A stretch of DNA of 61,992 bases, filler included, from Stramenopiles sp. TOSAG23-3 (Eukaryota), in assembly GCA_900128585.1 (NCBI GenBank). It is 6 parts of 6 records of this genome, joined end to end, with 100 filler letters (N's around TTAATTAATTAA, not from the genome) between each part and the next. Parts side by side here need not be neighbours in the genome. Positions count along the whole stretch, not along the records: positions 26,697 to 53,280 come from LT642273.1; 5 more parts are not named here. One strand, given 5' to 3'. Below the pieces are notes generated by a model, which made no database searches, was not told the DNA's origin, and saw only the letters and a list, made by a program, of their open reading frames with translations. Position numbers and translations under genes: made by a program. Position 1 is the stretch's first letter; each line of letters opens with the position of its first letter. Shown piece after piece: positions 1 through 61,992 of the stretch.

Positions 1-107
1 AAGAAGAAGAAGAAGAAGAAAGAAGAAGAAGAAGAAGAAGAAGAAGAAGAAGAAGAAGAAGAAGAAGAAGAAGAAAAAGAAGAAAAAGAAGAAAGAAGAA
101 GAAAAAG
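1..107. repeat. (GAA)n microsatellite
   Basis: Near-perfect AAG/GAA run at the window start. Confidence 0.95.
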
Positions 108-298
108 AGTACCAAGTATAATACCAATAATAGTCGTCTATATATACGTATTATATAAAATAATTTTAAAAAAAGATAGTAATAACTATATAATAATAGC
201 GAGAGAGAAGATGTAAATTTTGATATTGTTGATGATTATTTACAACGGCACTAATACAACAAAAAACAAAACCACAAGAATACAAACCCATCCACTCT

Positions 299-3106
299 CT
301 AAGCTTTGAACCCGACAATACAAAACGATTTAAACTCCTCAAAGTTCATGTTGTCTTCGTCAACGGTCTTCAGTTTCATCATCGCACCATTGAAACCCTT
401 GCGTTTGCTCAAAGGGCCAAGGGTTTGGGACTTCAGGCACAGCTTTTTTACGTCCGGCATCGATTTGAAGGCAAACAGGAACTCTCGTTTCCCCATTTTT
501 CCAGTGCCCTCTTGGTCGACAGTGTTGAAGATGCGCTGCAACAGGGCATCCTCGTTCGCAAGTTTCCCGTCCGACTTGACGCTCGCACTGAGGTCCATCT
601 CGTTCGATTCCCTTTCCTTTTCGGCATTTTTCCGTATTTTGTCTTCCATCATTTGTTGAAAAACTTCATCGTCCTTTTGGACCGATTCTTTCGTTGCCGT
701 TGACAGCAAGAAGGCTTCGAACTCTTCAAAGGTGATTCCCCCTTCGCCATCCGTGTCCATTGCCATAAAAGTCCTGGCAAAATCCCGATCGCGCAGCAGT
801 GGCTGCAACAACGGGGACATCTTGACCAACGAAATAACTTCGTCATTAATTCGGAGGGCCGTCATCAGTTCGTGCTTGTCGACACTCCCACTCTTGTCCT
901 CGTCTATTAAATTAAAAATGTGCTTGAACCTCTTCCTTTGCTCCTCGTTGAATTTGACCCGGTTCTCCTCCGCCTCTCGAGCCATTCGACGTCGTTCTTT
1001 GCTGCTAATGCGGACGGACTTTTTCTTCTTTCGGAATATTCTATTTGGGTCCGCCCTCTTCTTTTTTCCCGTCGTGGACGTTTTGGAGGTTATGGGCGCC
1101 AGCACGGCAGTGCTCTTGCTCCCTTTCAGCCCCATGCCGACGGACAGCTCGGACAAAATATTTGACGACTCCCCCGTCATCCCGTCGGCCTCCGTACGGT
1201 TGAGCGCGGACGTGCTTTGGCTGCCTTTCCGGTTCTTTAACTTTTTCAACCGCCCAGGCTTCGTTGTTACATCGATCTCGGGCATTTTTGGGATGCTCAC
1301 GGATTTCCCGGAGATTTCCATCCACTCTAAATGGTTTGCTGCCAGCAGGGACGAGCTCGCAGTTCGTTGCCTGGAGGCAATTTCCCTCGCGTCTATCTCC
1401 GGCGGCACGCCAGTTTTGTCGTGTATTTTGTGCATGTGGGGAAGCAGGTTAAAACCCTTGTCTTCCACCGACAGCAAAAAGTCGCGCGCCGCTTTTGGGG
1501 GCGCAGAGCGAATGGAGTTCAAGGCATGGAACACGCTCGCCGGGGCGTCTATTCGGGTGGTGTCATAGACTTCGTCCATGCGGAACCCAGTCGTTTCCCA
1601 CCGGTTCGGCAGGTGGCTAACGAACGTCGAGGACGGCCAACGGTAGGACAGAATGTTTTGGGAGGAGTGGGACAGGTAAAAATCGCCCATGTACTTCTCC
1701 CGCGTTGCAGTCTGATCCCGTGCTAAGTTGAGGTTTTTGGCCCTCTTTTGGTCGTTGAACTCCGCTAGCCACAGCTTGTGCAATTCGTCCAAGCGTTCAA
1801 AGTTTTCGCGGCTTCGACTTTCCTCGTCCTGCTCTATCATTTTTTTCAGCCGTTCCCTGCGGTCAAGCTCCGCGCGGTCGACCCCCCAGAATCTATCGAT
1901 GGCTCTCTGGGCAGCCTCTTCCCTGGTCATTTCCCGCATTCGCTCCCGTTCTGCTAACATTTCTACTTTACGCCCGGCGAACATTTCCTTCCTTCGCTCA
2001 ATGGCCTTTCTCTTCTCTTCCTCCTCCCTCTTCTTGCGTTCCTCCTCCTGGAGCTTCATTCTCCGCTCCACCTCGAGCCTGTGCTGTTGTGCCTGTTTCA
2101 TAAAGTCTATGCCCCAGAACTTGTCGCCCTTCGAAGACTGCTCTAGCTCTGCTTTTGCCATTGCCATATTTGCGCTCCTCTCCTTCTCCCGCTCTCGACG
2201 AACGAGGGCCTGGGCCTCCTTCCGCGCCATCTCCTCCGCCCGCTTGGCAACCTCCTTCTGCCGGTCTCCCGGGGACATGTTTTCGCGCGCATTTCGGGCA
2301 ACCCTCATCCTCTGCTCAATGGCACGGCGCCGAAACATGCACTGCATCGCTAAACTTGCTTTCAGGATTGGGGGCTTTCTCATATCGAGCGCCATCTCTG
2401 GTGCCCAGTCATGCGGTACGTCGAACTGCGAAGTGCCGGCCCAGTTGTTGAAAAAATAGTGGGCGTGCGTTCGAGGGTCCCACACTTTTGAGTATTTGAC
2501 ATAGTTCTTGTGCTCCCCCTTCGGGAGAGAGTAGTCGTACATGTCTCCCTGGTCAGGCTCATCCCACCGTATGTTTCCGTTCCCAATGTCGTACCAGTAG
2601 TTCAAACGCGCGTGCGGGTCGTACAGTCTTTCCCACCGCAAGTGCGACCCCACGTGGTCCATATGGCGCGTGGCACGCTGGACGCGCACCCGGCGGCGGC
2701 CCTGGTGGTTCCGGACCATATTTTGCAGTTTTTGTATCGCCGTCAAGTAAACCGGCTGTTCGCCCAGGCTTTGCTTTGCGAACAGCGGGGGTTTTTCGTT
2801 CGTACTTTCCGCGCTGTAATTGTTGTAATAGTAGTAGTTTCCTGGGCGAACAACTCCGCGCTCGTTCGTTCGACTGTCCCAGAGCTCCGACCACTCCGGG
2901 TTGGAGCTTCGGTTCGCCACCTTTACGGCGAACTTCGGCTCCGTCGGCAAATCGTACGACGTTTCGCCCGTATTTGCAGCGTAATAAAACACACCATCAC
3001 TATCCTGCTTTTCTGTCCAGCCCCAAGGTAGACGTGGCTGTCCAGGGACGAGCGCCGTTTTGCTAGTCTCAGCAGCGTCCTCCGACAGTTTCCCTTCGCT
3101 AGACAT
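299..3106 (-). CDS. WW-domain, IQ-motif, coiled-coil and EF-hand protein
   Basis: First ATG at 3106 (MSSEGK). WW repeats (LPWGWTE..FYY..NTGETSYDLP; WERLYDP..YWY..G.IRWDEP), IQ-like motifs (IQKLQNMVRNHQGRRR; LAMQCMFRRRAI), EF-hand loops (DEDKSGSVDKHEL, DTDGEGGITFEEF, DQEGTGKMGKREF). Confidence 0.85.
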   Translation of the reverse strand: MSSEGKLSEDAAETSKTALVPGQPRLPWGWTEKQDSDGVFYYAANTGETSYDLPTEPKFAVKVANRSSNPEWSELWDSRTNERGVVRPGNYYYYNNYSAESTNEKPPLFAKQSLGEQPVYLTAIQKLQNMVRNHQGRRRVRVQRATRHMDHVGSHLRWERLYDPHARLNYWYDIGNGNIRWDEPDQGDMYDYSLPKGEHKNYVKYSKVWDPRTHAHYFFNNWAGTSQFDVPHDWAPEMALDMRKPPILKASLAMQCMFRRRAIEQRMRVARNARENMSPGDRQKEVAKRAEEMARKEAQALVRREREKERSANMAMAKAELEQSSKGDKFWGIDFMKQAQQHRLEVERRMKLQEEERKKREEEEKRKAIERRKEMFAGRKVEMLAERERMREMTREEAAQRAIDRFWGVDRAELDRRERLKKMIEQDEESRSRENFERLDELHKLWLAEFNDQKRAKNLNLARDQTATREKYMGDFYLSHSSQNILSYRWPSSTFVSHLPNRWETTGFRMDEVYDTTRIDAPASVFHALNSIRSAPPKAARDFLLSVEDKGFNLLPHMHKIHDKTGVPPEIDAREIASRQRTASSSLLAANHLEWMEISGKSVSIPKMPEIDVTTKPGRLKKLKNRKGSQSTSALNRTEADGMTGESSNILSELSVGMGLKGSKSTAVLAPITSKTSTTGKKKRADPNRIFRKKKKSVRISSKERRRMAREAEENRVKFNEEQRKRFKHIFNLIDEDKSGSVDKHELMTALRINDEVISLVKMSPLLQPLLRDRDFARTFMAMDTDGEGGITFEEFEAFLLSTATKESVQKDDEVFQQMMEDKIRKNAEKERESNEMDLSASVKSDGKLANEDALLQRIFNTVDQEGTGKMGKREFLFAFKSMPDVKKLCLKSQTLGPLSKRKGFNGAMMKLKTVDEDNMNFEEFKSFCIVGFKA

Positions 3107-3911
3107 TCTCTCACCCGTACGCTCGCTCAGCTCAAACCGGGACAGACTTGTTTGTGAGCACTCTCTATATAAAGTTGCACCAACAGGGGCAGTGCTTTTT
3201 CCTTTTAAAGAAAAACAGACACACACGCACGGATGCAAACCAACTGAGTCTCTAAGCGGCAAAAAAAAAGACTTTTCCCGTCTTTCCCCTTCTTCTTCAT
3301 CAAACGCACCCGAAACCGTTCTTCGATTGCTTCTGATTTCCTTCGCTGGAATGGATTAATAAACTCGCCCGCCGCTTCCTTTTTTTACTGCCACCGACGC
3401 ACCGTATTAATATTATTACTACTACTATATACTATTATTTTTTATTATTATTAAAAAAAAAGTCGTATTCGTGATTTGTTTATACTTGTATTAATATTAT
3501 AATACAATTATTATATAGGAATAAAGTCACAAAGAAGAATAAAACGGACATTTTTTTGCTTCTTCTTGTTATAAATTAAGGTTTATTAAAATATATAAGG
3601 ATAATAATGAATAATTCAATACAAAATGATTTTTTTTCTTCTTTCTTCTTCTTCTTCTTCGTCGGCGGAAATCATTTTTTTTAATAATNNNNNNNNNNNN
3701 NNNNNNNNNNNNNNNNATTTGAAAATATAATTCTACTTCTTCTTCTTCCCCGCCCCCTCCATCCTTGATGCCCTATGAGAAATAATGTTCTATTCAGAAA
3801 ATACGTAACGGGTGGTTACGTCTGGCGTACTTACATTTTTCAGTTTGTTTTAGTGAATTAGTTTTTTAATCGTCGTTGAATTGTTCGCGCTTGTTGCGTA
3901 AGTTGGTTTCT

Positions 3912-5480
3912 ATGGCGTCCCTTATGGCGTCGGCAGGTGCGGGGGCGCCAGCGTCTCGGTCGGAAAAAACGTTGAAACGACCGCTTTCCTTGAAAAAGGC
4001 GGCCCATGGCGGAAAGCGTATGCCTCTGTTCTGCATGTCCATTAGGGAACTGAAGAGATTTGTGGAGGCGGAGAAGTTAAGGAGTCTGGAGCTTCAGAAT
4101 TCTCGCGTAAAAAGAAAACGGCACGCGTTGCTCCCTGGAGAGTTTTTTCACAAGTCACTTGCCGTGAAAAGGATCGAAGGGTCGGGAAACGGAGTAGTCA
4201 CTGTCGATGAAGACCTTCGTATTGGGACTGTGATTGTTCAGGCCAAAGGGGTTTGCAGCGATTCTATTGACATTGCAGACCTGTTCGTCGGCCTTCTCAC
4301 GAAGCTGTCGAGCTCGGACCGCGAGACACGGAAGGAATCCCGAACGGTTTTGCAGAACTGCCGTCGGTTTTGCCCGAACCCTGTCCCGCAAGACTTGCTG
4401 GAGAAGGTGGAAAGCAGACGGAAGGAGCTAGAAAAGCTATCGAAGCTGTACCCGAAGGCGATGATGGGCGCCGAGGACATGCTAAAACTCCTCGTAAAGT
4501 TTCATCGGAACGGGTTTACGGCGGGCGTTTTTCCTTTAGCAGCCTACTTCAATCATTCCTGCACCCCGAACTGCGCCCACCATTATAACCCCGTCAGCCG
4601 AATGTACGAAGTGCGGACGATCGAAGACATCCGAGACGAAGGAACCGAGCTGACAATCTCCTACTTGGCGGAGGCGCGCTGGTACTTGCCGACCGACCAG
4701 CGCCGTACAATTTTGCAAGGGCAGTACGGATTTCACTGCATGTGCCGTAGGTGCAACAGGTCTTCGGCGCAGTGCACCAAGTCGATCTTGGCCGCAGAGC
4801 TTGGTTCGGAGTGCGCACGCTGCCAGCTGTGCGACAACGCGAACAATTTTTGTTTTGCCCTGGACGACCACCAAGGGAATGACCTACCGGGGTACACGCC
4901 CTGCAAGGCGTGCGGGAAGGAGAACGATGCGGAGCACTTGGATTCTCTGTTTTTAGAAGCATATTACGGCCTGAACAATTCGCTTACTTTGCCAGAGGAG
5001 CAGTGCGAGAAATTGCTCATTGGGTTGTACGACAACGCCAAACACTGGCTCCACCCTTCGCACTGGATCCTGTACAAACTGCACGATAGTTTGCAGCACA
5101 TATCGAAAGAGCTTGCGATCAACACACGCAACAAAGGAAAAAACAGTTGGAACACGGCCGTTTCCTTAGACAAGAACGGAGACCGGCTGGAAGCCCCAAA
5201 GGATACGGGCATGTCGGAGTATGCTCAGCACGTCAGCGTACACAGAAAGCACTCCCTCCTGCTGTTAAATTGCATCGGCACGTTCCACGCCAACGAAAAC
5301 TTGTCGTGTGTTATAAAAGAGCGAGCCGCTAGTGCCATACGCACGTACGTTTCGGTGATGCAGGACGAATCGCCGGAGTTGATCGGGAACGACCTCGACG
5401 CAAAGCGATTGCTAGCGAAGGCGGCGGCACTGGAACGGGAAGCGATCCGAGTCCAAAAATCTATTCGTGGGTTAATATGA
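3912..5480 (+). CDS. SET-domain (SMYD-like) lysine methyltransferase
   Basis: GSGNGVV, FNHSCTPNC, ELTISYL, post-SET FHCMCRRC and CxxC motifs; first ATG at 3912. Confidence 0.9.
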   Translation: MASLMASAGAGAPASRSEKTLKRPLSLKKAAHGGKRMPLFCMSIRELKRFVEAEKLRSLELQNSRVKRKRHALLPGEFFHKSLAVKRIEGSGNGVVTVDEDLRIGTVIVQAKGVCSDSIDIADLFVGLLTKLSSSDRETRKESRTVLQNCRRFCPNPVPQDLLEKVESRRKELEKLSKLYPKAMMGAEDMLKLLVKFHRNGFTAGVFPLAAYFNHSCTPNCAHHYNPVSRMYEVRTIEDIRDEGTELTISYLAEARWYLPTDQRRTILQGQYGFHCMCRRCNRSSAQCTKSILAAELGSECARCQLCDNANNFCFALDDHQGNDLPGYTPCKACGKENDAEHLDSLFLEAYYGLNNSLTLPEEQCEKLLIGLYDNAKHWLHPSHWILYKLHDSLQHISKELAINTRNKGKNSWNTAVSLDKNGDRLEAPKDTGMSEYAQHVSVHRKHSLLLLNCIGTFHANENLSCVIKERAASAIRTYVSVMQDESPELIGNDLDAKRLLAKAAALEREAIRVQKSIRGLI

Positions 5481-5728
5481 TGGGGGCGAGGGTGAAGGCC
5501 AATAATTTCTATCATATTATGTTATGTATCATACGAGGTTGTTTTTTTCATATCATACGAGGTAAGAATCTTATTTGCGTTCGTTGCATGTGTGTGGTGT
5601 AGTTTATATTAATCCTTTGGGTGAATGAATGCTGCGCCGCACGCATGTCGTTCTGAGCACTTCCGGACATTGCACGCCCAGGGGCACTGTGTTCTAAATT
5701 GAACCACCCGGGCAAACAGGGCTCTCAC

Positions 5729-7462
5729 TCAAACAGCCCCTGTCTTGCCTGCTTTGGAGTCTCTCCTGGCTTTCAGCGCCCTCAGCGCGGACATGCGGCG
5801 ATTCTTGGCAGCTTCTCTTTTCTGTTCTGCAGATAACGGTGCCTTCATTGCCTTTTTGGGGGGCGGGGGCGGGGGCGCCCCGTTTCTCGACTTGACTTGG
5901 GACCCAAACTGGACGCTTTTGGCGCCCTGTATTTGTCGCGCTTCCACCTCCCCGATTGCTTTGCCGGACGACACGGCCGCTGTCATTGCCACGCTCCCGC
6001 GCTTCCCGCCTCTCAACGGATTGCTCAACATCTCGGGCTCCACCGCCTTCCCTTCGAAGAAGTCTGCCCCTTCAAATGCTACGATTTCGGCATTCAAAGG
6101 CTCTTCGACTACGTTCTCCTCTCGTAGGATGGCGTTTTTAAGGCGCAGGATGTCTTCTTTATCGCGCTGGGCCATGACCTCGGAGTTGCCATTGTGGAAC
6201 TCCATCAGGGCGGAGATGGAGTCTTGGACCCGTTTCTGTATGGCCTCGGGGTAGTCGTACACCAAGAATTTGATTTCCTCTTGTACGACAAACGCGAACA
6301 GGTTTGGGTTTGGGGCTACCGTCCACTGAAGAATGTTCGAGAAGGGGTAGTACTCGCTGAAGGTTAGGTTCCATCCCGATAAAAGGTAAATTCCGTCGTT
6401 GCTCACTGCGCACATGGCCTGCTTCGGGGGACTGCGCTCCCCCTGCTGCTGGGAATCTTGCGTCATCACTTTCACCGCAAACATGCTCGCGCCGTAGTAC
6501 GCAACGGCGTCTTCCACCATTTCTATGAGCTCGAGCTCTACGCTCAGGGCACTCTGGTTTTTTGAAAGGGCATTTACTTCCGCAAGGACGTCTCTCTCGA
6601 CGGAATCGTGCCCGAACCGGTCCATGATGGCGGGAGAAATCACGTCTCGGACCTTAACCTGGCCGGTTATCCCGCGGAGCCGGAGCGCGATGATCTGCAG
6701 GGCCGCGCACTTGATGGCGCGCTTCACCGACAGGGAGTACATCCCGTTCGATATGCGGTGGCAGCATTCGAGGTACTTCAGGCGGTGCGACCCACTTCCC
6801 TTGGGCGAGGACATGGCCTTGATCGCCATGTTGTCGAACGGGCCGCTGGGAAGGTAGTAATTCTGCTGGTAGACCAGGCGGCAGCTCCCGTCGATCTCGG
6901 CCGCCGGCGGCCAGTCGGCCATTACGTCCACGATCCTCACGTCCTCGTCTAGTGGCAAATAGTTTCCGAACCCGTACTGGACCACCCCACAGACCCCGTC
7001 GAACGGGATCTTGAGGGCTACTTTCAATAGCATGTTCATCTCCCCGATGACCGTGTATTGGTCAAAGGTGATCGACACGTGGACGGCCGTGTTGACTAAA
7101 AACACGCGGGCAAGCCCGGCTTTGATGAGCGTGCCGGACTCGTCGACTTCCAGGTCTCGGAGAAGGGAGGAGAGCGGGCCCGGTTCCCCGGTCCTCGCCA
7201 GCTTCATCGACGCCCGCCTCTCTTGGGCTACTTCTTTCATCATGGTGATGGACGCGCGCGCGTGCTTCTTGACGGTCTTGCCCGCAGCCTTGGCAATTTC
7301 AGCCGCCTTCTCCATCGCCTCCACCACACTCTGACGCTTGGTCTTCTTCTTCTCCTTCGTTGGCGGTGCCCCAAACGAGTGCCCACCGTCGTGCGTAAAG
7401 TTCTTCAACGCATTCTTGGTCTTTACCTTTCCCCTAGTTGTGCTTCCAGTGAATGAGGCCAT
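5729..7462 (-). CDS. FERM-domain protein with proline-rich C-terminus
   Basis: FERM-like segments (RLVYQQNYYLP, YLEC..RI..G.Y.LS..A.K.AALQ, YYGASMFAVK, AVSNDGIYLL, YPFSNILQW) followed by PPPPPP. Confidence 0.8.
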   Translation of the reverse strand: MASFTGSTTRGKVKTKNALKNFTHDGGHSFGAPPTKEKKKTKRQSVVEAMEKAAEIAKAAGKTVKKHARASITMMKEVAQERRASMKLARTGEPGPLSSLLRDLEVDESGTLIKAGLARVFLVNTAVHVSITFDQYTVIGEMNMLLKVALKIPFDGVCGVVQYGFGNYLPLDEDVRIVDVMADWPPAAEIDGSCRLVYQQNYYLPSGPFDNMAIKAMSSPKGSGSHRLKYLECCHRISNGMYSLSVKRAIKCAALQIIALRLRGITGQVKVRDVISPAIMDRFGHDSVERDVLAEVNALSKNQSALSVELELIEMVEDAVAYYGASMFAVKVMTQDSQQQGERSPPKQAMCAVSNDGIYLLSGWNLTFSEYYPFSNILQWTVAPNPNLFAFVVQEEIKFLVYDYPEAIQKRVQDSISALMEFHNGNSEVMAQRDKEDILRLKNAILREENVVEEPLNAEIVAFEGADFFEGKAVEPEMLSNPLRGGKRGSVAMTAAVSSGKAIGEVEARQIQGAKSVQFGSQVKSRNGAPPPPPPKKAMKAPLSAEQKREAAKNRRMSALRALKARRDSKAGKTGAV

Positions 7463-8686
7463 CCTGAAAGGTCTGTCTGTCCTGTCGCTTTAATGTCCGC
7501 TGGACGTGTATATCTATATACTGTAATAGGTACCGTGCGCGTGTGTGGTGGCGTCCGTTGGTGGTGGTTCTCTACGTGTATATAAATAAAACAAACAGAG
7601 AGAGAAAAAAGCACGAAAGGCGGAGGGAAGTCGTCAAACGGGGAAGTAAAAAGTGTCAACTTGGGCTTGTTGTAATAACAACAACAAAAAAAAGAAACTA
7701 GTTACGTAAACAGAACGATGAGTAAATTTAGTTCCCTCCAATTTATTAGTTCAAGGGTTGTTGTTCGTTAAGCTATTTAAACTTTCCATATATAACAAAC
7801 AACTGTATGTATGTTTGTATGTATTTATGTATGTGTGTGGTCTATTTTTTTTATTATTACATGAATGAACGCGTCCGTCGTGTATTTTTTTAATATTTTA
7901 ATACCAATGTGGGGTGGGTTCTCTTGTTCTCTTCTTCTCTTGTTTTCTTGTTCTCTTTTCTTCTTAGACTATCATTGTACTTAAATTATATTGTCGTATT
8001 ATTATTATTATTTATTTTATCAAATCTGAAGAGAGATCAAATAAATCATAAATTAAGGATATATATATATTATAATAATAATAATATGATGATGATATTA
8101 TAAATCTGTATATCTACAATTAGTTATCTATTCCAAATTGGTCTTATATTATTATTCCTATATATACATTTCCTTAATGTGTTGGTCTTCTCTCTCTTCT
8201 TCTCTCTCTTCAGCCCTGATTCTTTCTTTCTATTTTCGATCTTCCTTCCTTCCTTCCTTCCTTCCTTTCTTTCTTTCTTTCTTCATTCGATCTTCTCTTC
8301 TTTCTTAGACTAATAATAATAATGTATTATAAAGGGTCGATATCTACTTTTAGTCTACAATAGTCTAGTAATACGAAGTATTATAAATAAGTATAGAGAT
8401 AACACAGTTTAATTAGAAAATAGAGGAGTTAAAAGTTAACTTTTTTTTTTTTTTATTAGATTTACTACCATTACTACAGTGTACACTATACAACTACTAC
8501 TGACAACGAACATTAGCTTATAATAATAAAAATAAATAGACTAATAAACTTCTGCTGAATGAAATATTTTAAATGGCTTTGATTTATTTATTATTTTTAT
8601 ATATAATTTTAATGATTCCATTTGGACTTATTTCCCTTCTTCTTCTTAGGGCTTTTTTAGTGCTCTTGTTATCTGTATAAGTTGGA

Positions 8687-8726
8687 TTTAGTTTTAGTTT
8701 TAGTTTTAGTTTTAGTTTTAGTTTTA
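8687..8726. repeat. (TTTTAG)n hexamer microsatellite
   Basis: About 6 tandem copies; a similar (TTTTAA)n run lies at about 8903-8947. Confidence 0.85.
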
Positions 8727-9291
8727 ATAATTTACCATAGTGAAGCTATATAAATATATAAATAAATGTATGTATTCCATAGTGTACACTATATAAAATA
8801 TAATATAGAAAGAGGGACTATAACTACAGTACGTAGTCGTATTATATAAAGATAGAAATAACTAGAACAAGAGAACTTCCCACTCTTTCCATTAAAAAAT
8901 TATTTTAATTTTAATTTTAATTTTAATTTTAATTTTAATTTTAATTTCATTTGATTTTAAATTTGGATCTTTTCTTTTAAATTATACTTAATTTATATTT
9001 ATACTATTTAAATAGACGACTAGTCCATTAACCATCTTCTTTTTTTAATATTTTCCACTATTAACGACACTACCAAAATCTAGTATTCTAATGTACGTAC
9101 AGTATATGGTGTAGTTTCATAAATAGGGTTAGCCAATTGAATTCTAATTCATTCTTCTGGAGTGGCAATTTTTTATGATTCAATACTTTAATGAGCAAAC
9201 ACACACAGAAAATGCATTGACATTTATTGGTGGACGAAACCAAAAGAGTGGTTCTTCGTGCGGGTGTGGGGTGGCGTGGTACCATTCCGTT

Positions 9292-10551
9292 TTATTTCCA
9301 ACATCTATTTTTTAACACTTTCACGCCACTCTCTTCGTACTCTTCTTTGGAGACCCAGAGTTGTTGGAAGGAGCCGAGGGAGGCGAGAATGGACCCACCC
9401 GTCCACGCGCTGACCCGGCTCTCTAAGCGCCCCGGGGTAACGAACCGCATGTTCAGTGCCTTTGGCAGAATACTATTGCACTCCAGGTTCAGGCGTTGCT
9501 GGATACCTTTGAAGCAGTTGTTCCCGCCCGCCAGGATGCAGTTGTTCGCAAGGGTCTTGCGAATGTCGACACTCGAGCAGGACAAGCTCTCCGCGATCAA
9601 CTCGGGGAGCGAAACAAAATCCCTGCCATTACTATCACTATCACTACCACTACTACCCCCCCCAGAACTTCGCAACGGCGAGCAGTCCATCAAAAGCTCC
9701 GGTACGGTGTACCGGCACAGCCGAAGGTCGACGTGATTCCCGTCCGGGAGCTCAAAGACGTCCGCGGGGACCTTCTCCGCGAGCGCCTTGTTGAACGGCG
9801 TGCGCGGCATGGTGCAAAAGTACTCCTTGGCGTCCGCCGCGATTTGCAATTTACAGAATTCAAGGTACGCCGAATCGACGTGCGAGGCATCGACGTCGGG
9901 GGTAAGCACCGTGCCGTCGCTTTGGGGCTCTTTGCGAAAGGTGAACGACGGCCTGACCTTCGCCCCGGTCTTCTCTATGGCCTTCAGCAGTTCCCCGGAC
10001 AGCACGTCGCCCCCCAGCTTTGACCGCCGGACCCCTTTCAACAGCACGTGCCCCTCGTACACGGGCACCGTGGACGACCCCTGCCGCCCCGAGTCCAGCA
10101 CCAGCGCCGTGGGGCGCCCGGACGCGAACGCCGACGCCGACGCCTTTCGCTGGAACCAGGCGTGGGGCACCTCGAACGTCTCGAATAGAATCTCCGCGTA
10201 CTTTGCCGTGTCCTCCAGCGGGGCCCATGAGGGGAGCACCGCCATCGCGGGGCTCTCTTTCGACGGCCCACGCTCTCGGTTCTCGTAAAAGCCTTCCCAC
10301 AGCTTCTCCACGCAGTCCCAGTCGTCGATGTCCCCGTCCTTCATAGGGTTCTTCAAGGCCGTGTTGCCCTGCAAGCAGTGGAACCCAACCGCAACTTCAC
10401 CCACACCTTTGCATGCGCTCGAGTCATTCGCGTCGTACGCCATGTCAGAGGGCGTCATGTACTTTGGAAGGGCATCCCCCGCGTTCCCAAACAGGGAGTA
10501 ACGCCCACCGATTTCACCGATCACGGCGCCAGTATCGTCCCCACAGAACAT
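9292..10551 (-). CDS. ARP4: Actin-related protein 4 (ARP4/ACTL6-like)
   Basis: Start MFCGDDTGAVIGEIG..GNAGDALPK, actin-fold motifs (EILFETFEVP, SAFASGRPTALVLD, FELPDG) and ARP4-type C-terminus SAWTGGSILASLGSFQQLWVSKEEYEE. Confidence 0.9.
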   Translation of the reverse strand: MFCGDDTGAVIGEIGGRYSLFGNAGDALPKYMTPSDMAYDANDSSACKGVGEVAVGFHCLQGNTALKNPMKDGDIDDWDCVEKLWEGFYENRERGPSKESPAMAVLPSWAPLEDTAKYAEILFETFEVPHAWFQRKASASAFASGRPTALVLDSGRQGSSTVPVYEGHVLLKGVRRSKLGGDVLSGELLKAIEKTGAKVRPSFTFRKEPQSDGTVLTPDVDASHVDSAYLEFCKLQIAADAKEYFCTMPRTPFNKALAEKVPADVFELPDGNHVDLRLCRYTVPELLMDCSPLRSSGGGSSGSDSDSNGRDFVSLPELIAESLSCSSVDIRKTLANNCILAGGNNCFKGIQQRLNLECNSILPKALNMRFVTPGRLESRVSAWTGGSILASLGSFQQLWVSKEEYEESGVKVLKNRCWK

Positions 10552-11487
10552 GAAGCAGGCCTGATGATGATTTCGTATCGGACAACGACAAAGAAACGAA
10601 CGAACGAACGAGCGAAAGACGACGCGGGAAAGAGGAAGACAAACAAACGTTTTAAGAAGCCAAATGCTCAATGCCACTTTTTCATTCATTTCTCTGTAGG
10701 TAAACAATTATTAGTCTCTCCTGTTATTTAACAAAACAACATTTTTTTTTTTATTATTATATTTAGTCTAGTCTAGTCTGTTCTAAAATATAAATAATAA
10801 TAAATATAAAAAAAAACTTAGAGACTACCGAGTTGGTATTATTAATACAATAATAAAAAATAAATTAAAAAAATGAGAAGATGATGATGAATGTATGAAG
10901 GAGGAGTGGTTGTGGTGTGTGGGAAGACTGACTTTTTAATATTTTTTATAAATAATTATAGAGAGTACCTATATAATAGTAGTAAGTAGCCTTCCTTCCT
11001 TCCTTCCTCCTTCTTCCTCCTTCTTCTTTTTTAATTATATAAATATATTGTGATAGAAGAAGACTAATAATTATTTTATTTTTTATAATAATAGTAGTAG
11101 TAGTATTATAGTGTCTAGTAATGTAATCTGATAGATTATTTAATGATGTAACTTGCAATAATATTTTTTGGTGGTGGTTGGTTTGTTTGTGTTGTTTGAA
11201 GTTAGGACTTTTTTTTTTGATTAAACAAAATTTGTTGACTACGATATCACATGAAGTATAAATTTATTGTTCCTATTGCTACGAATACGTCACATAGAAG
11301 TGAAGTTATAGGTTAGAACTTGAAAATAGTGGATGGTATGTATTTGAATGTTGCATTAAGCATACCTTCCTTTTGTATAATTTGTATTTTGAATTTTGTA
11401 ACCGTATTGACAGAGTGAACTCCCACAACCCAGCCGAACGCCTTTTGGAACTTTTTTTCTCTCGAGGGGGTGAGGTATACAATAAAT

Positions 11488-13542
11488 ATGATAGCAATTA
11501 TCCTTGCGGCAGCTACCGAGACCCTTCTGGAGAGGGAAGTGGAGGACTCCCTGGACCCTGAGCTTGCCGCGTTGAAGGGGCTGCCAAAAGCCTTGTTTCC
11601 CGTAGGCGATGGGAACACTAGCATGTTGGAGCACTGGTGCCATACGATAGAGAAAAACAGGGAAATATCGCACATTTTTATCGTTACGTCTGCCGCAAAG
11701 TACAAGTACTTTGAGCGGTTTGCCACGTCGCGAGGGATACCGGTGCAGTGCGTAGTCAACGACGGTGTCACACGGAACTCGGAGCGTTTGGGATCGGCGA
11801 GGGACTTGATGCTGGGGCTGAAGCGGGCGAAGCAGATGCTCGGGTCGTTGCACCAGGACGTCATGGTGCTGGCGGGAGACAGCCTGTTCTACAAAACGTT
11901 CGACGTGAGGGGGGTCACGAACTTTTTCAAGCGAAAGGGCGACGGCAGCTTACTGCTGTACTGCAACCTCGGGGAGGGCGTGTCGGTCGAGGACCGGGGG
12001 GTGGCGGTCGTCGACCCAAAGTCAAAGGAGATCTTGCAGTTCAACGAGAAGCCGGCGAAGCAGGACTGGGAAGACGTGAAGGAGGTCACGTACACAAAGT
12101 ATGGCATTCCCATTCCAGCAGACAGGACCTCGAAATCCTGGGGCGACCTGGCCTGCCCGATGTTCTACATCCTCCGAGGCACCACCGTCCCCATGGTGGA
12201 GCGCTTCGTGGCCGAAAACGCGGTCCATGGGGCCACCGGGCTGGGGTGCGGAAAGTTGATAGAGTATTTGTGCGCCCAGTCCAAGTTTTACGGCATGCGC
12301 CTCCCGAGCGCGTTCTCGATGATAGGCACGAAGGCGGACCTGGGAGACTACCGCGCGCTGGACGAATCCTTCCGAACCTCCGCGTTGAGCCGCAGCACGA
12401 CGTTCGACGACCTGGGGCGCGTCGTGACGAAAGCTCACGCCAGGGTCGGCTTGATGGGCAACCCGTCGGACGGCTATTTCGGAAAGACGCTGGGGTTGAG
12501 CCTGGAGAATTTTTGGGCTACCGTAACGCTGGAGGCGAGCAAAACGCTGCGCCTGGTCCCGAACCCGTTGTACGACCCGTCGGAGTTCGGGTCGCTGGGG
12601 AGCCTGTACGAGATCGGGAAGCGGGAAGGGTACCAGGGCGGAATGCGGCTGTTGATGGCAACGTGCAAAAAGTTCTCCGAATTCTGCACGGAGAACGGGA
12701 TCGCGCTTGCGAACAGGAACTTCAAGGTGTCCTACGACACGAACATTCCGCGCCAGGTCGGGCTCGCGGGCTCGTCCGCCATAGTGACCGCGCTGTTCAA
12801 AGCGCTCATGGCGTTTTACGGCCTCAACGAGACCGACATCCCGCTGGCGATGCAGCCCAGCTTCGTCCTGTCCGTGGAGATGGGGGAGCTGGGGATCAAC
12901 GCCGGCTTGCAGGACCGGGTGGTGCAAGTGTACGAGGGCTTGACGTACATGGACTTTGAAGAATCGTTCATGAAGGAAAACGGGCACGGGAAGTACGAAA
13001 GGCTCCCCAAGACGATGATAGAGAATTTGCCACTGTTTCTAGCGTACGAAAACGACCCGTCCGATTCTGGAAAAATCCACAGCACGGTGCGGCAGAGGTG
13101 GAACGACGGCGAGGTCGCTGTTCGCAAGGCCATGGCAGAGTTTGGAAAAATAACGGACTTGGCCGTGGCAGCGATGAAGGAGAAGGACGCGGGGACGCTC
13201 ATGGAGCTTATGGACAAAAACTTCTCCTGCCGCCGAAATCTGTTCGGGGACGAGTGTCTGGGAAAGACAAACTTGAAGATGATCGACATTGGGAAGAGTT
13301 GCGGGGCCGCCGTGAAGTTCTGTGGAAGCGGTGGGGCCGTCGTGGGACTGTGCAAGCGCGAAAAACTGGGGGAGTTGCGCGACAACTACGAGCAAAACGG
13401 GTTCATATTTACCGAACTGCAAGCCCATTTCCCCGCGCCTATCGTGGAACAGAACCCAGGACTGTCCGTCGCATTCCTCGATGGGATCGAAATGGGCGAG
13501 GACCTGCCTGCGGGGCTTGGTTCACCGGGCAAAACGTGCTGA
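11488..13542 (+). CDS. Bifunctional nucleotidyltransferase-like / glucuronokinase (GHMP kinase)
   Basis: N-terminal NTP_transferase-like region (IILAAA, LPKALFPV, VLAGD, FNEKP); C-terminal plant-type glucuronokinase motifs ARVGLMGNPSDGYFGKT, IPRQVGLAGSSA, AGLQDRVVQVYEG, KFCGSGGAVVG. Confidence 0.9.
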   Translation: MIAIILAAATETLLEREVEDSLDPELAALKGLPKALFPVGDGNTSMLEHWCHTIEKNREISHIFIVTSAAKYKYFERFATSRGIPVQCVVNDGVTRNSERLGSARDLMLGLKRAKQMLGSLHQDVMVLAGDSLFYKTFDVRGVTNFFKRKGDGSLLLYCNLGEGVSVEDRGVAVVDPKSKEILQFNEKPAKQDWEDVKEVTYTKYGIPIPADRTSKSWGDLACPMFYILRGTTVPMVERFVAENAVHGATGLGCGKLIEYLCAQSKFYGMRLPSAFSMIGTKADLGDYRALDESFRTSALSRSTTFDDLGRVVTKAHARVGLMGNPSDGYFGKTLGLSLENFWATVTLEASKTLRLVPNPLYDPSEFGSLGSLYEIGKREGYQGGMRLLMATCKKFSEFCTENGIALANRNFKVSYDTNIPRQVGLAGSSAIVTALFKALMAFYGLNETDIPLAMQPSFVLSVEMGELGINAGLQDRVVQVYEGLTYMDFEESFMKENGHGKYERLPKTMIENLPLFLAYENDPSDSGKIHSTVRQRWNDGEVAVRKAMAEFGKITDLAVAAMKEKDAGTLMELMDKNFSCRRNLFGDECLGKTNLKMIDIGKSCGAAVKFCGSGGAVVGLCKREKLGELRDNYEQNGFIFTELQAHFPAPIVEQNPGLSVAFLDGIEMGEDLPAGLGSPGKTC

Positions 13543-13733
13543 CGAAGAGCGAAGGGGGGGAAGGAAGCGCGTGCGGGGGTGCATCACGGGAGAACAGAGT
13601 GTCACACATGGTATCATAATCTCATCAGTGTTTTCGTTCGTAAAAAAAATTAAAATGTGCGTTATCCTCATGCTTAGCTTAACCCCTCAAGAAAATTGAC
13701 GCACGGCAGTGCACTTTCTTTTCTTCGTACCGT

Positions 13734-14324
13734 TTACACCACCGATGTGGGAAGAAAGAGGCCCGTTCGTTTCGCCTTTTCGCGGTTCGCCTTCTTTCTT
13801 TTCTGTTCTTGTTCTCGTTTGTATTTCATCGTCTTTTGGGCAGGGACAATCGGGCCAGTGGACAGCACTATATTCATTCTTTCGCTGTGGTTCCGTGCAA
13901 TCTGTCTGGTGTCCAGCTGGCAAGAAATCAGCGCATTTATGACATCGTCCCGTACCCACTGTTGAAAGCGTTTCATCGAATCTGTTTTCCCGCGCGGGGT
14001 CGGTGCGTCGGATTGTGCAACCGGTGGCAGAGAACGCATTTCCATACCGTCCCAATCTATTTTGTAACGTACCCTGGGCATTACTTTACTTGGCCGCGGA
14101 GCTTCCTCGATTTGCCTTAGTCGAACTTTTTTCCTGTTTTGGTACATCATTATTACCCTTTGAGTCTGACGAGACCGTTCTCCCAACAGTTTGGATAGCT
14201 CAACCATGGTGCTAAAGATGAATTCGGTTTTCGCATCAACCAAAGCGAAGTGCTTGTCCAGCAATTGAATCGGCGTTGTCGCGAAACAGGGTGTTTTGTT
14301 TTGTTGGCTCATGGAGCATTCCAT
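13734..14324 (-). CDS. Hypothetical protein (196 aa, basic C-terminus)
   Basis: ATG-initiated ORF with coding-like composition, convergent with the glucuronokinase and bordered by an AT-rich spacer; no recognised domain. Confidence 0.55.
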   Translation of the reverse strand: MECSMSQQNKTPCFATTPIQLLDKHFALVDAKTEFIFSTMVELSKLLGERSRQTQRVIMMYQNRKKVRLRQIEEAPRPSKVMPRVRYKIDWDGMEMRSLPPVAQSDAPTPRGKTDSMKRFQQWVRDDVINALISCQLDTRQIARNHSERMNIVLSTGPIVPAQKTMKYKREQEQKRKKANREKAKRTGLFLPTSVV

Positions 14325-15154
14325 CCTTTCAAAATGTTCTAGTTTTACTTACAATAATCCTTCTTGTGTTAACAAAGATTTTCCGTCTTTTTTTTTCTCT
14401 CTATTTCTTTTTTCCTTTTCTTTTGCACGTACATATATATCTATTGCTATACAAAATACGTGTGACTATTTATATGTAATTAATTAGTTGTTTTTTTTTG
14501 TTGACACCCACCACCACGCCCACAGCTTATATTTTAAGAGATAATACAAGTACATAGTACCTATATAACGAGTTTCTCTAATTTTTTTGTAAAAATTGTT
14601 GATTTTTTATATGAACGATTATTTCCATTATATAGGCAATATGTATTTGTAGTATTTCTTAAGATATGAACGAAAGTGACGTTTTACGGGAAACACTTTG
14701 ATATCTTAGTAGTGTAGAGTGATTACAAGTACGTAAATAAGATAGGCAATTCAACTCGAAAAAGTTAAACACAAAGTTGCGCAAGGTAAATAGCATGCAA
14801 AATAACAAAAAAAGGAAGAAAAATGACATTTGAGTTTTTCTTTTTTTTTTTTTTTTTTTCCTCCACCATATTATTGTCGGATTTAAATGAGTTCTACTCT
14901 AATAAAATTAATAATAAAAAAAACAAAAAAATTAAAAAAAACAACCGCATACTACTACCACCACCACCATCCATGACACGAACTTTGAACTTCTTTAATA
15001 CTACTGGAAGAAGAAAGAAAAATATTTTTTTACATAAGTATAAGAACAACAAGATAATTATAATAAAATTATTACACACACTTATTAGAATTTTACGTAG
15101 CCTAGTCTTTTTTTTAACAGTTTTGTAAAAACGTTTTAATTCGGCTTGTACACG

Positions 15155-18100
15155 ATGGTTAGTTGTCTGCTCGTGCTGCTGCTGCTGCTGGCGTTCCAGG
15201 CCCAACGTGGACCGCACGCAGCTGCGGCGGACGCGGTGCACGTGTCGCCGTCGTCGTCGCCCCGGCTGCGCGACCCGGCCATCCTCGGCGATCTTTCCAA
15301 GCGCTCGGCCGTGTACCTGGACGGTGACATGTGGACTGCGCACAGCTGCGGCGGAAACGGAGCACCGGTCACCGTCCCGTCCACTGTGCCCGGCGACCTC
15401 GTGAGCGACTTGGCTCGCGCTGGGGTTATCGGCGACCCGGTCTTCGACGTGAACTGGCGCGACCAGAGCGGTGTGTGGGCACGTGAGGGCGGGTGGAGCT
15501 TCACGCGAGCCTTTGACTACTCAAGATCGGCATCGTCATCCTCGGTCCTGCTTGTGCTCGATGGGGTCAAAATGGCGGCCAACGTCTACCTGAACGGCGT
15601 GCGCGTGTCGAAGGACGGGCTGGCCGACCAGCACCTCCGGTACGAGTTTCCAGTCACCTCGGTGCTGCGCCCGACGGCGAACAACATAACTATCCATATT
15701 CCCCTCCCTTCCAACGACAAGCGCAACGATGAGGGGCGATACGCCGCCTGCAGCGGTGGCTGGGACTGGGCGCTGTACTCAAACACGTTCACCCCCGGCG
15801 GTCTACCTTGGCTGTCCATGGGTGTCTGGAAGAGCGTGTATTTGGTGGAACTCGCCGAGCTATCGCTGAGGGCCATGGTACCCCACGTGTTTTACAACGG
15901 GCCGTACCCTAAGGAGCCGCTAACGGACGCCACGGCAAGCGGGTGGACCGTCAACGTGACGGCGCACGTCGTGGCGGGCCCGAAGGGCGCGCCAGCAGGG
16001 TCCGGTGCGTTTACCGTTGCCATAGCAGGGTTGGATGTTCCCGCCACAACTGTGTCACTGCCGACGGCGCTAGCTCCGAACGCGGAGTCCAAGGTCACGC
16101 TCTCTCTGAACGTGGCCGCCGGGTCGGTGCGCTTGTGGTGGCCGAACGGCGCACACGCCTCGCGCGGGGCAGAACAACCACTGTACACAATATCCCTCTC
16201 GTACCGCGCTAAAAAATTGGGCGTGGGGCTCGCAGACGAGCCAGTTTTTGTCGCGTCGAAGAAGATCGGTTTCCGCACACTTGCCGTCGTCACCGATGAC
16301 GATACCAACCCCGCGCGGCTCGCTACTCTCAGTGGCTCAGGCACACTGACACTGCGTTACATCGTCAACGGGGCCTCGCTGTGGGCGAGGGGGAGCAACG
16401 TGATTCCGTTGGACGAGTTTGCCGGGCGTGCTGATGCGGAAGCGCTGGCCTTGCACCTGAAGAGTGCCGCAGCCGCTGGAATGAACATGCTGTTGATTTG
16501 GGGTGGCGGAATATTCCAATACACTGCTTTTTACGAAGAGGCAGACAAGCTGGGCTTGCTCCTTTACCACGACCTTATGTATTCTGCTCAATTCCAGTCA
16601 ACGCACTTGTGCACTGCAACGGAGATGCAGCGCCGCGAAATTGTTTATAACATCCGGCGCCTTTCCAACCATCCGTCCATTGCTGTGTGGGCTGGTGGTA
16701 ATGAAATCGGCGGCAGCGATGTATTTGCAAAGTTCGCGCTCAATGTGGTGCGGGGAGAAGACCAGTCGCGGCCACTGTGGCCGGCGTCGCCATCAACGGG
16801 CTGGGCGTCGGGAGTCGATCGCTTGTGGGGTCTACCAAAGATCCAAGAGCCACTCCGCGCTAAGTTGAACGTTTCCAAGGCCCTAGGAGAAGATCCAAGG
16901 GTCCAAGATGATACCTTCTACATGGGCTTTGCCGAAGGGTTTATGAACAGCAAGTCCAATTTGCCCGTGCCGAACATCACAGCCTGCGGGGCATTGTGCG
17001 AGAAGACGTCGGGGTGTGTGGTGGCTCGGTACACTCCTGGCGCATGCACTCCGCTTGGTTTTGGGTTTCCGGTCGCCGCGTGGGGAGTTGGCCCTTGGAT
17101 GCAGAGTGTGTGGCCACCGAGCACTCCTGTGCCTGTGCGCGCAGCCCCCAGTGTGTGCAAAGTCGAGACGCACGGTCCTTACACGGGCGGCCGAGGTTGG
17201 CCGGCCATTAATTCTGGCAACACGACGAGCTCGGCTACGTTCGATCCTCTCAAACCTCCGCCCTTGACTCCACTTCACCCCTCGGCCATGGGCACGGCAC
17301 AACCGGGTTTGTTTAAAAGTGAGTTTGGTGTCACAGCGTTCTCCTCCTTCGAGTCGATTTCGGCCACACTGGACCCAAAAGACTGGGGAGTACATTCCAA
17401 ACCAATGTACTGGCGGTCTTATTCACAAGACGACATTGTTGACTCTTATTTTGGGCTCAACAAGGCAGTAAATTTTAGTATTATTGGAGACCCAGCCGTG
17501 TTTGCGCGCCAGCTTCTGCTCTCGCAGCTGGCGGCGGCACTCTTGGTAAAGAGCAGAATCGAAACCTTTCGTTCCGAAAACAATTTTGGTACTCTTACTT
17601 GGCAGCTCGGGGAAATATTTCCCACGGGCGGATGGGGATCGCTTGAGTACGCTCACTCACGGACAGCAACGAAGGGCCAGGTGCGGGGTGGCAGATGGAA
17701 ACCGTTACATTATTGGTTTGAATCGACACTTTTCAAAGATATCTTTGTGGCTTGCGGCAAAATGGGTGAATGCTACGTGCGGAACGACAGCCCCTTTGCT
17801 GCACTGCAAGGCGGCCATGTTATTGCTGAGCTCGTGAGCGTGGTGACTGGGAAGAGGAAAGGCGCACAGATGGTGTGGCCTGTGTCGTTGCCTGCTGGTC
17901 CTGGGGCTGTGTCCTGGTTTTGTGCCGCTGAAGGGGGGAAGATGCCCAATTGCCCCATATGGTCGGATGTGCTATCAGTGGCGGGATGTGCTAAGGATGC
18001 GTCTGATTGCATCCTAAATTTAACAGTCGTCAATTCAAAAGGTCAGGGATTGGTTTCAAACCCGTCTTTGTTGGCGGCACCCGTAGTGATACTGCCCAGG

Positions 18101-18379
18101 CTGCTGCCAGTCTTGCTGACGGCGACAGTGGGTGAACGTCAGGTGCCGACCTCGGGCAATTTGAACCCGTCCATTCGGGTGACTGTCACAGCAACCGCGC
18201 CTGCGTTGTTTGTTACCTTGAGCACCCTCGCACAGGGTCGGTTTTCCCGGAATGCATTTTTCACCGCAGGTGGTATGGAGACAGTGGAATTTTATCCGAT
18301 TGCTACAGAAGGCGACCAGTACAGCAATCTCAAGGCATCGTTGAAGGTACAAAGTGTAAATTATAAAAGTTCCCTTTAA
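15155..18379 (+). CDS. Secreted GH2 beta-mannosidase-like glycosidase
   Basis: Signal peptide MVSCLLVLLLLLAF; TVPG, GWDW, LWWPNG..QPLY, RGSNVIP, MNML.IWGGG, RRLSNHPSIAVWAGGNE (acid/base), SEFG (nucleophile), WQL.EI.P..GWGSLEY, GRWKPLHY. Confidence 0.92.
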   Translation: MVSCLLVLLLLLAFQAQRGPHAAAADAVHVSPSSSPRLRDPAILGDLSKRSAVYLDGDMWTAHSCGGNGAPVTVPSTVPGDLVSDLARAGVIGDPVFDVNWRDQSGVWAREGGWSFTRAFDYSRSASSSSVLLVLDGVKMAANVYLNGVRVSKDGLADQHLRYEFPVTSVLRPTANNITIHIPLPSNDKRNDEGRYAACSGGWDWALYSNTFTPGGLPWLSMGVWKSVYLVELAELSLRAMVPHVFYNGPYPKEPLTDATASGWTVNVTAHVVAGPKGAPAGSGAFTVAIAGLDVPATTVSLPTALAPNAESKVTLSLNVAAGSVRLWWPNGAHASRGAEQPLYTISLSYRAKKLGVGLADEPVFVASKKIGFRTLAVVTDDDTNPARLATLSGSGTLTLRYIVNGASLWARGSNVIPLDEFAGRADAEALALHLKSAAAAGMNMLLIWGGGIFQYTAFYEEADKLGLLLYHDLMYSAQFQSTHLCTATEMQRREIVYNIRRLSNHPSIAVWAGGNEIGGSDVFAKFALNVVRGEDQSRPLWPASPSTGWASGVDRLWGLPKIQEPLRAKLNVSKALGEDPRVQDDTFYMGFAEGFMNSKSNLPVPNITACGALCEKTSGCVVARYTPGACTPLGFGFPVAAWGVGPWMQSVWPPSTPVPVRAAPSVCKVETHGPYTGGRGWPAINSGNTTSSATFDPLKPPPLTPLHPSAMGTAQPGLFKSEFGVTAFSSFESISATLDPKDWGVHSKPMYWRSYSQDDIVDSYFGLNKAVNFSIIGDPAVFARQLLLSQLAAALLVKSRIETFRSENNFGTLTWQLGEIFPTGGWGSLEYAHSRTATKGQVRGGRWKPLHYWFESTLFKDIFVACGKMGECYVRNDSPFAALQGGHVIAELVSVVTGKRKGAQMVWPVSLPAGPGAVSWFCAAEGGKMPNCPIWSDVLSVAGCAKDASDCILNLTVVNSKGQGLVSNPSLLAAPVVILPRLLPVLLTATVGERQVPTSGNLNPSIRVTVTATAPALFVTLSTLAQGRFSRNAFFTAGGMETVEFYPIATEGDQYSNLKASLKVQSVNYKSSL

Positions 18380-18530
18380 AAAACAAAATAACAGCAGCTG
18401 CACATGTATTTGTTTTTTCTTTTAAAAATTATAAAAAATAACAGCCAATTTTCTTGTTTTTAATTATATAATAACAGCCATTTTTCTTGATTTAAAATTA
18501 TTGAAACAACTAACTATTCTTGTACGAGAA

Positions 18531-18932
18531 TTAATTCAGTTTCACCGGAACAGCCGGGTGCTGATCTTCGTAGCTTCTTTTGGTAGCAGAGTTCTCCTTT
18601 GCCTCTCGCGTGTCTTTCATGTATTCCATGATAGCTGTCGCTTTCCCTTCGTCACTTATGTAGTTTTTCAGACACTCCTCGACGCGGTGGAGCGGAAGCG
18701 GTGCCTTCTGGGGGCTGACTCCGAACGCATTTGCAGGTTCGTCCTTATCCATCGAAACAGCCGGCTGCTGATCTTCTGATTCGTGATAGGTTGACGTTTT
18801 TGTCAATTCAACGGAGCGCCCGATTTCACACGTTGCTGATTTTCTGGATTCTTTGCTTTTCCCCACGCGCGTTTTTTTCCAGCGAAGCAAGGAAAGTATT
18901 TTCTCGCAGGCGCAATCGGTAACGTTCGCCAT
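18531..18932 (-). CDS. Hypothetical small protein with duplicated EDQxPAV motif
   Basis: ATG ORF (MANVTD...) with coding-like GC and an internal repeat EDQQPAV/EDQHPAV; no domain recognised. Confidence 0.35.
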   Translation of the reverse strand: MANVTDCACEKILSLLRWKKTRVGKSKESRKSATCEIGRSVELTKTSTYHESEDQQPAVSMDKDEPANAFGVSPQKAPLPLHRVEECLKNYISDEGKATAIMEYMKDTREAKENSATKRSYEDQHPAVPVKLN

Positions 18933-19793
18933 TCCGAGGGCAAGAATGCAGTACGGCAGATGGTTTGTTACGACCTTGATTGGGCCATACGATGCACTTG
19001 CGACACGCTTTCCTTTAATGGCTAATTCTAAGACAATGATGATGCATACATTCCAAGGCAACAAATCTAATCCATATAATGATAATGTGGGCCGTATATG
19101 TATTAATATCTATATGTTATTTTTATGCATTTCTTTGAAATCATCATCATGTTTTTTGTTTGTTGAACTTCTTTTTGTTTTGTTCACTTCATCAGTGGTG
19201 TGTTGTTGTTGTTGTTGTTTTTTTATTAATAAAAAATAAAAAAAAATATATAATAAATAATTATTTTTTCAATAATAATAATACTCCCATCCCTGCTGTT
19301 GTATCCCTCTCGGTGTCAATGACAAATATTTTTTAATAGCTAGATACAATATTATTATATAAAGTACCAGTATTAATTAATGGACGATTATTAAAAAATC
19401 AAAAATAAAATAAAAATAATGTACCTGGTAATACTGGTATTAAAACCTTCGTACCACCGTACTACCATTGGTAACTACTACATAATAAAATACTACGGTA
19501 GGTACCTGGTACCCACCACCAGAGAGACCAGCAGCCAGCAGACCAGCAGATGGAGATATTATTATTATCGATGATGATGATAAAGAAGAAGTTTCAAATA
19601 AACAGTATCACAAAATTATTTACACAAATGAATATATATATATAGGATAGGAAACGAAACGTATAGAGATGATTATGTTCAATTGTTCGGTGTTCTGAAT
19701 ATTGTTTTAGAATTCGTTCTTTCCCACCCCATTTTTTGTTTCCTTTCGTTTTTGTCGACGGTGCCTTTTGATTGACTATATATCAACTTCACC

Positions 19794-20114
19794 ATGGAGA
19801 AGAAAACTAGCAACAAGATCCGTCCGGCGGCGGTGGAGGCGTACAAGCGGAAAGCGTACGACCCCGAAGACCCGGATTTGCCTCCGGATTGGATGGCACT
19901 TTTGTCCCTTCTTTTCGGGATCGCTGGTTTCTTCATGAAGTACAAGTGGTGCTCTTGGATAGCTATTTTGTGCTGCTGCATATCATACACGAACTCAAGG
20001 ACCAACGAGTTTGATTTTAAGCAACAGCTCATGTCGTTTCTCTTTTCCGTGGCTGGGCTGATGATGAACTACTTTGGGCCGAACGCTTACGAGATAAAGA
20101 AGGCCGAGATGTAA
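19794..20114 (+). CDS. WDR83OS: PAT complex subunit Asterix (UPF0139, WDR83OS-like)
   Basis: 106 aa with DWMALLSLLFG..GFFMKYKWCSWIA..C..IS..N and DFKQ.LMSF.FSV..L.MNY. Confidence 0.88.
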   Translation: MEKKTSNKIRPAAVEAYKRKAYDPEDPDLPPDWMALLSLLFGIAGFFMKYKWCSWIAILCCCISYTNSRTNEFDFKQQLMSFLFSVAGLMMNYFGPNAYEIKKAEM

Positions 20115-20232
20115 ATGGAAAAAGGAAACGCCGAGCCGGGGACGTTCGTCATCAATTATACTGTACTAAAATTACATTAACAGGCTACTCTTCCTTTTTT
20201 ATTTACAAACCTGCCGGTCGCCCGGCAATTCT

Positions 20233-21267
20233 TCACTTGCTTCTGTACATCTTGCGGTACGCTGTGCCCAGTTTATCCTCTTCTTTCAGCTCGTCCATTC
20301 CACAAAGCTGCTGAATCACGCGCGCGCATATGGCCAAAAGGAGGACTATGCCGAAAAGAGCGCTGCAGATGTAGAACACGTACAGCCCGCTTGCTTTCGT
20401 AGTGACCGCGCGGCACTTGCCCGGGATCGCCCCCTTGATGTGTACTCTCTCCGCCTTGATGCAATTGTTGCTGTACTCGTTCCGCGTCACAATGCCCGGG
20501 CAATCGATGCGTTTGTCTGGCTTCCCCGTCCCCCCGTCTACCGACCAACAGGTGGTCACGGAGAAAAAGTTCGTGACCCGTCCGTCCGTCTCGGTGCATG
20601 AGAACGCGGCAGCCTTCTCCTTTCCCCGGCTGCCCTCAAAGTTGTACGCCCGCTGCAAATCAGCAAGCCGGATGCGTTTCCCAATGTTCTCCTGCACCAC
20701 CCTAGGGGTGCCCATCACGCTCATCAGGCGAATGCCTTCCCCGAGAAAGACGGTGCTGTTCAGCACGGTGCACGTCCCATGCTTCGCGTACTCGTGGTCC
20801 CCGCAGTTCCACCCATGGCCCAAGTCTTCTTTGTTGAACGGGTAGGCCGGCGCCAAAACGGCCCATTCGGCGTCGTACTTGTTTCGGTCGCTCTGGGGTA
20901 TGGAGCAGTGCTTTGGGAGACCGACCGTCACCAGGTCGCTCTTGCAGTCCTTGAACTTGCCGCACCACTGGGGCCACGAAATGTCGTGGCCGGTCCTGTT
21001 GCTCCTCTTATCATCGTACTCCGGCCAAAGCCCGTGTAAAATCAAACGCTCCCTATAAGGCTTTGTCACTATCGGAGGGCACCAGCCGTGCCACGGTTCT
21101 CTGCAGCACCACTCTGGGGCCCACTGCTGCCTCAACAGGTATATACTGAAGTTCCCTGGAGGCGCACCGGTGGCCCCCTTTTCGTCCGGGATCCAAGACG
21201 GCTCTTCCCCAAAGGTAGACAACAGCTGAAACAAAAAAAGCAACGCAACGGAACGAACTCTCGCCAT
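20233..21267 (-). CDS. Ribonuclease T2 family protein with signal peptide and C-terminal TM helix
   Basis: QW.PEWC, CAS I LHGLWP, CAS II HEYAKHGTC; hydrophobic C-terminal helix LYVFYICSALFGIVLLLAIC. Confidence 0.92.
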   Translation of the reverse strand: MARVRSVALLFLFQLLSTFGEEPSWIPDEKGATGAPPGNFSIYLLRQQWAPEWCCREPWHGWCPPIVTKPYRERLILHGLWPEYDDKRSNRTGHDISWPQWCGKFKDCKSDLVTVGLPKHCSIPQSDRNKYDAEWAVLAPAYPFNKEDLGHGWNCGDHEYAKHGTCTVLNSTVFLGEGIRLMSVMGTPRVVQENIGKRIRLADLQRAYNFEGSRGKEKAAAFSCTETDGRVTNFFSVTTCWSVDGGTGKPDKRIDCPGIVTRNEYSNNCIKAERVHIKGAIPGKCRAVTTKASGLYVFYICSALFGIVLLLAICARVIQQLCGMDELKEEDKLGTAYRKMYRSK

Positions 21268-21470
21268 CCTATCGCTTCGGACCGTGGTAAATATTAATCA
21301 ATAATCCAGAAGAAATACATTATCTCCTGAAGCCTTGACGGAGAGAACGTGCTTATTGATTGAATAGATTTTGTAATTGTGATGAAAAAGTTTCGTCATA
21401 TTCGAATCTTAATTGTTGCGATGTACGGTATATGGAAGAATATAATTATATAATAATAAATAATAAAAAA

Positions 21471-21704
21471 AGAAGAAGAAGACGAAGAAGAAGAAGAAGA
21501 AGAAGAAGAAGAAGAAGAAGAAAGAAGAAGAAGAAGAAAGAAGAAGAAAGAAGAAGAAAGAANAAGAAGAAGAAGAAGAAGAAGAAGAAAGAAGAAGAAA
21601 GAAGAAGAAAGAAGAAGAAAGAAGAAAGAAGAAGAAGAAGAAGAAGAAAGAAGAAGAAAGAAGAAGAAAGAAGAAGAAAGAAGAAGAAAGAAAAAGAAGA
21701 AGAA
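21471..21704. repeat. (GAA)n/(GAAA) microsatellite
   Basis: Purine-only repeat in a divergent spacer. Confidence 0.95.
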
Positions 21705-22069
21705 ATCTTTTGTGAGTAGTCTATGATGTGGAGTATAAAAGGCATCCTCGATCCTCGATCCGATGGATGGAGGCCTCGTCGTAATTTTATCTGGAGTATT
21801 ATATTTTGTATACTAAGTAGGTTATATAAATACGAAAAAATCCTTTTAAAAAAAATGATGATGATGATCGCGGTGCATGCCGCTAAAAAAGTAATAATTT
21901 AAAACATGTACAGTATATATATTATTCATTTTGATCAATTACATTGGAAGCGAATAGAAATCTTGAAATCTAGTTTTTCATTAAGTTTTGTGTGTGCGTT
22001 TTTATGGGTACGGCCAGTTTGCTTTTCTATTGATTTTGTGTTTTTTTTTTAATTTTTTTTTGAGCAAGC

Positions 22070-23977
22070 ATGGCATCGCTTGCCACGACGGCTGGGGAAG
22101 GGCTACCGCCGAACGCCGGGAAGAAGAAGAAAAAGAAGAAGAAGAAGAAGAAGAAGGGAAGCGGCCCCTCCGCGGCATTGTACAGAATTGTTGAGAAGAA
22201 GGGGCGAGGGCGGTGCGTCGTCGCGGCAAAGGACATCGAACCGGGCGTCGAGTTATTTACGGAGAGGGGGTTCGCCAGCGAAAGCTTCGGCCCAAGCGTC
22301 TGCAGCTACTGCTTCCGAGACCTTGGGTCCCGCACCGTAATCCTTGGCGCCGAGTGCAACCAGAACGTTTCCGGCGCAGGCCGTTACTGTTCGGAGACAT
22401 GCAGGTCGAACGACGCGTACGTGTACAGTTTAATGTGCCCCGTGCTCCCGTCCATCGAGACCGTCTCCCGAGACTGTGATGTTGACGGCGTCCTGCTGAG
22501 GTTGGTGTTGAAAATCGTCAGCACTCGCATTGCCCTGGAGAAGGATGCGAATTTGACGGCCGAAATAGGACAGGCATTAGAAGCAAGCTACAAAGCGTTT
22601 TCGTCTTCTAATGGGGCCCCATTGTTTGCGAGTTACCAACAGGCCTATGACATGATTGACCACGTCGAAAACGCGGGAGACTCGTGGAAAAGCGCCGTCA
22701 CGAAGGCCCTCGTGGCCCTGAAGGAGGAGAACAAGGAGTTGGAGCTGTTTGCCTCTGAGTCCGGCGATGGGAGTCCATTCTATAACGTGGAGGAGGCGCT
22801 CAAGTTGGCTTGCAAGATAAACTCGAACTCCCACCAAATTACTACCCGAGAGGTCACGCGCGGCAAAAAAGGAGACGCCCTTGACGCGGTGAGCATCGAC
22901 GAAACTAGTGATTACGTGTGTGGCCTAGGCCTGTTCCCTAATTTGGCGCTCTTGAACCATTCGTGCATTCCGAACGTGTTTTACTTCGGGGAACGGGGCT
23001 TCAACCGGGTGAAGACTGCGCGAAAGGTGAAGAGCGGGGAGGAGCTGTGCATTTCTTACATCGATGCATACCAGACGCGCGAGAAACGGCAAGAGGAACT
23101 TTTGAAAACTAAACATTTTCTGTGCTCGTGCGAACGGTGCACCCCTGCGGTATCCGGTGAAGGCTTGCGCGTGGACGACTACATCAACGGTGTTTGCTGC
23201 AACAAATGTGGGAAAGACGGCTTAATTTTGGAATCGGCGCGGGCGGACCAGGTGCGGAACGCACAGGACGCAGACTTAGAAAAGATGTTTGCGGACTTCG
23301 GGGAAAGCACGGCAACAAAGGGCAAGAAGAAGGGGAAGAGCAAGGCAGCGAGGAAAACGGCGGACGGCACTGCGGGAACGGCGTACGAATGTTTGTTGTG
23401 CAGGGCGTCGGTGCCATCGGGAAGTATCGAAATGCTGCGGGACCGCGTGTCCGACCGGATCTCGAGGGGAAAGGCAATGTACTCCATGCGAGATTTTGAC
23501 GGGGCCAGGAAGTATTACGAATCCATTGTCAACGATTTGACGATTTCTTCCACGACATCATCAAGCAGGAGCAAGGGGGCTCTGGGAACGGCACTTCCAT
23601 GTTCCCTGCACCCCCAAAATTTTCAGGTGTACGATATTTTGCCAAAGCTGTACAACTGCTGCCGGTATTCGAAAGAGTACATACTTTGCGCAAAGTACGC
23701 GCAAATGATAGTGGATTCGATGGATTTGGTATACCCCGAAGTCAACCTTGAGAAGACAACATTTTTGCTCGAGCGCGCGAGCGTCCTGGGCCGTCTGAAG
23801 ACCGCCAAGAAGAAGGTCCCTCCCAAAACCATGCGTTCCTTTCGGACCTCGGCTATTGAGGGTTGCAACAAGGCCATCGCCGTTCGAAAGTTAATTTTTG
23901 GCGACGGGAACGATGGGTCGTTCACCCACGACTCTCTGTGGTATGCGCAACAAAAGTTGGCGGAACTTGAAGGCTAG
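22070..23977 (+). CDS. SET and MYND domain (SMYD) methyltransferase
   Basis: GRGRCVVAAKDIEPG, MYND-like CSYC...YCSETC, LLNHSCIPN, GEELCISYID, FLCSCERC, TPR-like C-terminus; poly-Lys N-terminus. Confidence 0.92.
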   Translation: MASLATTAGEGLPPNAGKKKKKKKKKKKKGSGPSAALYRIVEKKGRGRCVVAAKDIEPGVELFTERGFASESFGPSVCSYCFRDLGSRTVILGAECNQNVSGAGRYCSETCRSNDAYVYSLMCPVLPSIETVSRDCDVDGVLLRLVLKIVSTRIALEKDANLTAEIGQALEASYKAFSSSNGAPLFASYQQAYDMIDHVENAGDSWKSAVTKALVALKEENKELELFASESGDGSPFYNVEEALKLACKINSNSHQITTREVTRGKKGDALDAVSIDETSDYVCGLGLFPNLALLNHSCIPNVFYFGERGFNRVKTARKVKSGEELCISYIDAYQTREKRQEELLKTKHFLCSCERCTPAVSGEGLRVDDYINGVCCNKCGKDGLILESARADQVRNAQDADLEKMFADFGESTATKGKKKGKSKAARKTADGTAGTAYECLLCRASVPSGSIEMLRDRVSDRISRGKAMYSMRDFDGARKYYESIVNDLTISSTTSSSRSKGALGTALPCSLHPQNFQVYDILPKLYNCCRYSKEYILCAKYAQMIVDSMDLVYPEVNLEKTTFLLERASVLGRLKTAKKKVPPKTMRSFRTSAIEGCNKAIAVRKLIFGDGNDGSFTHDSLWYAQQKLAELEG

Positions 23978-24255
23978 AAATACATAATATATATAATTCT
24001 TCAGGCCATATAATTCTTACGAAATACTTCGTACAGAGCTTTAAGAATTCTTGAAGGTGACATCAAGTTGTGTTTAAAAATACTTGTTAAGTAAGATATT
24101 TCTCTTCATTCTTACACATAAATTCTTTTTCTTGCTTCTCTCGTGTATCAATTTAAACAAGAAAACTGGCTGTTCGTGTATTTTAATTTTATTTTTTTCT
24201 TGTTTTTGTTTAGCACTAAGAAGAATCTTATTTAATACTTCGCGTGTCAAATTCC

Positions 24256-25668
24256 TTACAGCTGCTCCTGGTCGATCAGAAGCGCCTGTTTGTCTTCCAG
24301 CGAACCTGGCCGGGCGCCAAAAATATAATCTGGCTGAATGGTGTCCCAATCGGTTTCGTACAACATGTTCAAAAACCCATTTGCTAGCACGGCGCTGAGA
24401 AAGGAAACACCAGCGTAAAACCCCCACACCCAAAACCAGCCCAAATGTTTAACCATTGGGGTAAGGATAGAGACAAAAAAAACACTACCGAAAGCGTAGC
24501 CGACGAAGTCCATCAATGCACTGACAGTAGCCGTGTCCTCCTTTCCGATCTTTACGACAAATATTCCTATTGGAATGTAATATGGCAGCCCGACCCCAGT
24601 CGCAAAGACCACCACCAATGCTGCCCGGAATATCAACATTGGCAGACTGCTTGTTACATGAACACCGAATAAAGCTAATACCACCCCAGCACCGGTGCTC
24701 ACCAGCAAGAGCCCTAGAACTAGACCCCGTTTCTTGCGGTCTGAGACAGAGTTGTAGAGGTAACCCCCGCCAAAGAGTCCCAATATGAGTCCGCATTGGA
24801 AAACTATTCCAAGCCACGATGCGACGCCGGCGTTTACTAGCGATGGGTCGGAAGTCTTCGAAAAGTACACCGGGATCAACTGCCCGCTCTTTTTCAGGAC
24901 CGTCAAAAGCATGTAAGTGCCCACTGCTTTCCAGTACCGCCGTCTTCGAAGAACGTTCAGCGTCCGTCGGAATATGTCGCGAAGGGATACTTCGCGCCGG
25001 ACATCGGCCTGGGAGTGCGAGTCCTTGTGAAGAAACGACAGAAGCGCACCGCACAGGCAGATTGCCGCCGCCAAACGCACCACCCAACGCCATGATATGC
25101 CTGCAAACAAGATCGAACCGTAAATGAATTTCCCGACCATGTCGCTGCTTCGAGACGATAAGGATATCGTCTGGATGCCTTTCCCGACCATGTTCGCGCC
25201 GAAGTGCCCACGAACGAGTTCGTTGTGACTTGGCCACGCGGGGCCAGCAGTGAACTCGATCAAGAGCTGGACCAGCGCGATCGTACCCACGCTGTTGCAC
25301 ACGGACAGCACGGCGCAGAGAAACCCTAGGGTAAGTATCAAGACCAAATATGTCCGCCGTGCACCAAACCGCGCAACGAGGTACCCCGGCAAAATCTTTC
25401 CCAAGCCTGTGCCAGCGGTGGCCACCCCAAGTACAAAGAATGACGAGCTTTGGTCAAAGTCAGGGACGTCTTTCTCCATTGCAGGATAACTTGTGAGGGG
25501 CGAAGAGATGGCAAATATTACGCACGAATACGTGAAGAAAATAAGCGCTTTTCTGGCAAACGAAGGCTCGAACGATTCCGATAGCAGCTCGGTTTCCTCG
25601 CTGCCCCCAATTTCAAAGGCATCGACGTCTCGCGCCTCATCTTTAGCGTCTTGGCTCTGCCTTTCCAT
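24256..25668 (-). CDS. MFS transporter (resembles OPA/sugar-phosphate family)
   Basis: About 12 hydrophobic segments, motif-A-like GYLVARFGARR, GPAWPS, ATVSALMDFVGY; N-terminal acidic dileucine EETELL. Confidence 0.85.
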   Translation of the reverse strand: MERQSQDAKDEARDVDAFEIGGSEETELLSESFEPSFARKALIFFTYSCVIFAISSPLTSYPAMEKDVPDFDQSSSFFVLGVATAGTGLGKILPGYLVARFGARRTYLVLILTLGFLCAVLSVCNSVGTIALVQLLIEFTAGPAWPSHNELVRGHFGANMVGKGIQTISLSSRSSDMVGKFIYGSILFAGISWRWVVRLAAAICLCGALLSFLHKDSHSQADVRREVSLRDIFRRTLNVLRRRRYWKAVGTYMLLTVLKKSGQLIPVYFSKTSDPSLVNAGVASWLGIVFQCGLILGLFGGGYLYNSVSDRKKRGLVLGLLLVSTGAGVVLALFGVHVTSSLPMLIFRAALVVVFATGVGLPYYIPIGIFVVKIGKEDTATVSALMDFVGYAFGSVFFVSILTPMVKHLGWFWVWGFYAGVSFLSAVLANGFLNMLYETDWDTIQPDYIFGARPGSLEDKQALLIDQEQL

Positions 25669-26640
25669 TGGTGAAGTCGCTTTCAAGACTTATCTACTAT
25701 ATATACACAGAAAAGAAATGTTGGTAACTGGTAAACGAAACGCTAATTTTCCGAGTACGACGTACTATGTCTGCGGAAGACAGACTTTGGTTCAAACACA
25801 ATTGTTTATAAAATAAACTAGTTATTTAAGAGCTTGTATATATATAGTAATAATACTTCGTATAATAAATACAGCCCCTTGTCATTCCTGTCTTTCTTTA
25901 CATCCGGTGAATTGGAGCGACCGGGGCCGGGGCCGGGGCCGGGTGAAGAACCACTCAAAGAAGAGAAGAACTAATAAATATATTACTTACGGGATAATAT
26001 AATACTACACACCACAGAAGAAGATGATGGAAAATATTTTACATAAATATTTATAATAATATATAAATAGCATAGAAACAACATTAAAAAAAAAAGGCCT
26101 GTCATCTTTTTTCTTTTTTTTTTATTAATTAAAATAATTGACAATGAATGCTGTGCTGTGTATAATCGAGTTGAGTTGTGTATTTAAAGCAAATAGTCCA
26201 TACTAGTAAATAGTGTTATTTCATTATATTTATTATTAGTCCTATACTATTACGTAGTAAACCCACAAGTACGAGGACGTATCAGACTAAAATACGATGA
26301 TAATTATTTTCCTTAAATCCCTTTTTTAGTTTAAATTTTTTATCTCTGTCGTCCATCCACCAACGAGAGAAGAGATCGATAATAAATTAATAAAATAATA
26401 TAATTATTTCTTCTCTTCTTATTATTATTTCTTCTTCTAAAAAATATAAGAAGAAGAAGAAGACGACTATTAAGGGGGATGCAGCGTCATTTCCGATAAA
26501 ATGCGAAAAAACGTATATTTTTCTATTCTAATTATTGTTCCTCACGTAAATATTTGTTGTAGTGACAAAAAATGATGTTGGATTTTGTGACGAATGNNNN
26601 NNNNNNNNNNNNNNNNNNNNNNNNNNNNNNNNNNNNNNNN

Positions 26641-26652
26641 TTAATTAATTAA
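26641..26652. other. Artificial contig linker TTAATTAATTAA in N runs (also 53325, 55506, 57684, 59861)
   Basis: Identical 12-mer with stops in all six frames, flanked by Ns at five places. Confidence 0.95.
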
Positions 26653-27028
26653 NNNNNNNNNNNNNNNNNNNNNNNNNNNNNNNNNNNNNNNNNNNNTACT
26701 CGTATCAATCAAATCAATTTCTTCTTTCTTAAAATAACCAAATCACAGCATTGGGTAAAAAAATAATTTTATTATCATCTCGTCGTACTCTTTCTTCATC
26801 ATCATCTTCATCACTTCTTCTTCCTACTAAGGAGTAAAATGAAGAAAGTGTCGTAGACGCGTTCAGTTTCTATTGGATTGAAGTGTTCACGAGTTAGTTT
26901 TAATTCAATGCTCCACGAAAATAGTAATGAATAAATAAACCCCCTTCTGAAACAAGACAAAAACTCAAAATCGATTCCATCCTTTCACATTAGATTAACA
27001 TAAAGTTTTTTTGAACGTACACTGTAGA

Positions 27029-29728
27029 ATGAGAATGGAAAGCCAAAGGTCAATGTCTAAAGCCGCATCAACGAATAAAGATGTCAGCGACAAAGGGAAA
27101 CGTTTTCGTGTTTCAGAGCTTGGCAGGTCGGTTGACGGTCAAGAGGATCGTGCTAATCACACAATTATGTCAGGCCGTTTGTTTGGAAGCCTGCCTGTGA
27201 CCTCTGCATCGTTCAGCCCCACAAGTGGTCTGTCGGATGCTTCTGGTAGAAACGTGGAACAGGAAGATCTACTTACTATCAACTTTTATCATCGGGACAG
27301 AAGAATTCTGTGCCCGCTTGAAGTAGCAGCAAGTGAGTACATGGATAACGTGAAATTTCGCCTTCTGCAACGGTACTACAAGGACATACTTCCAGAGGAA
27401 GCAAAAAGTAAGACGGTCAAACCATCGCACTTAAAGTTTTATACAAGTGAATCAAAAGCATTGAGTGACAGCCTACCTGTTCGTGCGTCTGCACTGTGCA
27501 ACAACGACGTTGTCGAGGTAGTTGTGCGTGGTGCCATGGCTTCCAGTAACGGCAGGGATTTGCAGAAACCTTACGAAACCAACGCTTTTCATCCCGGGGT
27601 TAGTAAAATTCTTGATTTTTCACCAAAAGATGCCGGCGAAGAGCGCACGAACAAATGGCTGCTGAAGGCAGCTTTGGATGGAAACGAGAGCGAGGTGGTG
27701 AAGCTGGTGCACTGTGATTCTTGCGACTTTGAAAAACTCGATTCAGACGAACTTGGGAGAACTTGCCTCCACCATTGTGTTTTGCACGGCCTAACCACTG
27801 CTGTCTACCATCTGGTCACAAAATTTCCGCAGTACCTAAGCACAGTCGACAAACACGGTAATACGAGCCTGCACCTTGCGTGTTCTCACGTAGACCCTGT
27901 AAAATCCGCAATGTACGTGAGGTATTTTCTTGAAACTCTTGGGAGTCAGGACGAAAGCTCGGCGTCTACGCAAACCGTGAAGCTGCTGACGTCGAAAACA
28001 AAAAATGGGCAGACACCTTTGATGATTTGCCTGGCTTCCTCTAACGTAGCAAGCGCAGGGATACTTATTGGTTTGAAGCGGGATCATAGCGGGAAATGGG
28101 CAGGATATTCGTGCGTCCGAAATGAACTTTTCAAAAATGACACACTTCTGAGACATGTCGCGGCAAATTCTCCGTTTATTCTGCACTCTCTGGTAGAATC
28201 TTGCAGGGAGGAAACTGGCATCTTTAAACACGGGCACAGATTAGTGGTCTATCGATTGAGGCATCTGTTTGGAAATTCTGAAACGCGCGTTCGGGATACT
28301 CCCATTAGCATTTTTCTTTCAAGCAGAACACCACAGTGTCAAAGTTTGTGGCGACTCAAAGCCCTGCAAATGGTCGTTGAGACTAAATGGCAGATGTTTG
28401 GCCACAAGTCTTTCTACAAAGATATTTTCAGACATTCGATGTTGCTGTTGACGACCGTAGCCGGCTACGCATCTCGCGAGAGTGGGTCCGAGTCTTCGTA
28501 CATTGCCTTGTGCCGGGGGGTGTCGGCAGTTCTCTCAGTTTACATTCTGGTGACAATCGAATCGAAAGAGTTTCGGGAAGCAGGGTGGGGGCTCACGGGA
28601 CTGCCATGGCCATCTATTTCGAGGGGTAAACTGGCTGTTATTCCTTCCCGCACCCTGAAAGTGCCGGGCACAGGCCCAGAAGAGAAAAATACTTCTCAGT
28701 CGATTCTTCGCGAATCCCATGGTAGCTCAGCAGACCAAGGAAACGCTCACACACTAAAGCTTACATCATTCCCACAGCTATCTGAGAGCACTATGAGACC
28801 ACGCAATTCTTCTTGGTGCGCATATTTTCCAAGGTATTTCTTGTCGTACGCAAACGTAATAGATTTTTGCGGTCTTTCATGCGTACTCGCGGCAGGAATT
28901 CTTAGTCTGTTTGGAAGTGCTTGGTCTGAACCAAGGCAAATGGTTTCATCGGCAGGCTCGCTCCTGCTGTGGGTTGCGTCGCTTCAGCTATTGTCCGTGA
29001 CTCGTGCTATGGGAGTCCAATCTGCGATGGTTGAACGCATGGTCGTCGATGTCTTTCGAATGGCAGGAATATATTTTGTGTTCCTGATGGCCTTTAATTG
29101 CGCATTTTATGGTGTGCTAAATGATTCCAACCCGATGTTTGATGGATTTTTTCGTGGATTGTTCTCTTTGTTTCTGGGAATTCTAGGAGACTATAGTTTC
29201 TTGTACGGTTTGTACACTCCAGCCGACTCCTTCTACTTTAACACGACGGTGCTCAATACGTCTAGGCTAGTGCGTATATACGGCGAAGATTCTGCAGTAT
29301 CCCAGAATGTCCGCGTTCTGTCTGAGATCATTTTTATTGGCTTTGGAATCATAATGAACCTTGTGCTGGTCAATATGCTCATTGCTTTTATGACGAATTC
29401 GTATGAGGAGACTAAGCGCCATAGCGAGTGTGAATTTTTTAGAAAGAGGGCCCAAAGGCTTCTTGTTTTAGAATCGACGCTCGGGCATCATGTGCGAAGA
29501 AGTCTATTTACAGACGTTCTTGATGAAACCCGTGTGTGGGAAAACTGTGACGGCGAAAATCCATTTGGCGAAATTCCGCATATATCGCAAGACATGAGCG
29601 TGAACGACTTGTTCTCTGTGCATCACTCTCCGACTATGTTACGATTTACGGACCCACCGTCGCATACTTCTACCCCGTCGGGCGGTTTTGGGTCCAGGGC
29701 AAACAAGCAATTTCGTTACTTTTCGTAG
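27029..29728 (+). CDS. Ankyrin-repeat TRP-like cation channel with N-terminal ubiquitin-like domain
   Basis: ANK repeats (GRTCLHHC, GNTSLHLAC, GQTPLMIC), pre-S1 VVETKWQMFG, TM segments, S6/TRP-like LVLVNMLIAFMTNSYEE...FFRKRA. Confidence 0.85.
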   Translation: MRMESQRSMSKAASTNKDVSDKGKRFRVSELGRSVDGQEDRANHTIMSGRLFGSLPVTSASFSPTSGLSDASGRNVEQEDLLTINFYHRDRRILCPLEVAASEYMDNVKFRLLQRYYKDILPEEAKSKTVKPSHLKFYTSESKALSDSLPVRASALCNNDVVEVVVRGAMASSNGRDLQKPYETNAFHPGVSKILDFSPKDAGEERTNKWLLKAALDGNESEVVKLVHCDSCDFEKLDSDELGRTCLHHCVLHGLTTAVYHLVTKFPQYLSTVDKHGNTSLHLACSHVDPVKSAMYVRYFLETLGSQDESSASTQTVKLLTSKTKNGQTPLMICLASSNVASAGILIGLKRDHSGKWAGYSCVRNELFKNDTLLRHVAANSPFILHSLVESCREETGIFKHGHRLVVYRLRHLFGNSETRVRDTPISIFLSSRTPQCQSLWRLKALQMVVETKWQMFGHKSFYKDIFRHSMLLLTTVAGYASRESGSESSYIALCRGVSAVLSVYILVTIESKEFREAGWGLTGLPWPSISRGKLAVIPSRTLKVPGTGPEEKNTSQSILRESHGSSADQGNAHTLKLTSFPQLSESTMRPRNSSWCAYFPRYFLSYANVIDFCGLSCVLAAGILSLFGSAWSEPRQMVSSAGSLLLWVASLQLLSVTRAMGVQSAMVERMVVDVFRMAGIYFVFLMAFNCAFYGVLNDSNPMFDGFFRGLFSLFLGILGDYSFLYGLYTPADSFYFNTTVLNTSRLVRIYGEDSAVSQNVRVLSEIIFIGFGIIMNLVLVNMLIAFMTNSYEETKRHSECEFFRKRAQRLLVLESTLGHHVRRSLFTDVLDETRVWENCDGENPFGEIPHISQDMSVNDLFSVHHSPTMLRFTDPPSHTSTPSGGFGSRANKQFRYFS

Positions 29729-29992
29729 AAGGCGCAGAAACTTCAAATACGCTAGCAATGACAGGGTTTTGCGCGTTCAAGACTGCAACGCGTGGCACTT
29801 ATTCACTCAACACTTTCAGTTTTAATATAAACATATTGTGTGGTGTGTGTATTATCGTGTCACCCCCGTGCGTTTTGATTTGTAAAATTTTAGGAAAAAC
29901 CAAAAAATTGATATTATATCAATTTTAATAAAATGTTGTTTTTTAATCTAAGAGAGAAACTTTCAAGTACGTTAAAAACACCGGTTCTCTCT

Positions 29993-32587
29993 CTACATAT
30001 CCTCTGCAGCATCCCCAATCATCAGATTTGCAAATGGAATAATGTGCTCTTCCATTAACTTTACCAACCGATCACAAAGCGATTTCTCTTTTTTGCGAAA
30101 CAACTCGTCGCTCATCCTTACAACAAATTCGATGTACTGAAGGAACGAAATCCCGTCTTCCCTGGCACTGATAGAGTTGGTATTCGATCTCCTGAAAAGT
30201 TGGGAGAGTTTTGGAGCATCAATGTTCACAATACCTGCGTCAAATGTTAAACGCTTTGCATCGTCCAGCGTCAGTCGATATTCGGTGCCCGTTTCTTTCG
30301 CTGCGTAAGTCAGAAATATCCACCGTAACATTGGCTCATTCTGCGTGATGACATACTGAATCGATTCCATTCTAAACTTTTTCCTAGACTCCTCAATATC
30401 TAGGTCTTCATCGGCCGCTAGATTTGCAACCGGTTGGCGAAAGTGGGCGCTGGTTCTTCTTATCATTACGGTTCTGATTTCAGCCAAACCCGTTTTCGTG
30501 TCTTGCAACTCATTTTGTATGCCGAGGATATTTTCCTCTAGCTGTACAACAAGAGATTGTGTGCTGCTCAGCTCCTCCTTCAAAGCCTCATTTTCCTCGT
30601 TTAACTTCCTGGTTGCTTCTTGGTTACAGCGTAGAGACTCCAAAGACTTTCCCCGTTCTTCGTTGAGTTTTTGTTTCAGCTGTATAATTTTTTTTTCCAA
30701 TATTTGGTTTTGTTTCAAAAGAGCCTGTTCGCCCTGATGCAACCCTGAACCAGGATTTACCCGAGCAGACAGCGGCGTTGCTCCTTTATTACCCATCTTT
30801 TCAGCGGGCGGTCCTGGTATTCTTTCGTTGGCCGTCGCACCCGCTTTTTCGTCTATGCCTCCCGAGTTTGATGATAGTAACGAATATTTCAATGCACTAC
30901 TCAAATCATCGACCATCTTTTGAGCCCCCTCTAAAAGTGCTGTTTTCTCTTCAAGCTCTTTCCGGAGAGACACGTTCGGTAAGTTCTTTTTCTGCTTCAA
31001 TTGTTTTCCTCTTTTGTCAGACGCTGAATTTGCTTTCTGTTTGTGCACTGTGCTAGCTGCCCGTGGATTGTCCGCAAAACGTGCCCTTCTCTCACTCTGG
31101 TATTCTTTTAAAATTATTTCCCCCGCGGCCTCTTTGGCCGCTCGAATATCAGATGCTTTCAATCCTTTATTCTGTGCATCTACCATTGCACTGAACCTCG
31201 TAAGTTTCTTCCCTTCTTTCTCACGCCGCCCCCCCCTTGTTTGGGAGCCCAAGCCCCGTGATTCTCGTTTGTAGCGTCGCATAGCCCGTCGCTTCATCCG
31301 TTCACGTCGTTTGGGGTCGCTATTTTTTATTCGTTGCGTGAGCTCATCGTATTCGATCTCACCGCTACCGTCCGCATCTACTATGTTAATCACGTTCTGA
31401 AATTCTTCGTCGGTAAAAACAAAACCCATGTCCTTCAGTAGCCCCGTCCGCAGCTCTTGGGGACTAATAGTTCCATTCTCATCCAAGTCGATGCGTTTGA
31501 ACACATCGATGGGGCGTTGCAGCTTTTTTCTCATGTCCTTGTAAAGTTTGTAAAACACCGCGTTCAATGCTTCTTCCCTCCTCAGAACTTCTGGATCGGT
31601 CAGCATGGATATTTTATCGTTCGTCTCTTTGCTCTCTGGTTCCTCCGGCTCGGTGTTTTCGCTCAGAACCCCTTGGCGTTGGCGGGGTTCGTGCCCCACT
31701 TTTGGGGCACCTCGATGATACGTTGTTTTCGGAGTCTGCGCCTCCGTGTACAATTGTCTATTAATCTTTTTTGCCACAAAGGATTCTATCCTGTTTTCGT
31801 ACTCGTCGCTGTCAATATCAACCATCCACGTTGGCTGCCTGCTTTTCATGTGGTACCCCAGGACGTTAATTAGCTGGACAGTTGTGTCTTGCCCGGGAAG
31901 AAATTCACAAATCAGACATCGGATATCTACATTCCCAAGGATGGTCATATTTTTGCATTTTTCGACCTGGGTTACTAGGTGAAGGGTCAATCGCTTCATT
32001 CGGAGAAAGAAAGGATCCCGGATCGATAGATTTGCCCCCCCTATTTCGACTTCAAAAGAATGCTTCTTAAGAGGATCTACATTATCAAACTTTAATTTTT
32101 GCATCTGCTGCTTTTTTCGCTCTGCTGCGGGGACCGAGACAATATTATTCACAATCGAAAACGGGAGTTTACCTGGCTGCAAGTAAGAGGTGAAGTAGCA
32201 CATTTGTCGAGTGGCAGGTATGTTGTACATCTGCAGAACCCACGGTATTTCGCTGGGGTGCCTAGTTTCTGCATGAAGCCATCCTTTCGCACGCAAAATG
32301 AACTCACGCTTCGATATAAACTCGGTGTAACTTTCGAAATGAAGGGCAAACGTCGACGATAGGTTTGACTTTAGCTTTAAGTCTTCGCATACCCGCGGTA
32401 TGCTGAGGTGGTCTTTGTAATGTTTTCTAAGCCTATAATTGGATGATGCATACCAAGCCTGCGGAAACTTGTGGTCATTAAAAAATATTGTGTCTGGAAC
32501 GTGTATTCGCAAATTCGTAGGAAAGTTCGGGCCGCTTTCCAGGGCTGCGTACAGATTCCCCCAGTGCAAAAAGTATGGCGGTGGCAT
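29993..32587 (-). CDS. EF-hand and coiled-coil protein (5' end uncertain; ORF open to 32719)
   Basis: EF-hand pair DLDENGTISPQEL / DADGSGEIEYDEL, long coiled coil, C-terminal EF/p25-like helical module (WIFLTYA...GISFLQYIEFVVRM). Confidence 0.8.
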   Translation of the reverse strand: MPPPYFLHWGNLYAALESGPNFPTNLRIHVPDTIFFNDHKFPQAWYASSNYRLRKHYKDHLSIPRVCEDLKLKSNLSSTFALHFESYTEFISKREFILRAKGWLHAETRHPSEIPWVLQMYNIPATRQMCYFTSYLQPGKLPFSIVNNIVSVPAAERKKQQMQKLKFDNVDPLKKHSFEVEIGGANLSIRDPFFLRMKRLTLHLVTQVEKCKNMTILGNVDIRCLICEFLPGQDTTVQLINVLGYHMKSRQPTWMVDIDSDEYENRIESFVAKKINRQLYTEAQTPKTTYHRGAPKVGHEPRQRQGVLSENTEPEEPESKETNDKISMLTDPEVLRREEALNAVFYKLYKDMRKKLQRPIDVFKRIDLDENGTISPQELRTGLLKDMGFVFTDEEFQNVINIVDADGSGEIEYDELTQRIKNSDPKRRERMKRRAMRRYKRESRGLGSQTRGGRREKEGKKLTRFSAMVDAQNKGLKASDIRAAKEAAGEIILKEYQSERRARFADNPRAASTVHKQKANSASDKRGKQLKQKKNLPNVSLRKELEEKTALLEGAQKMVDDLSSALKYSLLSSNSGGIDEKAGATANERIPGPPAEKMGNKGATPLSARVNPGSGLHQGEQALLKQNQILEKKIIQLKQKLNEERGKSLESLRCNQEATRKLNEENEALKEELSSTQSLVVQLEENILGIQNELQDTKTGLAEIRTVMIRRTSAHFRQPVANLAADEDLDIEESRKKFRMESIQYVITQNEPMLRWIFLTYAAKETGTEYRLTLDDAKRLTFDAGIVNIDAPKLSQLFRRSNTNSISAREDGISFLQYIEFVVRMSDELFRKKEKSLCDRLVKLMEEHIIPFANLMIGDAAEDM

Positions 32588-33699
32588 TCTGAATCGCAAA
32601 GTCTGCAACCGTCGTTGGGTCCAACAGTGCGGAACCGTACTTTCTAAAAGAATGGTCGAACGGTCGTCAATTTCAAACGCTACAGAATTGCTCTGTTTGA
32701 CTGCTTCAAGATTTAACAATCGTCCCTTAGTTCATTCACACCATGTGATTTGCCGCAGTTGGTTAAATACCTGAACGGTGAGGATCATTATAGTGGTAAT
32801 AATAATTATTATCGCAAGAAGAAAACGAACTAACGAAGAAAGAACGAATTAATAATAATAAAAAAATAAAAACAGTTGTTGCGGTGGTGGTTGTTATCTT
32901 TGTTATCCATTGGATGATGCTGTGGTGATGGAGGATGCGTGCTGACGAATTGCATTAGATTTCTTTCATGCATAACGGCCGTGGTGTACATACTCATTCG
33001 GACACTTTTTCCATAGACTGACTGACTACTATTGAACTAGGAAGGAAGGAAGGAGCTGGCGGCTGGCGGTTATCATTTTTTAATAATAATAAGAATACAG
33101 CATTCAATAGTACGACCTCGTTGTCGTCAGTCGGTTTCTATTATTTAGTACTACGAGGATCTATTATAATAGCACCAGTATTATTTATATATAGTGGTAT
33201 AATTTAAATTATAATTTAAACTATTTTACTCCTTCATTCTTTTGACCTTGTTGAAAATATTAAAGATTGTCATTTTTTTATATTTAATAGTCTATAATAG
33301 ATTAAGACGGGACAGGACGACAGACAGTTGTTGTTTTAAATAAATAAAAATTATTATTTCCTTCTTCTTTCTTCTCCCATTCTTCCCTTCTTCTTTCTTC
33401 TTCTTCTTCTTCCATTTTTTTTTTTTTTCGTATAATTAATTATTAAATAATTTAAAATACATCGGTTATTTTTATGAATGATCAGAATTTATAATGCTTG
33501 AGGAACTCACCGTGCTAGTTAATTTTTTAATTTTTTACAGTTGAGAAACAAGTCTTTCAGTAATAGTAATTTATTCCCATCAATTTCATAGAAACGCATT
33601 TAAACGCGGACGTGTTTGCTTCGTTTCCTTGTTCAGGTAAACTGCGTCGCCTGTGACGTGCCATGGTTCAAGGTTAAACACTTTTATTTAAATTCAGCA

Positions 33700-36600
33700 A
33701 TGTTCGGAAACAAAGCCAAAACTATTGTAAAAAAGCTGGAACCATCCAACTTCTTCGCGCTGGAAGAGGCAGATCAGACCGCTGCTTTGGATGCCCTCAA
33801 CGATTATGCAACGACGCAAAGTAAACTCAATCAATTGGTGGAGGAAGATATGTTGGGCAGGTTTGGAAGAATTATCCGAGGTGCAAACAAAGCGCATCTC
33901 TTACCGGCAGTTCACCACAAACTCATGAGCACCGTGCAAACGTTTGCAAAGATTGAAAGTTTTAGGACGAAGTTCGGCGTTGACTCTGGTATGTGCGGAA
34001 TATTAATGACCGAAATTGGAAATTTGATAAGTACTGTCGACAGCTTAATATCTTCTTCCGAAGCCGCGGCTCTCAACCAAAATTCTAGGAGCCGCGAAGT
34101 AAAAATGAACATGCGGCTCAAGATGGCAAAACCACACGACCATCCTTTTAAGGTAAAATTTGGAACCGGACCTCTGGGATTTAAACTGACGCCAGAAAAT
34201 ACAAAAAAGAAGACCGGGGCCGTCATAAAGTCTATAGTCCAGAACAGTTTAGGTGGCAAAGAAAAGTTAGTCAGAGTCGGAGACCGCATCGTTGGGATGA
34301 ACAACGTGATGTTCAAGAATGTTAAATGCGAAACGATAAGAAAGAAAATAAACAAGAGCAAACGGCCCGTCGAAATAAACTTCATAGGCTTGCGAGATGG
34401 GGAAGAAATAAAAGCGATAGACGAGGAGGCCATCTCTCGGATCGAGGATGAGAAAAAGAAAAGAATAGACAACGAGTTAAAAGCTCAAGGGAAGGACTTG
34501 GAAAAGATAGCTCTAAAGAAGGAAAAAAAGAAAGGAGAAGCGTACGAGTACGAAGCAACGTTCGGGAAAGGTCCCCTGGGCCTCGATCTCCGATCCAGGA
34601 GAAAAGATGGACGTGGAACCGTCATCAAGGATGTCCTTGAAGGCGGGCAGTCGTCTAAAATGGGGGGGATCAAAGTCGGGCACAGCCTCGTAGGAATAAA
34701 TGGCGAAGACATTCGTAATGATTATGCAGTGGAAACAATACGATTGCTGAAAAAGGCCAAGCGCCCACTTGTCTTAAGGTTTCGGGGGATAGAACTGATC
34801 AGACCGCCAGGATTCGAGTACGAAATCTCATTCCATCCGGGTCCGATGGGAATGGAATTAGAGCCTCGTGAAATTTTGAGTAGCAACGGGGCCATAGTTG
34901 TTAGTATTGCGCCAAATAGTCAAGCAGATCATGATGGGGAGCTGCACGAGGGCCATCAAATTATTAAAGTTGCTGACAAGGAATGCAAGAATCGCACGTT
35001 GAAAGAAATTAAGAAACTCTTGATTTCCGCTGCTCGTCCCTGTAAAGTAATGTTCCAAATTAGAGATGTGGAGAAAGAAAATGCGCTTGAACGGAAAAAG
35101 GATTTTGAAGCGCAGGCTCGAGTGGAAGCAAAATTAGAGGAAAAACGTGCGCCTGTGAAAACTGTTGTGCTAGAGAAAGGCCCTCATGGCATTATGCTCG
35201 AACTTATCCCTGGGCAGGCCAGAGGAGTGCGAATCCAGCGACTTGCTCGAAGCAGTACGGCTGAAGCGCACAAAGACCTAAAGGTAGGATTAGAAGTTCT
35301 CGAAATCAACAATGAAGATTTTAAAAATCGAGCCCTCGTACCAGCACAGAAGAAGATTAGCAAATTTCCGTACCCGATGACCATTGTGGTCCAAGACAGG
35401 TGGCTTACCCACTACAATGATGGTAAGCGCCTCGCCGTGGCCGAAAACGAACATAACATATTTTGGTCAGAAAGGAACCCGGCTCTCGACTTCACGCTAA
35501 AAGTTAATCCAGGGTCACCTTATGGTGCTATCGTTGGAACGGTGAAACCAGAAATTCAGCAAGGTTTTGCAGCTATGAATGGATTGAAAGTCGGGTACCC
35601 GTTGATGCGTATTAATGACGTTGACTGCACTGCGTTGACGAAAATAAGGATTGACGAGCTGATGCGAAACGCAAGAAACAACAGGCCATTGACAATTACA
35701 TTTATGAAAATGACGGATGAAGAAATTAAAGCAGCGGAGACAAAAGGGCACAAGGCGCGGATAGCTGGAATTACCTCGAAAGTGGGGAAAAAGAAAGTGA
35801 ATTTGCGTGGCTTGCTGTGGTCCATGGCGCCCAAAGCCAAGAAAGAGATTAAAATGCCTCAGAATGCGGAGTTAGCCCTGGAAGTAATTCCTGAATATGC
35901 CAAGGTACTGTTTGAGTTGTGTCTAAATGCTGAATGTGTTCGAGCAACGTGCCATGAAGACTCATTTGAAGTTCTTTGCAAAGGCATTCAAATATTCAAC
36001 AAAGTAACCAGTCGCTCAAAAGACACAGTCTTGCCAATGCTTCTAAAACTTTGCTCTGTTTTGATCGATAGCCCTAAAGGCGTGGAGCGATTTCTGCGTG
36101 CTTCGACGCTCTTGCGAATGTGGATAGACACGCTATGGAGTGAAAACAACATAGCTGCATTGCACCAATTAGCTGGACTCCTTTACAAAATTACAGTCGC
36201 AGAAGAGTCGCTTAAGCATAAGGACTACGCACCAGTGTATATTTTCCGTGTAAGTGTAAACAAGTTGAACGATCTGGGCGAAAAAATGCTGGCCAATAAA
36301 ACCGACGGGCACGCGTGCTACGAGACAATCGGGAAAATTTGCTGCTTCATAGTTGAAAAAGATCATTACAGAAAAGATATTTTGGAGGCGCATTACAAGC
36401 CTCCTGGCTTTGCTGGTTTATGGACTCTTTTAGCGAAGTCCAGAAAGTTACCGGTCATCTCAATTACCACTAGTTTAATTGCATGGGTTAGTCTAGATAA
36501 ATCGCACAGTTTGTATGCTCTCCAACCAAAAAACCCAAGGGCATGTATTGTCCCACCCTTCAACTCTATTCACGTCCTTGTAATGTCCATGCACAGAACT

Positions 36601-39600
36601 TCCTCTCAAAACGCCCAGGTAGTCTTTGAATATGAAGCAGTTTTTGAGCAAGGGTCGCTCGGTCTTCAGCTGGACAAGAGGCCAGGTAAGCGAACTGGAG
36701 TAGTCGTGCATGGAATTCGGGACGGTTCCCAGGCCGACCTCTTGGAGACTATTGAAGTTGGTGATATCCTCATCGGAATTGAGGAAACAAACACGGAAAA
36801 ATTCACTTTGGAGAGGGCTATGGCAACATTGAAAGGGGCTTCCCGGCCTCTGAAATTGAAGTTTAACAAACCAAATATAGGTTCAGAGGATCCCTCCAAG
36901 ACAGCCGAATTCGACGGCAAGTTCGGTTCTGGATCAATGGGAATTAGACTAGATCATATACCCGGACTTACTTCAGGGGCTATAGTTACTCATGTAGAAG
37001 AAGGTTCTCAGGCGTCCACGATGGAACGTTTGAACAAAGGAGACGCGGTTGTTGCAATTGCAGGGAAGAATGTGGAAGACAGGACTTTGCCGCAGATAAT
37101 AAAACTCCTTCACGCCTCAAAACGCCCGATGTTTGTGACTTTTCGGGATCCAAACCCAAAGTCAGAGCGCGATCTCATGGCTGACTTGCACTTGATAAGT
37201 GCAACCAGGCTTCTGGGAGCAATACTCAAGTATCATACGAGTCCCGGTGCTATGGCCATTCGTTTAACGCAAAGACGGACGGAGCTTAGCGCGAGTGCGA
37301 GGAAGAAAAAATCTGGAATGCAATTGCTGTCCCGTTTTAAAGCGAAAAAGGCTGGGAAAAAAAGTGATTTAGAAGATCAGAAAGCAGAAAGTGAGCTAGA
37401 GCATGCAAAAATATCGTTGGATCATCCATTAGAAGGAATTTTAAGGGTTGAAGATGCTGAAATTTTGACGGAATTAGTGTTTGGAAGAATTCTTAGGACG
37501 CCCCATCCATCGTATGATTTAACATTTCATATGTTCGAAGTCGTCGAAATTATAACCTCTGTCGACCCAGACCGGGTGAGCAATCTTAGCATACCGGCAT
37601 TCATACATATGGCGACTATGCCAGAAGACGACGTTGACACGGAATTCTTGCCACATGTTCTGGAAGCCGCAACCGCGTCAGTAAACCGAATAGTGCTGAA
37701 GTATGGTACTGTGATAGGGGAATTGCTGGTCGCGAATGGGGCAATGTCCTTAGTCGCAAATGCGTTCAACCGTTGCAGGCAGTGTGCTCGTCAGCCGGAG
37801 GATCACCCTTTTTTGAATGCCGATATAGAGATTCTAAAGTGGAATTTTCAAGTGACAAATCTACTGTGCAGTATTGGAGCAGTCAGTTCGGAGCAGATTC
37901 AAGTTATACTTAGAGAGTCAGGGTCCCAGTTCGTTCCAACTTTGTACTTCTTGGCAGACACATTTCGGACGCTTGTTAGGACTGAAATGGAAAATGAAGA
38001 CGCCTTGAAAGAGCAAGGCGATGAAGATGGCGACGGTATTATCGACGACCCATATATTCTGGAGGATGTAAAGCACATCGAGGCTCGAGTAAAAGTGTTA
38101 CGAAACATTCAAGCGCAACTGTACGAGGGCATCTTCAGGCTTTGCAGAAACAACACCCCTTGCAGGGACGAGCTTTCTGAAAGCAAGTACATTCCAGCGA
38201 CAGTCAATGGAATCGGCTCGATGGCCCTGGTTGGAAGCCGGTTGTCGAACCAAGGGCTAGTAGCCCTCTCTCGGCTGTTGCTCTTGCTAACATTCGACGA
38301 AGACCGTTTAGACCCTATACTGTCCGACAAAGGGGCCGTTTCATTAGTACGCGTTTCGTGCAGTGCCTTTACCCGTGCTCTAGTGTCGGAGGATTCAGAA
38401 TGGGACGATTTTGGAGGCATTAGCGTGCTGCTCCAAAACTTGGGGCAAGTAGTGAGCCAAGTACTGCGACTGATAGATATTGATCACGTACTGGATCACA
38501 CCGGAGGCAGGCCCCTGTCAAGGCCCTTGGTCCTCAGAGTCTGCCAGCTGTTGGGACGACTCTTAAATATTCGGGAACAAAAGTACGTTGACAACGTCAA
38601 GTCAGCAGTTTTTTCTTTGGTGATAATTCTGTACGAAATGGCGTCCGTGAATGCAAACCGTATGATGCTGGTTGAAGAGGAGGCCCCGCTTGTTCTCTGC
38701 AACGTCATTTGCACCCCGATATTTTCAAAAAATGTAATGATTTCTGCAGCTGGAGCATTTTTCAATATAACATGCAACAAGGGCACGGTGATTGAATTGC
38801 AGGACCCTAGCCAAGGCAGCGAGCTAATGCGGCTCGCAAAATGCCTGGAAATCCAAGCCGACAACCATACTCCTCACTGCCAAGCCTTGATGATTTCTGC
38901 GATTCGGAACATTGTGCAAGGCGTAAGAAATAAAGCGATGAAGGCGGCGGCTGGATGTAGATTTTTGGTGCCCACGTTGTGTGTCTATCTAGCAGAATCG
39001 GCGCACGTGACTGGGATAGCCAGCATCATTACCACGAAAACCTTTGGCGAGGAAGATGAGGTATTCTTACCATCTCTTGCAACCGAGTCATTGGAGCTCC
39101 TGAAGCTGATCACGCACATAAAACCTGTTGATTTGAAGGAGACAAGAGACCGTGTTTTGATGGGACGAAAACGTTTTCCAGCGGGGCTAATGTCTTTGGA
39201 CACTTTAGAAGAACTACGAAAAATTCGGGCCGAATACAAACAGAAGGAGGCAAAAAGTACTGTCAATCAACAGCACAAGGAGGAGTCCGAAGATAATGAT
39301 TTTTTCGACATGGAGATTACCCTGGATGACAAAGACGCTGTGTTTGACGAGTACGATCGCGTTGAGGACTCCCCAAGAGTTTTGCAGGCCGCCGCGGTTA
39401 GGAGAAGCGGGGAAAACACGGTTAATATTGTAAAGTGGGTAGATTTTGAGTTTTGGTCGAATGAGATGAAAAATTCAGGAGTTGCGGAACAGCACCGTAA
39501 TAAAATATTATCTGAAGAGCGCAAAGGGCTTAAACTTTCCAACGCAGCAGCAACAATCTTTGACACAGAAACGAACGAAACAAGCAAATCTTCTCATCAC

Positions 39601-40050
39601 TTGGGAACGATCACAACGAGGTCCTTTCTCGAGCACTACGAAGACAACGGAAGGGAGGAAGAGAGACTTAAGGGCAACCTCATGGAAGTTGATGCACTTT
39701 ATGATTTGAACGAAGAGTTGAAGGTCAAGCAGCGAAGAGAACGTGAAATCATGCACGACAGACTTAGAAACGCAAAACAAACCACCGTGAACCATTCGAA
39801 AGTGTCGAAAAGTGAGCTGGGGCGACTTGCAAGAAATATGATGCAAAGTGGCTTTTTTGGAGAAAGATTGGAATCGCACTCACCGGTAAACATCAAGAGG
39901 TATAGTGATACGTTTGATTTGTCTGCTGCAACCGCAGATGGGATTGATTTGTCCACTAAAAGTACTAATTATTACCTGCACAATACCGATTTTCCGCAAA
40001 CGAACGACGACGGGGGTATTTTTGCAGAAAAATTCCGGTACACCGTCTGA
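33700..40050 (+). CDS. Giant multi-PDZ protein with ARM/HEAT-like helical repeats
   Basis: Seven PDZ-like units (GPLGFKL, GPLGLDL, GPMGMEL, GPHGIML, PALDFTL, GSLGLQL, GSMGIRL, mostly ending in RP..(I/L).F) embedded in Leu-rich helical sequence; first ATG at 33700. Confidence 0.88.
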   Translation: MFGNKAKTIVKKLEPSNFFALEEADQTAALDALNDYATTQSKLNQLVEEDMLGRFGRIIRGANKAHLLPAVHHKLMSTVQTFAKIESFRTKFGVDSGMCGILMTEIGNLISTVDSLISSSEAAALNQNSRSREVKMNMRLKMAKPHDHPFKVKFGTGPLGFKLTPENTKKKTGAVIKSIVQNSLGGKEKLVRVGDRIVGMNNVMFKNVKCETIRKKINKSKRPVEINFIGLRDGEEIKAIDEEAISRIEDEKKKRIDNELKAQGKDLEKIALKKEKKKGEAYEYEATFGKGPLGLDLRSRRKDGRGTVIKDVLEGGQSSKMGGIKVGHSLVGINGEDIRNDYAVETIRLLKKAKRPLVLRFRGIELIRPPGFEYEISFHPGPMGMELEPREILSSNGAIVVSIAPNSQADHDGELHEGHQIIKVADKECKNRTLKEIKKLLISAARPCKVMFQIRDVEKENALERKKDFEAQARVEAKLEEKRAPVKTVVLEKGPHGIMLELIPGQARGVRIQRLARSSTAEAHKDLKVGLEVLEINNEDFKNRALVPAQKKISKFPYPMTIVVQDRWLTHYNDGKRLAVAENEHNIFWSERNPALDFTLKVNPGSPYGAIVGTVKPEIQQGFAAMNGLKVGYPLMRINDVDCTALTKIRIDELMRNARNNRPLTITFMKMTDEEIKAAETKGHKARIAGITSKVGKKKVNLRGLLWSMAPKAKKEIKMPQNAELALEVIPEYAKVLFELCLNAECVRATCHEDSFEVLCKGIQIFNKVTSRSKDTVLPMLLKLCSVLIDSPKGVERFLRASTLLRMWIDTLWSENNIAALHQLAGLLYKITVAEESLKHKDYAPVYIFRVSVNKLNDLGEKMLANKTDGHACYETIGKICCFIVEKDHYRKDILEAHYKPPGFAGLWTLLAKSRKLPVISITTSLIAWVSLDKSHSLYALQPKNPRACIVPPFNSIHVLVMSMHRTSSQNAQVVFEYEAVFEQGSLGLQLDKRPGKRTGVVVHGIRDGSQADLLETIEVGDILIGIEETNTEKFTLERAMATLKGASRPLKLKFNKPNIGSEDPSKTAEFDGKFGSGSMGIRLDHIPGLTSGAIVTHVEEGSQASTMERLNKGDAVVAIAGKNVEDRTLPQIIKLLHASKRPMFVTFRDPNPKSERDLMADLHLISATRLLGAILKYHTSPGAMAIRLTQRRTELSASARKKKSGMQLLSRFKAKKAGKKSDLEDQKAESELEHAKISLDHPLEGILRVEDAEILTELVFGRILRTPHPSYDLTFHMFEVVEIITSVDPDRVSNLSIPAFIHMATMPEDDVDTEFLPHVLEAATASVNRIVLKYGTVIGELLVANGAMSLVANAFNRCRQCARQPEDHPFLNADIEILKWNFQVTNLLCSIGAVSSEQIQVILRESGSQFVPTLYFLADTFRTLVRTEMENEDALKEQGDEDGDGIIDDPYILEDVKHIEARVKVLRNIQAQLYEGIFRLCRNNTPCRDELSESKYIPATVNGIGSMALVGSRLSNQGLVALSRLLLLLTFDEDRLDPILSDKGAVSLVRVSCSAFTRALVSEDSEWDDFGGISVLLQNLGQVVSQVLRLIDIDHVLDHTGGRPLSRPLVLRVCQLLGRLLNIREQKYVDNVKSAVFSLVIILYEMASVNANRMMLVEEEAPLVLCNVICTPIFSKNVMISAAGAFFNITCNKGTVIELQDPSQGSELMRLAKCLEIQADNHTPHCQALMISAIRNIVQGVRNKAMKAAAGCRFLVPTLCVYLAESAHVTGIASIITTKTFGEEDEVFLPSLATESLELLKLITHIKPVDLKETRDRVLMGRKRFPAGLMSLDTLEELRKIRAEYKQKEAKSTVNQQHKEESEDNDFFDMEITLDDKDAVFDEYDRVEDSPRVLQAAAVRRSGENTVNIVKWVDFEFWSNEMKNSGVAEQHRNKILSEERKGLKLSNAAATIFDTETNETSKSSHHLGTITTRSFLEHYEDNGREEERLKGNLMEVDALYDLNEELKVKQRREREIMHDRLRNAKQTTVNHSKVSKSELGRLARNMMQSGFFGERLESHSPVNIKRYSDTFDLSAATADGIDLSTKSTNYYLHNTDFPQTNDDGGIFAEKFRYTV

Positions 40051-40291
40051 CAAGAGAACGCTTGTAAAAACAGCGGAACGTGTCGCAAAGGGGGGAAAAG
40101 GGTGTGTGTGTTTTTTAAAAAAATCAGGCATTTGGTAGAGCGTGTAACTTTGCACATGCATAAAAACATAATCTTACGACCAAATAAACGTATTGTACGC
40201 GAGGGAAATTCAATACTCGGCGCACCTACCTTCCCGTCAAAACAATGCAAAAAAATAGTTCATGCGCGCATGCTGCTTCCCCTATCTCTCT

Positions 40292-40786
40292 CTACTGTTG
40301 TTGATCCTTTCCTGTATTTCTGAGAGCACAATAAATCAAGGTGCCCATAAAAATATAGCGCGAGAGAGCGCCAATCGGCCGGAAAATGCTCATACCACTT
40401 TGTCCAGGGCGCATGTTTCTGTGATCGATTTTCCCCTGCTGCAAAGCTCCGTATAAAAATGTCAGAGTAGCACCGGCGGCACCAACGCAAGATAGTTTCT
40501 CGAGCGTGTCCAGTTTCCTTTTATCGCGGTCGGCTTTGTATTTTATTACAAGCATCAATAGGCCGAGCATTGGGGCATATTCAGTATTATTCAATTGAGC
40601 CCTGGACCACTTTTTGTAGTAAACAGTTCTCAAGAAAGCGGCGGCGGCAGACCTGGGGTCTTTTGCTCTCCTGGCAACAGCCATCTGTTCCCCATTTATC
40701 GCAGACATCTTCATAGCCAGCAACAGTTCAAGAGCGGCAAGCACGGAAATAGACGATACTGCCGCATCGGTGTTGAACATTGACAT
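40292..40786 (-). CDS. MAPEG family membrane protein
   Basis: RAQLNNTEYAP motif, about 4 TM helices, C-terminal RPIGALSRY. Confidence 0.8.
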   Translation of the reverse strand: MSMFNTDAAVSSISVLAALELLLAMKMSAINGEQMAVARRAKDPRSAAAAFLRTVYYKKWSRAQLNNTEYAPMLGLLMLVIKYKADRDKRKLDTLEKLSCVGAAGATLTFLYGALQQGKIDHRNMRPGQSGMSIFRPIGALSRYIFMGTLIYCALRNTGKDQQQ

Positions 40787-41487
40787 ACCGTTTCAAGAAT
40801 ACCTTTATTCACGGACAACAACTCCTCGGTCCAAAATTTAAAATTCAATTTCGTTTGCTCGTTTTAAAAATCTTTACTATGCTATGGGGGTTGACACGTT
40901 CGCTTGTTTATTTGTTTATCTTCACATCCTGAACTTTGATGGATCTATATAATCATTTAAAAACCCTTTCTTCTTTGTCCATCTTCAACTTGAACACCCA
41001 CTCTCCCCTATTATTATTATCTCATCATCATCATCCTTCTTCTTCTTTTTTTTTTATAATACTTTTCTACGGTCCAACCAGGTTTTGAGAGGGAGAAGAG
41101 GAAGAAGAGAAAGAAGAGAAATAATAGAAGAAGAAGAATACAAAAAAAAAAAAGTATTTTTATATAATAATAAATAAATTTTTTTTTTATTATTTTATTA
41201 TTATTACTACGGCGCGGTATAATAATATTATTATATATATTCTTCACACATGATGTAGATAGAAGATGATGATAAAAAATATACTGTACCAGGTACCGTT
41301 AATTAAATGAATTTAGAAGTGGGTGGTTGACAACAACAACGGCAAAAACATTCCGTTCTGACTTTTCTTTCAGTGTGATGAGCGTTCAATTCAATGAATA
41401 ACCGAGGATTTTGGTGTAACAGAGACGTTCGTGGTTTTGCTTTCGAACGTTGTTTGCACAGGGAAACCTTAGTCGTTTTAGTTGGCC

Positions 41488-43464
41488 ATGGCTGAGAAGT
41501 CCGTCCAAGTTGTTGGTAGGTTTAGAGTGAAATCTTCCTCGTCTGCTTCGATCTCTACCGAACATAGCAGTACGTCCCATGGCAGCACTGCTCCGCAGAC
41601 CCGCAAGGACACCTCGTCTTCTTTGGGGGGTGACGGTGACGTGGTTGGCAGGTTTAGGGTGAAATCTTCCTCGTCTGCTTCAATCTCAACCGACCCTAAC
41701 AGTACGTCCCACGGCAGCTCTGCTCCGCAGACCCGCAAAGACACCTCGTCTTCTCTGGGAGGAGATGGTGACAGAGTGGGGATAGAGTTTAAGACCGATA
41801 ATGTTGTAAAGAAAGCAGCCCCAAACTTACAATGTCCGGCGAATGCGGGTGCAGGCGGGGAAGAAAAAGAAAGGGTTGGCCGGTTTCAGGTCACCACAGT
41901 GACTACACCAAAGGTGCAAGAGAAGCTGGTTGTCGCATCCGCTGGGGCGGAGGCGCCGCAGAAGAGCGCGACAAACGAAAAACCAAAAGTTGTCGGGCGG
42001 TTCAAAGTTACTTCGCAAGAGAGTAGCAGTAAGTCACAGGGGAGCGAACCTAACAGTAACCCGGCCCCAGCTGCGCCAGCAACGAAAGTCGGTAGGTTTA
42101 CAGTAGTAACGGACGAGAGCAAGAGTAAAGTTCAGCCCAAGGCGAAAAAAGACCCAAAGAAAGATCCAGACCGTGCGAAAGCATCGAACGAGAAGAGTGG
42201 GGTCCGGCCAACGAGCGGTTCCACCAATAGTACGGGAAGCATCGGCGTGCAACCAAACTCTATAAAGAAGAATGTGGCACTATCAGCCTTTGAAACTCAA
42301 CAGAAACCTGTACCTAACCCGAGGCCCACGGCAGATTCTGCAGCCAATTCCGGCAGTGCCGCCCCAACAGTGGCCGTGCCTGCGACCGTTGACCCGCCGC
42401 CCCAGATACATACGCCGGGTGGGGTCGCAGAGGGAGCCCCCGTGCCGCAGGTGCAGGGCAAATCGGATGGTGTTGGTAGTCGGTTCAAGCAAGTGACTAC
42501 AATGAACGAGGGGCAGGACGGAGGAAACGGGGGGGCAAACATGGTGGTGGCCGACACGGATTCGGATGCCGATTCAATTTACGAGGACGATGGGTTCGAC
42601 GCGGACGACGCATGGCATGGCCCAGGAAGGACCCAAGAAGGCGGTGGGCTAGTGCGAAAACCGTCTCGATTTAGTATAGTCAAAGGGGAAGTCGGTGGCG
42701 ATGGAAGCACACTGCCAGTCGCACTGAGCCCAGAAACGCACCCAAGGAAAGCCCACAGCACGTCTCCTACGTTAGGCTCGTCCCTGCGTCCAGTTCCGAT
42801 AGATTTGGAAGGTGATGACAGCGACCGGGCCGATAGTCCTCCTTCCCTGCCAGGGTTTCCTTTACCCAAGAAGGCGAAAGAGGCGAGTCGGTTTGTTCAG
42901 CACTATAATACCCCGGCAGGGATTGATGGGAAAACTGTGATTACGTTGGGCGACGAAGTCGACACCCCTGTATCCTCCGTAAACAGCAGCTTTACGTACA
43001 TGAATGTTGGTACTGATCGGCCTTTGGACACCGGTGAAGGTTCGACCGTGCACCCCAAAAAAATCAGTTTTGCAAACCAACAAGTGGGCAACCCCCAGCC
43101 ATCGGTTATTCAGAGTATATTGAACCAGCTGATGGAGTTGAAAACCAGCAATGTTAATACAGATAAAATGTTGAAGAAAATAATTGAGCAGCAGAATGCT
43201 TCAAAAGGGGGAGAGGGCAGTGTTTCTGAAATCAAAACCAATGTCTCCGTCGGCGCCGAGGCCAAGCGATTCCAGCGCACTGCGACCGCGTTCACCACCC
43301 AAGTAAGCGACATGGCAAACCAATGGGGTCTACAAAAGCAGCAAATACGGCGGCTACAGAATGAAAAAAGTGTGTTGGAAAACCAATTGAAAGATGCTAA
43401 AAAGGAGATCGAAAAGTTGAGCCTTCATATTGAGGTTATGTCAAAGAAAACAAAAGGTGAGTGA
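41488..43464 (+). CDS. Disordered protein with multiple RFx[V/I] motifs and C-terminal coiled coil/leucine zipper
   Basis: GRFRV x2, GRFQV, GRFKV, GRFTV, SRFSI in a S/P/T-rich low-complexity region; terminal heptads LQKQQIRRLQNEKSVLENQLKDAKKEIEKL. Confidence 0.85.
   Translation: MAEKSVQVVGRFRVKSSSSASISTEHSSTSHGSTAPQTRKDTSSSLGGDGDVVGRFRVKSSSSASISTDPNSTSHGSSAPQTRKDTSSSLGGDGDRVGIEFKTDNVVKKAAPNLQCPANAGAGGEEKERVGRFQVTTVTTPKVQEKLVVASAGAEAPQKSATNEKPKVVGRFKVTSQESSSKSQGSEPNSNPAPAAPATKVGRFTVVTDESKSKVQPKAKKDPKKDPDRAKASNEKSGVRPTSGSTNSTGSIGVQPNSIKKNVALSAFETQQKPVPNPRPTADSAANSGSAAPTVAVPATVDPPPQIHTPGGVAEGAPVPQVQGKSDGVGSRFKQVTTMNEGQDGGNGGANMVVADTDSDADSIYEDDGFDADDAWHGPGRTQEGGGLVRKPSRFSIVKGEVGGDGSTLPVALSPETHPRKAHSTSPTLGSSLRPVPIDLEGDDSDRADSPPSLPGFPLPKKAKEASRFVQHYNTPAGIDGKTVITLGDEVDTPVSSVNSSFTYMNVGTDRPLDTGEGSTVHPKKISFANQQVGNPQPSVIQSILNQLMELKTSNVNTDKMLKKIIEQQNASKGGEGSVSEIKTNVSVGAEAKRFQRTATAFTTQVSDMANQWGLQKQQIRRLQNEKSVLENQLKDAKKEIEKLSLHIEVMSKKTKGE
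41509..41772 (+). repeat. 132-bp (44-aa) in-frame tandem duplication
   Basis: VVGRFRVKSSSSASIST...DTSSSLGGDGD occurs twice with mostly synonymous differences. Confidence 0.95.
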
Positions 43465-43877
43465 TTATGATTCGGATTCAGATTCACATTTTTTTGCTTA
43501 TTCTTTACTTACGTTGAACTGCTTCGTACATATTCCACACATACACTGCTGTTGCTAAGGCTAATAAATAGCCGTCTACACGATACGATGTATTTTTTCA
43601 CCGAAACAACTAAAAATTACCTTGGAACCGTACGAGGAGACGACAAACGGTTGATTCAGCTCCACCTTTTTTCGTGCCCTTTCCGTATATAGAGATCTAT
43701 TACGAGGACTCCCTCATTGTCGTCTATTTATTAATACCTGGTGTAAGGTGGGTATTATGGGTAGATACTTGGAACCGAACCTGGTTTCTGTAAGGGTGTC
43801 GTATGTATTATTTATATCTACTTAGTATACGTTTTACCCTACTTATTGAAATACCTAAAAATAATAATAAAAATTGT

Positions 43878-43889
43878 GGAAGGAAGGAA

Positions 43890-43959
<70 letters not shown>

Positions 43960-44065
43960 AANNNNNNNNNNNNNNNNNNNNNNNNNNNNNNNNNNNNNNN
44001 NNNNNNNNNNNNNNNNNNNNNNNNNNNNNNNNNNNNNNNNNNNNNNNNNNNNNNNNNNNNNNNNA

Positions 44066-44137
<72 letters not shown>
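43878..44137. repeat. (GAAA)n microsatellite spanning an N gap
   Basis: Perfect AAAG arrays either side of the Ns. Confidence 0.95.
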
Positions 44138-44424
44138 AGGAAGTTATTTTAATCTTCTTCTCCTCATCACCATCAATTCTTCTATATTATTATATTATTA
44201 TTTTTTCCTCCGACGACCGACGATCTCGAATCTTCTTTCTTCTTCTATCTCTTGCTGCTTCGCGAAAAGAAATGTTGTAATTGAAAAAATTCTCAAGAAG
44301 ACATCATAATGAACAAACAGATGCGATCGATTAAACTGAAAAGGAAAGATTTACCGTCGTGATTCAGTTGTACCTTTTTTGTTTGTTTAAATATTTAGTA
44401 TTAGGTTGGTATTTGGTGCAAACA

Positions 44425-47373
44425 ATGGACGAGGATAATTTATACGACGAGTTTGGAAATTACATAGGCTCTGACCTATCGAGCAGTGAAGGCGATAGCT
44501 CCAGCGGCGAGCGGGACGGGCAGGCGAACGGGGCACACGGGGATGGTGAGTTGGCTGCGAACGGTCATGGTACAAACGGCACGGGGGGGGTTGCATCTTT
44601 TGCGGAAGATGTGGAAATGGCAGACTCGACGGAGATTGTTCTGCACGAGGACAAGAACTACTACGCCTCGGCTTCGGACGTGTATGGCGCGGGCGTAGAA
44701 ACGTTGACGATGGAGGAAGACACCCAGGACATTTCGGAGCCGCTGATAAAGCCGATAAAGCAAAAGTCCTTGAATATGAACGAGAAGGACATTCCAAAGA
44801 CCAAGTACGACTCGAGCTTCATGACTGGGATTATGAGCAACGTCAGTCTGACCAGGAACGTGTGCGTCGCAGGGCACTTGCACTCTGGGAAGACGAACTT
44901 GTTGGATATGCTCATCGAAGAGACGCACGAGGACCGCTGGGGCCTGGACAGCGAAACGAGGTACACCGACTCTCGCAAGGACGAGCAGAGTCGGGGCATC
45001 AGCCTAAAGTCTACCCCGGTGTCTTTGGTGATGCAAAATTCGAGGAGCAAGAGCTTTCTGTTCAACATTATCGATAGCCCTGGCCACTCGTGTTTTTCGG
45101 CAGAGCTGAGCGCGAGCATGCGGTTGTCCGACGGCGTAGTGCTTGTCGTGGACGCTGTCGAGGGGGTTTTGATGCAGACAAAGCATGCCATTCGTGAAGC
45201 ATCGCAGGAGGGCGCCCCGATGGTTCTTGTCATTTCAAAGTTTGATCGGCTCATTCTAGAGCTCAAACTACCCCCGAATGACTGTTATTTGAAGTTTCTT
45301 AAGATAATCGAGGAGGTCAACAGCTTCTACAACTTGGTGTCGGGGAGAAAGTCCGGCAGCGGCATCCACGTGTCGCCCCAACTTGGCAACGTGATCTTCC
45401 AGTCTTCAAAACATCGCTGGGCGTTCACCTTGGACAGCTTTGCGGCACTGTACGCGCAGCGCTACAAATCGTCCAGCGGAAAGGACATGAACCACCTCGC
45501 GCTCGCCCAGCGACTTTGGGGCGATGTGTACATGGACACAGCTACTCGGAAGTTTCGGGTCGAGGCAATAAAGCCGAGCGACCCCAGCTGTGAGAGAAGT
45601 TTCGTCGCCTTCGTGCTAAACCCCATTTACAAGTTGTACTCGCACGTAATTGGGGAAGAAAAAGAGGCCATGAGCGCCGTGTTGGGCGCGGCCGGCATCG
45701 TCTTAAAAAAGAGAGACTACAAATTAGACCCACACCCGTTGCTGCGCTTGGTAATGAGAAAGTTTTTAAAAAACAGCGTGTCTGCCATTGTCGACGCGAT
45801 GGAGATAAAGATCCCTAGCCCGGACAAGGGGGCACACAAAAAGGTCGTCCGGCATTATCGCGGCGGTATGTCCAGTGCGCCTTCGCAGTCGATGCTGAAA
45901 AGTGACCCTCAGGGGCCCCTCGTCATCAACGTAGTGAAGCAGTACCCGGCCGCGGATGGCAGCAGTTTCATGTGCTTTGGCAGGATTTATAGTGGGACTG
46001 TGAAGGTGGGGGACAGGGTTCGCGTTTTGGGAGAGCAGTACACGGTGGCCGACCAAGAGGACATGGGGGTGGCGACCGTGAAGGCAATCTCTTTGAGCCA
46101 GGCCAGGTACAAGGTCGACGTGGACAAGGCGTCTGCGGGCGCCCTGGTACTGCTCGAAGGGATTGATCAGACCATCGGAAAGACGGCAACAATAACGAGT
46201 GTACCGTCTTCGGGCCCGTCAGGGACCGACGTGAACGAAATTGAGATATTCTCACCGCTTAATTTTTTTACAATTCCCGCGTTGAAAGTCGCCGTGGAGC
46301 CTTTGAAGCCCTCCCAGCTCCCCAAGCTGGTAGAAGGGCTACGAAGCGTTAGCAAGAGCTTCCCGTTAGTAACAACAAAGGTTGAGGACAGCGGTGAGCA
46401 CATCTTGTGCGGCACGGGAGAGCTGCACATGGACGTCGCACTGCACGATTTGAGGGTGCTGTTCAGCAGCATAGAAGTGAAAGTGTCTGACCCGTCCGTT
46501 GCCTTTCGGGAGACTGTGGTCGAACAATCGTTTGTTAAGTTGGACGCCCTGTCCCCAAACTCTAAAAATCGAATTTCAATGATTGCCGAGCCAGTCAACA
46601 AAACGCTGGCGAGTCACATTTCAAGCGGCAAGTTCGATACGTCGTGGGGTGAAAAAAAGATGAGCTCGGCGCTGAGAAAAACTTACGGTTGGGATGCCCT
46701 TGCTTCTCGTTCAATCTGGGCGTTTGGGCCATCCGCAGGCGACACCAACATCCTGCTAGATGACACGCTCCCGGGCGACGTAGACAAGACTTTGCTGTCG
46801 AGCGTCCGAGACAGCGTGGTTCAGGGTTTTCGTTGGAGCACCAGGGAGGGGCCGTTGTGCGACGAACCGATGCGTCAAGTAAAATTTAAAGTGATCGACG
46901 CCTTAGTTGCCAGCGACGGAATTCATCGCGGCGCCGGCCAAATTATTCCAACGGCACGTCGAGCGACGAACAGTGCGTTTTTGAACGCGTCGCCCCGCCT
47001 GATGGAGCCCACATTGCGAGTTGAGATTGTGGCGTTGGAAGATACGGTCCGCTCGATTTACAAAATCGTTGGTGGGCGCCGCGGAAACATCGTAGACGAT
47101 TATAAGCAGCAAGGAACACCCTTTCGCGTGCTGATTGCCCACATTCCTGCAATAGACGCGTATGGGTTTGAAACTGATTTGCGGATTCGGACCCAAGGGC
47201 AAGCGTTCTGCATGCAGGTCTTTGACCATTGGTCATTGGTGCCTGGGGATCCGTTGGACGATAACTTTATCGTCCAGCCGTTAGAAAAGGCTCCAACCGC
47301 GGCCCTTGCCCGTGATTTTATGGTAAAGACCAGGCGGAGGAAAGGGTTGGGGGATGTAGTCGTAACATTTTAA
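44425..47373 (+). CDS. EFTUD2: U5 snRNP GTPase Snu114/EFTUD2
   Basis: MDEDNLYDEFGNYIG, IVLHEDKNYY, GHLHSGKT, GTGELHMD..LHDLR, GWDALASRSIWAFGP, TREGPLCDEP, FETDLR..TQGQAFC, ARDFMVKTRRRKGL. Confidence 0.97.
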   Translation: MDEDNLYDEFGNYIGSDLSSSEGDSSSGERDGQANGAHGDGELAANGHGTNGTGGVASFAEDVEMADSTEIVLHEDKNYYASASDVYGAGVETLTMEEDTQDISEPLIKPIKQKSLNMNEKDIPKTKYDSSFMTGIMSNVSLTRNVCVAGHLHSGKTNLLDMLIEETHEDRWGLDSETRYTDSRKDEQSRGISLKSTPVSLVMQNSRSKSFLFNIIDSPGHSCFSAELSASMRLSDGVVLVVDAVEGVLMQTKHAIREASQEGAPMVLVISKFDRLILELKLPPNDCYLKFLKIIEEVNSFYNLVSGRKSGSGIHVSPQLGNVIFQSSKHRWAFTLDSFAALYAQRYKSSSGKDMNHLALAQRLWGDVYMDTATRKFRVEAIKPSDPSCERSFVAFVLNPIYKLYSHVIGEEKEAMSAVLGAAGIVLKKRDYKLDPHPLLRLVMRKFLKNSVSAIVDAMEIKIPSPDKGAHKKVVRHYRGGMSSAPSQSMLKSDPQGPLVINVVKQYPAADGSSFMCFGRIYSGTVKVGDRVRVLGEQYTVADQEDMGVATVKAISLSQARYKVDVDKASAGALVLLEGIDQTIGKTATITSVPSSGPSGTDVNEIEIFSPLNFFTIPALKVAVEPLKPSQLPKLVEGLRSVSKSFPLVTTKVEDSGEHILCGTGELHMDVALHDLRVLFSSIEVKVSDPSVAFRETVVEQSFVKLDALSPNSKNRISMIAEPVNKTLASHISSGKFDTSWGEKKMSSALRKTYGWDALASRSIWAFGPSAGDTNILLDDTLPGDVDKTLLSSVRDSVVQGFRWSTREGPLCDEPMRQVKFKVIDALVASDGIHRGAGQIIPTARRATNSAFLNASPRLMEPTLRVEIVALEDTVRSIYKIVGGRRGNIVDDYKQQGTPFRVLIAHIPAIDAYGFETDLRIRTQGQAFCMQVFDHWSLVPGDPLDDNFIVQPLEKAPTAALARDFMVKTRRRKGLGDVVVTF

Positions 47374-47423
47374 ATTTTTTCGACTTCACTGCAAGAATCA
47401 TCAATTTGGGGTATATACCAATT

Positions 47424-47463
47424 AAAAAGCAAGAAAATTGGCTGTTATTTAAGTAATTAAATT
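47424..47463 (-). repeat. Dispersed motif TTAATTACTTAAATAACAGCCAATTTTCTTGTTTT
   Basis: Related copies at 18436-18460, 18470-18493, 24155-24174(-), 54578-54610, 56317-56356 and 61853-61891(-). Confidence 0.85.
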
Positions 47464-47694
47464 CAATTTTTTAGTGGATATTTCAAAAAAAAACTAATGA
47501 TAGTGGATATTTCAAAAAAAAAAAAAAATTATATATTTTTCATATTTTTTAAATTAGTGATTAGGTGAAAAAATATCTTATCTTACAACACACCTTGATG
47601 TCACGTACCGACGAATTAACTAATTATTTATACAAAATCTCTCCCCCCCCAGACACACAAAAACAAGAGGAAAACGGCCACGACAAAGGAGAGA

Positions 47695-48993
47695 CTAGCA
47701 TTGGTCTTGGACATCCATTGTCTCAAAACATGCTTGCCAAACCGCGCCCATAGCAATACTGTCTGCTAGCATTTTTTTGAACGCCTTTCGAGTCTCGTTC
47801 GAATCACTTTCTGGGCCCAATTCGTCCCCTAATATGTTCAAAAGAGCTCCCACAGCGCATGATACAGCGGTCTCGTCGTTTCCAAACAAAAGGTCAGCAA
47901 GGCTTTCTCTCACCTTTTCGTTCTCATTCAAAATGGCCTGAGAAGCAACTTCACGCGACATGTTTTGCAGCGCTCCCGCGGCCGATGCTGGTATGCCGGT
48001 GTTAGGAGTGCGCAGGTGGTCCACCAAAATTGGAAGTCCCCCGGCCTCTCGCACCAAGTGTATACTGAACCGGTCCGAGCTTATGTTGTGGATGGCCCCC
48101 ACGGCTCTCGCCAAAAGCAATGGGTCTTGCGACTTCATTAGTTGCACCAAAGACCCAATTGCGTCGCTGCTCTCTCGCACCGCAACGCGACCGTATTCTT
48201 GAAAGCAAATACTTTGAATGGCGCCTGCCGCGCTCGTCTTCAGCAGCACATTGTCCCATTTTAAAAAATTATGTAGCGGCGCAATTCCTCCCGCGTCGAT
48301 CAATTTCTCTACATTGTCAGTTTCGTAGCACATGTTCAGGCAGACGTTGGAGCATTCGGTTGCTATGTCCTCGCTCTGGGGCTGCTCCATAATGATTACA
48401 ATATTGTCTATTAGTTTGTTTGTCATGGCCGTTCTATTCCCTAACTTGCGCAGCAAAATTTTCAGACATTTCAAAGAGCAGTAGCATATGTCGGGGGTGG
48501 AGTGCATTTTTTTCTGTGCAAAAAGCATCATTAAACCTGTAAGTGCATCTTGGCGCAGGCCATTCGACAGGTTTGGACTGCTGGCGGCAACTGCGTTTCC
48601 ATCGATGAAGTTGCACATTGCTTGCAGGACACGGCCCTTGTCTTTTCCAAACACGTTTAAAGACGACCGAATGATCCGGTCAACTTCTGTGAATGCTATG
48701 CATTCGACCTGTGCCGCTTTCGATTCCTCCACTTTTATGGAAGTAAACGACAGTATTTTCTCCGTCTTTTTTTCCTCATCCTCGCCTGGAATTCGTGGCG
48801 TTACTGGCGGGGACCGTGGGGCAGGCGGTTGGGTCGCCGTGGGCAACCGAGTGGTCTTGCTCGAGGGTACGCGCGAAAGTTTCCCGACTGGCTTTACCAG
48901 GCGAACGTCCTTCCCAAAGGACGGGGAGCCGGCGCGTTTTGCCTGCGGCGGCGGTTGCTGCGACGGCGCTGCGGACGAAATACTGCTCGGCAT
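47695..48993 (-). CDS. Armadillo-repeat protein
   Basis: ARM repeats (AGGIAPL, AAGAIQSI, AVGAIHNIS, EAGGLPILV, AAGALQNMS) after a Pro-rich N-terminus. Confidence 0.88.
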   Translation of the reverse strand: MPSSISSAAPSQQPPPQAKRAGSPSFGKDVRLVKPVGKLSRVPSSKTTRLPTATQPPAPRSPPVTPRIPGEDEEKKTEKILSFTSIKVEESKAAQVECIAFTEVDRIIRSSLNVFGKDKGRVLQAMCNFIDGNAVAASSPNLSNGLRQDALTGLMMLFAQKKMHSTPDICYCSLKCLKILLRKLGNRTAMTNKLIDNIVIIMEQPQSEDIATECSNVCLNMCYETDNVEKLIDAGGIAPLHNFLKWDNVLLKTSAAGAIQSICFQEYGRVAVRESSDAIGSLVQLMKSQDPLLLARAVGAIHNISSDRFSIHLVREAGGLPILVDHLRTPNTGIPASAAGALQNMSREVASQAILNENEKVRESLADLLFGNDETAVSCAVGALLNILGDELGPESDSNETRKAFKKMLADSIAMGAVWQACFETMDVQDQC

Positions 48994-50612
48994 TATTTAG
49001 CGTCGCCTGTATGTACAAAAAACTATCAGCTACTTATTACCCCCCTGACAGCGGCACCGTCCCCCTCCTCTGCACACACACACGTTCTCCAACAGTAACC
49101 TCTCTAACGCTCAAATTCCTTCAATCTCCTGGGCGGCCTTTGGTTGTACCGTTCCAAAACGTACCAACCACTGACTCGTGTTGTTAATTGTTTAACGTGT
49201 AAATGTATCGGTGGATGTGATCATTTTGCATTAAAATATGGTATTCTTTGTAGTTTGATGTGACGAGACCATTTACATACATGCAATAATAATTTTAAAT
49301 GATTGTTGTCTTCTTCTTCTTCAACATAATCTTCTTCTACATTATTATTATTAATAATATTAGAACTTCATCATCGTCGATCAGAGAAGAGGAGGAGAGG
49401 AGGGAGAGGAGAAGACGAGTACTAAAAAATAATTTAAAAAAAAAAAATAGAGATGTTGTTATTCTATGTTGTACTCTTTTCTCAATTGCGCGAAAGTATT
49501 AATTAAAATAATTAAATATAGCGCCTAATAATACAGTACAAAATAAAAGAAAGAGAAAGAAGAAGTAGAAAAGGAAGGAGGAAATGAAACGGTAGTGAGG
49601 GGGTTAAAATGATAGTATGATTTTAAGTTGTAGTCTCCATTGGTAATTAAATACAACATAATACAATTGGAGCACACCTGGGTATAGTGAGTGTAGAGTA
49701 CGAAGAGTAGAGAGAGAGAGAGAGACGACGGACGTGACGTGACGTGGTGGTGGTGTCAACACACTCAACCGACACATACCAAGGCACAGCAGCCAAGAAG
49801 AACACCTCCTTATTTAGTTGAGTTGTAAATCGCATTAGGATGGACTACGTACTTATTATTGCATTCTTTATAGTAACTGAAGGAGCTTTTTCCTATCATC
49901 AAAAAGCAACGTTGGTGAAGCAATGAATGAGAGAAAGAAATGAAATGAAATGAGATTGAGTTGAGGCAACGAAGCGATTAAGCAATTATGGAGGGGAAAG
50001 AGAAAGAACGGAGTGATGAAGTAAAGTAGTATTAATACCAAGTACTTGGTATAATAGAGGGAAGGGTAGGTAAAAAGTGATGAAAGGAGAACCACAACCA
50101 ACCATCAGTAAAAAAAAAAAAAGCCAATTTAAAATTAAAGACAAAAGCATTTGTAGATAAAAAAATACAGTAATGATATGACGGTGTTAATAAATAACTT
50201 ATTTTTAACACTATCAATACTTATGTAAAACAATAGTGTACACAAGATACGAAATGTATTTATTTTTTTTATTCTTGCTTGATTATTTTGTCTTATTTTA
50301 TACATTATTTATATATTATTTATTTGTTGTAAAACATTAAAAGTAATGATAACCATTCAAACTGTACACCACAAATAACACCACACAAGCCTAACAACCA
50401 AAAAATAATGGAAAAAAAAATGAAAAAAATGAAAAAAATTAAAGAAAACAATTCTCATCATTAGAGCTGTAATATTACACAGTACACACCACCACCATTT
50501 GCACGCACCAGAGTCTGCGACACGACGTCCTTCCGGATACGAGCTTGGGGTATGAGGCTCTCCCTTTTCAAAAAGCTTTTCGAGGTAGGAAGAATAAAGG
50601 AACGTTTTTCTT

Positions 50613-50797
50613 ATCAGTTCTCGGCTTATATAGCTTAGATCTAGTGTAGTATCTGTTCTATCAATCATGAAAGATTGATGGGCGACTAAGGTCGTCCTCA
50701 CTTTTATGCAAATTTCTTAAAGGAGGTATTGTGGATGCGCTTGCGCACCTTTTACGAGCTTGGCAACTGGATTGCACTGCACCAGTAAGACGAGCAC
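50613..50797 (+). ncRNA. U2: U2 spliceosomal snRNA
   Basis: 5' ATCAGTTCTCGGCTTATATAGCTTAGATCTAGTGTAGTATCTGTTCT with branch-site pairing GTAGTA; stem IIa ATCAATC/GATTGAT; IIb GGCGAC/GTCGTC; IIc CATGAAAG/CTTTTATG; SL III with GCTTGC tip; SL IV ACTGG-ATTGCACTGCA-CCAGT. 3' end approximate. Confidence 0.95.
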
Positions 50798-50804
50798 TCC
50801 TCAT

Positions 50805-50871
50805 ACGCTATAGTATAATGAAAATACACCCACTTTGGTGGGAAATCGAGGGTTTGATTCCCTCGTAGCGT
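50805..50871 (+). ncRNA. tRNA-like cloverleaf lacking a canonical anticodon loop
   Basis: Acceptor ACGCTA/TAGCGT, TA, D arm GTAT-AATGAAA-ATAC, arm CCCAC-TTTG-GTGGG, AAAT, T arm CGAGGG-TTTGATT-CCCTCG; all stems are Watson-Crick. Confidence 0.85.
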
Positions 50872-50880
50872 TTTTTTTTT
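50871..50880 (+). terminator. Oligo-T tract, candidate RNA polymerase III terminator
   Basis: T10 immediately after the tRNA-like element; T-runs are common in this genome, so function is inferred from position. Confidence 0.6.
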
Positions 50881-51872
50881 ACGTACGACACGTGAGTCTG
50901 TGTACGAGCCATGAACCCCCTCTCCATTCTGAGCATGTTGCTCGACTGCCAGGTCACCCTCATTTCGTCTTCACGAAGCGGCGCGTTGCGAAAAATAAAC
51001 GTCTACCAAACGGGACGCTTGTCTCTTTGATAGAACAAGAAGAAAGTGGGCGCGTGTACACTTTTTACTTCCGACCACCCCTTCGTACAGAACAGAAAGT
51101 GTTCCTCCCTCTCGCTTCCATTCCCTGTTCGCTCTGCCTCTCACGCACAGTGCGTGATTTCAGGGAAGAAAGAAGATGCCTTCCTTCAGAATTATTACAA
51201 TACGTTAATAGTACTCTTTATCTACAATACCATACCATCATTATAGCATAACACAGTTTTCTTTTGATAGGAAATTTCAGCAAGATACTATTGACCTGCT
51301 AGAAAAAAAGAAGAAAGAAAGAAAGAAGCTTTTTCTAATTTTAAATTATTTATTATAATGGAGCTGCTTTGGTTCTTTGTTGGTTACGAAATTATAAGAG
51401 CTATAAAAAAGAGGAGATTTTTATATTAATATTTTTATTCTTCCTCCTCCCTTTATTTATTTTTTATTAATTAACTATTTACTACTACTACTTGAAGTAA
51501 TAAGTAGTATAATTTATAATTAATAATAATAACAGAGTTGGAAAAGTTGTATAGTAGTAATTGAAATATATTTTAGAACTGTTTCGTTGGAGAATGTATT
51601 TGAAGAAAAAGCAAGAAAGCAAGCAATCAATCAAGAAAGCATGCAATTGACTATACATTCGTTGTTCTTCTCCTTTTAGATTCTAACAAGTTAATTCATT
51701 ATCAACGGGAACAGTTGGTTTGTTTTAAACTACGTAACATATTGGGTCGTTGAACAGTTTTTTGGTTGTTGTAGATTATTTTTAGTCATATATCGATATT
51801 CCAAGAAATCAAATGGAAAAGTTGGGCAGTGGATTCCCCCTCCCCCTTCATCACTAGTAACCTTTCGCCGAA

Positions 51873-53280
51873 ATGTCTTTATTGCGTCATATTCATTGTG
51901 CGCTGCTGTGCACTTTGATTTTCTTTGTTTGGTGTGCGCAGACTGCAAACAATGTTGCACCGGAAAGGGGCGAATTCGACCTGACAGAAATCAGTTTTTT
52001 ACAGTATGCACACGAAAGCTTAGATCCCGAAGAAACGCAGGCTCTCATTGAAACTACACTTTCCTTGACTCATTTGAGTCGAGAACAAAAAGCGAAATAT
52101 TTGTCAAATAGACTTGCAGTGCAAGCTGCCCAAGGGATTAGCGAAGATTCTCTTGACGACCCCCAACCGTTTGTTGGGTATGACTCGCACGAGGGACTTG
52201 CCGAGCCCACCCCTCAATGCAAAAGGATACTTAACAAATGGACTAAAGAATGTGTATTCTCAATTCACAATTTAGGAGACGATAGAGAACCGAGACCTCC
52301 TGAGCCTGTAGATCCTGGCCCAGGTGGTTCTCCAGGGCCAAGTGCACCGGGGCCAAGTGCACCGGGACCGAGTGCGCCAGGGCCGAGTGCGCCAGGGCCG
52401 AGTGCGCCAGGACCAATTGCGCCGGGACCAAGTACGCCAGGGCCGAGTGCGCCAGGGCCGAGTACGCCAGGACCGAGTGCGCCAGGGCCGAGTGCGCCAG
52501 GGCCGAGTACGCCAGGACCAAGTGCGCCAGGACCGAGTGCGCCGGGACCAAGTGCGCCAGGACCTAGTACCCCAGGACCAAGTACGCCAGGACCAAGTGC
52601 GCCGGGACCTAGTACCCCAGGACCGAGTGCGCCAGGACCGAGTGCGCCGGGACCAAGTGCGCCGGGACCAAGTGCGCCGGGACCTAGTACCCCAGGACCG
52701 AGTGCGCCAGGACCAAGTGCACCAGGACCGAGTACGCCGGGGCCGAGTTCGACAGGGCCGAGTACGCCGGGACCAAGTGCGCCAGGAACAAGTACGCCAG
52801 GACCGAGTACGCCGGGACCATACACGCCAGGGCCATTTGCACCAGGACCTAATACTCCAGGGCCAAGCACACCAGGACCATATACACCAGGGCCAAGCAC
52901 ACCAGGACCGTATGCGCCAGGGCCATACACACCAGGGCCTAATACGCCAGGACCACCTGGACCAAGCTTGCCGGGACCAAACGCACCAGGGCCAAGTTCA
53001 CCGGGACCAAACACACCAGGACCATATACACCGGGGCCAAGTTCACCTGGACCAAACACGCCAGGACCTAGTTCACCTGGACCAAACACTCCCGGACCTA
53101 GTTCACCAGGACCAAGCTCGTCTGGACCGCATACACCGGGGCCAAGTTCACCTGGACCAAACACGCCAGGATCTAGTTCACCTGGACCAAACACTCCCGG
53201 GCCTAGTTCACCAGGACCAAGCTCGCCTGGACCGTATACACCGGGGCCAAGTTCACCTGGACCAAACACGCCAGGACCTA
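51873..53280 (+). CDS. Secreted protein with long PGPxx pentapeptide repeat (3' end lost in gap)
   Basis: Signal-like N-terminus (HCALLCTLIFFVWCA), short unique domain, then PGPS[A/T]/PGPYT/PGPNT/PGPSS repeats up to the N gap. Confidence 0.85.
52332..53280 (+). repeat. 15-bp coding minisatellite (about 60 units)
   Basis: CC(A/G)GG(A/G)CC(A/G)AGT(G/A)CG-type units with third-position variation. Confidence 0.95.
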
Positions 53281-53381
53281 NNNNNNNNNNNNNNNNNNNN
53301 NNNNNNNNNNNNNNNNNNNNNNNNTTAATTAATTAANNNNNNNNNNNNNNNNNNNNNNNNNNNNNNNNNNNNNNNNNNNNG

Positions 53382-54461
53382 CGGAAGCAGAACAGGGCGA
53401 AGGGAAAGGCGGGAAAGGGCAACGATGCCTTCGCCGCCCCGACGCCGACGATAGAGGAGACGCTGGAATTCTTCAAGAACTTGGAGGGCACGTGGCAGCC
53501 GAGCCAGGACCAGCTCCGCGTCTTTTGCGATTACATCCGGGCGGCGGCGATCAGCGCGAAACAAAATAGAAAGAGGCTGAAGAAGGGCGACACCATTCAC
53601 CGGGCGCTTGCCCTAAGCTTTGGGGAGGCGCTGTACCAGCGCGGCGGCGGGGTCAAGGAGGGGTCCGCGAGCGACTCGTTGTCGAAGCTCTTCCACTACA
53701 TCACTGGGTCGGCACGGGTAAAGCGGAAGCGAAAACGCGCCGCCCACGAGGCCCGCATGAAGGCCGAGTGCGGCGAGGCCACCCCGCCGAAGAAACGCTT
53801 GCTGCGAAAGCTGCTGCCCCGGCGCCCCATGATCCCGATGATCCTTCCGGGTGGGCACACCATACCCCCAGCCCTGATATTCATGGCTGCCCCGATCCTC
53901 TTCGTTTGCTTTCTTGCGTACGGCCACTCGTCCCCGGCGTACAACGAGCCCGGGATGGTCGGCCGGAGCGGCAGCGGCAGCGGCGCACTCCCGACCACGG
54001 CCCACGTGCTGCCTGACCGAAGCCTGGCGATGGTGGGCCCCCCCCGAAGAGCCAAAGCGTTCCACCCCGGGAGCGGGAGCTCGGAGCTTGCGCCCCGCAT
54101 GCATGGCGATGGAAGTGGGAGCGGGGCCGTCCCCGTCGCCCATGCCAAGTTTGGCAGGCCTGCGACCTTGGTGAAAGAGCCGAGGAAGGGCCTGCGGAAA
54201 CCGCGGAAGCCGCGGGGCAAGCCTTCGCAGCAGCCCAAGCGCAAGAAATCGGGACACGGCGGTGGCCGACCAGTGTCGTTGATCAAAGAGCCAAAGAAAC
54301 ACCTCAGGCACCGGAAGAGGCCGGGCCGTGGCCACGGCAACGTCGGGAGAGGGCCGGCGGGGAGCGAGGCAAAGGGAACGCTCCCCGCCATGATTTTTGC
54401 AAGCAGCACGGGGCTGGGCGGAGGGGGGCAAACGGGGGGCAGCGGAGCAACAGGTGGGTAG
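53382..54461 (+). CDS. 3' part of a hypothetical protein with one TM helix and Gly/Lys/Arg-rich tail
   Basis: Frame open from the gap edge to TAG at 54459-54461; strong GC3; hydrophobic ALIFMAAPILFVCFLAY. Confidence 0.7.
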   Translation, partial: RKQNRAKGKAGKGNDAFAAPTPTIEETLEFFKNLEGTWQPSQDQLRVFCDYIRAAAISAKQNRKRLKKGDTIHRALALSFGEALYQRGGGVKEGSASDSLSKLFHYITGSARVKRKRKRAAHEARMKAECGEATPPKKRLLRKLLPRRPMIPMILPGGHTIPPALIFMAAPILFVCFLAYGHSSPAYNEPGMVGRSGSGSGALPTTAHVLPDRSLAMVGPPRRAKAFHPGSGSSELAPRMHGDGSGSGAVPVAHAKFGRPATLVKEPRKGLRKPRKPRGKPSQQPKRKKSGHGGGRPVSLIKEPKKHLRHRKRPGRGHGNVGRGPAGSEAKGTLPAMIFASSTGLGGGGQTGGSGATGG

Positions 54462-54962
54462 ATTTAAGATTTTAGAGAGAGAGAAAAAAAACAAAACATT
54501 GGTTGTTATATTTTTAATCACTAGTAGATGTTATAATTTGTTAATTTTACGAGAGTAAATACATATTGGCATTAAAATTTAAATAACAGCCAATTTTCTT
54601 GTTTTTAAAATTTATTTTTCTTGTTTTAAAATTTATCTTCCTCACCATGTACCGCGAAAATGAATCTGCTCCTTTTGTCGATTAAAGGTTTGCGTTCCTT
54701 CATGTACTGCGAACTTTGCTGTTTATTAAAGACCACATTAAGAACACCGGGGAATAAATTATGATTTTTTACTTTCCCCTTTCACTGCTTTCTTCACAAA
54801 AATGTACCTCTTTTACGAATTACGAGCTCACGACACTCACGCCGAATATTTTTTTAGTTTTACTACGACCCACAACAAACGCGCTGGTCGCCTGCTGGCG
54901 ACACCATACCGCTTGATCTCCTTTATTTTATATACAACACACATACACTGGCTCCATTGACG

Positions 54963-55397
54963 CTACATGACGAAGAGTTTTTTTACTGGTTCCCTTTTCC
55001 CCTTCCCATGGCCTCTTCTCTTTGAGTTTTTTTTCTTCCCTGATTTTGGCGATTTGTGTTTCTGCTCGTCCTCTTCTAGTTTCGAGTCCAACGCCTGCCC
55101 CAGCTCTCGCGCACGGTGCCATGAGTCCTCCTTTCGAAAATTTCGCTTTCCAATCCCGGCCTCGTCCTCTTCCCGTTTTAGGGCACTTTTTGTGTTCAAA
55201 AGCAATTGTATGTCATCCTTATCTGCAGTACTACCAGTCCTGTGAAGTTCCAGGGCGTGCTTGACGGAAAAGTGCGCGCCAGCGTCCTCGTCTTCCGACT
55301 CATCGGCAAAGGCCTGCATGCTGACGCCATCCTCTTCGTCCTCCATCAAGTCCGCCCCGCCGTCTCTTTTGTTGCAACATCCTATTTGATTGCCCAT
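54963..55397 (-). CDS. Small hydrophilic protein with predicted N-myristoylation/palmitoylation
   Basis: Begins MGNQIGCCNK; acidic middle and basic C-terminus. Confidence 0.65.
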   Translation of the reverse strand: MGNQIGCCNKRDGGADLMEDEEDGVSMQAFADESEDEDAGAHFSVKHALELHRTGSTADKDDIQLLLNTKSALKREEDEAGIGKRNFRKEDSWHRARELGQALDSKLEEDEQKHKSPKSGKKKNSKRRGHGKGKREPVKKLFVM

Positions 55398-56519
55398 GGG
55401 AACGCTCCTTCTGCGTTCTGGCAAATATTCTCGACAGCCTATCAGCGTTCCTAGTGTTGGGNNNNNNNNNNNNNNNNNNNNNNNNNNNNNNNNNNNNNNN
55501 NNNNNTTAATTAATTAANNNNNNNNNNNNNNNNNNNNNNNNNNNNNNNNNNNNNNNNNNNNAGCAGTGCTAATCCACCTACTGATTCAGAGTACATCTGA
55601 GAATGATAGTCAAGACTAAGTGACAAGGGTATATCGATTAATAAAACCAAAAAAGCAAAGATAAGTTCACAGTTCATGAAGGAATGTAAACCTAGAATGT
55701 CTAAATTAAAATTCATGTACCATGCATGATCCGAATCAATGTGTGGAATTGCGTCGATGTCAAAAGACCCTTAGTCAACTTCCTCATCCAATGTCTCACT
55801 CATAGATGAATCATTCCTTGTATAATTTTCCAAGGAGCGGCGTGAATGTTTTAAAGGTGCTCGTTGTCTGTCATGTACACCAATCAAGGAATTATCATTT
55901 GTGAGTTGAGGTGTCAGAAGAGGGTCGTTTGGGTCGGTGTGCATAATGGGCGTTTGTGGGTTCTGTTGCGACGGTGAAGATTCTGTGTGCAGTGCAGTAG
56001 TTGTGGTTCTTTGGCGTACCAGTTGATATCTCGTCCTGCTGGCGTTTCTTTTGTTCCATTCCTCTGATGATTGCATTGGGGGTTGTACTTCTGTGTCGTC
56101 GTCCGAGGGTGACACTATTAGGGTCGGGGCATTACTGGATTTCTCACTACTGGATTGTAGCGAGGGTTGTACCTCTGTCTCTATTTAAAAGTACAGCAAA
56201 AAAACACATTTCTCTTTTTTTTAAATCACAGGAGCAGAGATAAGTTCGCAGTACATGAAGTAAACTTTTAATGGATAGAAGGAGCAGATTCACATTCGCG
56301 GTACATGAAGAAGATAAATTTTAATTACTTAAATAACAGCCAGTATTTTGTTTTAAAAAAATCACTACCAGGCCTAAGACGCCCACCAGCTATGCCCCTG
56401 CATCAAAAAGAACGGAGAACCCTGCAGTCGCCCCCTAAACGGCTACACACACTTCATCGGGTGCAAGTCACAGAGCCTACAGGATCATAAGAGGCCAAGC
56501 ATTCACCTGCCTAAACGAG

Positions 56520-57540
56520 GACACGCCCAAAAGTCATCGGAATCTGGTCACGTCCATCCCTTGCACAACAGCGTCATGTGACGCCGGACATAATAAATTT
56601 GAAGAAGGGAACCAAGCTGACGGCCTAACAATTTACCATGGCTATCTCCCCAGTGATCAGGTGCGCAAGTTGTGATGGAACCAGGTATCACTGTGTGTCA
56701 ACCCCAGACGTGACGATTGTAGAATCGCTTTTGTCGATAGTGAACTGAATCACGATGAAACAGAAAAATTCACGTATAAAATACTTCAACATGCTTCTAA
56801 TAAAATGGCATCCGAAACACAAGCAGAACAACCCCAGGTGCCCATGACCTCTTTAACCGTCTAGCAGAAATAAAGTTTCCGAATCCGATAATCAGCGGTA
56901 GCCTTGGCTACATGGCGGCAAATCAGAAGTGGGCGGACTTGTGGATGCGAATATTCCAACGGAACGTATAAAATGAAAGTGCCTAGATAATAGAATCAGG
57001 GATCGGAGTCTTTCAGGCGACAGCCCCAACAGCTCTTCCAGTGAGTATGCCACTGAAGTAGCCGAGACCACAGCAGCACCGTGCATTCCGAGTTCGCAAA
57101 CCCCGGACTTGGAAAACATGGAGTCGGAAGACGAAACGGAACCGTGCAGTTCGGGCGATAAGACTGAAGTACAACCTTTGGACAGTGATACCGGAGCACA
57201 AATCTCAGTCTCTACCACACGAGTAGTTTTATGTTCGAATGAGGAGTTGGACATCTCAGAAGCAGAAATACCGACTTTAAGAGGTTAGACAAACCCACGT
57301 GTAGTGGCAGGAGGGGCGGAAGTAGACTCGGGTAAGTGCAATATGGGGAGATACGGATGCAAGCAGCGCCCTGAGCATTTTCAACGCAGAAAAGAACCTG
57401 ATTCACAGATAAACAATACAAACACAACCACACAGCACTGCACGCTGCACTTTTACCATCGTACCAAAGCCCTTCACCGACGGCTATGACTATCGACCTG
57501 AACAATACTCTTCCGTGATCCCAATCCATAACTGATCACC
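56520..57540 (+). pseudogene. Decayed coding-like sequence (possible TE or gene relic)
   Basis: Coding-like composition with protein-like frames broken by isolated stops; no family recognised. Confidence 0.3.
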
Positions 57541-57739
57541 CATTATTAAAACAATCCAGCGGTGTGTCTATATATATTCTGTTTTTGTTTTTGAAGAAGG
57601 AGGAAGAAGTATTATCGTCGTGTTGTTGGTCTCTTTAATNNNNNNNNNNNNNNNNNNNNNNNNNNNNNNNNNNNNNNNNNNNNTTAATTAATTAANNNNN
57701 NNNNNNNNNNNNNNNNNNNNNNNNNNNNNNNNNNNNNNN

Positions 57740-57810
57740 TTCTTCTTCTTCTTCTTCTTCTTCTTCTTCTTCTTCTTCTTCTTCTTCTTCTTCTTCTTCT
57801 TCTTCTTCTT
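57740..57810. repeat. (TTC)n microsatellite
   Basis: Perfect trinucleotide run at a contig edge. Confidence 0.95.
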
Positions 57811-59701
57811 CTCTCTTTGGCCTGATGAGTGTAGTGTAGGTAGAGTTATCAGTCGGATCAACACTACATAGCGAATAATGCTGTGTCAATGTGAAATCTT
57901 ATTAGAATCTCTACCGAGGCTCTTTCTTCGAAATAGGTAAAAATATAATTTAATATAGATATAGGCCCAGCTTTCAGCTTATCGCCTATTTCATTATTTT
58001 TGATAGGATAACTAATTATACTTGAATTGTATACTATATTATTATATTTGTATTATTTTAGACTCTTTAGAAAAACACCCACCCACCCATTCTACTCCTA
58101 CTACTACGGTACTCAAAAACGACAACGCTATAATTAGATCGATCACATCTATATCTCATCTAATCCCATATATTCTATTGGATCTGTCCCTGTATTAATT
58201 ATCTTCCTATATTTCTATTTTCCTATTTTCCTATTTTCCTATTTTATCTCGCTCGTCTCGCGCCAAAAAATATTTAATAATAACAATATATATTAAAGGT
58301 ACCAGGTACACACGATACGAAACGTTTGAACTTTTGTTTCTTGATTCTGTTGCTGTGTTCTCATATGCTCTGTGATTACATTGTACACCATTCATCGTTA
58401 AACTAGAATTCGTTTTCGTTTTGTTTAGACTGTATTGTTTGTTTTAAATACGAAGCTAATAATTAATTATAACTGGAATAAATAAAAGACGATTTAAAAA
58501 AATTAAACTACTTGACTCCGTTTTACTCCGTTATTATATTCTAGTTTATTTAAAAATTATTATTTTTTATTAGTTCTTCCTATTCCTATTCTATTATACT
58601 GTATTTGATTACATTATTATTATAGATTAGAGTGGATTTTTATGATCGTTACTAGAATTTTAAAAGAAGATTCTATTAATAGTTATTAAGTAATATTGTG
58701 TACATTTTATAATTTAATTATACAATATTATATATTGTATAATATTACTCATGCAGGCCCTTGGTTTATAATTAATAGGATCTATATTACCTTTATTAGT
58801 ATAATTTAATTATATCTAAACAATATAATAATATTTACCTTAATTAAATAGAAATGGGAAATTTGGATGGTTTCATTTGTACAATACTATTGCCTGTACA
58901 TAGCATTTAATGGTCCCGTTCAAAAAACCGTTGCCAATTAGTTTTACAATATAACATACAAATAGCATTATTTCCCGAAAAGCCTTTTAAAACTTCGATA
59001 AATTCGTTATTTTATTGTTTTCGTCAATAGGTAAACACAGCATTGAAAACACAACGTTATATTCAAAAAAAAAGAGGTTAAACGAACTTTAAACAAACGA
59101 TCCTTATTAAAAACAGGAATTAAAAAAAATTAATATGGAAATAGCATTGAAAGGAAAAATGTCGTTTAAAAAATTATGTTAAAAAAAAACAATTCTTTTT
59201 TTTAATCAATGCTATTTCTATATTTAAAAAAAAAAAATTAGGCAAAACTACTTTTGGTAGGGAAAAAAAAAATATTTTGTTTAATTAACATATACATAGC
59301 ATTGGATCTTGACTCTTCCGTTGATGAAACAAACCTGTTTTAGATCATTTAAATAAATATAAATACAGGCACATAGCATTAAGAGTGAAGGTGAACCAGT
59401 GCATTTATATTTACCTACCATTTTTTTTAGATCATACATGGACACAGTATAGGAAACCTGAAACAAATTCTTTTTTTTTTATTCCATCGAAAACATTCTT
59501 TTTCCTCTATACTACATAGTACCACTGACAAACAAGTATATCCCACCAAACACACGCACGGACGGACGGCACGAAGCACGGGAGTGACAACGGTGGAGGG
59601 AAGGTAGTTACGAAAGATGAAAAGGAAAGGAAAGAAACGTGAAAGAAAAACTTCTATTTAACCAACAACTAACTGTATATTAATTTATTACAACAAACTA
59701 A

Positions 59702-59816
<115 letters not shown>

Positions 59817-59983
59817 NNNNNNNNNNNNNNNNNNNNNNNNNNNNNNNNNNNNNNNNNNNNTTAATTAATTAANNNNNNNNNNNNNNNNNNNNNNNNNNNN
59901 NNNNNNNNNNNNNNNNAAACTAACTTCTAGACAGTTTCGCGTCTTCAAAGTACTCTAACAGACCTCTAGAATCACTTTAATAG

Positions 59984-61809
59984 TGTACTGTAGTACTGTT
60001 ATTATGCGGAATTATCAACTCCGACGAAGACAGTGATTATACCAAACAGATGTGCAAACAACTCGATGCTTCAATGGCAGCTTTTCAGAAAATGGTAGCC
60101 GAACGCTCCCTCACAGACGATCCTTATCGAGTTGAAGGAGAGCGAATAAACTCTGTCGAAATATTGTTGACCATGGACCTCAAGGCGGCCAACAAGGTCC
60201 TTGGAGCAGGCCCGCATTCCTGCACTTACTGGGGAATCACGCATGCTGGAGTATCATCGGCGTCCAGTGGTTTTGGAATGAGGCACAGGAGTGAAGAGAA
60301 TCTATTTTCCAAATATCGTCGTCCTTTTCAGAACGATGCAAACATTTGGTCTACAACTGAGTACATCACTAAAAACGGAACTCGCCAAGAAGAAGCAAGC
60401 GTACCATGGCAAAGTAAAAACGATTTACCCATTTTCATTAATCACCATGACCGGAAGACTCTCCGACAAGAAATTGAAGTGCTAATGAAAGACGGAGGTC
60501 ACGGATTTTCAACAGATCGGAGGTACCGCAGATGTGGCAGAAGTAAGTGGGAAAAAATTGCTCTCGGCGCTGCAAAAAAACGAGGGCACTCGTTCGTTTA
60601 TGAGGAATATTTCCCATTAACAATATTTGCGTCCATATGTTATTGTTCGCTCCATTTCAAGACTGTGAAGGCGCTAGATCTGTTATACTTAATGATGTTA
60701 AGCATGACAACGTTTGACCGTTACAGTGGTCATATTGAGGCAGTGGGGCCAGCATTGAACCATTTTCTTGAAGCATTGACTGAGCCAGAATTTAAGTCGC
60801 AGCTAACTTCATTTGCGCGTGATGCGCGGGCAATGTGGTTGAGCCTGAAGGTTAAGAAAGGCCTGTGCCATACAGGAAACGGCAATACTCTCTGGAGAAA
60901 GATGCTAAAGTGAGTATCCGGTTGCTTGGCCGCCAGGCAAATGTTGTGTTTAATAATTTACACAAAATTGAAGATATTCTCCGGCAAAGTCTATCAAAAT
61001 CTACATACAATAAAAAAATAGCAAGGCGTGTGAACCATCTGAAGACTAAGGCGAGCCTTGATGAAGAAATGGAGGTTGTAATCTCGAGCATAATGTCATA
61101 TTCAATAGCATGTCGAAACATGATATATTGGGCGTCTAGATCTGGTTTGGCGGCGTATGAGAATGGCGGTTCGCATGTGGATTATGCGGATTACGTCAAA
61201 AATGCAGCGGCAGAGATGTGCGAAGCCGCTGCTATTCTGGAAATGATCCAAAGCTGTGTTTTCCCGAACTTGAAGCGTCCATATGATATCAGTATAACCT
61301 TTTGTCTACAAGACATAACGCAGTTCCTATTGAACTACGAATTGTTACAAGGATACGAAGGCCTGCTAGAGCAGAGCGAGAAGTACCATTCTTGGATCGG
61401 GAACATGCCAGCATTCAAGTTGTCAAAAGGGTATCGCAATCAAGAGTCCAGAAACGTTTACAAGTTTGGCCGTGCATGGTTGGTAAATTGTTATTTTTAC
61501 ACGCAACCATATGGGATACACAAAGGAACAAGGAAGAAAAAGGCTTCTTGTAAATCAGATATTATCCCGCCAGAAATCTACCCATATTTTCATAGTGCAG
61601 TGAAATGCCCATGTGGGGCGGCAGAAAATGCAGAACAGTGCGAATGGTGTTCAAAGGGCAGGAAGACTGAAATTTTTCTTCTCGCTAAAAACTGCGTTAG
61701 CCTTGTTGGTACACCATTGTCAGCGTCAACTAGAGAGCTATGGGAGCATTGGAAAAAAATCCGCAGCATGCAGTTTATAAAGGGCTTGAAAGTGAAGTAC
61801 GTCGTTTAG
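59984..61809 (+). mobile_element. Disrupted Transib/RAG1-like DDE transposase (two overlapping frames 60050-60913 and 60865-61809)
   Basis: Ordered motifs LLCGIINSDEDSD, LTMDLKA..VLG...CTYW, CSLH, NGNTLWRKM, EQSEKYH and a C-terminal CPCG..CEWC; frame break at about 60865-60913 and upstream stops. Confidence 0.5.
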
Positions 61810-61992
61810 TGTTAGTTAAGTTTTGTCTTTAATGTTTTTAAAGTTATCATATAAAACAAGAAAATTGGCTGTTATCTAAGTAATTAAATTTAGCTTCAGG
61901 AAGCGGAACGGGACCCTCGTTACGGAGGCCGTCGAGGCGCTCGAGTCCCTCCTCGTCCTCTCCCTCTGCCTCGGGGCCCTCGCCTTCGCCCT

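What the first reader, a model, noticed from the sequence alone, without database searches (positions are those of the whole stretch)
50805..50871. The tRNA mimic keeps elbow geometry through compensatory changes but cannot decode
Seen: 6-bp acceptor plus 6-bp T stem (12 bp total, like the canonical 7+5), U8/A14 retained, an A15-U48 Levitt-type pair, and D-loop GA with T-loop TTTGATT, so the invariant G19-C56 pair is replaced by A19-U56. The anticodon loop is only 4 nt (TTTG). Established: RNase P and RNase Z read the acceptor/T helix length and the elbow, not the anticodon. Inference: selection acts on RNA shape rather than translation, which argues against a decaying pseudogene. The C56U change also weakens the B box, favouring the processing model over the promoter model.
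Basis: partly seen in the sequence, partly recalled or inferred. Interest (0 to 1): 0.75.

Follow-up and report, generated by a model that had tools for sequence, protein, structure and literature searches.

The report
tRNA mimic fused behind U2 gene
A tRNA-shaped RNA element that cannot read codons sits two bases after a U2 spliceosomal RNA gene in an uncultured marine protist and probably marks where the U2 RNA is cut free, a trick so far described only for a few long non-coding RNAs.

Summary
The described structure is real. Window 50805-50871 (+) folds into a cloverleaf with 21 of 21 Watson-Crick pairs (MFE -24 kcal/mol, z -4.25). It has a 4-nt anticodon loop, G18 A19 in the D loop and TTTGATT in the T loop. 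A perfect cloverleaf is expected 0.033 times per shuffled window. It scores 35.5 bits on Rfam tRNA (cut-off 29) when only 91 nt are searched. ARAGORN and the wider Rfam searches miss it.

The key context is outside the finding's coordinates. The element starts 2 nt after a full-length canonical U2 snRNA gene (50613-50802, 110 bits), on the same strand. A T10 run follows it.

My best reading (about 45%) is a mascRNA-like module. U2 and the mimic would be co-transcribed, RNase P would cut at 50804/50805 to make the U2 3' end, and the T run would end the transcript.

Selection on shape is only weakly supported, from this one sequence (Fisher p = 0.04). No homologue could be fetched, so covariation is untested. 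The RNA-library contigs do not show transcription or RNA ends. The rivals are a Pol III/TFIIIC element and a tRNA relic left next to U2.

The parts
50613..50802 (+). Canonical U2 spliceosomal snRNA gene, a full-length match to the model (positions 1-192). It contains the GUAGUA branch-point-binding stretch and stem-loops I-IV. It has two internal T4 runs, at 50702 and 50750.
   Evidence: Rfam RF00004 gives 110.1 bits against a gathering score of 46, E 2e-21. The T4 runs were found.
50803..50804 (+). Two-base spacer (AT). The predicted RNase P cut lies after 50804 and would leave U at position -1. The U2 3' tail after stem-loop IV would then be 9 nt.
   Evidence: The position follows. Cleavage itself is inferred and was not observed.
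50805..50871 (+). A 67-nt tRNA mimic. Acceptor 50805-10/50866-71; U8 A9 50811-12; D arm 50813-27 (loop AATGAAA = A14 A15 U16 G18 A19 A20 A21); A26 50828; anticodon-arm stem 50829-33/50838-42 capped by the 4-nt loop TTTG; variable AAAT 50843-46; T arm 50847-65 (loop TTTGATT = T54 T55 T56 G57 A58 T59 T60).
   Evidence: Fold z -4.25. 21 of 21 Watson-Crick pairs. The only perfect cloverleaf in the window, with chance expectation 0.033. Rfam tRNA 35.5 bits against 29. ARAGORN finds 0 genes.
50871..50880 (+). T10 run. Its first T is the last acceptor base and 50872 would be the discriminator. It is a candidate transcription terminator and, in the RNA, an oligo-U trailer.
   Evidence: Sequence read. 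The window holds 24 runs of T>=8 in 61992 nt, so one starting exactly here is unlikely by chance, about 1 in 1000 by my arithmetic.

Best explanation
The element is a tRNA-derived RNA that has lost decoding but kept the parts that tRNA-processing enzymes read. It is fused to the 3' end of the U2 snRNA gene as a processing module of the mascRNA/MALAT1 type.

Proposed steps:
1. One primary transcript runs from the U2 start (50613) through the mimic and ends in the T10 run. This is inferred, and the polymerase is undetermined.
2. The mimic folds on its own into an L-shape with a 12-bp acceptor/T stack. The secondary structure is shown by prediction; the tertiary fold is inferred.
3. Nuclear RNase P cuts between 50804 and 50805. 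[quoted passage not shown] This is inferred.
4. The oligo-U trailer is removed by RNase Z or by the La pathway, and the 67-nt RNA may receive CCA. This is inferred.

The anticodon arm is reduced to a stem with a tetraloop because nothing in this pathway reads it.
For: - Position. The mimic starts 2 nt after the last matched position of the U2 model, on the same strand, with no T run or other spacer between them. A cut at its 5' end would therefore give a U2 of normal length.
- Non-random shape. Fold z is -4.25, with 0 of 200 shuffles as stable. It is the only perfect cloverleaf in 2 x 61992 nt against 0.033 expected.
- It forms as a separate domain in the 270-nt precursor fold.
- Origin. It is tRNA-derived (Rfam tRNA 35.5 bits against 29), yet the anticodon loop has 4 nt.
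- All 21 stem pairs are Watson-Crick, while 2 of 11 usually invariant loop positions have changed, to a pair that can still form (p = 0.04).
- U at position -1 and a T10 trailer fit pre-tRNA-like processing.
- Both boxes of a Pol III internal promoter are off consensus. The B box has C56->U, and a C56G change abolishes TFIIIC-dependent targeting in Dictyostelium (PMC5391098, passage).
- Rarity of the arrangement. Of 35 distinct U2 genes from other eukaryotes, 0 have a T-loop motif or tRNA abutting the gene. One has a true tRNA about 150 nt downstream.
- Precedent. RNase P makes the 3' ends of MALAT1 and MEN-beta at tRNA-like structures, and the Arabidopsis GUT15 tRNA-like has a non-canonical anticodon arm and receives CCA (PMC6152437, passages).
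Against: - No RNA ends were seen. The only RNA-library data are four short, low-depth Logan contigs (depth 2-4.2). They also cover non-U2 flanks (50570-50612 and 50881-50969) and may be DNA carry-over.
- No homologous locus was found, so conservation and covariation are untested.
- In a marine DNA run the element is identical to the window, but so are U2 and 104 nt of upstream spacer. There are only 3 differences in the 229 nt downstream, so this says nothing; zero differences in 67 nt has about 0.4 probability by my arithmetic.
- The T10 run directly behind the acceptor is what an ordinary Pol III tRNA gene has, so the mimic may be a transcription unit of its own.
- In another marine lineage U2 lies inside a tRNA gene array, with a genuine tRNA-Trp about 18 nt downstream and a TTTT between them. 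This shows that U2-tRNA adjacency can arise from gene clustering without fusion.
- The 'compensatory' A19-U56 has a chance probability of about 1 in 3.
Confidence: 0.45

Rival explanations
1. A relic or free-standing tRNA-like Pol III gene. A tRNA gene that once neighboured U2 lost its anticodon loop. It is now either a young pseudogene or a separately transcribed small RNA ending at the T10 run. Its contact with the U2 3' end would have no role in U2 biogenesis.
For: - It scores as a tRNA (35.5 bits) and is followed at once by T10, as Pol III tRNA genes are.
- U2 genes lie among tRNA genes in another marine lineage. There tRNA-Gly, U2 and tRNA-Trp stand in that order in 5 of 5 loci.
- The nearest of 77 tRNAs compared is tRNA-Pro(AGG), with 45 of 67 bases identical. 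This hints at an ordinary tRNA ancestor, but weakly, since the next best tRNAs have 42-44 identical.
Against: - The element is far from a working tRNA: 35.5 bits against 54.6-74.9 for 87 of the 91 tRNA matches in L001-L005; the other four are three tRNA-likes with abnormal anticodon loops or a cut end at 31-39 bits.
- Despite that distance, all 21 pairs are Watson-Crick.
- The A and B boxes are both off consensus, with C56->U, which should weaken autonomous Pol III transcription.
- A 2-nt gap to the U2 model end has a chance of about 1e-6, from 0.033 perfect cloverleaves per 124 kb (my arithmetic).
Confidence: 0.22
2. A promoter or TFIIIC element. The A- and B-box-like sequences of the mimic would bind TFIIIC and drive or boost Pol III transcription of U2. 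Trypanosomatid snRNA genes work this way through tRNA or tRNA-like sequences, and the yeast U6 gene uses a downstream B box (the yeast case is recalled). The T10 run would be the terminator.
For: - In Leishmania major the U2 gene depends on boxes A and B of a neighbouring tRNA-like, which is itself transcribed (PMC4950102, abstract; PMC6463643, passages).
- The B box here matches 9 of 10 specified positions of the recalled consensus GGTTCGANTCC.
- The Sm-site region of this U2 has no T5 run, and the longest internal T runs are T4, so Pol III read-through is conceivable.
- T10 is a strong Pol III stop.
Against: - The geometry differs from the trypanosomatid case. [quoted passage not shown] Here it is downstream and on the same strand.
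- No tRNA-like is detected in the 176 nt upstream of U2 or in the 181 nt after the T run, even with lax filters.
- The one B-box mismatch is C56, the position whose change abolishes TFIIIC-dependent targeting.
- The A box matches only 6 of 9 specified positions of the recalled consensus TRGCNNAGTGG.
- A promoter role needs only the two boxes. It does not explain 21 intact pairs or a stable tetraloop-capped anticodon stem.
Confidence: 0.15
3. A roadblock or terminator. A TFIIIC or Pol III complex, or the folded RNA plus the T run, would stop the polymerase that transcribes U2. The 3' end would then be made by exonucleolytic trimming back to stem-loop IV rather than by RNase P.
For: - The T10 run lies right behind a stable structure. 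The generic terminator scan lists the T arm plus T run as a terminator-like site.
- The U2 gene has no other obvious 3' signal in the 2 nt before the element.
Against: - A simple hairpin would do. A complete cloverleaf with a tRNA-type T loop and D loop is more than a terminator needs.
- Trimming back across a 67-nt, -24 kcal/mol structure is harder than a single endonucleolytic cut.
Confidence: 0.08

Closest known systems
mascRNA / MALAT1 and the MEN-beta (NEAT1_2) tRNA-like 3'-end modules of vertebrates
   Same: A tRNA-like cloverleaf with a non-canonical anticodon arm sits directly behind the mature 3' end of a stable nuclear non-coding RNA. [quoted passage not shown]
   Different: The upstream RNA here is a 190-nt spliceosomal snRNA, not a long non-coding RNA. 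I looked for no triple-helix element, and U2 would not need one. The organism is a protist. A T10 run follows the element. No sequence relation to mascRNA was seen: no mascRNA family is listed, though matches of one clan are collapsed to the best. Cleavage is not shown here.
Arabidopsis GUT15 intron-encoded tRNA-like
   Same: [quoted passage not shown] It is processed from a longer transcript and receives CCA (PMC6152437, passages).
   Different: GUT15's element lies in an intron of a Pol II long non-coding RNA and does not define an snRNA end. It has three rather than two bases between the acceptor and D stems.
Trypanosomatid tRNA or tRNA-like promoter elements of snRNA genes (Leishmania major U2)
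   Same: A degenerate tRNA-like sequence is physically coupled to the single U2 gene, and that tRNA-like is itself transcribed (PMC4950102, abstract).
   Different: In Leishmania the tRNA-like is upstream of U2, next to a divergent tRNA-Ala, and acts through conserved boxes A and B as a Pol III promoter. Here the element is downstream, co-oriented, 2 nt from the U2 3' end, and its B box has lost C56. The window's U2 is canonical in its branch-point-binding region, unlike trypanosomatid U2 (recalled).
Plant tRNA-snoRNA dicistronic genes and the gammaherpesvirus 68 tRNA-miRNA units
   Same: A tRNA or tRNA-like is co-transcribed with another small RNA and separated from it by tRNA-processing nucleases.
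   Different: In those cases the tRNA part comes first and supplies the Pol III promoter, and RNase Z frees the downstream RNA. Here the order is reversed, and RNase P would be the enzyme that defines the partner's end.
tRNA-Sec 9/4 and 8/5 acceptor/T-stem partition (recalled)
   Same: It is a precedent for moving base pairs between the acceptor and T stems while keeping the length of the stacked helix.
   Different: tRNA-Sec has 13 stacked pairs and decodes. This element has 12 and cannot decode.

Membership tests
tRNA (Rfam RF00005) | Covariance-model score at or above the curated gathering score | tested here: met
   35.5 bits against 29, E 1.4e-6, model positions 1-71, at 50805-50872 (+), when 91 nt were searched. 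The match is not reported in searches of 61992, 701 or 2891 nt, presumably because the filters drop it.
tRNA (functional, decoding) | 7-nt anticodon loop with U33, an anticodon and a purine at 37 | tested here: not met
   The loop is 4 nt, TTTG, at 50834-50837. ARAGORN calls no tRNA in the window.
tRNA (functional, decoding) | Invariant elbow pair G19-C56 and the G18 G19 D-loop motif | tested here: not met
   G18 is kept, G19 is replaced by A, and C56 by U (alignment). An A19-U56 pair is possible but not demonstrated.
mascRNA-type tRNA-like 3'-end processing module | A tRNA-like cloverleaf abutting the mature 3' end of a stable nuclear RNA, on the same strand | tested here: met
   The U2 model match ends at 50802 and the cloverleaf starts at 50805.
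mascRNA-type tRNA-like 3'-end processing module | [quoted passage not shown] | not testable with these tools
   Only Logan contigs were available. The tool states that they cannot show a start, an end or the strand of an RNA.
mascRNA-type tRNA-like 3'-end processing module | A released small RNA of about 60-70 nt with post-transcriptional CCA | not testable with these tools
   No raw small-RNA reads were on offer. All 24 runs listed are kept as contigs.
mascRNA-type tRNA-like 3'-end processing module | Conservation of the structure with compensatory changes in related genomes | tested here: inconclusive
   No homologous locus was found in metagenome contigs (5 loci, all from another lineage with a true tRNA-Trp), in viral contigs (0 of 52 loci are U2; 0 hits) or in genome contigs (35 distinct U2 genes, none with the element).
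Trypanosomatid-type extragenic tRNA-like promoter of snRNA genes | A tRNA or tRNA-like upstream of the snRNA gene, with a divergently oriented tRNA gene | tested here: not met
   The element is downstream and co-oriented. No tRNA match appears in the 176 nt upstream at E<=10. The family geometry is taken from PMC4950102, abstract.
Trypanosomatid-type extragenic tRNA-like promoter of snRNA genes | Conserved boxes A and B | tested here: inconclusive
   The B box matches 9 of 10 specified positions but lacks C56. The A box matches 6 of 9 (window sequence, compared with consensus motifs that I recalled).

The most novel reading that the evidence does not exclude
In a lineage of uncultured marine protists the spliceosomal U2 snRNA is made as a U2-tRNA-mimic dicistron. 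Its 3' end is set by RNase P rather than by an Integrator or 3'-box type pathway or by RNase III. The mimic has been kept for shape alone: a 12-bp stack, a re-paired A19-U56 elbow and a tetraloop in place of the anticodon. It may also lend the precursor the tRNA chaperone or export machinery (La, exportin-t) before it is cut off. A second tetraloop-capped tRNA-like lies about 90 nt behind the LSU rRNA gene of another marine eukaryote. This hints that such non-decoding tRNA mimics are a recurrent 3'-end device for stable RNAs in protists.
Probability: 0.35. Interest if true: 0.75.

Novelty: new variant of a known kind. Interest (0 to 1): 0.55.

Why it matters
How snRNA 3' ends are made outside animals, plants and yeasts is largely unknown. 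A U2 gene whose 3' end abuts a tRNA mimic would be a compact solution that needs no Integrator, using enzymes every cell already has. It would extend the MALAT1/mascRNA principle from vertebrate long non-coding RNAs to a core spliceosomal RNA in a protist.

It also gives a natural experiment on what RNase P and RNase Z need from a substrate. The candidates are a 6+6 or 7+5 stack, an A19-U56 elbow, and no anticodon loop.

If the element is instead only a relic, the finding is ordinary.

Tried and rejected
- **Whole genome.** None is held for this window, so other snRNA or tRNA genes of the organism could not be compared.
- **Sequencing runs.** 24 rows were listed and 20 hold part of the 371-nt query. 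Two of these may be the source. Twelve further rows (X3-X14), eleven marked DNA? and one (X4) of unknown kind, hold shares of 0.78-0.92, ten of them labelled marine metagenome; X4 has no organism label and X5 is labelled organism A. Six RNA rows hold shares of 0.41-0.49.
- **Laid runs.** I laid 4 of the 24 (X16, X8, X15, X17). All are contigs.
  - RNA-library pieces: X16 50570-50763; X15 50646-50796 and 50820-50969; X17 50738-50899.
  - The X17 piece bridges the U2/mimic junction and the T run.
  - Depths are 2-4.2 and the pieces extend into non-U2 flanks. The tool warns that DNA can be present in such libraries. I therefore draw no conclusion on transcription, processing or RNA ends.
  - The DNA contig of X8 (50595-51100) differs at 50893, 50921 and 51031 only. 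That is too few differences to test constraint.
- **Metagenome pattern scan.** The pattern was a U2 anchor, 175-205 nt, then a B-box-like motif. It returned 5 loci, none of them the window's lineage. The cap then barred a second scan.
- **Viral contigs.** The U2 anchor gave 52 loci, and 0 of 52 have U2 context. The 19-nt T arm gave 0 hits.
- **Genome contigs.** 43 loci were returned, holding 35 distinct U2 genes from eukaryotic contamination in prokaryote bins. None carries the element. A GGGGGATCGAGTCCC-containing repeat behind the L084 U2 did not fold as a cloverleaf.
- **Ancestry.** Among 77 tRNAs of L001-L005, tRNA-Pro(AGG) is nearest with 45 of 67 identical, but Arg (44) and Lys (42) are close behind. 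This is a hint only.
- **Bacterial-type promoter and terminator scan.** It is not meaningful for a eukaryote.
- **Literature.** I searched for a tRNA-like behind an snRNA gene as a 3'-end signal (26 papers, 23 listed; 76, 20 listed; 4; 85, 15 listed; 2). Judged from titles and abstract starts only, none describes it. Supplementary files were not consulted.
- **Taxon.** The Snu114 ORF (44359-47373) has unnamed environmental best hits at 60-61% identity. Its best named hit is a raphidophyte transcript at 51%, with fungi, animals and algae at 48-50%. I leave the organism as an unplaced marine protist, possibly a stramenopile.

Full report
**What is there**

The stretch 50805-50871 (+) reads as a complete cloverleaf. 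Its parts are:
- a 6-bp acceptor (50805-10 / 50866-71);
- two connector bases, TA;
- a 4-bp D stem with loop AATGAAA;
- one base, A;
- a 5-bp stem capped by the 4-nt loop TTTG, where a tRNA has its anticodon loop;
- four variable bases, AAAT;
- a 6-bp T stem with loop TTTGATT.

All 21 pairs are Watson-Crick. ViennaRNA gives -24 kcal/mol against -12.8 +/- 2.6 for 200 dinucleotide shuffles (z -4.25), and none of the shuffles folds as well.

The MFE structure uses the alternative register of a 7-bp acceptor (with a U-G pair) plus a 5-bp T stem. The centroid uses 6+6. Both have 12 stacked pairs and the same energy. 'U8' and 'A15-U48' are true only in the 6+6 register. The Rfam alignment instead deletes position 7 and puts C at position 48.

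**Is it more than chance?**

I wrote a cloverleaf descriptor with these terms: 7+5 stack, connector of 1-2, D stem of 4 with loop 7-11, anticodon stem of 5 with loop 3-9, variable region of 4-5, T loop of 7, and G-U pairs allowed. It finds exactly one perfect hit on both strands of the window, and that hit is this element. Sixty block-shuffled windows gave 2 perfect hits in all, or 0.033 per window. They gave 70 hits with at most one mismatch, or 1.17 per window. The window itself has one such one-mismatch hit, at 19172-19242, which I treat as chance.

The T arm occurs once in the window.

The minus strand folds as well as the plus strand (z -4.42), as it must when every pair is Watson-Crick. 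The strand therefore follows from the tRNA-type loop sequences and from the context.

**Is it a tRNA?**

ARAGORN finds no tRNA in the whole window. Rfam searches of 61992, 701 and 2891 nt list no tRNA match. When only 91 nt are searched, so that the filters are lax, the Rfam tRNA model matches 50805-50872 (+) end to end. The score is 35.5 bits, above the gathering score of 29, with E 1.4e-6.

For scale, 87 of the 91 tRNA matches in loci L001-L005 score 54.6-74.9 bits. The other four (31-39 bits) are tRNA-likes with abnormal anticodon loops or are cut at an end.

The alignment shows the following:
- U8, A9, A14, G18, A21, G53, T54, T55, A58 and C61 are kept;
- G19 is replaced by A and C56 by U;
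- three of the seven anticodon-loop positions are missing.

The element is thus clearly tRNA-derived and clearly unable to decode.

**The context that the finding's coordinates leave out**

Rfam finds a full-length U2 snRNA at 50613-50802 (+) with 110.1 bits (gathering score 46). The branch-point-binding stretch and all stem-loops are in place. The cloverleaf begins 2 nt after the last matched U2 position. There is no T run or other spacer between them. A T10 run (50871-50880) follows the cloverleaf and overlaps its last base.

In a fold of the 270-nt stretch from the U2 start to the T run, the cloverleaf forms as a separate domain behind U2 stem-loop IV.

The window has 24 runs of T>=8, so one starting exactly at the end of the acceptor is unlikely by chance.

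With lax filters, no tRNA-like is detected in the 176 nt upstream of U2 or in the 181 nt after the T run.

The locus lies in a 2.9-kb AT-rich spacer between protein-coding ORFs. One of these, 3.2 kb upstream, encodes the U5 snRNP GTPase Snu114.

The window is eukaryotic. The best named Snu114 relatives are only 48-51% identical, and unnamed environmental sequences reach 60-61%. The locus recurs in marine metagenome runs.

**Most likely mechanism**

The geometry is that of the MALAT1/mascRNA module. [quoted passage not shown] This mechanism is summarised in PMC6152437 (passages), which also describes an Arabidopsis tRNA-like with a non-canonical anticodon arm that receives CCA.

Here a cut after 50804 would leave U at position -1 and a 9-nt single-stranded tail behind stem-loop IV. 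That is 2 nt longer than the Rfam U2 consensus end. The oligo-U trailer would be removed as in pre-tRNAs.

What is shown: the position, the predicted fold, the tRNA ancestry and the loss of decoding. What is inferred: co-transcription, the cut, and the fate of the small RNA.

That RNase P and RNase Z read the acceptor/T stack and the elbow but not the anticodon is established knowledge that I recall. It was not tested here.

**Selection on shape**

I could not run the covariation test because no homologous locus was obtainable (see the next section). From the single sequence, 2 of 11 normally invariant unpaired positions have changed while 0 of 42 stem nucleotides are unpaired (Fisher one-sided p = 0.04). 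The loss of three anticodon-loop bases comes on top of that.

The two changed invariants are exactly the partners of the elbow pair and can still pair (A-U). A random double change would do so about one time in three, by my arithmetic. This is suggestive, not proof.

Population data do not help. A marine DNA contig covering 50595-51100 differs from the window only at 50893, 50921 and 51031. That is too few differences for the identity of 67 nt to mean anything.

**Search for relatives and controls**

- **Metagenome contigs.** I scanned for a U2 anchor followed 175-205 nt later by a B-box-like motif. The scan returned 5 loci, all from one other lineage. In that lineage U2 lies in a dense tRNA gene array beside the rDNA unit and a 5S gene. 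The order tRNA-Gly(CCC), U2, tRNA-Trp(CCA) holds in 5 of 5 loci. An 18-nt spacer containing TTTT lies between U2 and a fully canonical tRNA-Trp that scores 69.8 bits. These are not homologues of the mimic. They show that U2-tRNA adjacency exists elsewhere without fusion, which counts for the relic rival.
- **Viral contigs.** These gave no U2. Zero of 52 anchor hits have U2 context.
- **Genome contigs.** Contaminating eukaryotic contigs in prokaryote bins gave 35 distinct U2 genes. None has a T-loop motif or an ARAGORN tRNA abutting it. One has a true tRNA-Leu about 150 nt downstream. A tRNA-shaped element fused to U2 is therefore unusual.

**Promoter versus processing**

The known coupling of U2 to a tRNA-like is in trypanosomatids. 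[quoted passage not shown]

The present element is on the other side of the gene and on the same strand. Its B box has lost C56. A C56G change abolishes TFIIIC-dependent retrotransposon targeting in Dictyostelium (PMC5391098, passage). Cryo-EM shows base-specific contacts in that part of the B box, although that paper numbers by gene position (PMC11724288, passage).

Its A box matches 6 of 9 specified positions of the consensus I recall. A promoter role also does not need intact stems.

Several points keep a Pol III contribution open:
- the T10 run looks like a Pol III terminator;
- there is no T5 run inside this U2, only two T4 runs;
- the yeast U6 gene has a downstream B box (recalled).

The two models are not exclusive.

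**RNA data**

Only Logan contigs were available. Three RNA libraries give four short pieces at depth 2-4.2. One of them (X17, 50738-50899) bridges the U2/mimic junction and the T run. Other pieces reach 43 nt upstream of U2 and 89 nt beyond the T run.

The tool states that such libraries may hold DNA and that contigs cannot show RNA ends. I draw no conclusion from these pieces.

**Novelty**

I ran five full-text searches: 26 papers, 23 listed; 76, 20 listed; 4; 85, 15 listed; 2. Judged by titles and abstract starts only, they gave no report of a tRNA-like element behind an snRNA gene acting as its 3'-end signal.

If the mechanism holds, this is a new variant of a known kind: the tRNA-like 3'-end module applied to a spliceosomal snRNA in a protist. 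If it is a relic, it is ordinary.

**Verdict**

- Observation: confirmed.
- Interpretation: partly supported.
- Best explanation (processing module): about 0.45.
- Interest: 0.55.

Noticed in passing
L001 660-840 (-), L002 3867-4047 (+), L003 1230-1411 (+), L004 142-322 (+), L005 838-1015 (-): In another marine eukaryote lineage the U2 snRNA gene lies inside a very dense tRNA gene array; L004 has 26 tRNA genes in 3 kb. In L001 the array follows directly on the SSU-5.8S-LSU rDNA unit, with a 5S gene among the tRNAs. The order tRNA-Gly(CCC), U2, tRNA-Trp(CCA) is kept in 5 of 5 loci, although more distant neighbours differ.
   Followed up: partly
L002 2584-2655 (+) and L001 2196-2267 (-): A second non-decoding tRNA-like lies about 90 nt downstream of the LSU rRNA 3' end. 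It scores 39 bits on Rfam tRNA. ARAGORN reports an abnormal anticodon loop. The fold shows an 8-bp stem capped by a UUAA tetraloop and a D loop without GG (z -4.39). It may be an analogous 3'-end signal for rRNA.
   Followed up: partly
L001 1481-1553 (+), L002 3127-3199 (-), L003 500-572 (-): A well-formed tRNA with anticodon CUA (69 bits) stands in the nuclear tRNA array of that other lineage. ARAGORN labels it 'Pyl'. This suggests that UAG may be read as a sense codon there.
   Followed up: no
window 50805-50872: A point of method. The Rfam tRNA match (35.5 bits, above the gathering score) appears only when 91 nt are searched. It is absent from searches of 701, 2891 and 61992 nt. Default filters can hide degenerate tRNA-likes.
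   Followed up: yes
window 33616-40050 (+): An uninterrupted 2144-aa ORF has at least six PDZ domains (Pfam PDZ, 180.9 bits, 6 stretches) and a long C-terminal region with no family match.
   Followed up: no
window 44359-47373 (+): The U5 snRNP GTPase Snu114/EFTUD2 gene lies 3.2 kb upstream of the U2 gene. Two spliceosome components are thus neighbours. Its closest relatives are unnamed environmental proteins at 60-61% identity.
   Followed up: no
L084 (minus strand, about 20 nt and about 200 nt behind its U2 gene): A GC-rich motif with a T-arm-like GGGGGATCGA core occurs twice downstream of a U2 gene in a eukaryotic contig placed in a prokaryote bin. It does not fold as a cloverleaf.
   Followed up: partly
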